A model generated the notes under the pieces. That model saw only the letters and a program-made list of their open reading frames with translations. It was not told where the DNA came from and searched no databases. From positions 9,610,001 to 9,674,000 of the forward strand of contig CP075496.1 of NCBI GenBank assembly GCA_021613535.1: a stretch of 64,000 nucleotides of DNA, written 5' to 3'. The position numbers were made by a program, and so were the translations under genes. The DNA is from Adineta vaga. Taxonomy: Eukaryota; Animalia; Rotifera. Shown piece by piece: positions 1 through 64,000 of this stretch. Each line of letters starts with the position of its first letter. The first letter of the stretch is position 1.

Positions 1-1634
1 TGCTACAACTTCACCTAATTTTGCATCTTTTTCCCATTTCATTACACGATTATTCCATGAATCGGATACATACAAACATTTATCTTGTCCAATAAAGATA
101 TATGTTGGATGATTGAATTGATGAAGACGATTTCCTGGTCCATGACCACCAGCAACTGTAGTACCACGAGTATCACCTAACTCATATCGTTTGACTCTAT
201 GATAATCACTGTCAGTAGCATAGATAAGTCCTTCGTCATCCACAGCTATCGCAAAAGATGCAATATTATTAAGGACTTTTTCAAAACGAGCATCCAGATC
301 TGACGTAGATCGTTTTACTATGCGTTGATTGTGATAATCACAAATGATATAACTATCTGATTGCTGATGAAAAACAATATTTGAAGGTGCACATAACATA
401 TTTTGTCCATAACCAGATATATTTTTTCCAGCTATACGTTGACTCATATTCGTTCCTTCTTTAAATTTCATAATACGATGATATAAAGTATCAGCAACTG
501 AAATAGTTTGTCTAGAATTTACAATAAGACCTTGAGGTGAACGAAGATTATTCATTATAGAACCAAAACCTCCATCATGATTACGACCACCGGCAAAGGT
601 TTGAGATTCACTAAAGATATTAAAAAACATGTTTCTCTTTCGGTCAAAAAAAGTTTCATACGAACCATATCTCTGTCGAAACCATAGCATTTGCTGGGCG
701 TGTGCGCATAGTCCGGTCCTTTGTTCGTTTGGTTGGAGATTTTTTTCTTTGACAGCATTCGGATTTCCATTCAGCAGTTCGTGGTATAAATATTTCTGCT
801 ATAATGAAGAATACGTACAAATAAGAGAATCGAAATTGTAAGATAACTTACAATATAGAATTTCATTAAAAAATATCTCTGCATTTGCGCGCAACCGATG
901 TGTAATAAATGGTCTCTGCCTTTCGTCACTTTCAATGGTAACTTCGTCAGTTATACGTTGAATAATATCGACGATATTCACATTTTCCTCAACAATATTT
1001 CTCAATAAGCATTCCATGTATAGATTATTAGGATTTGTTTTATTAGCGGCACATGCATATTGAATCAGTGTTTTATCAGATGCTTTCATCTTACTGAGTC
1101 CTTTGCGTCGCGCTTGAACTAAAGAAAATATACGAGTCCATATTTGTGACGGAAATATACACGATATTACTTACAGGCAGATTTCGATTCATTTTTTATT
1201 CGATATTGTCTACAACAATCCAAGATCATAACGAGCATGTACGATGCTTCTGTGTCTCTTAACCGTCCTATTACTCTATCAAGTGGTGTACCAAAAGCTG
1301 CAACATCTTCGCCACTAGAGATACGATCATCTCCGGTGTTAATCAAATAATTCGTACCATCAATCTGACAACTGTGGCCAGAAAAAAAGAATAAGATCAA
1401 ATCCCCATCTTGAATAGTTTTAGTAAATGTAATGATATTTTCCAACATCGTTTCGTGTTTTGCAACATCGTAATGCGCTGTAGATTTAAATTTTATTTTT
1501 TCAAGTGATTGCTCTAAATCTGTAGCATTCTTGATAGATTGATTTAGTTTATTCTGTTCTTGTTCGTAATTATCATTTCCAATAAGCAATGCTAACCTTC
1601 GAAGAATACGAAAATTATCATTAGGATTTGCCAT
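1..1634 (-). CDS. Caspase-like (peptidase C14) domain fused to an NHL-repeat beta-propeller; 3' end runs off the window
   Basis: Exons 1634-1175 (ALLIGNDNY, FSGH, LDCCR: dyad intact), 1118-852 (p10-like LIQYACAANKT), 798-~668, then ~610-1 (NLRSPQGL, VADTLYHRI, VAGGHGPGNRLHQFNHPTYI). The GT-AG introns splice in frame. Confidence 0.85.
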
Positions 1635-1994
1635 CAGCGATCGAATAATTATATCTAAAATAATGAACAAGGACAAATATTGTAATATCTAATAATTTCT
1701 TTAAAAACGATAGGCCTTGCTGCTCGTTGATTTTCATTCAAAGTAATTTGTCAGTGTATTGTTTGAAAGTATTTGTCTCGCCTAGGTTACGAAAGAAAAG
1801 ATTGTTCGTTCTATTCATTTTCTCAATGCACATTTGTAACGAAAGCAAAAAAAGAGTTTTTTCACATCTCGAAAGAATTGGTGGATCACTCATGAAAGTT
1901 GTTGTTTCACAGTCACCTTCGTGTTTCTTTTCTTTTATTCGAAGATAATGGCAATAAAACTACTAAGTTCATGTCATGAGGAAAATAAATAGGA

Positions 1995-3852
1995 TTAATT
2001 TTGATGAATCTTATATTGTTGAATTCGATGATTATATGAATCAGCAACATACAGAGTGCCATCACTATCGAATACTAAACCTTCGGGACCATTCAGTTGA
2101 TGAGCTTTGTCTCCTGACATAAATGGATCGCCAGCAATGAGATCTCCATGAGAAGCATTCTTTCGCCAACGCATAACTCGATGATTCCAATGATCGGCAA
2201 CATAAACTGTTCCATACTTATCAACAGCTATTCCTGCAGGGCAATCCAGTTGAGTAGGATGTTTTCCTTTGCCATGACCACCAGCTACAATAATACCCTC
2301 TTTGGCACCTTCTTTCCATTTCATTACACGATTGTTCCAAGAATCGGATACGTATACTGATCTATCTAGACCAATGAAAATGTATGTCGGATGATTGAGT
2401 TGATTGGGACGCGATCCTTGTCCATGACCACCAGCAACTATTTCACTATATCTACTACCGATTCGATATCGTCTCACTTCATGATATTCACTATCCGAAA
2501 CGTAGATAAAGCCTTCATTATCTATAGCTATTCCAGAACATGTAATGTCGTCAATAATTATTTTAAAAATTTTATTCAATCCAAGCGTCACTTTAACCAC
2601 TTGTCGATTCTGAGAATCGCAAATTATAATAGAACTTTCTTTCTTCTTTCTACGATAAATAATATTAGTAGGTGCATAAAGCATATCATATCCATCACCA
2701 GGAATATTTTTACCGGCTATCCTATTGACTTCTTTCCCATTATTTCTATATCGCATAATACGATGGTTTAACGTATCGGCGATCATCAGAGTTCGATTAG
2801 GAGTCAGAAATAGGCCTCGAGGACAATTTAGTTGATATAATGTAGTACCAGGGCCATGATGATAGTTGCTATTGCTAGCCATACTGCGAGCTTTGGTATT
2901 CCATCTGGCATATTTTGGTATATTAATTTTAGCTATAAAAAAGAAGAAAAAAATGTAGTTCATTCAAGACTTGATTAAATGTGAGATGAATTCCACGCAT
3001 CATTTATTCACTGTTTCGATTCGAGATTGAGAGTGATTGCGAGAAAATAACTGATATGAATCGATACTTACACTGTATCAACTCTATCAAATAGATCTCG
3101 TCATCTTCGTTCCATTCGTATGTAGTGAATGGCTTTTGTGTTTTGTAAGTTTCTTCAGACACATCTTCTCTCACATTTTTGAAAATATCAACAAGTTTAA
3201 CATCTGGTTCGGTGATGTTCTTTACTAAATGTTTGAAATATAGATTATTTGTAGTTGTTCGATTAGAAGCACATGCAAATTGAATTAAAGTGTTATATGG
3301 TGCCTCCATTTCGTGTAAACCTTTGTCATTGACTAAATTAATTGAGCAAAGATAACTCATGATCCGATAGAACTAGAAAACGTGCTACTTACCATAGGGT
3401 GGTATATTACTTTTTAGATGATATGGTCTACAGCAATCTAATATAAGAGTAATCATACATGTTTCCCGTTTCTTCGTTATGCGTTTCAGTACTTTGTTAA
3501 TTGAGGTAGCGAGAACTTCAATATTTTTGTCATCTTCTATGTGACTGTCTTTCGTAGGTATCAAATAGTTCCTGCCATTTACTTGACAGCCATAACCGGA
3601 AATAAAGACCAAAATAAAATCACCATCATTGATAACTTTGGTGAACCTTTTTACTGCTGCCATTGTGTCTGGTTGTGTTTGAAGATTATGATGAAATTCA
3701 GTTTCGAAATTCATGGCTATGAGCAATTGCTCCAAATTTTGAGCATTTTTGAGACAGTGATCAAGATTATTTTCGTCGTCAGTATAGCTATCATTGACAA
3801 TAATAAGGGCGATCTTTCGAGCAAAAACAGATTCGTTATTAAGAAGTGTCAT
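1995..3852 (-). CDS. Caspase-like domain (catalytic His replaced by Tyr) fused to an NHL-repeat propeller
   Basis: Exons 3852-3393, 3332-3072, 2932-1995, with both introns in phase 1. Motifs ISGYG and LDCCR; NHL repeats such as VAGGHGQGSRPNQLNHPTYI and YVADSYNHRIQ. Confidence 0.87.
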
Positions 3853-4349
3853 ATTTTATCATAGGTAGAAGTGTGACATAAATTCTGTTGGTTACCTTAT
3901 TAATAAAGAGAGAAAAAGAATACATTCATGTGACTGTCAATACATCATTCAAGATTTAAGATATCATTATATTAGGATCAATAGATGAGAATCCTAAAAC
4001 TTCTACGAAATACAAGTAACTATTTCGATTGTTCAATAGATATTTTTCTTCGAAAAACAGATTAAGATTGAAATCACGTACTTATAAAATGTAGTATGTA
4101 CACACGTGTTGTATGTTGCTTGGAAGCATTCAATGTTTGATGATTATAAAAGAAAGAGTCTGCTATATTTTCTTTTGTTCTGTTTCTTCCTAATGTTTGT
4201 TTGTTGAGTTTGAAGGACGGCTAAATTAAATATTTTTTCCAACCGATGTAAAATACATATAAATATTTCTTGTTTTTTTTATTGTTGCGTCAAATGATGA
4301 GATGTTCGTAAGAAAAACTTTGAATTGTTTTTTAGATATAAAGAGAACT

Positions 4350-6398
4350 ATGGCAAGTTCCACTGTGAATTCGCCCTATCGAAAACTTGCTCTGATTCTA
4401 AGTAATGGAAACTATAGTGAATCATATAATCAACTCAATAATGCCGAGGAAAACGCAAAAGCGCTCAAGAGTTCACTCAAACAAATCGGTTTTCAAGTTA
4501 CAACTGTTTGTGATAAAGGAAAACATGATATGAATACAGCTATCATCGATTTCTGTAGAACAATTCGCAACGGTGATATAGTTTTGCTGTACTTTTTTGG
4601 TCACTGCTATCAAGTTAAAGGTAAAAACTATATCATACCAGTCGGTGATAATGAAATCGAAGAGGATAGAGATGTCGAAGATTTTGCTGTCGATCTCGAT
4701 AGAACTCTCGGACGTTTAGTAGAAAAAAATAGTTCTTTCGTGAATATATTTGTCTTGGATTGTAATGGAACTTATTCATTGCAAAAAAATACAGCATCAA
4801 GTTGTAAGTACTATTTCAAATGATATCTTTGAAAAAATAGAATATTCCCGATATGTTTCTAGCTACAAATAAAAGAAAAGGTGTCCCTGAAATGAAACAA
4901 TTAGATGGACTCTTTATTCAATGTGCCTGCAGTACTAATGAATCAACGCGTAATAACTTATTTACGAAACACTTACTTAATAATATTCAAGAAGCAAATG
5001 TTAATATTCCTGATCTTTTCTGTCAAATCTCTAAAGATGTTTTAAAGGAAAGTGATAAGAAACAACGACCACTATCTATCAATGGCTTAAATCTAGATCG
5101 TGAAGTTTATCTAAATGAAGTTAAACGTCAAAGTAAGTTTCTATAAGATTAGCTATTGACAATTGTTTTCTAAATCTTCAGAGTGGGATGATTTGGACAA
5201 CGAGGAGATACCACCACTTATGAAAAAACAAGAAGAATTACGAGATTGCTATGATAATTATCCGAATGTTGATGATGTTATCAATCGAGATACACCAGAT
5301 ATGAAAAAAGCAGATGAACTTACCGAATCCCTATTGTCAACACAACCATCAGGAAAAGTGACTGACAAGAATACAGTATTTCACGCATTAAACAATTTAA
5401 TGGCGGATAACAATCAAGAATGCGTGTTTTTTGACTCAAAACAAGGTATGAAACTTCATGATGCATCAGCAAATTTAACCGATCTTAATGTGAAAGAAAG
5501 ACCATTTGTCTTGAAATTAAAGAGCAATGAAGATTTTGTTGATTACAGAGATCCAAAAGATAAGATTTTTGATCTAAAAGTGATCAAAACACTGGATAGT
5601 GCGATCGAACAAAATGAGTCACATCCTGTTATTGATGATATAGTGGAAAAATTAGCGAAAGCACATGACACTGACAAAAGTAATATAGTTGTAAAAAATG
5701 TGTATTTGGGATCGTTCAACATAGTCTATACGGTGAACGATATAACAAGCAATGTTGTTAAAAAGTTAACTAGTGCTTATCGAAAATTAAAAGAACAATT
5801 CAAACAGTTTGTCGCTGCAAAAATTCATCCACTATTGTTTCGACCATCATTTGATATAGCTCAGTTCGATGCTGGTGGTGATAAAACATTTGCAGCACCA
5901 TCAAGTCACCAAGTTGGACCACCTGGACGAACTAAAGAATATATTTCACCCGTTGGTTATACAAGATATGGATTAAAAGTTTTGGGTAAGTATGAAACAG
6001 ACGAATGGTTGCATCCATTCGGAATACCAGGAAACTGGTATAGAGCCTTCCATGGAACGGGACGCGCAACCGCTGCAGATTTTGGTAAGTCAGGTGAACC
6101 AATAGATAGGGAATTTGCCTGTGTTGATGCTGCTTCTAACATTCATAAAACTGGATTTCGTAAAGCAAGAATTCATTTCCATGGAGAGGGTGTCTATTGT
6201 TCTCCAAAATCGACTTTTGTAGAGGAAGGGTATGCCGGCGAAGTGACAATGGATACAATCGAAGGAAAGAAAAAGTTCAAGATGATGTTACAAGTAGCTG
6301 TCAGTCCTGATGATGTCAAGATTGTGGGCAATGACATTTGGGTTGTTTCCCATCCTGAAAGTATTCGAACGTACGGAATACTCATCAAAGAAGTTTAA
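4350..6398 (+). CDS. Caspase-like pseudoprotease (Cys replaced by Asn) + SEA-like domain + NEURL4-type ADP-ribosyltransferase-like domain
   Basis: Exons 4350-4803, 4863-5132, 5182-6398 with phase-1 introns. Caspase-like FGH and LDCNG; NIVVKNVYLGSFNIVY; ART motifs PVGYTRYGLKV, WYRAFHGT, GVYCSP, MMLQVAV, IRTYGILIK. Confidence 0.82.
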
Positions 6399-6764
6399 TT
6401 CAGATCACATGAAGTGATATCTTTTTTCTGGAACTTTACTTTTAAGAGCTGAGTCGTTTGTGTGTAGTAATATAGTCCTTGTTGCTATTTTACTCAAAAT
6501 AAAATAATTGCTATATAAACTATTTCGAAGATGATTTCAAATTGATTTACGATCTCTCCTTAGTTGTAATATAGATTTATAACTGAATTGATTTCTACTA
6601 TGAGAAGTTACTGCATCATATACATTTAATAAAAGTTAAAATGTTCTCAAACACAAATATCTTATCTTTTTGAGATAGCGTCTTAAGTATATTTTGCCAT
6701 TTCTTCGTTTTTTTGTCTTTGGACACTCCATCTTCAAATCTTACGTATAAACTTATTGTGAATA

Positions 6765-8063
6765 ATGCAATTGTTACTTTTCTGTATTTGTGAGTGAATG
6801 AACTGCTATTGAAAAACTTTTTCACGTCGATTATTGATATTCTAGTTCTTTACATACCAGTTATATCATCGAAGATTAGTCCATGTGCAAAATGGAGTAC
6901 AAATGGAATTACCGTTGCGGGTACTGGCATCGCTGGCAATACATCTCAACAACTTTATAATCCACAAGGCATCTTTGTTCATAAACAAACGAATACATTA
7001 TATGTAGCTGATTTCAGCAATCAACGTGTTCAGAAATTTTCATTGAATGAATCATCTCCTATAGGTATTACTGTTGCGTCAGGTGTTTGGTGGATGCCTG
7101 TCAATATTCATGTTGAATCTGATGACAATAGTAATAAGAAAATTATTTATGTGATAACATTTTCATCTGAACATGCTGAAAAATGGATTGAAGGAATTCT
7201 TCATGGTGAACGACTCTTTCCTAGATGTCGTGCATGTTCAGGTATTTCAGTTGATAGAGACAAAAATGTATATCTATCATCGTCGAGTGACTATTGCATA
7301 TACAAATGGTCACCGCAAACCAATACAACACTAGTTGTTGCTGGTCATGAAGCGCAAGCAGGATATACTGATGAGAATCTTTTCGAACCTCGAGGAATCT
7401 ATGTTGATCAGACAAAACAAACAGTGTACGTAGCTGATTTGAAAAAGAATCATATTCAGAAATGGACTATGGGCGCGAATGAAGGTCCAACTGTCGCTGG
7501 TTCGCGAGCAGGAGAGAGTGGAAACACTGTTGATCTTCTCTCAGAACCAGTAAATGTACAAGTTGATGAAGAAACAGATATTCTCTACATAGCTGACAAA
7601 AGAAACCATCGAATTCAACGTTGGTTTCCAACGGCATTTGAAGGTGACACGATTGCTGGTGGAAATGGTAAGTATTCTATTATTCACGAATTTGATTAAT
7701 AAAAATCTATGTATATGTATGTAATGATAAATGATATAGGTGAAGGTCATGGTGCCGATCAACTTCGTTTTCCAAATGATCTAGCATTTGATCGTGATGG
7801 TAATCTTTTTGTGTGTGATACTACAAATCATCGTATTCAATTTTTTAAATTGATTGATAATCAATCATGTAAATCGACATCAACAGGTGAATTTCTAATT
7901 CTTTTCGAAATTATTGACTTTTATTTTTACTTTTAGCTATTGTTGCGATATTCAAGTGAGTGTATATCGTACGTATTTCTTTCATCGAATATGATGTCAA
8001 TATTTTAGAATGATCGTTCTATTTGGCACATTGTCGATCTTAGCGTGGCTATACATGAATTAA
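6765..8063 (+). CDS. Secreted, probably GPI-anchored NHL-repeat protein
   Basis: The spliced N-terminus MQLLLFCIFLYIPVISS is signal-like (intron 6790-6845). CAKWSTNGITVAG is followed by NHL repeats. Small 3' exons give the hydrophobic tail MIVLFGTLSILAWLYMN*. Confidence 0.8.
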
Positions 8064-9974
8064 TTTACATCCTACGGCAGCGGACACATTTTATTTTATA
8101 TTTCAGAAACTGAATATATACGATATAAACCTTCTTACTGTTTTGAAATATGCATCCATGCGAATAGAACTAAATAGTAGAAGAGCCAACAAACAATAAT
8201 ACTAATTCCAGTTGAAAAGAATGAGAAATATTCTATGAAAAAATAATGAAGTAAAATAGTGTATTTATTTCTAACTATCTCGATAAATAACACATAAATG
8301 CCATGTACATTTATAGCACAAAAACGAAAAGCAATAAATCTTCTTCTCTGCTGTCTACATGTTCATTTTTATCATATAGATTTCGATCAATCACGATTAT
8401 GGAATGAACTTTTGAGAAGACAGATAGAAAACGAAAATTCTCTCAAGGAATATTTATACTGAAGTATTGATTTTTATTTGTATTGGGGACAAACTACTGT
8501 TCAGATAAAGTTTGCAACAAAAACAACAAGTTGAGCTTTCTTCTGATTATAAAACCTTCTATTGATCAAATATCTTCGCTGAAATATTTTATAATTCACA
8601 TTTGCAAAATATACTATCCTACCGAGTACATCATCCGTGCATTGTCTCAAATTCTGTTGTACACGAAGGGAAAGACTATTTTTGTATGTATCAGTTCTGT
8701 ATCAATAAGTCGCCGTACGATAATTTTGAAAATAAGCAACTGTTTCGAAAGGATAATATTTGTTTTGTCGTTTTTTAAAACACAACGGAACTGAAATAAC
8801 ATGTTTGTTACTTATTACCGTCACATGTATATCATGAAAGCGAAAAGTACATTATCACTTCCGTTCTGTAACCATGGCTTTTTCATATATTACTTTAAAA
8901 TTAAGCATACGATTTCTTTACTATTTGCAATCGTTTTGAATGTAATTTAGAAATAAAACAAAATTATCTTGTGATCATTTTGTAAAGAATTTCGTGTGAA
9001 ATGTTTTTTGATATAGTCTGTCACAAAACTCTAGTTTAATTTTAGTTATTTCCTACACTACTGTATCATTTTGAAAGTCTTGTATCATGAATGATATGAA
9101 ATTGAAAGATCCTCAGATGATTTTTCTACCATTTCGTCCTAGTCTAATTCATATCAATATTAGAAAATGTAGATATCTCTCTCGATGACATTCATGCTGT
9201 TAGGTATATATTTTTTTTTCAAGATCACATTTCGAACATTCACAAAATTTCATGACTCATGCATACAAATATCAGGTTTTAGTTTCCTTCCCGAGGTATT
9301 TACCTACTTACATATTTTTAGTAACTTTGATTAATTATCTTTCATCACGCATCATATCACAAAAACGTTAGGGTATGTTAGCAATGCTTGTGTTACTCAT
9401 CGATAATTAGTAGTTTTATTTTTGTTATAAATCATATAACTGTTCAGTTCTCAAAGATTGTTCACAAAATTTTCAGAAATGTTAAAATTTCTAGAGCAAA
9501 TAATATAAATCACTTCTTAGCCATGTTATGCAAAACTAATTAAGCTCAATAAACTAAACTCAATTTTTAACTGTAGAAGAATGATAATTGTTTCTTTAAA
9601 TTACATGATATTTGCCTCACTTCCTAATTATGTTGATTACCATGACAATTTCAAAACATCATTTAGTCTGAACTATCTATATAGGTCCAACCTTTTTCAG
9701 ATTGTGCAGTCATTCTTTCGCCACCGTCTTTTTTTATTTACTTGAGCCAAAAGCGATGAAGAAGTGTTCTATTATATTTCCATGCCAGATTTCGCAAAAT
9801 TTTATACAATATATAGATCCATTCGGATTTATTTGCATATGAAACTATTTTTTCTAGCATGGTGAGAGATTTTCAATACTTTACTCGAGTAATTTCGTTC
9901 AAACTATCGAAATCAAACAAATCATTTGTTTCACATATTAATATATAATTCATATATTTTAGATTCGAAAAAAA

Positions 9975-10818
9975 ATGCTTGCACCGCTTGCTGTTCAAAA
10001 AACTGTTGTTATCTCACAAAAGCCAAGTAACTATATTTTTGATTCTGCAATTTATCTTCGATACAATGTATGCATTTTTCTTTGTATTTTCAAGAATTTT
10101 TTGGAAGCGTAGAATTTCCAACAGATCTTCCTCCAGAATTAACAGAAATTATAGATCCATATGAATTCCAACAATCCATAGAGAATATCAACCACGCTTT
10201 TCGAAAAACTGCTGTTGAATTAATCATAAAGATTATTTTTCTTCTTGGTATATTGATTGGTGTGGCGCTTACAATTATTGGTCCATTAATAGCATCAAAA
10301 ACAGAGTTTGCTGTATGGATTTCCATTCTCATTGTTGGCCTTGTTTTACCACTGATCTGTATATTCTTCAAAGTCTGTGTGTTCTGTTTCACTGATAGAG
10401 CACGTATGGAAAAAGTGAAAATGGTAATTAATGCTGAATCAATGAAATACTCGACTCGAAGACCAATACCCACAATATGGCGGTTGGATTTGGAAACTTT
10501 TCACATTTCATCCACTGATGGAGGGACTACTCGCATCGTTTACTATGTAAGTGATGATGATCTGCATAAGTCAAATTTTATTACTGAGGCATATCCGAAA
10601 TCGTTCGTGTCGTAAAATGAAGATTTGATCGAACGAGATAGATTCTAAAGACAAAACTTGAATACTCATCTGAATAATAGTGAGATTGTTTAATTATTTT
10701 TCTTGTTTGATTTAAGATCATTATCGACATTGGCAAACGACAAGGGAACGAAATCAGACATGGTACATCAAATCGTATGCCAAATTTACATGAACCTGTC
10801 TCATATATGGGCGAATAA
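9975..10818 (+). CDS. Two-TM membrane protein, possibly Erf4/GOLGA7-like; paralog of 13272-14036
   Basis: Three exons. FPTDLPPEL..II.PYEFQQSI.NIN, two hydrophobic helices, INAESMKYSTRRPIP..WRL, IIIDIG. Confidence 0.7.
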
Positions 10819-11618
10819 AACTCGGGATTTATACCTGTATCATCACATCACACGAATCTAGTTTAATGTCATGCGAACATGAACTGTTTCTTTCAAACAA
10901 ATATTTATATCAAATAAATTTACTTTTTCCTATGATATATACTATTAGTAGTTACACTGTTCTTGCTATTCTGTCTGTTCATACTCAAAAGAATGTTGAT
11001 ATAGATAACATTTCTTTTGCTATTTCTTTCTTCTGTTTTATCTTTTCGAAGTGTGGATGGGTTAAGATGTGAAGTAAGGGAATGAAATATTTTAATCAAG
11101 AAACAAAGAATACGTAATTCTACGAGATCATAATTAATAGGTATTATTTACTAGATTGGTTGTGTCTGGCAAGAAGAAGAAGAAGAAATAAATAGAGAAA
11201 ATCAACAACAGAAACGAAAAAAGAAAACGTGTATTATAGTAACGTCATTATATTATATCTTTCGATTGATGCAAAATGAGTGCTCGTGTTCTGTTCTTTT
11301 TTATCAGTTGATACTTTTTTTTGTTTATTTGAAGTGTTCGTCTTTTATTCTATTCTCGAATATGTGACATATAGTTTTATACATGCAGCTCTCTCGTCTT
11401 ATAAAGAAGTAGGACGATCTATAACTATATTGTACAACACATACAGGTACTTAAATCACTTGTAGTTCTCTCTCAATATGAGTCACCATGATATTTTCTA
11501 TTAGTAAATATTGATCATGTCACTTCGTCCTGCATAAAATGAAAGATAATAATTCTTTATATAAATAGGCACTTTAATATGTAATTTTAGATTAGATTGA
11601 GGGTGAGTGTAAATTCTA

Positions 11619-12732
11619 ATGGCTGATCAATATTCTCAATTAGTTGAGCAATATCATCGTGATGGATATGTAATTTTACGAAATGTGATCGATGATCAAT
11701 TAATTAAAGAATGTCAAGCACATATTGATTTCTTACAAAAGAAATATCCAACAATTCCAGGAGAACATTTTCATCATCCAATTATGCGAAATGATCCATT
11801 CTGGATACGACTCGTTAGTGATCAACGTTTATTAGATTTAGCTGCTATTTTTGGGGAACCTTTTATCAAACCAAATGATGGAATTGCACTCTTTTCATCA
11901 CATTATTTTTCTAAACCACCTAAAACAGGTATGGCTGTTCTTTGGCATCAAGATGGTAGGTTGTATTCGTTTATACTATATAGTTACAAATTCTAATGAA
12001 TACGATTATTTACTGTTATAGGTGCATATTGGCCATTAAAACCAATGAATGTATTAACAATGTGGTTAGCTGTCGATAGAAGTGACAGCGAAAATGGTTG
12101 TTTACGAGTAATTCGTGGTAGTCATAGACAAGATTTAACTACATTGAAAGAAGATGTTTCAGTTAGTAATGTTTTGGGTAGTTACACACATCGTGATGAA
12201 GATATTAATCCAAATGATATTGTTGATATTATTTTAGAGCCTGGTGGTGAGTTTAATCAATCATATTTCTTGAAAATGATTTGATTCTTCAAATATTTTG
12301 TTTTTTTAGATATTAGTATTCATCATCCGAATATCATTTATGGTTCGAATGCAAATACAAGTGATCGAAGACGATGTGGATTAACAATTCGGTATTTCAA
12401 AGATACTTGATATCGAAAGAAGTTTTCATTCGTTTTTTTTCCAAAGATATATCGCACCTACGACAGAATGTGTGAACAAAGAACAACCAGTGATGATGAT
12501 GAGTGGAACATCTGTTCTAGGTATTAATCATTATCGAAGTTGGCCGAAATATCGACCTGGTTATGACTTTTCATTTCATGGATGTGAGCAATGGAATGAA
12601 AAACGACGAATCGTACAAGAAGATGAATCGTATTTTGAGCGAACAGATTATGATCAAATGGACAAACAAGTTGAAGATGAAGTGTTAAGTTTCGTTTCCA
12701 AATTAGGTGGAAAAAAACCATATGGTGAATAA
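11619..12732 (+). CDS. Phytanoyl-CoA dioxygenase (PhyH)-family 2OG/Fe(II) oxygenase
   Basis: Four exons. YHRDGYVILRNV, LWHQDGAYWP, MWLAVD..SENGCLRVIRGSH, HHPNIIYGSNANTSDRRRCGLTIRY. Confidence 0.85.
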
Positions 12733-13271
12733 CAGAAACAAATTCATTGCAATACTTCTAGTTTTTCTTTAAACATAATTTATGTGCATACGAAACGCAT
12801 CATACAATTATTTCAAATAAATCAATCGTTTGTGACTCGTTTTTCTTCTAATTATGCTTTGATGTAATTTGAAAATAATCATTCAAGGATGTCCTTAGTC
12901 TCGAAATAAATATTCTGTTATTAACATACGGAAGACTTCTTCCAACTTAAGTAGTTGTTCATTACCACTACTGTTCTGTACAAAATGTAGTAAATATCAA
13001 AACTTACAAAACAGGTAAAGTGTCAAAGACAAGGTTTGTGTGTCGTAAAACCATGTCCGTATTTCTTCTTGTTTTTTAGTTTTTCAGGTAATAACGTCAC
13101 TGTAACATTCCGTGTAGGAATGAAAATATTCTGTTAATATATATTTTTCTATATGTTGTGACGAAAATGTCACATGTATGATCGGAAATAATGATGAAAA
13201 TGTTTTCATTTCTCAAAATAAGTTTAAAGAAACGACATCATTTTACTCGTATTCTAGAGCACGATTGAAAA

Positions 13272-14036
13272 ATGCTTGGATCTTTCAGTGCTCATAAAAG
13301 TATTGGTATAGGTGAAGAAAGACGTAAGTGTCAATTCATTTAATTAACTTGAATATTTCTTTGCTTGTCTCGAAGGATTTTGTCGAAGTGTACGATTTCG
13401 TACGGATTTTCCTTCAGAATTAGCTGGAATTATACATCCATATGAATTTCAACAATCAATTAAAAATATTAATCGTGCACGTCGGCCAAGTTTCATTCTA
13501 AGATTTGCTAGTTTGATATTTATAATATGTATGGTGATTGGTTTCGCAGTAACGATCGTTGGTTTAGCATTAATAAACAATACAGATCGAACAGTATGGA
13601 TCGTATTGACTGCTATTGGAATTGCTGTATCTGTAATTTCTATAATTTTATCGGTATGTATCGCATTTAACTCCTATTCATCACGCACCGATCAAGTAAT
13701 AGAAGCAGTTAATGCTGAATCACTGAAATATATAACTAGACGACCGATACCTCTAAGTTGGCGATTAAAAGTGGACACTTTTTTAAATCGAACTTATCAA
13801 TACAATCATATCATACAAGGCCATGAAACATTTTATTCTGTAAGTAATATTAAGTTTATCGAATGATAATTAATTGAAATTATTTTTCTGTATTACTTTC
13901 ATTTAAGCTCATCATCGATATTGGTAAAAAAATTGATGGACAAAATAGAAATGACGACATATCAAATTTTATACGAAATATACAGGAACCAACATCGTAC
14001 ATTGGTCAGCAACAAACACATCTTGCTAATTTTTAA
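13272..14036 (+). CDS. Two-TM membrane protein, paralog of 9975-10818
   Basis: Same three-exon layout and motifs (FRTDFPSELAGIIHPYEFQQSIKNIN, VNAESLKYITRRPIPLSWRL, LIIDIG). Confidence 0.7.
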
Positions 14037-14327
14037 ACAACGATTTCTATGAAGAATATATTGAGTGATCAATCAACCGTAGAGCTAGAATTATCTGTAG
14101 CCATCGTGTATTTTAAAACGGCCATTCTAAATAATAGTCTCAAAGTGCCATATACTGCTTGCTTTCGGTTATTCCTGTACGATTCTGAAAAATAATCTCT
14201 GTTACGCATAAATCGAACTGAAAGACAAAATCTTGTCAAGTAAATCAACATATTTCTCATGCAATTATAATTTTTCATAAAGTAAAAGCATAAAATCGAA
14301 TCAATCTGTTAAAAATTTCTGTACGTT

Positions 14328-16018
14328 TTAATCGTATTGTCTCGTCCACCACGCAAGAGCAGTAAGACTAAGAGTAAACATAACTGATAACGTAGGAAAT
14401 CCAAAACCACATCTATATGGAATACCATTTTTGGATGAATTCAATAAACTAATACCAATACCACCGTGACTACCCGCTTTGTCAAGGATTAATTGATGTC
14501 GTCGTACAAAGGATCGTGCTCGTAATGCATTGAAGATACATAGAATAGATCGACGAAAACCACTAGAGAAGAAATACAATAAAACATTAAGAATAATCAA
14601 CGTATAGTTTGTTTGTTTCTACTTTAGACAGCCAATGAGTACTACACAACGAATACATAAATGAATGCTTTTTAATTCATTATTTGATAAACCATTTATC
14701 AATGCATAATAGAGAACTAAGCCTGCAAGTGAACCCTACATATTAAAGATTAATTAATAGGAAGAAGAGTCTAATTTAGATCACTATATACTTTGAAAAA
14801 TCCGACAAGATTATAAATAAAACAATGAGTTCGATGTTGACAACATAATTCAACGGCTTGTACTTCTGTTAAATATTCAGAGAGAATCTCAGACGGTTGC
14901 TCCTTAGAATTCATGGATTGAAACAACGCTAAATATAAATAATTTTCATCAAGAGATCTGATAAGAGATTCGATCTTTTTTACATAATAATTCTTGATTC
15001 ACTTGCTCAGCACATTCACCACCTAAATCATGGCCAGCATCTTCAAGTTTAACGAGACGACATCCAAGTGTCTATGATGAGTAAATATGAAATATACTTG
15101 TGAAAAAGAAAAAAAATGACATACACGTTGAAGCATATAAGAATTTTTTTCACGTACGAGTCGATCTTCCGTACCAACCATAATTAAACATGGAAAATTG
15201 GCGTAACGGATTTTTAATAAATCCGAATAGCTTAGATAATGTCGTTGAACAGCAAACATTTGACCGAAGATGCCAACTAATTTTAATGGAACACGAGTTC
15301 TATACCGTTCACGATGATAATCAAAGAAATACTAAAATATATGATCTAGTATTGAACAAGATAATACAAAACTATAAATCTTCAGTTACTTTTCGTTTCT
15401 CAGGATCATTCAATGTTTTTTGACCATAAAGCATAGTAAGAGCATTATCGACAAGTTGCTTTTCATCACTTAATGTAAGTGATTGTAAAATGCCATGAAT
15501 GCCAACGAATGGTGCTTGTCCAATTAGACCACCAGCATGAGTTGCCATCAAAGTTAATGAAAGAATTCTACGAGGTGCTAACAATCCTAATTCCAATGCA
15601 ATCATTCCACCCATGGAAACACCTACTATATGACATTGAGACCAACCTAAATGATCGATCAATTCTATAGCATCTTTAGCCATTTGAACAGTTGTATATT
15701 CCAATGTTATCGGTGTTGATGTTCGACCACAACCACGATTATCATAACTCACACACTATTACAATTAATTTATTAATACAAATCTATTCTACTCACTTGA
15801 TACTCCGGTAATTTACCAAAATAATCAGTCTATTTCACAGAAAAGAAAGACTATCCTATATCAAATCAATTGTATCTACTATTTATTACTTGATATTTCC
15901 AAGCTCGTCCTTCAGTTCTCAAACCCATAATAAATAAAACTTTGATGTCGCCTGAACCATATATTTCATAATAAAGATTAATGCTCTGATGAGATGCAGG
16001 TAATTTCAAATATGGCAT
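14328..16018 (-). CDS. Alpha/beta-fold hydrolase with a C-terminal hydrophobic segment
   Basis: Multi-exon. LYYEIYGSG, LFIMGL, YDNRGCGRT, nucleophile GVSMGG, acid in VGTEDRLV. The 3' exon boundaries are approximate. Confidence 0.75.
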
Positions 16019-16397
16019 GTCTAAAATATAATATAAAACTTCGTGTCTCGATATCGTCAGTGCTTTTCTCGTTATACAAAACACAGAAGAAAAACAAGCT
16101 GTTGTGTTCGTATTTCATATCAGCTTCACTTGTTATCAGATATCATTATGTTTATGCGTATCATGCATTGCAGAAAAGAAAAAAAAGTATACCGCCACCA
16201 TCATGATCCTTTATTAAACACAAAATCTTTTTATGTTAACATCAAATATGTTTAGTCTTATATAAATCGTTATGAAATAGAATCGTCACATTCAAATGAT
16301 TCAAAAAAGATAAATGACAAACAAACAACAACAATAACAACACACGCACACAACATTAATTAAATATATTGTATTATATTCACAAAGAAATGTTACT

Positions 16398-17348
16398 TTA
16401 TTGATGCGTAATAATTCCAACTGTTAAATCCTGACTAACTTGATTTTTATGTCGAGGTAAAACTAATGATTCTGCTTGATGTCGAAATTGTGGTGATGAA
16501 AAGAAGAAAACAAAGAATTGACAAGAAAATGTAATGTAAAACAGTAATGTTACAATATTTGCCATGATATTTTCAATAGCTATCTTTTCAGAAGATTTAA
16601 CATATGTTGCTGTTGCTATTCGGTATTCATTGAATACAATGTATGGAATAGTTGATATAAGTATAATAGGTATTTGAATAAGCATCATATTTGTTAATTG
16701 TTTTTGAATAAGTTCACGTTGATGATTGTGTGCTAATTTATTAATATTACGATACGTTATTAAACCTGTACTTATTAGAATAAAAGTTGGAAATATGCCA
16801 AGATAAAATAATAAAGAGAAATAGATTCGATAATTTGAAAATGCTTCATTTGGATGAATTGAACAAGTTTGCTTGGTAGATGAGGGCGACGATTGTATTA
16901 GATCTGCATAGATCATATAAGGTAATGCATGACATATCCAAATCAAACATGAAATTGAAATCATCCATCGAGCTGTTGATAATTGACTGAATTTTCTGTA
17001 TTTCACAGCTCGACAACTGGCCAAACAACGATCAATGCTTGCTAGACAAATACATGTTAATGAAGTTAAAAAACTAACTTCTGTAAATGCAATACGAATT
17101 TTACACCAAATAACATTTGTTTGTGACCAATCAAGACCAAAACCCACACTTAAAATTCGTGTAAATAATCCAAAAAATAAAGCAGAACAATTGAGTATTG
17201 ATGAGCAGAGAAAAAGAAATGCACACGAATTACGACGAGTTGACCAAAGTAAAATAAGATTTAAAAGATTTCCTGTTATACCACAAATCAATAATGGAAT
17301 ACCACCATATAATGTTATTGAACGTGTTAAATCAGTATTTGAAGACAT
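16398..17348 (-). CDS. Rhodopsin-class GPCR (orphan, intronless)
   Basis: Seven hydrophobic segments; GITGN in TM1, WCKIR, LASIDRC (DRY variant), FFVFFFSSPQFR after TM7. Confidence 0.85.
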   Translation of the reverse strand: MSSNTDLTRSITLYGGIPLLICGITGNLLNLILLWSTRRNSCAFLFLCSSILNCSALFFGLFTRILSVGFGLDWSQTNVIWCKIRIAFTEVSFLTSLTCICLASIDRCLASCRAVKYRKFSQLSTARWMISISCLIWICHALPYMIYADLIQSSPSSTKQTCSIHPNEAFSNYRIYFSLLFYLGIFPTFILISTGLITYRNINKLAHNHQRELIQKQLTNMMLIQIPIILISTIPYIVFNEYRIATATYVKSSEKIAIENIMANIVTLLFYITFSCQFFVFFFSSPQFRHQAESLVLPRHKNQVSQDLTVGIITHQ

Positions 17349-18409
17349 TAATTGAATTTAATGTAGTATTTCTGTTTGAGTAGAGGGTGTGTTAATTCTC
17401 TTATAGAAAAATGAGTACCCACTTTTTACTGACGTATATTTATATATATAAAACATCCGTAATTATAAAAGTCTTGAGCATGTGATGTACGAGGCGTACA
17501 TTCGCGGCACGGCTAACAATAAAAGGACAAATGACTAAAGGAAAAGTGAGCATAATATAGCAATTATGTATGCCTCAATACGTATTTTAAAAGAAGAACT
17601 AAAATATGAACTTTGAGATCGATGTTCTATATTTATTTTCAAGTCATTTTTTTTAAAGTTCATCCTTATTGTTTTATTATTTTTTATCACAAATACTATT
17701 AGCGAAGTTGAGTATATTATAGCAAGATATGTAAATAATATAACTAATTGTACTTTTCTCTTCGTACAAGATCGTGTCAGTGAGTCATATCTAGTTTATC
17801 GCGTTATTTGATTGTACTGAAAGTATATTTAAGAGTGTAGATGTCTTTGAATTTGTGAATAACAGCATTTTTTTCTAATTTATGCTCTCTACTTTTATAG
17901 TCATTTCTTGTTTCTGCATGGCAAGTACTTATAATTAATTTTCGTCATTATAGAACCGAAACTTTTCAAGTGTTCCGAAATTTTTTTGTATCTAAGATTT
18001 ATTGCGTTTTGTTGTTCTCAGAGTATGCTCGTAAGTCAGAAAGAATATTTTAGAGGAAAAATATTATTCATTTTATGATAAAGGAGTTGTAGAAAAACGG
18101 TCACATAATTACAAATGGCCAGGCTTCAACTGAAAAAAGAATACAAATTATATGCTACCGATCTGTTCTATGATGTAGGCGTATATAATCTTTCAATTAT
18201 ATGTCTCATGATCTCTCATTAATCAACGCAATAGCGTAACCAGTCCTATTTACTCAATAAAAATATTTGCAAGTATACGAAGATTTGAATTTAGAATTGA
18301 ATTCACATATCTTCATGGATGGTTTCTCGGTAACAGATATTTCAATAACATCTCTTCGTCATAAATCATCCGACATAGTAATTTATATATTTTACTTCAT
18401 AAATAACAA

Positions 18410-19612
18410 TCTGTTATTCAGAATTGAATTAGATTTTGAATGTATCGAATGATTCATTGTTATTGATGTCAAATGAACAAATCAATCGATATGCAAATAT
18501 TCGTGAACAATTGATAATGATTATCAACAATTTCTCCATTCATACTCCAGATGATATAAAATTTCAAACAACGAATCAATTAACACGAAAGACTTCAGTA
18601 TAATGGTTAATCTATTTCATGTGTTTTTGTAGATTCGAATGCTATTTCTGACACTTGCATCGAAAAAGTTTCAACGGAAGATCTAACATTCGCTGCTAAA
18701 CATATTGTCAAATGTACTATCAATGGACCGTTACAAGAACGTGTCAAAATTCTACAATCAGATTTGCATGAAACGAAAGAAACATTTGATAGCTTTTTTC
18801 TTACATTTCGAAGTTCTCTTATGAATTGAATAGATCAATTCACAGAGATTGATCATGACAAGATGATATATTATCGAAATTTGTTCTATCAGAAAAGGAC
18901 AGTAAGTCGAGCTTCTATAAGTCTGACTGTGAAGAATATTGGAGATAACATTGCAGGCAAACCATTTTGCAGGTGAAGTAATCAATGTGATGTCATCCAT
19001 CACATCAGCACTTCGTGTCCATTTGAATATTGACCAAACAATTCTTCTGAATACATTTAAATTGTTATTTACATTAGAAAAAAACTAGATTTTCATCTAT
19101 CTCAAATTGATTAAATCAATCTCATATATCTTTTCCATCAAATATTACCAATGCAAATGCAACAATTCTCATTCGAGTAAGATTGACTATCTAACGATAA
19201 GGAAATACGTTGTAGGCGAAGGATTCTATTTAGACTATCATTCAATCACTTGCTGCTTTTAGAAATCATTCTCGAGCATTTTCTTTGTCAATTCTCGATG
19301 AAAATGAGAATGAACTATCTATCAAAACAATACCTTCTAATCCAATAACATTTTTTTCATTTATCGAGATCAACAAATAATTGTTCCAGCGATGTTTCGA
19401 CAAAATGTTACATCACTCAATCAAACTAATCTTTTATTTTATTTTCAGTCATTTAATTTAATACGAACGAATGCAAATTTAACATATTCGATTCATCCAT
19501 TATCATTCAGCTCATGAAATTTTCTTCAACACATCGGACAACATTTACGAGTGCTTTTGTGATTTCAGCATTTTCTCATACTGCAACTGATGTGAAACGA
19601 AATTCAAAAGTA
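18410..19612 (+). pseudogene. Decayed polycystin-1-like (PKD1L, REJ/GAIN region) fragment
   Basis: Broken frames read YANIREQLIMII, TNQLTRKTS, INGPLQERV, ITSALRVHLNI, SLSILDENENELSIKT, IVPAMFRQNVT, with many stops and frameshifts. Confidence 0.6.
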
Positions 19613-20254
19613 AGTTTTTTCCTTTGAAAATATAAATTTGTAGTTGACGAATATATGTTTTCCTTCTTTTTTTGTTAAGTTCGATATAAATCAATTGGTG
19701 AAAGAAACTGTTGTTCTGAATTACTCGATCTATCATATCAACGGAATTTTTCAGTGACATCTGGCTTAATTTTGTCTTGTTGCATTAGTTGTGCTTATGC
19801 TTTAGATACCTATTTGCCAAATATGAGCATTCTTAAAGTAACACAGTTTTTAGGTGAGAGTAACCTGATGAGACGACACTATAATTCCATAGATAGTATT
19901 GAATTCTTTAACATGAAGTTTAATAATCATGGTAGGCATGATTTTACTGAATCCTGACATTCATAGATATAGACAATAATTATTGACGTCAGTATTTGAA
20001 TTGAGACTATTATGTGATGTTTCTATCAACACGTTCTATTGGACTTTATCATATACAGATAATATTGTATTTATCTATACTTTTCCTTCAATAAACCAAT
20101 ACAAAAGGATTGAATACTATATAGTTATACTTCAAGATAACTCGTATTATAAGTTTATAGGTCACATATTTTAAAGAAAAATCTCAATATTGTCGATAAA
20201 ATAAACCGAAGAAATATTTTAGTTTGAAAAAAAGAAATGAATGAATAAAAAACA

Positions 20255-20281
20255 AATATATATATATATATATATATATAA
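20255..20281. repeat. (TA)n microsatellite
   Basis: Run of TA dinucleotides, about 13 units. Confidence 0.9.
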
Positions 20282-21237
20282 ATGTATGGGTAATAATTGA
20301 CATAATTACTTTTGTTTATAAATCGTTTCTGTTAATATAATGATCTAATAGTTCTTCTGACTAGAATAATGTTTTTATGATAAATAACATTGATGTTAAT
20401 TTACATTATTTCGTTGCTAACATATGTACAGAAGTGTATAGTTCAAATCATTCATATACTTTCAATAGCATATCAAAGAGATTATTGAGCTGTAGAGTTG
20501 ATGACTTTGTTTCTACCAAAACTATGAATGCAAATCTGTTCTTATTTGGAAACAAAATATTTGAAAAAGTAGTTGACTTATTTAAATTCTTTCATTGTTA
20601 AATAAATGATTAATCAACAGCTGGTGTATGTTACACAGATATCAAATACCAAAGAAAACGAAAATATGGAATATGTTAGCTTGATTTCTCTGGAGTGTAT
20701 TTGCGGAATCCAAATGATATTGACAAAGAATATGATAGCAATCCTGTCCCGATATGAGATTATTTTACGTTTAAATTCAACTGCAGTTTCACCAATCCAT
20801 CATCTATATCAGTTAATCGAAATGACGAAATCTTTTCTTCGTGTATATGCGTTACCAATTGTCTTGAGTGGGTGGATGTTGTTAACTCGCATCAGAATCA
20901 TATAAGAACAAGAAAAAAAAAGGTGTTTGATGATTTTATTGCTACAGAAGACTCGAATAGAGTTAGTTGTATATATTGTAAAGTCATAGAGAAATCTTTC
21001 AGTTTGAATGTAAGTCGATTTGTCTCTACATTGATTTATAATGTATGAAAATATGACGACAATATATTTAAGCATACGTTTATTTTATTTTGTCTGCATT
21101 ATGTTGATAGAATTTTTTGTTTCACTCTTCTCTATAGTAATTTAGTCATACTATAATGCCAAAGCAGAATTGTAAATCATATCGATTCGATGAAATTTTT
21201 ATTGTTTATTTAGATAATCAACGAAAACAACACGATA

Positions 21238-22203
21238 ATGTTCTGGTACAAATATCAATTATTTATTTTATGTTTAATTTTAAATTTGTTGATTGTCAAC
21301 ATGACTGCAGTGATGGTACAACCAATGGCTAATCACAAATTGCAAGGTACGAATTATTCGAAAGAGAACATAACTTCGATGCAGATTTTTCTTCTTCTTC
21401 TTCTTCTACTTGTAGATAAAGATTCTTCTACAGGAACCAGTTCATTAATTATTGTTGATGTTCAAAATTGTTTTATCAGTGGAAATCTTGCACTATCAGA
21501 TAATCCTACTGGTCAAGATGGTGCTGATGTTGTTCCTGTTATTAATCGTCTACTTCAAACTGTTTCATTTGATGTCATCATCTATACTCATGATTGGCAT
21601 CCGACAGATCACATTTCATTCTTTCAAAATCTCGACAAACGTAGACAATATTTATCAGGAGATAAAAACACAACATACAAACCATTTGATACAGTTACAT
21701 ATACAGGTCCGAAAGTGACAACGGAACAAGTATTATGGCCAGTACATTGCATACAAGATACTAAAGGTGCTGCATTGCATAAAGATCTTATTGTTGATTC
21801 ATCGAAGAAAAATGTCTTTCACGTAAAAAAAGGTATGGATTCAGATATTGATAGTTATTCGGCATTTTGGGATAATAATAAAGGTCAAAAGACCGAATTG
21901 GATGGTATACTCAAGAAATGGAATGTTACACATGTATATGTCACTGGATTAGCTACGGATTATTGTGTAGCAGCAACAGCTTTAGATGCAATTGATTTAA
22001 ATTATACAACTTATCTTGTTGAAGACGCATGTCGAGGCGTGAGTACGGAAACAATTAATAAAAAAACACAAGAAATGAAACAACGTGGAATATATTTTAT
22101 TCATTCAAATCAAGTCAAAGGTTTAGTTGGCGGTGCATATTACAATCAAATGTGTTTTGTACTGATGAGTTTTTCAATATTTTTATCGTTTTTTACTTTT
22201 TAA
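21238..22203 (+). CDS. Nicotinamidase (PncA/isochorismatase family) with signal peptide and hydrophobic C-terminal tail
   Basis: IIVDVQNCF, THDWHP..HISF, LWPVHC, KKG..SDIDSYSAF, TGLATDYCV (Asp-Lys-Cys triad). Probable intron at about 21347-21416. Confidence 0.9.
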   Translation: MFWYKYQLFILCLILNLLIVNMTAVMVQPMANHKLQGTNYSKENITSMQIFLLLLLLLVDKDSSTGTSSLIIVDVQNCFISGNLALSDNPTGQDGADVVPVINRLLQTVSFDVIIYTHDWHPTDHISFFQNLDKRRQYLSGDKNTTYKPFDTVTYTGPKVTTEQVLWPVHCIQDTKGAALHKDLIVDSSKKNVFHVKKGMDSDIDSYSAFWDNNKGQKTELDGILKKWNVTHVYVTGLATDYCVAATALDAIDLNYTTYLVEDACRGVSTETINKKTQEMKQRGIYFIHSNQVKGLVGGAYYNQMCFVLMSFSIFLSFFTF

Positions 22204-22390
22204 ATAAAACTTTACAACAATACTAGATATTAAAATTACTTCGTATCATTCTAATAACATATTTCGAATCGAAAATTAGAAAAAAAATAATTTGTCATCA
22301 CTTACATAATTCCGCTCAAGAGAGTCTTCAGATTTTACTTTTATTGTTATCTTTAAAACACAATTGAGATAGTGAGTAGATAACAACCAA

Positions 22391-22980
22391 TCAATGTTCA
22401 ATACGAATGTCGGCGCAACCTCTAAATTTTTCCTGTGGACCATAACCCATGCCTTCTTTACCATCACTTGAACCCCAACGATTGGCACATGTCCAATCCC
22501 ATTGTACAACACATCGATTACAAGTCACACCATCTGGAAGTTTCAACTTGAATGAATAAGATGGTAGATCCCAACCAGGAGCAACACCTTGTGTATAAGT
22601 ACCTGGAATATCCCAACGATATTTAGTCGTCGTTGTTGTAGGTGCTTCAACAATTTCCAAAGGATATCGATCAAAACATTCTTGAGTGACTTCAACTAAA
22701 TTGTTGATCACAGGACAAATCTTGAAAAAGAACCAACCCATATGATTAGCCATCATTTCCACACGAGCATCAATTACAGATCCAACTTTGTAAGTATGTG
22801 TTGGAATGCCTGTAAAATATTTACCGTAAGGTGCTTCATTATCTCGAGGACCATCGATACGATCACCACACACACCACATTTTCCATCCATATTCCAGAA
22901 ATACGACTCGGTGGAAGAGCCAAACGGCCGTGGCCATTTACACTGACGATATAAATTATTAAAATATAAAACTGAAGCAT
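22391..22980 (-). pseudogene. AA15-type lytic polysaccharide monooxygenase (chitin-binding type 4), frameshifted by an internal deletion
   Basis: Signal peptide then HGRLALPPSR. The frame changes near 22900 into DGKCGVCGD, ANHMGWF, LPDGVTCNRCVVQWDW, PQEKFRGCADIRI. Confidence 0.75.
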
Positions 22981-23473
22981 ATTTAAATATAAAATAATAA
23001 GATAATCAGCTCGCAAACAATCTAATCTTGCACTATTCACCCTTTACACTTATATAATTGAAAATTCATACCGACAGATGGACAAGTTCTCATCAAAATA
23101 ATTAGAATGGCGTTTATAACTCTTATGAGACCACAATACATGTTTAAGCTTGCTAAAAATAGAGATCTTATCAGTGGATCAGATTCGAACTCAAATAGAA
23201 ATATCGTGCACACCTACAAGTCAACTCTACACTACTGGCACAGTATAGAAAAGTAATAAACGTAATTTTTTGCAGTATTATTGATAGTTTTACAATTTTA
23301 ACACACATTAAAAGCTAAACGACGTTATGGATATGGAAATTTTTAAATATTACTACACTACATATGATGAAGTATATATGAGTATGTGAATTTGCTCTTG
23401 TTGTGAAAGTTTGTTTTTGACGAATATTCTTACAAAATTGAAAAACGAACAATAAATTATATAGAAAGCATGT

Positions 23474-24300
23474 TTATAATTGACATAAATATTCATAGTT
23501 TAGTTTTATCCAATAAATATCTTGACTTTTCCAAGTATGATAATTTGTATCATTTTGTGGTTGACATGTTTCAGGATCATATGGTATATAATGACGAGTA
23601 GTAAAAAATAATTGAATTAAATTAGCTCTTACAGGCATAGTTTTTATATTTGCCCATTCCATCATAACAAATGGAATATTTATAAAATTAAACATACGTT
23701 CACCTGTTTCACATAAATAATGTTCCGATGTTTCAATATCAATTTTAATAATTGCTTCATGAATATTTCTTTCATATACAATAGGTAAAAGATCATCAAA
23801 ACGAATGGTTCGAACAACGGATAGATTTTTATCGTCTTTTGAAACTTCCTCATTCAAATATTGTGATCCAATATTGTTGGGAATATTTTTTTTAATTGAT
23901 AAATAGACATTCGATTTATTGTAAAGTGCACGAGGAACAAGAATAACATTTCGTTCAACATGTTCAAGTTGAATAGCTTGACGAATCAATTCAATGTTTG
24001 GCTGAAAACATTCAATAGAAATGACATTTGAGCAACCGACTACTGCTGCATACATAGTATACACTCCAATATTAGCACCAATATCAAAAAATGCATATTG
24101 TCGATTAGTAGAAAGAACACGCATTAAACGTGTTACTAAATGTTCTTCCCAAATACCAGTTGAAACTAACATACCACTAATATCTCGATCTCGTTCCACT
24201 TTATGAACACATACAGTAGTACGATATTTATTCAATAACAATTTCGTTTTAATACATGTATTTATTGGACTAATGATGGTGTTGGATCTTGTAAAATTAC
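23474..24300 (-). CDS. FkbM-family SAM-dependent methyltransferase; 5' exon(s) unresolved (to about 24520)
   Basis: GIWEEH, FFDIGANIGVYT, IECF, IRFDDLL, IIKIDIETSE, VMMEW. Confidence 0.8.
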
Positions 24301-25059
24301 TATAAATAATATTTACTGAATGTTATATGTAAGATTAAATTCAAACCTGGTTAAACAATTGTAAGAGAGATAGATTAATCCACTGATTGTACATATCACA
24401 AAAATATATCGAATTATTGACAGGAAAGATGGTAATCTCTGTGATATCCGAGGAAGTTGTATACTAAAGCAAATTATCGTTATACATATATATATATACG
24501 TATATAATTATTCTTTTATAATTCATGCATTATGTTTTTATCTGTCTATAACAAATTCTGTATATACTATCGAAACATCGTACTTCTTTCTTTCGTTTAA
24601 CGTACCTATAAGTTTTAATAAATGCCATAGAACTAATATCGATTGATTACAGTAATCAGAATGAATATCTCACAAGCTATTCAGGTAGAGCACATCAAAT
24701 TTATAATGAATAGAATGGTAATTTAGACTATGCTTATCGAAAATATCAATTTTTATACTGATCACTTATTAAAGACATTTCTAACATAATGTCGTAAGTT
24801 ATACGCCGTTCCATTCTTTTTCTTCGACCATAGCGATGCACTGTGTATGTTAGAATAAGAATGGTTTGTCCTCTTTTGTTTATTTTATTATCTGTATACA
24901 ATAGGAATGGAAGAAATAGTAGTCATTTATTCACCATTCACTCTTTCATTCTGTCACAGATTCTCAAAATCTATTGTAACAGATTTCACGAATTAGTAAT
25001 AGAAAGAAAAAGTGATTAGTGAGCAAGTGAATGACTACTATTTCTTTCATCTCTATAGT

Positions 25060-26723
25060 ATGTGTGACTTTATTTTTCAATATACGCCAAAACGTCTATG
25101 GGTTAGAGTCATCAAATGGATTAGTATTCTTTCTATCATTGTCTCTTTATTATTGTACATATTTTGTACTCGTATTGATGGTAAGCGAACATTCATTCTG
25201 ACATACTATTCTTCGATAATCAATGAAAGATATAACAGTGAAAATGATATCAATATTGGATTTAGTCCTTTTCAATTTGAAACAGAGAAACTTCGAGAAA
25301 AACAATTGGAATATGAATATAATCTGACAGGTATCATACTTCACTGGAAACGCTTGCATGGTGTACGAAAAACGATTAGTTACTTTCTTCAAACAGATTT
25401 ATTTCACGAAATCATTGTATGGAATAATAATCCACAGATAAATCTTACAATTTTGAAACTTGATATTAAAAACTATTCAACTGAAAATATTCGTATAATC
25501 AACTCCAAAGATAATTTGAAAGACGAAGCTAAATATCGTACTTGTATAGCAGCTAAAACACGTGCTTGTTTCTATGTTGATGATGATTGGGATATATCTC
25601 ATTACACGAAAAGTCTCATTGCTAGTTATCGATCTGATCCTAACCTATTACATTCAATCACAGAACCATTTACATATTATACGAATTTATTGTGGAGCTA
25701 TTTTGATGATACAATTGATTTACATACAGGATTTTCATGGATTGGTTGTGGAAGTGTCTTTTCACGTGAACATGCACAACGACATTTACAATTTCTTGAT
25801 AAATGTCTTTCAAATAATTCGCGTATGTACAGTTCTATGAATATTCAAAGATAAATCAAATGTTTCCTTCTTGCTCGTTTTCTTTTATAGATTTCTTTCA
25901 ATTAAGTGATGTATTTTTTTCTATTTGGCTAAATGATATTCCAACTCAAATGATTACAAATATTCGTTATCAAACCAATCCAGCTGCCGAAAAATCAGTT
26001 GCATTTTCTTCCATCCCAAACTTTCCAACTCTTCAATATCAAAGTTCTCTTGCTGCTATTCGTATTTTAGAACATTTTCTACGTTCAAATCAATCAGATA
26101 CCAGTCAAATTAATTTTCCACGTCAACAAATTCGTCGTTTTCCGTACTATATTAAATCTCCAAGTCTTACGGATGATTTCATCTTTTACAGTAATATTCT
26201 TCCATATGATTTACATAAAGTAACATTTAACATTACGAGAGATTTTGAACGAGGGACAACCCTAAACCTACCCAAAGGATCTCATGTTCGCTATTTCACA
26301 TCTCATAGTCCGTTGAAAGCAGTGGATCGTAACCTAAAAACATGTTGGCATTCTACAAGAATGCTTCGTTCTGATGACTTCTATGCTATCGATTTCCTAC
26401 ATATTCAAACGAATATTTCATTTCTACTCTATGTTAATCATAGTTTAGAATTACAAAAAAATCTAGTTATAAGTATCTCATTCGATGGTCTCTGGTGGAT
26501 ATCTTATCGATCACAAAACGGAATATATACCAAAACATCGAAGGATACTGGACAAGTACAATTGCATATGATCTTATTTAGTTCTGATCGATTCAATCCA
26601 GGTTTTCAATCATTTCGTTATATAAAATTTCAGACATTAAATCAATCTCATGATCGTTTTCAAGTGTGTGAATTACAAATCATTTCGAAAAGAAACATCA
26701 CTGATCTGTTGTATGATTTTTAA
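25060..26723 (+). CDS. Type II membrane GT-A glycosyltransferase-like protein with a C-terminal discoidin/F5-8-like domain
   Basis: N-terminal TM; ILHWKR, EIIVWNNNP, CFYVDDDW (DxD); one intron near 25823-25889; PLKAVDRNLKTCW and FRYIKF..FQVCEL in the C-terminal part. Confidence 0.7.
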
Positions 26724-26822
26724 TAAACATATAAATCATATAGCTGTTGCTATTCAAACAGTAAAACTTCAAATAGATCTAATTCTTTTTTGCGTTTGTT
26801 TTAGAAATTTCCTATTAATACA

Positions 26823-28861
26823 ATGTTTTCTAGCCATCGAAAGTATATTCTTACAATGATATATATACTTTCTTTGATTCTTACTATCTATCATTTCTTT
26901 TCTACAAATGATTTCTTATTATTATTTGGAAAAAATTCCCTTTCAAATCGTATTTTTTTTCCTTCAACAAGAAAACCAAATTCAACAGTTTGTTCACTTC
27001 GAGGCGATCAATGGATAGTTCTAACAACAATTAATTATCCAACACCAACTATTTATAAACTTCTTCAATTAACTTCTGAATGGCATCTAATAGTTGTAGC
27101 ACAACAACAAACTCCTATTAATTGGCTTTCACATATAAATGGAAACCAATCACGAATTTGGTTTTTATCACTAAATGAACAATATTCTATGGATTATTCT
27201 ATTCTTCAACATTTACCCGATAACTCTCATGCTCGAAAAAATATTGGATATTTAGTTGCTATTCAATGTGGTGCTAAAATAATCTATGAATGTGAAGATA
27301 ATGTTTTACTTGATAGAAATGATATTTATGTATTACCTAAACGTGTTCAACCTAAGCATGTTCCATGGATAAGTTTTCATCGAGAACGATCACCTTTTGT
27401 TAATATTTATGGTTCATTTGGTCAATCATCTGTATGGCCAAGAGGATTTCCCGTTAGTGAACTGAGAAACATAACTGAAGATGGATGGCATTCTGTCATA
27501 CGAAACGATGAAAATAATACCTATGCATACATTCAACAGTGTCTGATTGATGGTAATCCAGATGTGGATGCACTTGTAAGTTGACTTGTTTATTCATTTA
27601 GTCCAATTAAACATGAATCTTGTTACATTAGTATCGTTTAGCTTATCCACTTGCAATTGATCAAATTCGATTTGATCGAAATCAACCATCGATTGTTCTT
27701 CAACCATATACATTCTCTCCATATAATATACAAAATACTATCACTTATTACGAAGCATTTTGGGGTCTTATTTTACCTGTCACAACCACTTTTCGTGTGA
27801 GTGACATATGGCGAAGTTTTTGGGTACAACGTCTTTTATGGGATATTGGTGGTCGACTTCTGTTTGGTACTGCAACTCTAGATAAGATCAACAGCAGTAA
27901 TTCATATATTAAAGATATGGATGAAGAAAATCAATTATATCATCAATCTGGTTCATTCGTTCGTTTTCTTGTGTCATGGTCATCCACATTACCTACACTT
28001 ATAGAAAGGATTCTTCGACTATCAAAAGATATTTCTCAAGCGGGATTTTGGAAATCTGAAGAAATCAACGTAATCAAAGCATGGATAAATGATCTTCAAT
28101 TAATTGGTTATTCATTCCCAACGATCATAGGACCATCTTCGATCTCAAATTCTGTTGTAGAAAAAAGAGCTGCAGTATGTGTTACTGGTCTTGCTGAATG
28201 TGTTCAAGAAGCATGGACTAAAAACCATCATCACATTCGAAATAGTCTTCAAGGTGATATGGATATTTTTCTTTTTCTTTCATCATCCATGGATATTGAA
28301 CCTAACTTACGCATTGATAGAATAAAACAAGCTCGTACTTATCTGAATACAACAGTAACAGTGCTTTATGAAGATCGAGATGTCAATCCAAATATTCCTT
28401 CTGATTGTGAACCAAACTTTATAGTACCTACTTCAACGTATAAAGTTGCTCCTTACTATCAACAACTATGGGCTCTTGCAGAATGTTACAAACTAGTGAA
28501 AAACTTTGAAAAACGTTTTCATATAAAATACCAATTAATGATTCGTACTCGTGTCGATATCGTAGCTAAAGAACAATTTACACTTGAATCTAGCCATTCT
28601 ATTGATATTAATACAACATTACTTGTTCCTCCTAATCGCTTTTTTATTATTCTAGACGATGGCTTTGCTGCTGGACCTATGGAACTTATGCATCATTATA
28701 TGACAAGATTATATAGTTTTAAAGAATGTCCTTCCGATAGAATTTATCATTCCGAACTTTATTTGGCAAGATATTTGAAACGTTTTACAAATGTAACATA
28801 TGATAAAACATTACCCACAGCTGCCGATGCTCTACCACATGGGCCCACAAATTGTCACTGA
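26823..28861 (+). CDS. STELLO/DUF288-like glycosyltransferase fused to a second GT-like domain
   Basis: WIVLTTINYPT, ARKNIGYLVAIQCGA, WPRGFP, PDVDA, FSPYN, FRVSDIWRSFWVQRLLW; intron about 27576-27631. The C-terminal domain has AAVCVTG and YQLMIRTRVD. Confidence 0.8.
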
Positions 28862-29272
28862 TGGACATATTTCGTACAATGAAATAGTGCAGACATACGA
28901 AGAATTTTGTATAATATTTCTTTGATATTGACATTTATTTTGTTCTCTTACTCACGTACGCTATTGAGATTGTTGTGAGAAGAAAGAGAAAAATTGTTGA
29001 CAGACTGTAATAAGCATTACAAATACTTTTTACTAAGTACTTTTAAGGTTCATATAAAAAAAAGAACGAAAGAAACAGCTAACGTGTGCATATATGTGTG
29101 TGTGTGTAGTGTTGTATTGCATTCGTTTTAACAAAACAACAGAAAAATATTGCAATGAAAAATTGAAGGTGCGTATTGAATAAATTATTTTTGTTTTCAA
29201 AACTAGTTTTTTTGAAGAAATCATAGCTGGTAATAATTATTGTAGTATCAAAAGTGATTTAACAAGAAAGTA

Positions 29273-30215
29273 ATGTACAAGAATCTTTTTATTATTCGTT
29301 ACATTCCATATATGGTTTTACGCGATATTTCCAAGATGTTTTCTGTCGCATATAATATGAATACAAATATTTCAAAACACGTGAGCGTTCTTCTATTGAA
29401 TACCAAAGAAATGAACAGTATTCATTTTGTTAATGGAAGTAATCAATTACATCCATATCGATTGTTATCTTCGGGTAAGAAAAAATCTTATTATATTATT
29501 TCTCATTTTAGTTTCCATTTTTTAAGAAATTCATTATCGATATGGCAATGCTAAATTAGAACAGTTACTTCAACAATATCAAGATCATTCTCATGTAAAT
29601 TTATCAGGTGAAGATTTAACTGACGAAGATATGAATACTATCCTTAATGAAGTCATTATCAAAAAGGAATGCAAACAACTTTTACTCGAATCTAATAAAA
29701 TAACATCAATCGGTGTGTCAATTCTTGTTCAAGGATTACATAACAATAACTCATTAAATTATCTCGATCTTTCACACAATCAAATATCTGATGATGGTAT
29801 TGCTACTCTTGTTAAGATTTTAGCAACAAATAATGAAACATTAACAAAACTTGGTCTAGCAAAGAATCAAATAACTGATGAGGGAATGAAATGTCTTGTG
29901 AAATTGATTAAAACGAATCGTACATTGACACAACTTGATCTTTGTTCAAATAAAATAGGTAATGAAGGTACTCGTCTATTAATGAATGCAATTACAAATC
30001 ATCAGTCAACAATTGAAGTTCTTTGGCTTATGAATAATCCATTGATATCAGATGAAAGTGTTGATTCAATTATACAAATGATAAAACAAACTCGGTCATT
30101 AAAACGTCTTTGGATATTCAAATGTAGTTTATCAGAGATAAGCAAACGAAAACTAAAAGCATTAGAACCGACAAAATTGAATTTTAAAGTTTACGTAGAC
30201 AATTGGAAAAATTGA
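29273..30215 (+). CDS. RNase-inhibitor-type LRR protein (start codon uncertain)
   Basis: 28-aa repeats such as LNYLDLSHNQISDDG, LTKLGLAKNQITDEG and LTQLDLCSNKIGNEG; phase-1 intron about 29475-29526. Confidence 0.8.
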
Positions 30216-30279
30216 TGTAATTTTGAAATAAAAACGAGGAATGAACATTCTAAGAGCATTGTATCAATGTTATTGAACA

Positions 30280-30700
30280 ATTTTAGATTGAATTTGGAAA
30301 TATTGAATAATATCCAACTTGAAGTAGACAAGAATCGACATAACCTTTTTTAAAGATGTAAGAGTTTATCAATCATATGTCTCCATTAATGCTAGCAGTC
30401 TAAAAACGATTGATAAATTTGATAGAAGCAATCAAACCATACTGTTCATTACTTGAAAGAATCGGAGCAGAAGAATTATTGCTTAGTTCTTTTGCCTGTG
30501 GTGAATATGGAGAATGTCATCTTCAACTATCGACAAGAATGTCAAACAATTGATCAACTTGAAGAACTTCGATCTGATTTAGAGAATAGACACATATAAG
30601 CATTTCTTGTATGTAAACAACTACTTGATATAAAAAGTAAAAAGTATCGTTATTCACTTTTGTATTAAGAAGCTCATTTTTTGTATCGATTGGTACACTA
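30280..30700 (+). pseudogene. FEM-1-like gene remnant
   Basis: Disrupted frames read SPLMLA, IGAEELL.SSFACGEYG, ECQTIDQLEELRSD and AFLVCKQLLDIKSKKYRYSL, resembling the post-ankyrin region of FEM-1. Confidence 0.45.
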
Positions 30701-32202
30701 TTAAATATAATGTCTGTCGTAGTTGTAGAACTGAAAAAGATGTCCGAAGAATTCGATGATAATCTATATACTCTACTCTTCCTAATTACTTATCAATGTT
30801 GCTCGATATTAATATTAATGCATTGGAGGATTTTATTGAGTAAATATAGATGTATGTCTTCTATTGTTGTAAATCTTTTTTATTAGATTAAGATTCATTT
30901 TTAGATATCCATGCTTACATACTACTCGTCATTTATTGAAATGTGGTGTAGGCATAAAATCGATTAGTAATCTACGAGACACACCAATACGTGTGTTGGT
31001 TCGTAACAATGATGATTATGACATCGAATTTAAATACTAAATAATAGTTAAAGTGTTTGTGTGCACAATTGATTCAACGAAATGTCATTCTGTTTTATGA
31101 TATACTAGTCAGTTCACTTGCTGGTGTTGTGGAAAAACATGGAATATAAATAAATTGATTCATTCGATTATATATTTTAGAGCGTGTCGAGGATGAATGT
31201 AAAAATCATCGATTGTTGTGAGTCTTATATCATGTGCGTACAGATGTGTAAAAGCAAGTTTTCTGTCGACTCTTACATGAGTTGTTGCCTATTTAAGATA
31301 GATCTATCCCATGAATATCATCGGGACTATATTACTTCGATTAAAATCTTATCAAAGTTGGAATGATCTTTTATTACGATATTCTAGAGAAAATATTCAA
31401 CTATCAGAATATATCTTAAACCGTTACAATTCTGTTCGTTTTTTATCATTTTAATTCACAAAATGGTAACGATTCTTTAGTATAGAAGAAAAAGTAAAAG
31501 AATATTAAATTTATTTCTTTTTTTTCCTTATCAATTTATTCTTCCCAATCTACCATATATCCTGTTATACTAATAGATAATTATCAATTAGTTAGCATTC
31601 ACAATTGTCATAATGATATTTCGGTATATATATAGATACTATATATTCGTTCGATGTGACTTAACTATCAAAACAATATTATTGTCCTAATAAATGGAAT
31701 ATATCATTCCATATCGATTATTTCTAAGTGTATAGCACTCAGAAGATTCTACATAATATATTTTCTTACTAATACTGATGAGAAAATACTTCTCTGATGA
31801 CTTTTTTATGTGTTTTTATTACAATCAGAAGAAAAGAAAGTTCTAGGTAAAGGCAATTATTTTAAGTTACTACAAAATTGTCAAATTCTAGAACTTGATT
31901 ACTAGAAATTCTCTTACGAACATCTCGTAAATCAAGATTATCATTGGATTTTATTATGAAATGTTACTTAAATTCAATACACGTTTTGAAAGATTTTGTT
32001 GTTAAGAAAAGAAAAGCAATTAAATAAAGTAATAAATATACTCTTGGTCGATTAAATCTGTGTAGATCGTTTTTGCTGACGGTAATTAATGCTACAATAA
32101 ACTTTTTTTTCTATCAGAAAAATTAAAACAATATATATATATAAGAAAAGGTTACTGTTAAGTTAACACTATATTCAGTTTTTTATATTCCTGTTTCCAA
32201 AG

Positions 32203-33341
32203 ATGTTGTTATTATATTTTCTTCTTTTACATTTCAACAACATACAATTAACTTCTCAGGTTACATATTCATGTGATTTCACTGTACCATGCGGATGTTC
32301 AGCTAGTTATGCTTCGGTATCGAAAATTGTTGGAGGCGAAAATGCATCTGAAAATACATGGGGATGGGCTGTCTCTCTCTCCATTGATGATAGTTGGATG
32401 TGTGGTGGATCATTGATATCAAGTTCTTGGATTCTTACTGCTGCACATTGTGTTTTTGAGAGTCAAAATGCAGAAATTTTCGTATCTGCAGCATCAAATG
32501 CACTATATGGTGCTCAACAGTGGCGATATGCATCGTCTGTTATTGTTCATCCACAATATGATGAAAATTCGCTAGTAAATGATATTGCTTTGATTCAAGT
32601 GTCATCACCATTTAATATGACAGATCCACGATTATCTCTAATATGTTTACCAGTAGCAACAACAAGTGATTATCCACCAGTAGGCTCAACAGTACGTACA
32701 TTATAGGGCGAAGAAAGTGTATTTAAGAATAATGTCTGATTTATTGATTTGTTTGTTTGCGTTAGGTTGTTGCTATTGGATGGGGACAGGTGAGTGAAAC
32801 AGGACCAACATCTAAGGCACTTCAACAAGTGTCATTACAACGTATTCGATACGAAAGTTCTTCGTGCCGGCCGATAATCAATAACAAAACAATGCAAATT
32901 TGTGCTGGTGTTTCTGGAGGTAATAAAGGTAAACAACTATTGTGTAACATATATTATAGTACAATAATAAAGTCATTCTTGTTGAATATAGATACATGCT
33001 ATGGTGATTCAGGTGGTCCACTCATGTTTTTCACAGAAAGTAGACAATGGGTTATAGTTGGTCTCACATCATATGGATATGAATGTGCAAGTCGAACTTA
33101 TGCAGGTATTTATACGCGTATGACTTTCTATCTAGATTGGATTCGATCCATGAATGTCACGGATGCAGTAACTGCTAATACAATTACAACAACTGTATCA
33201 TATAATAATTCAACTTTGATAGGAACATTGGCAATGCAGGAAACAAATTCAAAAAATAATAGCTTATCTTTTTATCAAGGTGCCTATTTACTATTCATTG
33301 CTATCCCTATACTATTTTTATCGATTATTTTTGAATTTTAA
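32203..33341 (+). CDS. Trypsin-like S1 serine protease with signal peptide and GPI-like tail
   Basis: KIVGG, TAAHC, NDIAL, GDSGGP; two introns; S/T-rich stalk followed by YLLFIAIPILFLSIIFEF. Confidence 0.92.
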
Positions 33342-33537
33342 TTAATAAAAAAACATACTGATTAAAGAAAGCAACTTCTTTTTGCCAAATAAATATTCTT
33401 GTTTCTTAAATTTACATATTTCTCACCTTAATTGTAAGTATCATATGAAGATAAAAGTAAGTATTCAAATATCATATCTCTTTCTTACAAGATACCGAAA
33501 AGAAACACCATTAAAATATTTTTTTTAACTAATAACA

Positions 33538-34166
33538 ATGCAATGTAACACGTGTAGATGCAACCTTTTACATAACAATTGTGTACTAGTAGAGGATATT
33601 CAATTTTGCTTCTCATGCTTTGTAGAACAGTATGTGAATTTGAATTTATCACAAATTACATGCCAATCATGTGGATTTAGACAATCGTAATCAGAATCAA
33701 ATCTTTTGATTTATAGTTTTATTCGATAAGTTTGTTTAGAATTGCGAAGAGCAATCAAATACATTCATCTGCCAGTGAGAATCAAGTGAGAACTGGATCA
33801 GAAAAAGGTAAGTGTTTTTTATGAAAGGGTGATCGTATGTAATATTTCTGTATTTAGTGATGGATGAAAGAGACATCCGAACGCCATTCTCTGAAGTCGA
33901 AAATTTCAAGTATGAAATGAAGTATTGAGAAAAGATTTTATTTTAAGAATTCATTTAGGTCAAGACGATCACGTTCGTCGAAAAGACATCTTCAGACATG
34001 TCAAGTATGTTATGATTCAAAGTCATCACGACATTTCGATTCTATTGTTGGTCACAATTGTCGTCAATCAATACGATCTATATGTAATACATGTGTTTAT
34101 CAACATCTTCAACAAATATTTCAAGAAATATTAACAGATGATATTCGTTGTCCTGAACTAAATTGT
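33538..34166 (+). pseudogene. 5' part of an RBR (Ariadne-like) E3 ligase gene: N-terminal Cys cluster and RING1
   Basis: MQCNTC..FCFSC..CQSC, then CQVCYD..HNC..ICNTCVYQHLQ..DIRCPELNC. Similarity ends abruptly at 34166. Confidence 0.65.
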
Positions 34167-37100
34167 AAAAGAAGCTTGAAGATGATATAACAAGAAAAAC
34201 ATACGATGAGTGCAGTGCCACCTATCTTTATAAACTTTGTTCGACGATAGATGAATATGAAAGAAAGAATTAATAATTCATTTGGGTGTATTGTTCTTCA
34301 TTTTATCATATTTACTTTCTTCAAATCCATTGTTTAATCACAACAAAGAGTTCGACAACGATGAAAGTAGGCTCTTTCGCATTTTTTTAATAGCAAAAAA
34401 CTACAAATATTTGTCTTTAATTTAATTAATAAGGGCTTTTTACATTCGCTTCAGACTTTTTCAAAACAGTTTTAGCATATTCATTAACATTTACAATAAT
34501 TGAATGATACGATAGCATCGCATACACGATATCGAGCCCCACTTCAAGCGTTTAATATTGCTAATCTTAGTGTGAGTTGAATGTGTATCATTGCTCAAAA
34601 AAATGATGTGCTAATAACTAACGTTCTATACCAAAGACTTTTGAAATTGTATAAAAATCATTTTATAAAGCTGTCTTATTCTTTTAGAATGTGTTTGTCC
34701 CTGATCCATTACTGACAGCATCCCATATTTGCCAGGTTGCAAACAAAAATCTGACAGTTCGTATTCGAAATCTAGAAACAGATATTCGTCAATTACGAAG
34801 ATCGTATGGCGAAGTAGATGCTGACAATCAGGATTTGAGATCGCAATTAGAACATTTGAAAATAGCTTACGATGATGATTCCTGAAGCAGTATACCATGA
34901 TTTTCCTGCTGAAGCCTTCAGGAAGCGCACTGGTTCCGACCTGGGAATATGTTCAATATTCAGAAGATTCAAAATGAAACTAACGATAACTTTTTTTGGT
35001 ACATAACGAAATGCTTTTTCAATTATTACTGTTGCTTTATCAAATAAACATCTTCAACTGTACATCTTAAATAATAGGATTTTATACATTTAACTCACTC
35101 ATAAAGAACACACCAAAAATAAAATAATTTCGTATTGAACAGTTTTTGTCAATATTTCAAATTTGTATTAGATTTTGCTGCACATTGAACTCAATTCTGA
35201 AATAAATCATTGCGTGTCTTCTTAAAAATTGTGTTTCTTGATATACCATGACAAAAGAAGTGTCCGTCGAAGAGTAGAAATAGGTGTTGAACGTTTTTTT
35301 TGGCTTAACAGGATGTTTGTATTCATGAAGACTGTAGTACGCATATTTTTTTCGTAATTCATTTCTGTAATGTAACACCTTAACATTTGTACGAAACAGT
35401 AGCTTCTTTGTATTTTAAAAGTTCCATTAGAACAACAAATATTTTATGAACGATTTTAAACGAAAATCGTCTGGTTATAATAATAATAATGTTGAGGATG
35501 CAAACAACTTCTACGACACAATTCCTTTTGTTTATCTTGATTAAAAAATGTCAAGTGGATAAATAAATAAAATACTTTTTCTTATTTATATAGCTATGGA
35601 AATGGGAACGCATAAGTCGAATCTTTTTTAAGATTTTTTCTATTTGTTGGTACTTAGGTTGGAAACCCGGAATTTCGGTCCATTTCTTAATTTAATTAGA
35701 TTTAACTAATTATCAATTAGTAACTTCATAGTGCTAAGCAGTATGACATAGTGCCGAGCATACCTTGCTTTTCAGTTACTAGGTTTCAACAATATCGTAG
35801 AAAGATATAGATAATCATCTAAGCTAAAATTGACATGTACTTACTTAATTCCACAAAGCAATTTCTCTATCAAACAATTAAACCATATGTACATATATTA
35901 TTCAGAAAAACAAAACGCGTAACGAACAATACTTTTGTATGATAAAAATGTACTCGTTTTATTAAGCGTTGTATCATTTATTTCATCTATTTTTCCAATA
36001 TAAATGCGAAAGAATCTTAAAATTAATCAAGTATTTCTAATAATAATTTTACCACTAAAACTACCAATTCTTGAAGAACTTTGTATTATACTGCTTAGCA
36101 AGATGATTCTCTTGATATTCATACTGCTCAGCACTATGAATTTACTAATTGATAATTAATTAAATCTAATTTAATTAAGAATTGGACCGAAATTTCGTTG
36201 ATTTTTCGTCCCTGGATCGAAATGTCATCGGAATTTCGGACTGGGTCGAAAGTTTGGAAAGAAAATTTTCTGGACCGAAATTGATGAAATCCGTCGTTCA
36301 AACAAAAATTCAGATTGAAATAAATGAACTTGTTCATCAAGTGTTGCTTTTCGATTATTATTATTATCTACAATTCCTTCGAGTCGGACAGTAAAATTAC
36401 GTAAATTTGATGAATATGACGTTAGTAATTATTTCCATCGATTGGCTTTCATACATATAATATCTGATGTGATGAATAAAATTTTAAAAGGAGGAAAATG
36501 ATTGATAAGAAATTGTTCGAACATATCAACTGCTTCGAATTTGAATTTAAAAGATGCATATGTCAAATTAACCAACATCATGTCATATAAATTTGGTTGT
36601 ATAGGACCATATTGACTTAATAAATGTTGCTAATAAATAACGAAATTATGGAGCATATGATAATAAACAAATCAATTGATCAAAATAGATTGAATTATCA
36701 ATGATTAAATATTCGATTGAACTATATCAGAAAGTCATACTGTATTTTATATATTTCGGAAAGTAGAGGCAATTGATCTCAAATTGTGTAGAGGGGAAAT
36801 AATATGAAAGTGTTCCACAATAAATTTTTAATGTTGAGAAAATCTGAAACAAAACGTAGTTTCTCGTAAGATTAACGTAAGATACGATCAACTGAGGATT
36901 AAATAGGTTTCTAAAGAAAATCAATCGAATCTTCTAGAAGGTCTTCTATTGTAAAACTATGTATTTACATAAATGAATAGACAACATTGTTCTATAGAAG
37001 AATAAAATAAAAGGAATCTACCGAAAGACGGTATGAGAAGGATATATCACATGGTGCTTTAAACAAATTACGTTCAAAGACAATAATCAAAAAAACATTA

Positions 37101-38384
37101 GAACATTTATGCTAATTAAATGAAGATAGAGTTGCTCTAATAAATTACTGGTTATGTCCATGAATAAGAACAAATGAGTGGAAATATAGATGAGATTTAC
37201 GAAACGTTAGTTTTTAATTTTGTTCTCACTGCAAGTCTACACATGGAAGTTTTTATCTGGAAACATTCAATATTAAAAAAATAAAGAAAAAGAATTTTTT
37301 TAATTTTTTGTATGGATTCAATAGTTATTTGCCTAATTATGACAACGGATAATATCCGTTTACGATCGATTATTTTAAAATTTACAGGCTTGTCTTTGAA
37401 TGACGTTTGATAATGTCTTCATTTTTATCTTGGTTATGATGCAACACTCGTTTGAACTCTAATTGTTTGGATGCTGTGAAATTGTTCAAAGGTTACAGGT
37501 AAATATTATATGAATTCGATATTTTTACAAATATATTTAGAGCATTTCAATCAAAACAGATGAAATCAAACCAGACAAAGTTTTTGATTAATTTCGCCGT
37601 CTCTTTTCGACTAATGTTAAATATTATTTGTTAATTCATGTCATATATAATCCTATCTTTAATAAAATACCAATATTATATGAACCAAAAATTTCCATTT
37701 AGTATAAATATGGCAATTATATATTTCCTCAATATATTCATAGTCAAAAAGTCAGTGATCATTATGTCATGATATATGCATCGAGGGTATAGTTTAGAAG
37801 AATGTTTATGACAATCGATGGATTTAGAAATGCAGTAAAGACTTGCGACGCACTCAGACATTAAACTCAACTCTATTACGAGAAATATTCAAAATAAAGT
37901 TCGGAAGTATATTGTGCTACGTTTTCAATCAAAACATAATGCTTAACAAATAATTTGCCAGTAGTTTCCAAAAGATCAGCGAAGGAAATGAGTGCAGCAG
38001 ATCCAGTAAAAGTCTTATTAGATGCGCCGACAGTTGTCTTTCTTCATCATATCCTTTGCATTATTCAAACGTTTTTATGAGACATTATTTTGAGCGTACA
38101 CATTTTCAGAAGATGCGATATAACACACATCCAACTTCGCGAATAACTGATAAACTATGGTGCATTTCAAGTACGCAATTTCAGTTTCTCGGACATATAC
38201 AAATCAATCGGTTAGATGCACAGCCATCTCTCACACTCCCAACTCAACAGTATTCAATAAAACGCGCTATCACACGACTAATACGATTTCAAAACACAAT
38301 AAACATTTATTTTTCCACCCATCAGTTTACTCTAAAAAAATTCTCCAGAAAAAACACTAACAAGCAATGTCCACTGAGCCCTAA

Positions 38385-40052
38385 CTATAATTTCACCCTG
38401 TTTCCTAAAACACGTCGAAGGTATTCTGCTCCGTCTTCCCCGATTCCATTGCCCTGGACATTTAGTGCGGTGAGTGTCTATAAACGATAGAGAGACTATG
38501 GATGTGTGAATTAGGTGAACCGTGACTGAATATTACCGTGTTTGTTAGCAGGACATCACCAATATGTTGTGCTCCTTCTTCCCCGATTTCATTGCCTCCG
38601 AGGTCTAGTGTGGTGAGTGCCTATAAACGAGAGAGAGACCATAGATGTGTGAATTAGGTGAACGGCCACTGAATATTACTGCGTTCGTTCGTAAGGCTTC
38701 ACCGATATGTTGTGCTCCTTCTTCGCCGATTCCATTGCTGCGGAGATTTAGTGTGGTGAGCGTCTATAAACGAGAGAGAGACCATGGATGTGTCAATCAG
38801 GTAAAGAGCGAATGAATATTACCGTGTTTGTTCGCAAGGCATCACTAATATGTTGTGTTCCTTGATCACTGATTTCATTGCACGCGAGATTTAGTGTGGT
38901 GAGCGTCTATAAACGAGAGACAGACTATGGATGTGTGAATCAGGTGACGAGCGACTGAATATTACCGTGTTTGTTCGTAACGCATCAAAAATATGTTGTG
39001 CTCCCTGGTCGCCGATTCGATTTCTCCACAGATTTAGTGTGGTAAGTGTCTATAAACGCGAGAGAGACCATGGATGTGTGAATCAGGTGAAGAGCGACTG
39101 AATATTACCGTGTTTGTTCGCAAGGCATCAACAATATGTTGTGCTCCTTCTTCGCCGACTTGATTGCACGCGAGATTTAGTGTGGTGAGTGTCTATAAAC
39201 GATAGAGAGACCATGGATGTGTGAATTAAATGAACGGAGACTGAATATAACCGTGTTTGTTCGCAAGGCAATGCCAATATTTTGTGCTCCCTGGTCGCCG
39301 ATTCCGTTTCTCCACAGATTTAGTGTGGTAAGTGTCTGTCAATGAGAGAGAGTGTGTGTGGATGTGTCAATTAGGCGAAGAGCGAATGAATATTACTGCG
39401 TTCGTTCGCAAGGCTTCACCGATATGTTGTGCTCCTTCTTCCCGGATTTCATTGCCTCCGAGGTCTAGTGTGGTGAGTGCCTATAAACGAGAGAGAGACC
39501 ATAGATGTGTGAATTAGGTGAACGGCGACTGAATATTACTGCGTTCGTTCGTAAGGCTTCACCGATATGTTGTGCTCCTTCTTCGCCGATTCCATTGCTG
39601 CGGAGATTTAGTGTGGTGAGCGTCTATAAACGAGAGAGAGACCATGGATGTGTCAATCAGGTAAAGAGCGAATGAATATTACCGTGTTTGTTCGTAAGGC
39701 TTCACCGATATGTTGTGCTCCTTCTTCGCCGACTTGATTGTACGCGAGATTTAGTGTGGTGAGTGTCTATAAACGATAGAGAGACCATGGATGTGTGAAT
39801 TAAATGAACGGAGACTGAATATAACCGTGTTTGTTCGCAAGGCAATGCCAATATGTTGTGCTCCTTCTTTGCCGATTTTAGAGCCTCCGAGATCTAGTGT
39901 GGTGAGTGTCTATAAACGATAGAGAGACCATAGATGTGTCAATTAGGTGAACGGCCACTGAATATTACCGTGTTTGTTCGCAAGGCATCAGCAATATGGT
40001 GTGCTCCTTTGTCGCCGATTTGATCATCCTCGAGGTTTAGTGTGATGAGTGT
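38385..40052 (-). CDS. RI-type LRR gene segment: eleven 84-nt phase-0 exons plus a terminal exon; 5' end not identified
   Basis: Exons 40052-39969, 39909-39826, 39766-39683, 39623-39540, 39480-39397, 39335-39252, 39192-39109, 39049-38966, 38906-38823, 38763-38680, 38620-38537, 38477-38385 (TAG). Each encodes about TLTTLNLxxNxIGxxGAQHIxxALRTNT with no stops, and all introns are GT-AG. Confidence 0.88.
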
Positions 40053-40056
40053 CTAT
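38420..40056. repeat. Tandem repeat with a 143-bp period (84-nt exon + 59-nt intron; one intron is 61 nt), 12 copies
   Basis: Recurrent ctataaacgagagagagaccatggatgtgtgaat..gaatattaccgtgtttgttcg at a 143-bp spacing. Confidence 0.95.
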
Positions 40057-43000
40057 GTATAAAATATTTATTTCGAAAATATATGAAACGAAATCGAAAC
40101 TTCAGATCAACGTTTTTAACTAGATATAGCATTATATAATAGTTGTGGTGGTGGTGTGTGAAAGGGTTGAGAAAGTGTTTGGGTTCGGGACATTTGAGGA
40201 AAAGAAAATTTATTGCTTGACTGATCATTGCTGAGTTTATAGTCGAATCGTTGGATGAGTAGGGTGACTAATGTACTCAGCATGAAGATATTTGTTTATT
40301 TCGAATGGTTTTGGATTGTGATTTTTACAGTTTTTCATTTGCCATAGATAGTAAAGAGTTGTGACACAGTATAAAAGAGTTCACTTTGTTTTGCTTGGTG
40401 GGTTTCAAAGATAGTTATCGCATTGTTGTGGAGTTGTAATAGAGATATTTGTGTGAAATGGGAAAGGTGTTTTATAGTTTTGCGGTTATATTCTTGTTCG
40501 GCATATGAGTGCACGTTGAATAAGATGTAGATTTTGTGGACAAGGATAGAAAAGAACAGGTGAAAGGTAGGATTGTTTTTAATAACATGAGTCAATGTTG
40601 TGATTGACTCACTGGTGAAAATTGCTTTGGAATTGTGAAATTTGTTTTTTATTCGAGTAAAGTCATAAAGTAGATATGACGAAGCTCATGTCTGCTGAGA
40701 CAGACGAGAAAATAGATAAAACACTTTAAAAGCTTACTTGATATCGATGATAAGTATTCAAAATTTGATTAAAACGTTGGCAGACATTTTGCATTGAAGA
40801 AAACAGCGTAAAATCAGTGAGATGATCCAAAATTCGATAGACGAGTTCGATAGGTAATGTTGAAAATTTGTGCATATTCTCTTTAGATTCCACAAAAGTT
40901 TGTTAGAAATATAATCTATTGAATATATTTTAGTTGTAATGAGAAGAAATTCGCTTTACTGAAACTGAAAGTATTGTATTTTTATTATTGAAGAAAGAGA
41001 ATGAAGTCTGACACTTTGGAAATAAGCGAATAGTTAGTTTATGCAGAAAGATGGCGTTAATGTATGTGTTGAGTGGAATATTGTCTGCTACATTTGATCA
41101 TGAGTGTCGGTACACTCTCAGTAGATTGGTATTTTTCATTAGTCATTTTTTGAGTTTCAGAGAAGAATTCATTTTAAGAAAGGATGTTTTTGCACGTTAT
41201 ATTTAGCAAAAGTTCAATCATAAAAGGAAACCTTTGAGAGTAGGTGCCGATAGTCTCTTCTTTTGTTATACTTCTCCTACTGTCATCGATATACTGCAGA
41301 AAAATACGACTTACTAAATATATACCATACGTATGATAGATGATATTTCTTGTCTTTTAATTTCTTTAATTCATTCGAATACCCGGATCGAAAGTACCCC
41401 ATCGGATCCGAAGAAAAAATACAACATTTTCCGATAGTCGAAAACCGATGATATTCTGTGATTTCTGATACTTTCTGACAGACAAACACTCTACGTCCTA
41501 CAAGGACTTGACAAGCAGCCAGAGCGGTGCTAGTTATTTTATTTTGATCTTTGATTTGTATGCAGAGAATAAAAGCAAATTTGTTGACTGTACTTTTTCA
41601 GATTACGAAATAAGGCAAATAAGAGGCACTTTAACGATGTTTATCAGTGGGGATAGGAATAGGAATCAGAAACACTTGTCATTTAACCGTTGACTGAATA
41701 CAGGATTCGAGACCGGAATTTCAATGAATTTTACTTCTGTATAGAATAACATTTTCATGTAAGATTCGCATTAACACAAAAGACGAATTACGATTGCTCT
41801 CAGATACATTCGTCGTTTATTCTTTATTTTGATAAACTATGATAAAATCAGTTGCATCATCTAATATACGTAGAGAAAACTCAGCTTCGAAGCGAATATA
41901 GTATTAGACTTTAGTTAAAATCCAGTTTTGTAGAGCACCCACACGATCGATTAAATAAAACCAATCTTAGATGCTTCATAAGCTGTGATTATACTCTTCG
42001 CCAGCTAGTATGTGAGACAATACGAAAGGTAATGTTTTCTTCTCCAGATAATGTCCATTTTTCATTCACGTTACCTGATCAATTATATGTTTGAATCTTG
42101 AATTAAGTCGAGTTTATAGTTTCCTGTTTCCATTCGTAGATGCTCTATCCATATACGTTCTTTCTCTTTTTTTTTTTGAAAACTAGGTTTGACTATTTTT
42201 ATGCTTCTGTTCATTTGCGCAGTCAATTATTTCCCTTCAGTGTCCCCCTTCTTTAGTATAATAATAATGGATGTTAGTATACACCTCGACCAACTTCTTA
42301 TTCTTCCGCTATACTATAAAAGAATGTCTTTATTTCATTTAGAACAGCCATATATAAACAAAGAAAAGAAAAAAGAAAGATAAGGTGGTGAATGAGACAT
42401 ATTTGTACTACTAAAAAATAGAGTAATTTAGTATTAAAAATGATTCAAATATATTTAAGTACAATGAAGGAATATATGAATTAAAGTTTTGTGGATGAAC
42501 AAATGAGACGTATTGCATCATTGGTAAAATTATTTGTTACAATTGCTCATGTTTCATATTCAATGGTCAATGTTATCAAACAAAATAAACGAGTTTTTCT
42601 GTCGGAAACGAACCGTGTATGGTATAGTCTACGTACACATCGATCAATCTAAGTTTGCATAAATGATTAAATATAATCAATACCCATAATTCCTATTATT
42701 TACTTTTTTGTCATTTTGAATTATATATTGTTAATTCTTGAAGAAAAAGAAAGTCTTCAGATACAATATTTCGATTTTTTTTCAGCAACAAAAAGCACAA
42801 TGTAATTCTCATCAAAATGTTCAGAAGTTATAAAAGTCTAAACTTAATATCCCGACTGGAAGCGAACGAGGTCGTAACGGTTGCTGAGTTCGTTTTGATG
42901 TAATTGCTGCTAACTGAACTATGTTCTCTTTATATAGACCTGAATTGACAGATCGTATAGGTCTGAGTATCACAATTTTAGCATAAATATGCGTTTTGAA

Positions 43001-43378
43001 TACTTGTATACCATTGAACTATCAACACAACAGATGTTATTCTATTTCTATCATTTTTCCGGAAGGTATACACGTTCTATTTAGAACGGTTCCGATAAAA
43101 ATGAAACTTATGTGATACATTTGTTTTCTTCTTGCAAATTTTCAATCACATCCATCCAGAAAAAACACAAATATATATTGAAATTCAGATCAATACGAAT
43201 TATCTAATCTAACATCATCAGTTGTTTAATTATAGCTCTCTCGACACAGCCATCTATCGAATTTCGAATCTGATTCGAGAATAGAAAATCTCCAATAAAT
43301 CTTCATTTTATTCGAATTTTTATATTTTATTCTATTTCAAACAAACAATAATCGAATTGACATATGACATTGACATTC

Positions 43379-44956
43379 ATGGCTGATCGAAACGAAGAAA
43401 GTTCAACTATTCCAAAACATGATTCTCATCAATCACCAATCGATACAGATGAAGAAGAAAAACATTTTAGAAAAGTGATCAATGCATTTCTTTATTATAA
43501 GTAACAAGATTTAACCTTTTTTTTTAAACAATCAAATGTTGTTTTTCAAGAACTTTAGCACGAAATCGAATTCGTCGTGCATTTTATTCTTACGGTCGAT
43601 TATCTGCAACACATAAACGTTTAGTACCAAACTATGAAACATATCTTGCTCAATTACTAAAATGTATTGATCAAAAGTAAACAGAACAATGAAGATTTCT
43701 AAAATCTCATCAGAATCTTTCATTTTAGTGATGCATTGATTCAACAAATATTAAATGGTTGTGAACATTTATTTAATAATTATTCGATTATTTCAAATTC
43801 AAATGATATCAAACAATCGGTAAGTTCAGTGGAGTTTCTCTAAGGATGAAGATGTTTAGATATAATTCATCCATCTGTACGATTAGTCTTCTTCCAGTCA
43901 ACTGAACAAGATTCATTATCACCTCCATCTGGTGTTACATTAATGGATATGGATAAAGTGAAAACAACGATTAAACAATTTGTTCGTGATTGGAGTGAAG
44001 ATGGTCGACAAGAACGATTGATTTGCTATGCACCAATTATTGAAGAAGTGAAACGAAGATTTCCAGTAACATCAACAATTGATAATGATGTTTCAGCTGT
44101 TCAAATTCTTGTGCCAGGTGCTGGTCTGGGACGTTTAAGTTGGGAATTTGCTCGACTTGGTTATACTTGTCAAGGCAATGAAGTTAGTTTATATATGTTA
44201 ATTGCTTCTCATTTCATATTAAATAAGTAAAATAAAGAGAAATTTCCATTTATTTTCTTTTGAAATTGTATTGTTTGAATAGATGTTCACAAGTGAATGC
44301 TCATACAATTCATCCATGGATATTAAATTTTTGTAATAATGTTTCTAATGATGATCAACTACGAGCTGTTCAATTTCCAGATGTCAATACAGCTTCATTA
44401 CCAGTCGATTCACGATTTAGTATGTCAGCTGGTGATTTTCTTCAAATTTATAATGATCCAAGTTTGTTTTCTTTTGATTTGAAACGATGAAAGATCTTCT
44501 TATTTATTTTTAGATGATTGGGATTGTATAACAACATGTTTCTTTATTGATACAGCTCATAATATTATTGAATATGTGGAACGATTATGGACAATTCTTA
44601 AACCAGGTGGTATTTGGATTAATTTTGGTTTGTTATCAATTGATTCTATTGATTTATTTCTTCTATTCTTTGACATTTCTTAGGTCCATTACTTTATCAT
44701 TTCGAAGATATTCCAAATGAAGAATCATTTGAATTGAGTTATACTGATCTACGATCTGTTATTCTTAGTTGTGGCTTTCAAATCGAAGTAAATTCTTTCT
44801 TTTTTTCATTTTGATTGAGATCAGTTGTTCATTTGTTCTCATTCTTTTTAGAATGAAAAATTACCTATTCGAACCGGATATATCAAAAATGATCGATCAA
44901 TGCTTCATTATGAATATGATTGCGTTTTTTTCGTGGCTGTTAAACCTAGACAATGA
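43379..44956 (+). CDS. CARNMT1: Carnosine N-methyltransferase (N2227-like)
   Basis: [79 protein letters not shown]; multiple short introns. Confidence 0.9.
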
Positions 44957-45062
44957 AATTGATTTCTTTTCTTTGACTAATAAATCAAGATAATAAACAA
45001 GAAAGATACAGTTTTTATTTTATCAAAGAAAAGACTCATATCTCTAAAGATATATATATATA

Positions 45063-45086
45063 CAAGTAACGCAACGTAAGCGTTGC
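45063..45086 (-). mobile_element. Possible Helitron-like 3' terminus
   Basis: On the minus strand, hairpin GCAACG-CTTA-CGTTGC followed by gtta-CTTG, abutting a TA run. Confidence 0.35.
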
Positions 45087-47066
45087 TAAGCCTTCTACTG
45101 AAACTTGTCTGCTCATGTTCAATGTGCAGCCAGTACACGTTCATGAGAAAATTAAGCAATTCCAAATTGTGCGCATCGGATTCTATAAAGAAATCCGATG
45201 TTTGTCTCTGTATTGATAATAGCAGGTTTCTATTTATTTTCTTATATTAGATTTGTATTCTTATCATGGGTAAGAGCCACACAGTAATCAGTATTCGACG
45301 AAACGCCTAAATGTAGAAAAGATCTAAGAACATGAGATGATTATTTTTGATAATTAATGTGACATTCCATTTATTTTAGTCATCTATTTCATATATTAAA
45401 CAATGTTCAATCAAATGATATCCAAATTAACAAACTTTTTGAGTAAAATATTTACTTCATAATAAAACTTTCTATAACTGACGATATCAGTCAATTCCTA
45501 GACCTCTAAAAACCTTTGGTCAAACTTTATAAAAAAAGAAAAGCTATACATAACTACTGAACAACCAATAGAAATCAAGAAATGAACGAACATCAGCTCG
45601 TTTTTACATGGTATCTGCTCGGCGGATTACCTTCCTTTCAGCAAAAGGAATTACTTATACGAACGTATCTATATCATTCACATTGGATGATATTAAATCA
45701 TGGTTTCTCAAATGTCAACCTACACTAAAATTAGAAAAAGGAATTGAATTCGATCCATAATCTTCATTAACGCTTCTTGGTTGTCGTATTGGTCGAGCGG
45801 ACCTATTTCAGTCTTTTATTTTATACTTCATCAAGAACTTTTGTTTTGAATCAAGTCCCTCATTTATTCTGTAGTTTATTTCATTCTAACAATGTCACAG
45901 AAGTGACTCATCAAACATCTAATTATTTTTTACTACTTTCACAATCACAAAAAGAGACATAACAGTTGCTGTAAATTAAAAAAAAGATGTACACCGCTTT
46001 ATAAAAGTTAAATACAACACTTGAAGCGAAGAAAAAAAAATCTTTTTTCTATAATTTTCTATACGTGGGTTCAGGCGGACCCCAGGACAACCACGGAGAA
46101 TTACACTAACCAGGAGAGTAGTAACAACACATGAGATATTAAATACTCGTAAGTAGTTAACATAGGTGTTCATAAATGTTATGTGAATCATAAATTTAGT
46201 TCTATCTTTTTTTTTTACTATGTTGATAATGTTTAGTGTGAAAAGTTGCCGTGCACCCCCACTGTGTAGAAATTGAGCATGAATTATCAGTGATTTCGCA
46301 AAAATCGAAGTCTAAAATTTGAAAATCTAACATATCATAACTGATGAATAGTTTCTTGACATCAATTATGATCGGGACTTAAAATTAGGTGTAAATTATC
46401 CCACATTTTCTTTTCATTTTGTCATAGGATACATTTCTTCACTGTAGTTATTTATAACATCTAAAAAAAGCAATTCGAAATCTTACTCGAGTCAAAACAA
46501 AAACCTTATGTAACTTTCTACCACTGGTAAAAATCTCAGCTCACATGATCGACATCTAGTTGAAATATTTAAATTTCTTATCAGAATTTTACTTACGGTA
46601 CACCCTGCACAACACTGAACCATTTGGAACTTGAATAAAAACCTTTATCTTAACTATTGTTATTATTCACGAGCTTTATTAACTTTTGATGTAGGTTGAA
46701 CTCGATATTGATTAAATAGATGCATTTCTTCCTGATAATTTTATTCTTCGTACTTTCATCTCTTATTTGACCAATATATTGCGTGTAACATGATGCAGAA
46801 GTGTCCCACAAAGAACAGAATTAAGTATTGATCGTTTTATTTTCGTTTTCTCTCCATGTTTTCATTCGCAATGGTAAATAAGTATCTTTTTCTTTTCTCA
46901 ATTCATTTCGTAAATACCTTGATGTTTCTTATTGCATGTCTAATCGAACGGGTGAAGATGTTTACTAATGTTTTAAAAGAAAAATCGTATGAACTATATA
47001 TACAGTAATACAAGAAACATAGATAGAAGAATATTTTGTTCATGAATATCTACGGTAAGCGCAAAT

Positions 47067-47544
47067 GGTATTAAATATGAATACGAAACGATCAAAACGA
47101 TCCTTTCTAAAAATCATAATAAAAAACTATTCAATCGATACGATCGTTTTCTTGTTCGACATAGCATTTAGAACAAATGCCGGAATTTCTTTGGTGTTCA
47201 AATCCAGAATGTGCTATGGGACAATTAAATGATGGAGAAAGATCAAATAATATTGTCAGTTGTATAAAATGTCGAAGAAAAACATGTTTTACATGTCAAG
47301 AATATGATGTATTTGTTGATGGAATGATCAATCAAGTATGGAATGGATTACACAAAATACGAAAGAATGTCCGAAATGTCATTTTCGAATTGAAAAAAAT
47401 GATGGATGTGATCATATGACTTGTATCAAATGTCATTATGAATTTTGTTGGTCTTGTCGAGCAGATTTTGATCTAATAAGAAAGAATGGAAATCATCGAC
47501 ACGATTCCAATTGTAAACATTATGCAGCATATAATGAATCGTAA
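47067..47544 (+). pseudogene. 3' part of an RBR E3 ligase gene (IBR + RING2), frameshifted
   Basis: GIKYEYETIKTIL..YDRF, WCSNPEC..CIKCRRKTCF, TKECPKCHFRIEKNDGCDHMTCIKCHYEFCWSC. Two frameshifts and a truncated IBR. Confidence 0.75.
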
Positions 47545-47989
47545 TAATTGTTTTGTTGATCGATTTGTCTTTTTTTCTATATATTTGCAATAGTATCAAT
47601 TAATAGAAATAAACTATGTCATATATAATTAAGGTGGTAGTGTGCCAATAATCTAATTTTGTGATAAGAACGGGTTCAACATCCTTTAGTAGAAGTAAGG
47701 CATGCATTTCTACTTTATTTCATGATTGATTTTCAACAGGAGGATACGAAATTACAATGTTGGTATTTTTTCAAGTTGATTGATATTCTACAAAGTAGAA
47801 ATTAGATATATAATCATCAATTATAATAATGTACTTCAGTGAGATAGTAGAATAAGATCAGAAGTAGATTAAAACGATTTTCAGTATTCCAATATTCAGA
47901 AATAGGTGCACATAACACGTAAATATCTTTATTTTTCGTTTTACTTTTGATTGATTAAACTTTGATCGTATTTGCTATTTTTATTTTTG

Positions 47990-48980
47990 ATCAGCTTTCT
48001 TCGTGCAAGAGGAGTATAATGTAACGAAATACGAATTCATAGTTGCCAAATTCGATTATAATTTTATTTGTATGATATAGGAAAAATATTTGAGAACGAA
48101 TATGAATAAACTGAAAGCCATTGGACCGAAAGATGAAGTTCCATCCATGATATCATGAGCATCAAAATCCATCAATGTTGTTTCAAATAGCATCTCTGCT
48201 ATTTTCATTACACTTGATGAAGTAGTAAATCGTCTGGATATAAATAAAAAGTAAAATAAAAACACGAATGATGTGAATACAATCGAAAACATCGTCGAAG
48301 ATGATAACAGATCTTTTTGTAACATGTCAAATCGTTTCAATAAATAATAATATTCGACAACTAAATCGACAGGGACAAACAAATTTCATTGTTCCGAAAA
48401 AAAAGCAACAAAAACCAATAAAATATGTATACAAATCATTCACATACGACCAAAACTCTCGCAAATACTTCATCTTCAATCGTATGATACATTTCACTTC
48501 TATCATCATATAAATGATAAATATCATGTACATCACACTGCTATCATCATATAAATGATAAATATCATGTACATCACACTGCAGATCACTTTTAATAATG
48601 ATGAAAATACTACAAAAAAAATCCATCATTACAATTAAGACATAACTGTGTATTAGTCACTCTCAAATGGCAAAATGGTTCAAATCGAGATTGTGTCGAA
48701 ACACCAGCACCACTCGATGTGATTTCACCGAGAAGAACGACCAAAGTGAATGAATCAACATTTGGATTGTATAGAAGAAACTATGTTCTAACCTATTCCA
48801 ATAGTCATTTACTGATAGCCTCGAGCAGCCGCTGCTATTGAAAGATCCTAGGAAAGCAGTATATCGATGTAAAGAACATCGTTGTCGTTATGTACGACGT
48901 GGTATACTAACTGCACCTGTTAATGGACCCAGTTTTTGTCTAATAGAATATCGAGGATAAGAAAACTAAATACAAAAATG
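47990..48980 (-). pseudogene. Decayed polycystin (PKD1L) cation-channel domain
   Basis: NVDSFTLVVLLGE..SRFEP, LKMKYLREFWSY, GFCCFFFGTMKF, AEMLFETTLMDFDA..GPMAFSLFIF; stops and frameshifts. Confidence 0.65.
48500..48581. repeat. Perfect 41-bp tandem duplication inside the PKD pseudogene
   Basis: ctatcatcatataaatgataaatatcatgtacatcacactg occurs twice in tandem. Confidence 0.9.
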
Positions 48981-49242
48981 TATTAATAAAAAAAAATCTT
49001 TTTGAATCATCCGGTCACGAAGGATTTCTATATAAGTCTTTAATGAATGAAAGATAGCCACTGATTGGTTTCTATGACGAGAACATGTATTTCGTTTAGA
49101 ACAATAACGCTGATGGTAAAAATTGATTCATTCAATCAGTTATTAATAAAAAGATGTAAATATGTTCATGAACTGTATCAGCATGACTTGCATCTGTGAG
49201 ACTCAATGTCAATAACAATCGATCAGTATTGAGTTTTAAATA

Positions 49243-52200
49243 TTAAGACTGCTCATTAGTCTCCTCGCAGTCCTCTTGCAATTGATGTTTATTTTTCAAC
49301 ATTTCAATACTATCCATCGCGTGTTTATTGGCATGAGCTGTTGCTTGTCTGTTGTATTCTGCCGGATTCTCTTTGTATAGGTGAGCTTTTTCAAGAGACA
49401 TGGCATCATCGAAGTTCGGTACTTTCAAAAGATCAACAATATTTTCAAAGATCGTACTCATGTTTGTTTTCACATGCCAATTTCGATTCAAAATTTGATG
49501 ACAAATTTTTCCATCACCATTGATATTCACGTGATATATAGGTGTAAAAAAGCGAACATCTGGTGCGCAGTTCGGATAGATTTGGTCGAATTGAATGTAT
49601 AACATCCAAAATCTGTTTGCGTAAGGTGTATTTGAAGGTCCTTTCAAGCTTACTTTCCAAAAAGCTATATTTTCACGAACAATGAAAACAATGATATCCG
49701 CTAAAGGACGTCTATTTATTGCATTGTATTCATTCAAAATACGACGAACACATATTGAATTGTTCATGTTCTCGTTTAGTAATGGTCGATGAATTGCTGG
49801 TTCGCTGAAAGCGAGAGGAATGTCGCGTTCGGGCTTGTCGATTATACCAGATTTGGTCGTGGATCGTTTTGAAAGCCATATAGCTGCTTCTTGCTCAAAA
49901 ATAGAAGCCAGTTCAATGTCCGATCGACTTTTCAGATCTTTATAAACATAGCCACCTGAATCGATACACAATCGACGAGTTTGTTTAACTTTAACAATGT
50001 CTTCTTGTGTTTTCAGTTCATTATCGTTTATAAACGAAATAAAATCCATCACAATTCCACTCTTTTCAATATGTCGTTTTACATCCTTAATTAATACTTT
50101 ACTATAATTATCAATTCCATCAGAAAAACAAATAATCAATTTTTTACAATCTTTATGCGCTCGTATTGGGCTTTTCGTGAATACATTAATTTGTCGAATT
50201 GCTTCATGAATGGCGTCATACATACATGTCCATTCTCCGCCACATTCATCAAGAGAAAGTGCCCGATCGAACTTTTCATGATTTGGAGTAATGGGACAGA
50301 GTGTTTTATATTTTGTTTCAAACTGAATTAAACCAATTGCATACACTTCGTTTATTGAACGTATATTGTCACTTAATCTTGCTAACATTATTTTGCAAAT
50401 GTCAATATGAGAGCAATTCTTCACTTTATCATAAGATGGAACACGATAATCAGACATCGATCGACTACGATCGAGAAGAATTATAGTAGCTTGACGTGTT
50501 GGATTAGTAGCAATATCATTTGATAATGCATCAGCATGGGTTATGTTGATTTTCAAACTAGTATTGAAATGTAAAGGTAATCGAGGATCTGGGAGGTGTT
50601 GTTTTTCATCCAAAATTAACTCTGGTTTCACATTACGATATGAATTATCTTTCGTACAACTGAGAGGATCAAAAATTTGAAAGAAATGATTCATATCTCT
50701 TGGCGTTTTTGCATCAGAACGGATTTCATTTTTTGATGTTACAAGTAGTCCCACTGTACGATCTTTTTCTAATAAAATAAGTTGATTTCGAGTATGATTA
50801 GTCACAGCACCACGTGTAATTATACTAAATGAACGATAATCATTTTTGTGTGCTATAATCCTATATAACTCTTTCACTTCGGTGTCTGTCCAATACTTTA
50901 ATAATTTTAAATCTGGGATGTTCTGTTCTCTTGGATCGTATATTATATAAACATCGCACTGACATTGTGTGTTGCGAGAAGTTTTCATTGAATTCGATAA
51001 ATACGACGTCAATGATCGAATATCAACGTGATGTTTTAGATCTTCATAATCGTGTTTATCGTCAAATTCTTCTAATAAAAGTGCTTGCCGATTACTTGTT
51101 GAGGTCGTCACAGGATCTTGAAAATAAGTAGAATGTAGTTTGTTATTATTAATCAGGGTGACATTCAAGAAGTAATCTTCTTCAATCGAGTTTGGATCAC
51201 AATTTTCTAGTATCCAACAGATTAACAGTGGTATAAAATCACAAATTTCTTTTGTGTCAATTTTGTTTGGATCGCACAAATGATTTAATAACTGGATTAA
51301 TGAGTCCATAAGTAGTGCTTTTTCGAATGTAAATATGAAACCATCGATTGTGTGTTTCAATGCGAGAATAGCTGGTGGAAATAAATATTTTCTTAGTTCC
51401 CGAAAAAATTCTGCTTCCATGATCATTCGTTCAACTTTTAATTCTGCATTTTCAGGTCGAAAATATAGTCTCAAAGCAAATAGACTACTGAGAAAAACGC
51501 TTTGAGGACGTTCTAATTGTTTGTATTCGTTAAAATGAAATGGACACCACCAATATGAATTGCCGAAAACAGGAGTTTTATCATCGTCAATTTGATACAT
51601 CGAGTTATCATATTCTTCTGGTAATCCATAGACATAGAAGTCTACTGCGTTGTTTTGAGAAGAATGCATAGGTGGTGAGAGTAAAAGAAAATCCTTAACT
51701 AATGCATTACGATCACTTTCGACAAATATGTGAAGTCGATGATTGAAGAGAAGGATAGTGTGTGTATTTCGTGAATAACGTTCTTGACAAAATTCAATTT
51801 TATGCCAGATTGCATTAATGAACTCTTTCATTGAGGTCTGTTGAGGTATTTCGATACAATAGCTTCTACATAACGTGCAAATACGAACTGTTAATGATTT
51901 TGTGTCGTCTAAATTGAGCGAAACATCGTTCGTCTCATCTACTTCTTCATCCGATGTTGATCGAGGTGATTCAAATGATTCTTCTTCTGTTGTATCTTCT
52001 GAGACAGTTTCAGAATGTTTACGTACCGATGGTTCAGGAACACAAGGTATGTCTTTATCATCAATGATCTCCTTGTCAGATTCTCCAGAAATACGTATTT
52101 TTTTCTGATTGTGTTCGCGTATTCTAATAGATGGTGATATGGGCCGATTTTCATCTGCTTTTTGTTCGATTGAAGATTGTGATGTAGTATGTTTAGTTTT

Positions 52201-53504
52201 CTCAGAAGATTCTTCGTCATTGATGTCCAATAATAAAGGTCGATTAAGTGGTATATTAAAACTTTTTAATCTGGTAACATCTCTTATTGATTGAGGTGAA
52301 TTACCGCTATAGGATGGTTTTCGTTGTGACTTCGAAGAGACACTTTCATCGTCGGAAACAGAATCTGGATAATCATCTGATTGTTTTCTTGCATATGTAA
52401 AGCTATCGTTATTTCTACCGAGAAGTTTGTGCTTTGGCTGATGAGCAATCTTTGGTTGCTTTGGCGTATCTATCAATGTTTGAAAGAACTCAATTCGCAT
52501 TCTAAGTACTCGTATGTTATCATGCAAAATCGATAGCTTTCCCTTTTTTGATACCCATACTTACAGTCATAATCTTAAGATAATTGAGAAAAATATATAC
52601 ATTCGATTTAGTATTGTTTTCTCGCTAAGCTAAATATCAGAACGAAATAGCAGTTCTATCTCTCTAAGCTTAGTCGAATGTCACGCTAAGCGCAGCAATT
52701 CTATATATGAAATGATGCGTTTTACGCAAATTTCATCATAACCCATAAAGAAAATGAAATGAGTAATAATGAAAAAGTCTTCTCACCCTTATCATTCTTT
52801 GGCACCAAAAATACTTTTCCTACGATAGAACTTGATCGATATGGTACTTGAAAGCCACGTGTTTGTAAACTAACAGCATCCGATACATCTTTCATTATTT
52901 CTTCAATATCTGTATTTGGTCTTTTAATGTGCTCTAACAAATTTTCCATAAAGCTACCATTTCTGTCATTTCGTGTTTCATCTTGTACTGCGCCACCAGG
53001 AGCGCAACCAAACACGATAAGAGTTTGTCGTAATCCATCTATCTTTGATAAACCTTCATTACTACGAGATGTTCCACTGTGTATTCTGCTTCGACAGCAA
53101 TCAAACAAATATATGACAGCGGCACATTTTTTAGACACTAATCTTTTCGTTATATAGTTGACATTAATTGCGTTAGTTTTAATATAGTCGCGTTCACTTC
53201 CTCCAAAGTCGAAACAATAATCAACAGGTAACAGATAGTTTTCATCATTATATTGTTTACCATGTCCAGCAAGATAGATAATTGCTAAATCTTCAGGCTG
53301 AAGTTCGTCAGTAAATTGGTCTATTTTTCTGTAAAATAGAGCTAATTCACAGTCTTTTTCAAATGTTACATGAAAGTGAATATCTTCGAGGACTTCTCGT
53401 AAGTCGTCAGCATCATTGACACAATAATTTAATGGATCTCTTGCATATTTATCAATGCCAATAACTAATGCACGTTTTCGTTTGTAAACAACGATAGATA
53501 CCAT
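49243..53504 (-). CDS. Caspase-like domain + acidic/Ser linker + possible Ubl domain + vWA + E2 (UBC) fusion
   Basis: Exon 53504-52787 (AGHG, FDCCR) has a phase-1 donor that matches the acceptor before 52469 (optional 9-nt exon 52573-52565). vWA MIDAS: LLDRSRSM, TCMYDAI, FSDGIDN. E2: GPSNTPY, IYHVNINGDGKIC. Confidence 0.75.

Positions 53505-64000: not shown

Follow-up and report, generated by a model that had tools for sequence, protein, structure and literature searches.

Gene organization and splicing at the locus

The analysed window comprises 64,000 nucleotides of the Adineta vaga contig CP075496.1 (positions 9,610,001 to 9,674,000 of the forward strand). Four of its genes begin with a caspase-like C14 domain: genes 1, 2 and 3 stand next to each other at the start of the window, and gene 4 lies further downstream (Table 1). 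Genes 1–3 have a common layout, namely a p20 exon, a phase-1 intron, a p10-like exon, a second phase-1 intron and a tail exon. The first donor is located 11 codons past the DCCR/DCNG motif and the second one at the end of the p10-like exon; read by hand, the donors are GTAAGT or GTGAGA and follow the first base of a codon, i.e., phase 1.

Table 1. Features of the C14 gene cluster, of gene 4 and of the neighbouring NHL gene (window coordinates)
Feature	Position	Strand	Evidence
Gene 1, linker and NHL propeller, truncated at the window start	1..798	-	NHL similarity to gene 2, 2e-61
Gene 1, p10-like exon	852..1118	-	Phase-1 introns 1119-1174 and 799-851; family HMM positions 155-247; joints 1118/1175 and 798/852
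Gene 1, p20 exon, C14 domain	1175..1634	-	ATG 1634-1632; PF00656 E 4e-17; RNA joint 1118/1175
Gene 2, NHL beta-propeller exon	1995..2932	-	Stop 1995-1997; PF01436 E 6e-32; joint 2932/3072
Gene 2, p10-like exon	3072..3332	-	Between phase-1 introns 3333-3392 and 2933-3071; RNA joints, family HMM
Gene 2, p20 exon	3393..3852	-	PF00656 E 7e-16; joint 3332/3393; His to Tyr (GYG), Cys kept
Upstream region shared head-to-head by genes 2 and 3, 497 bp	3853..4349		Sequence and contigs
Gene 3 (I4U23_020177), p20 exon	4350..4803	+	PF00656 E 3e-17; joint 4803/4863; His kept, Cys to Asn (DCNG)
Gene 3, p10-like exon	4863..5132	+	Between phase-1 introns 4804-4862 and 5133-5181; RNA joints (second one 5132/5182), family HMM
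Gene 3, tail exon: helical part, SEA-like sandwich, PARP-like ART	5182..6398	+	Model pLDDT 80.8; Foldseek and VIA matches
Downstream NHL-only gene	6765..7699	+	PF01436 E 9e-18
Gene 4 (I4U23_020191), tail exon: acidic/Ser-rich linker, further region, vWA, UBC (E2)	49243..52469	-	PF00179 E 3e-32, VWA_2 E 3e-7; P0129
Gene 4, complete C14 domain, one exon	52787..53504	-	PF00656 E 2e-34, model positions 1-230 of 233

All six splice joints of genes 1–3 were found exact in contigs from three transcriptome-like runs, in which intergenic DNA had no coverage, whereas a DNA run covered everything, including the full region of genes 1–3, and yielded none of the six joints. The first-pass annotation, made from the sequence alone, had described three neighbouring genes sharing a two-exon caspase-like cassette, with phase-1 introns after the DCxR motif and after the p10-like part, and had asked whether the C14 exons might instead end at in-intron stops. 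The PF00656 matches on the p20 exons, the hand-read donors and the spliced contigs bear the description out, and in these contigs the C14 exons do not end at those stops. A fourth cassette had been proposed as well, which holds in part: the C14 exon of gene 4 ends in a phase-1 GTGAGA donor joined to a vWA and E2 tail (intron 52470-52786; the junction is used by the public model I4U23_020191, P0129, a C14+VWA+UQ_con protein of 1314 aa), but its domain lies in a single exon rather than in two.

The hand model of gene 3 is identical to the public A. vaga protein I4U23_020177 (P0001, 646 aa). In gene 1, hand reading of the frame upstream of the propeller pointed to a putative extra intron at about 611-665 (GTTCGT donor) or to a frameshift. 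One contig shows a 5′UTR intron of gene 2 (3893-4078), which takes up part of the 497-bp upstream region. For the downstream NHL-only gene, hand reading gave a putative 25-nt first exon encoding a hydrophobic N-terminus, a phase-1 junction and an intron at 6790-6845, and its NHL exon resembles at its start the NHL exons of genes 1 and 2. That gene 3 might be spliced alternatively to this exon was considered and rejected, there being no loose end at position 5132 in the contigs, though contigs drop rare forms.

The C14 domain and its active site

The C14 domains of genes 1–4 scored 63, 59, 64 and 120 bits against PF00656, respectively (curated cut-off 21.4), and they begin no more than 12–27 residues from the start codon. 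Based on Pfam, genes 1–4 contain no death, death-fold or Ig domain and no NACHT or NB-ARC NTPase; a signal peptide was also absent. When the family profile was compared with PDB sequences, MALT1 was the best match (E 3e-29, 105 bits, full length), far closer than caspase-1 (E 1e-9) or metacaspase (E about 1e-5 to 2e-5). Bacterial C14 proteins were nearer in sequence than MALT1. A Microcystis caspase-family protein shared 38% identity over 224 aa (38% and 35% in two comparisons, E 6e-49 and 4e-38), and the best 150 profile-search matches were nearly all tandem double-C14 proteins; one relative (P0285) has the architecture C14-NACHT-HEAT. On these sequence comparisons, the C14 heads of genes 1–4 are a bacterial-type, paracaspase/orthocaspase-like (MALT1-like) domain of a family expanded in bdelloids.

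MALT1, a single-copy protein and to our knowledge the only animal paracaspase studied, is a scaffold as well as a protease. The rotifer domain shares with MALT1 and the type-2 paracaspases (C14B) similar His and Cys motifs (GHG, D-x-C-R), and the canonical family members keep an acidic pocket of the Asp365/Asp462/Glu500 type. Unlike that of MALT1, however, it is N-terminal, is accompanied by no death or Ig domains and carries NHL, PARP-like or vWA-E2 tails, and genes 1–3 are without two of the three S1 acids, with the dyad partly gone. The likeness to the orthocaspases of Microcystis aeruginosa extends across the whole domain, and these proteins also have varied C-terminal partners and tandem double-C14 forms, but the rotifer genes are spliced, with conserved introns. 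The rotifer tail set (NHL, PARP-like module, vWA+E2) and the head-to-head pairs are not described for bacteria.

MALT1 owes its specificity for Arg to three acidic residues of the S1 pocket, Asp365, Asp462 and Glu500 (PMC4357240). By residue count from the PDB profile alignment, Asp365 falls on the NDA motif of the family. All three acids are kept in gene 4 and the canonical paralogues, and genes 1–3 retain the Asp462 equivalent only (the Glu500 column may be off by about one position). Gene 4 has canonical NDA, GHG and DCCR motifs and an acidic L5 loop, as do most other family members, including the class B and C loci, and all of these look like active proteases. In gene 1 both His and Cys are intact (GHS, DCCR), with Asn at the Asp365 equivalent, and the protein may have kept its proteolytic activity, perhaps with another preference at P1. 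According to the motif tables, each of the other two genes has lost one member of the dyad, gene 2 its His and gene 3 its Cys; the first Cys of the DCN stretch in gene 3 might stand in for the lost one. Tyr in place of the catalytic His, as in gene 2, is also known from pseudo-orthocaspases (PMC6426788).

It should be noted that the A. ricciae orthologues have retained the two residues replaced in A. vaga, His at the Tyr of gene 2 and Cys at the Asn of gene 3, and that Cys is lost in an A. ricciae gene-1-like copy. In the single clade to which genes 1–3 belong, two of the three S1 acids are gone, and the catalytic His or Cys was lost several times over, not always the same residue in orthologues; this indicates a relaxed constraint on catalysis. 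The protease site is decaying in the three adjacent genes, so that their C14 domain probably serves for pairing and not for cutting.

It is conceivable, though we consider it unlikely, that C14 is an active killing or signalling protease in every member, activated by proximity when NHL or TPR tails sense a ligand, with ART and E2 as second effectors. This would agree with the canonical sites of gene 4 and of most other members, class B and C included, with the intact dyad of gene 1, and with the C14-NACHT-HEAT relative and the bacterial orthocaspases, which cut after basic residues (PMC6426788); bacterial and fungal C14-repeat and C14-NACHT proteins would be matching designs. Such a reading does not fit genes 1–3, from which two of the three S1 acids are gone, nor the missing His of gene 2 and Cys of gene 3, and the loss of different residues in different orthologues again signals that the constraint on catalysis is relaxed.

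The reading of a decayed, pairing C14 domain in genes 1–3 was examined further in a complex model, a check that had been proposed together with the cassette. The gene 2 C14 domain (as two exon chains) and the gene 3 C14 domain passed with a score of 0.82, against 0.01 for the best of three controls; of 78 solved complexes 51 attain the mark, and of 108 mismatched pairs 2 do. Between runs, 86% or more of the contacts agreed, and the partner pLDDT was at least 83. The model places the interface on the p20 part (residues ~57–68 and ~101–122) and not at the classical beta6 interface. The model supports C14–C14 pairing of genes 2 and 3, with the reservation that such a pass does not show which members pair with each other and may stem from a resemblance to caspase-fold dimers of known structure. 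As for the claim that C14 is a common interaction module, the loss of S1 and dyad residues, the head-to-head arrangement and the complex model speak for it in genes 1–3, but gene 4 and most members keep a canonical pocket, and therefore it is no family-wide rule.

Tails, boundary intron and gene order

The claim that the tails differ behind a common head, with NHL, NHL and SEA-like plus ART in genes 1–3, was upheld, the SEA-like part being a weak fold resemblance. The tail of gene 2 gave 108.6 bits against PF01436 within ~310 aa, with three repeats individually above the threshold. In the tail exon product of gene 3, residues ~101–220 form an alpha/beta sandwich and residues ~227–404 a PARP-like ART domain. 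The best matches of the modelled sandwich include SEA domains at Z 5.8–6.0, which is weak and under the noise level of the tool. For the ART part, Foldseek returned PARP16/12/10/13 with a probability of 0.98–1.0, and the top 14 VIA matches were all PARPs (Z 6.4–8.3). No significant Pfam match was obtained for this part, and a comparison of the gene 3 tail profile with PDB sequences gave chance matches only and no solved ART; the assignment thus rests on fold. His290 and Tyr338, the H-Y of the H-Y-E triad, are invariant in 40/40 homologues. The candidate third catalytic column has Asp in gene 3 and D19, E4, N5, Q4, K5 across the family. The last ~180 residues of gene 3 resemble the H-Y-E mono-ADP-ribosyltransferases PARP16, PARP10 and PARP12 in fold and in GT-type and Y-C-S-P-type motifs with their invariant His and Tyr, but differ from them in the variable or uncertain third position and in the helical and SEA-like part ahead, which PARPs lack. 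The E2 domain of gene 4 matched PF00179 with 111 bits over positions 1–138 of 140; read by eye in P0129, it has Cys in the expected motif, and HPN is replaced by HVN.

The A. vaga genome contains ~55 C14 loci, of which 24 were included in the census of tails and introns. These 24 carry NHL (10 loci), PARP-like modules (4–5), vWA-E2 (1) and other tails, and further bdelloid tails are R-S-E ART (PF01129), ADP-ribosylglycohydrolase ARH (PF03747), TPR and ART+TPR. No Pfam match was found for the middle region of L004, the tail of L010 or a 905-aa ORF of L002. The C14 and R-S-E ART protein P0124 was rejected as the counterpart of L004, whose tail it does not share. At L007 a nicotianamine-synthase-like ORF, possibly a separate gene, lies behind C14. 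The public model P0140 is clearly chimeric, and some family loci have many stops.

Random intron phases across the family had been named as the finding that would speak against exon shuffling. Within the 24 sampled loci, the boundary intron has a constant position and phase 1 in 9/9 scorable fusions, and in gene 1 by RNA; it is located at family-profile position ~248–252 across NHL, PARP-like, vWA-E2 and other tails. In class B loci the boundary introns are compatible with phase 1, and long gaps lie ahead of the NHL exon. By itself, the phase argument is statistically weak, since common descent predicts a shared phase-1 intron and the independent tail changes number only ~3–5. According to the tree of p20 parts, there were several tail changes: a clade with 95/97 support mixes NHL and ART tails, and an R-S-E ART fusion is nested among NHL fusions.

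The cluster order is kept in A. ricciae (C14-NHL, C14-NHL, head-to-head C14-ART, NHL), and both the fusions and their order are shared by A. ricciae, A. steineri and Rotaria. The head-to-head layout was also found at two other A. vaga loci.

Proposed mechanism and significance

We suggest the following scheme as the best overall explanation, with a probability of roughly 0.45: tails are swapped behind the phase-1 boundary intron, the C14 domain of genes 1–3 is mainly a scaffold, and gene 4 is a protease. The tails would be exchanged by recombination within the boundary intron or captured behind it. In the clade of genes 1–3, the C14 fold would be retained mainly for dimerisation, as a pseudo-protease that relates to active members as cFLIP does to caspase-8. 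The analogy for genes 2 and 3 is that a dead caspase-fold paralogue would pair with its relative through the protease fold; unlike cFLIP and caspase-8, the rotifer genes have no death-effector domains, their heterodimer is predicted only, with a non-classical interface, and the kinship is distant. C14 pairing would unite an NHL-propeller subunit, binding a ligand or target, with a PARP-like subunit whose output depends on NAD. In gene 4, an active protease directed at Arg/Lys would be linked to a vWA adaptor and to an E2 of the ubiquitin system. A role in conflict, innate immunity or stress signalling would fit the expansion, clustering, shuffling and active-site turnover, and NHL may act as sensor and ART or E2 as output in a putative immune function. 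It is rather improbable, in our estimate, that the whole amounts to a bdelloid receptor system new to animals, in which pseudo-paracaspases of bacterial descent pair divergently transcribed NHL "sensors" with PARP-like "outputs", protease relatives are coupled to E2s, and tails are swapped, possibly also as alternative tail exons.

We likewise doubt that this is an ordinary regulatory or housekeeping family of cytosolic TRIM-NHL-like RNA or protein binders with various enzymatic heads, expanded by bdelloid tetraploidy and tandem duplication. Genes 1–3 were expressed in all three transcriptome-like runs, as constitutive genes would be, and the window neighbours are mostly metabolic or receptor genes. 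Induction by a fungal pathogen is slight, with only 4 C14 genes up in A. vaga and 2 in A. ricciae and most changes downward (Nowell et al., PMC11258130). However, extensive tail swapping, clustering, a turnover of active sites between closely related species, and ADP-ribosylation or ubiquitin partners are typical of conflict systems, without being proof of one. An annotation artefact, or decaying horizontally acquired genes with separate or dead C14 exons and tails, has a very slim chance and is largely refuted: the frame problem of gene 1, the loci with many stops and the chimeric P0140 would suit it, but the GT-AG joints are exact in RNA-like contigs and absent from DNA, the frames are open, and the fusions and their order recur in the other rotifers.

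The first-pass annotation had called the system undescribed. The bdelloid C14 expansion, comprising 101 proteins, is already published, but the architectures and the intron logic were not found in the literature searched. Conflict systems of prokaryotes and fungi are characterised by caspase folds fused to sensors and effectors. Like the proteins of those systems, with their Aravind-type effector-sensor architectures, the rotifer family combines a caspase fold with repeats or adaptors and other effectors and shows lineage-specific expansion (PMC7159879, PMC8195603); unlike them, genes 1–4 have no STAND/NACHT NTPase, belong to an animal and are built via a conserved phase-1 intron. In this animal, a MALT1-like domain of bacterial type is present at ~55 loci and has received new tails, namely propellers and enzymes of ADP-ribosylation and ubiquitin chemistry; in one clade the protease appears to be turning into a scaffold for pairing. 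Should both the pairing and the output hold true, the family would be a tractable case of horizontally derived parts entering the eukaryotic signalling and immune repertoire through exon-level modularity, would offer a natural series of pseudo-paracaspases for studying scaffold function, and would be a candidate explanation for part of the pathogen resistance of bdelloids.

Gene structures, splicing and tails

The window lies on contig 4 of the six-contig, 100.8-Mb genome and is AT-rich (~31% G+C), with introns of 50-140 bp. Peptidase_C14 was matched by Pfam on the p20-type exons of the adjacent genes 1-3 (E 3e-17 to 7e-16). By sequence reading, all six introns of these genes were in phase 1, after the first codon base, and the first intron was located 11 codons downstream of the DCCR/DCNG motif. 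All six joints were recovered exactly, with GT..AG ends, in contigs from three transcriptome-like runs, in which the intergenic stretches were not covered; a DNA run covered the same region fully and contained zero joints. The automatic RNA label of these runs is tentative, and the pattern of joints and coverage is consistent with RNA. The two-exon C14 cassette with phase-1 introns, as read in the first-pass annotation, was thus borne out for genes 1-3, and the public protein I4U23_020177 (P0001, 646 aa) is identical to our model of gene 3.

Gene 4, the fourth cassette, was also expected to have two exons, but its C14 domain (E 2e-34, model positions 1-230 of 233) is encoded by one exon with no internal intron. 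Its proposed ending held: a phase-1 GTGAGA donor follows position 52787, and the public model I4U23_020191 (P0129, 1314 aa) joins this exon to one with vWA and UBC (E2) domains. The exact joints in the RNA-like contigs, together with P0001 and P0129, argue against stand-alone caspase transcripts. In gene 1, past the RNA-confirmed 852|798 joint, a stop is reached at 656 and the propeller is in another frame; either a putative 55-nt intron with a GTTCGT donor restores the frame or a frameshift precedes the propeller. In one RNA-like contig, the 5'UTR of gene 2 contained an intron of 186 nt, inside the region common to the gene 3 promoter.

Features of the window and of one sampled locus (L007)
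Feature	Position	Strand	Remark
Gene 1	1634-1175, 1118-852, 798 onward	-	exons by sequence reading
Gene 1, putative intron	~611-665	-	
Gene 2	3852-3393, 3332-3072, 2932-1995	-	exons by sequence reading
Gene 2, 5'UTR intron	3893-4078	-	
Gene 3	4350-4803, 4863-5132, 5182-6398	+	exons by sequence reading
NHL-only gene	6765-7699	+	predicted intron 6790-6845
Isochorismatase	21238-22203	+	typical bdelloid horizontal-transfer candidate
FkbM-type methyltransferase	23474-24241	-	typical bdelloid horizontal-transfer candidate
Gene 4, C14 ORF	52725-53504	-	
PARP-like ORF set	54641-56343	-	
PARP-like ORF set	56913-57479	-	
MGH1-like glycoside hydrolase	60685-61992	+	typical bdelloid horizontal-transfer candidate
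Nicotianamine-synthase-like ORF	L007:7263-8270	-	PF03059, E 8e-30

The tail of gene 2 is an NHL propeller (Pfam), and gene 1 has a similar one. The tail of gene 3, previously labelled SEA-like + ART, had no Pfam matches, and its profile matched none of the solved ARTs at the sequence level. In an AlphaFold model built from 40 homologues (pLDDT 80.8), its last ~180 residues matched PARP16/12/13/10 in Foldseek (probability 0.98-1.0, E ~1e-3), and the top 14 VIA-align rows were all PARPs (Z 6.4-8.3). His290 and Tyr338 were invariant, representing only the H and Y of the triad. The fold of the model thus points to a PARP-like ART. Residues ~101-220 are predicted to form an alpha/beta sandwich, with SEA domains among its top matches; at Z 5.8-6.0, under the VIA-align noise level, this is a resemblance only.

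The gene 3 tail module was also found alone and behind other heads: a ubiquitin domain in A. vaga, stonustoxin-helical, thioredoxin and fn3 domains in Rotaria, and a SAM domain (among the public proteins P0080, P0099, P0100, P0005 and P0111). Protists carry it as well, among them the foraminifer Reticulomyxa. Two tandem ORF sets adjoining gene 4 have the PARP-like half of this module as their last part (E 1e-39 and 1e-38 in an own-genome search; weak Pfam PARP match), and this half occurs alone at ~20 further loci of the genome.

Family placement and proposed tail exchange

Using a profile of 19 family members, the best solved relative was the MALT1 paracaspase over the full domain (E 3e-29), followed by caspase-1 (E 1e-9) and metacaspases (~1e-5). 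Bacterial proteins were nearer than MALT1, such as a Microcystis aeruginosa caspase-family protein (38% identity over 224 residues). Given this likeness, the N-terminal position of the C14 domain and the absence of a signal peptide, death domain and Ig domain, the sequences place the family in a type-2-paracaspase/orthocaspase-like C14 group, presumably cytosolic. This agrees with the bdelloid-specific expansion of 101 PF00656 proteins in A. vaga, many of them flagged as horizontal-transfer candidates, whose domain architectures were left undescribed (Nowell et al., 10.1101/2021.09.04.458992; PMC11258130). The top profile matches were dominated by tandem double-C14 proteins of 480-700 aa, a type present in both bdelloids and cyanobacteria (P0144 and P0145 from rotifers, P0147/P0310 from Microcystis), the second domain often being truncated or lacking the His. 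Close C14 relatives also included C14-NACHT-HEAT (P0285) and C14-ART(R-S-E)-TPR (P0246, A. vaga I4U23_016620).

The genome contains ~70 PF00656 exon matches at ~55 loci, and the census covered 24 of these loci (20 sampled and the four of the window). Three classes were distinguished: A, with an intron at profile position ~152 (including genes 1-3); B, with an intron at ~92; and C, with no internal intron (including gene 4). Tails were NHL at 10 of the 24 loci (once with TPR), the PARP-like module at 4-5, vWA-E2 at one and, as a doubtful fusion, a nicotianamine-synthase-like ORF at one; seven had an unassigned tail or none. Further bdelloid fusions join C14 to an R-S-E ART, an ADP-ribosylglycohydrolase or ART + TPR. 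The nicotianamine-synthase-like ORF follows, at a distance of 0.4 kb, a C14 cassette that has lost His and Cys, and it may be a separate gene. The Rotaria socialis protein P0140 appears to be a chimera, in which a vWA-E2 gene broken off within UBC runs into a truncated C14 and then a protein kinase; this hints at a neighbouring C14-kinase gene.

The expected non-random phase of the boundary intron, between C14 head and tail, was found in this sample, where the best model was phase 1 in 9/9 scorable fusions, including gene 4 and one locus with an intron-less core; three fusions lacked the intron. Its position was profile ~248-252 in 8/9, the donor of L004 preceding the end of the profile match; in gene 1 the intron was confirmed by RNA. 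A maximum-likelihood tree was built from single-exon p20 parts with no exon joining, leaving out class B and midpoint-rooted for drawing only. A 95/97-supported clade united genes 1-3, all PARP-module fusions, one NHL fusion lacking an internal intron and the doubtful nicotianamine-synthase locus, and in a separate clade an R-S-E ART fusion was nested among NHL fusions. Since clades mix tails, there have been several tail changes behind a single conserved intron, which fits exon-level swapping, here proposed to run via the phase-1 intron. With only ~3-5 independent tail changes, the phase argument alone is weak.

Active sites, gene order and pairing

Residues were equated with those of MALT1 by counting along the profile alignment: the Asp of NDA corresponds to Asp365, the DCCR Asp to Asp462, its second Cys to Cys464, and the L5 acid lies at or beside Glu500. 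In MALT1, P1 arginine is bound by Asp365, Asp462 and Glu500 (PMC4357240). Canonical members (classes B and C, gene 4 and bacterial relatives) keep NDA, GHG, DCCR and the acidic L5 loop. Every member of the clade holding genes 1-3 has another residue, usually Asn, in place of the Asp365 and L5 acids; the His is gone in four, including gene 2, and the Cys in seven, including gene 3 (Asn). The Tyr of gene 2 is the same change as in the known bacterial pseudo-orthocaspases with Tyr for His (PMC6426788). The syntenic cluster of A. ricciae differs: the His is present in its gene-2-like copy and the Cys in its gene-3 orthologue, whereas its gene-1-like copy has lost the Cys. Close orthologues thus differ in catalytic residues although their fold is still 60% identical, which points to constraint that is relaxed on catalysis but not on the domain.

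Gene order in A. ricciae is identical: C14-NHL, C14-NHL, a head-to-head C14-PARP-module gene and an NHL-only gene. At two more A. vaga loci, a C14-PARP-module gene is head-to-head with a same-clade C14 gene, 0.2-0.7 kb apart. The NHL-only gene that immediately follows gene 3 has a putative 25-nt first exon, which by eye starts a hydrophobic signal-like N-terminus, and a predicted phase-1 joint; its NHL exon start resembles those of genes 1 and 2.

Heterodimer prediction, called for at first reading, was run with the C14 exons of gene 2 as two separate chains against the gene 3 C14 (P0001 1-240). The complex scored 0.82 versus 0.01 for the best of three controls, passing a mark reached by 51/78 solved complexes and 2/108 mismatched pairs, with at least 86% of contacts agreeing between runs and a partner pLDDT of at least 83. 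The predicted interface is symmetric and lies, in both p20 parts, on residues ~57-68 and 101-122. The model supports binding of the two C14 domains; the pass may stem from likeness to solved dimers, and such modelling does not tell partners within the family apart.

The window does not amount to a pure immune island; besides the two PARP-like ORF sets, the rest of it contains ordinary and horizontal-transfer-like genes (GPCR, isochorismatase, FkbM-type methyltransferase, glycosyltransferase and MGH1-like hydrolase). Alongside the observed architecture, splicing, family placement, active-site states and synteny, we suggest the following. The C14-fusion family may have a conflict or immune role, against which counts the induction of few of these genes in the sole challenge experiment (PMC11258130). 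In gene 4, a functional protease would be coupled to vWA and E2. The C14 domain of genes 1-3 would serve as a pseudo-protease pairing module that brings a propeller subunit together with a PARP-like one.
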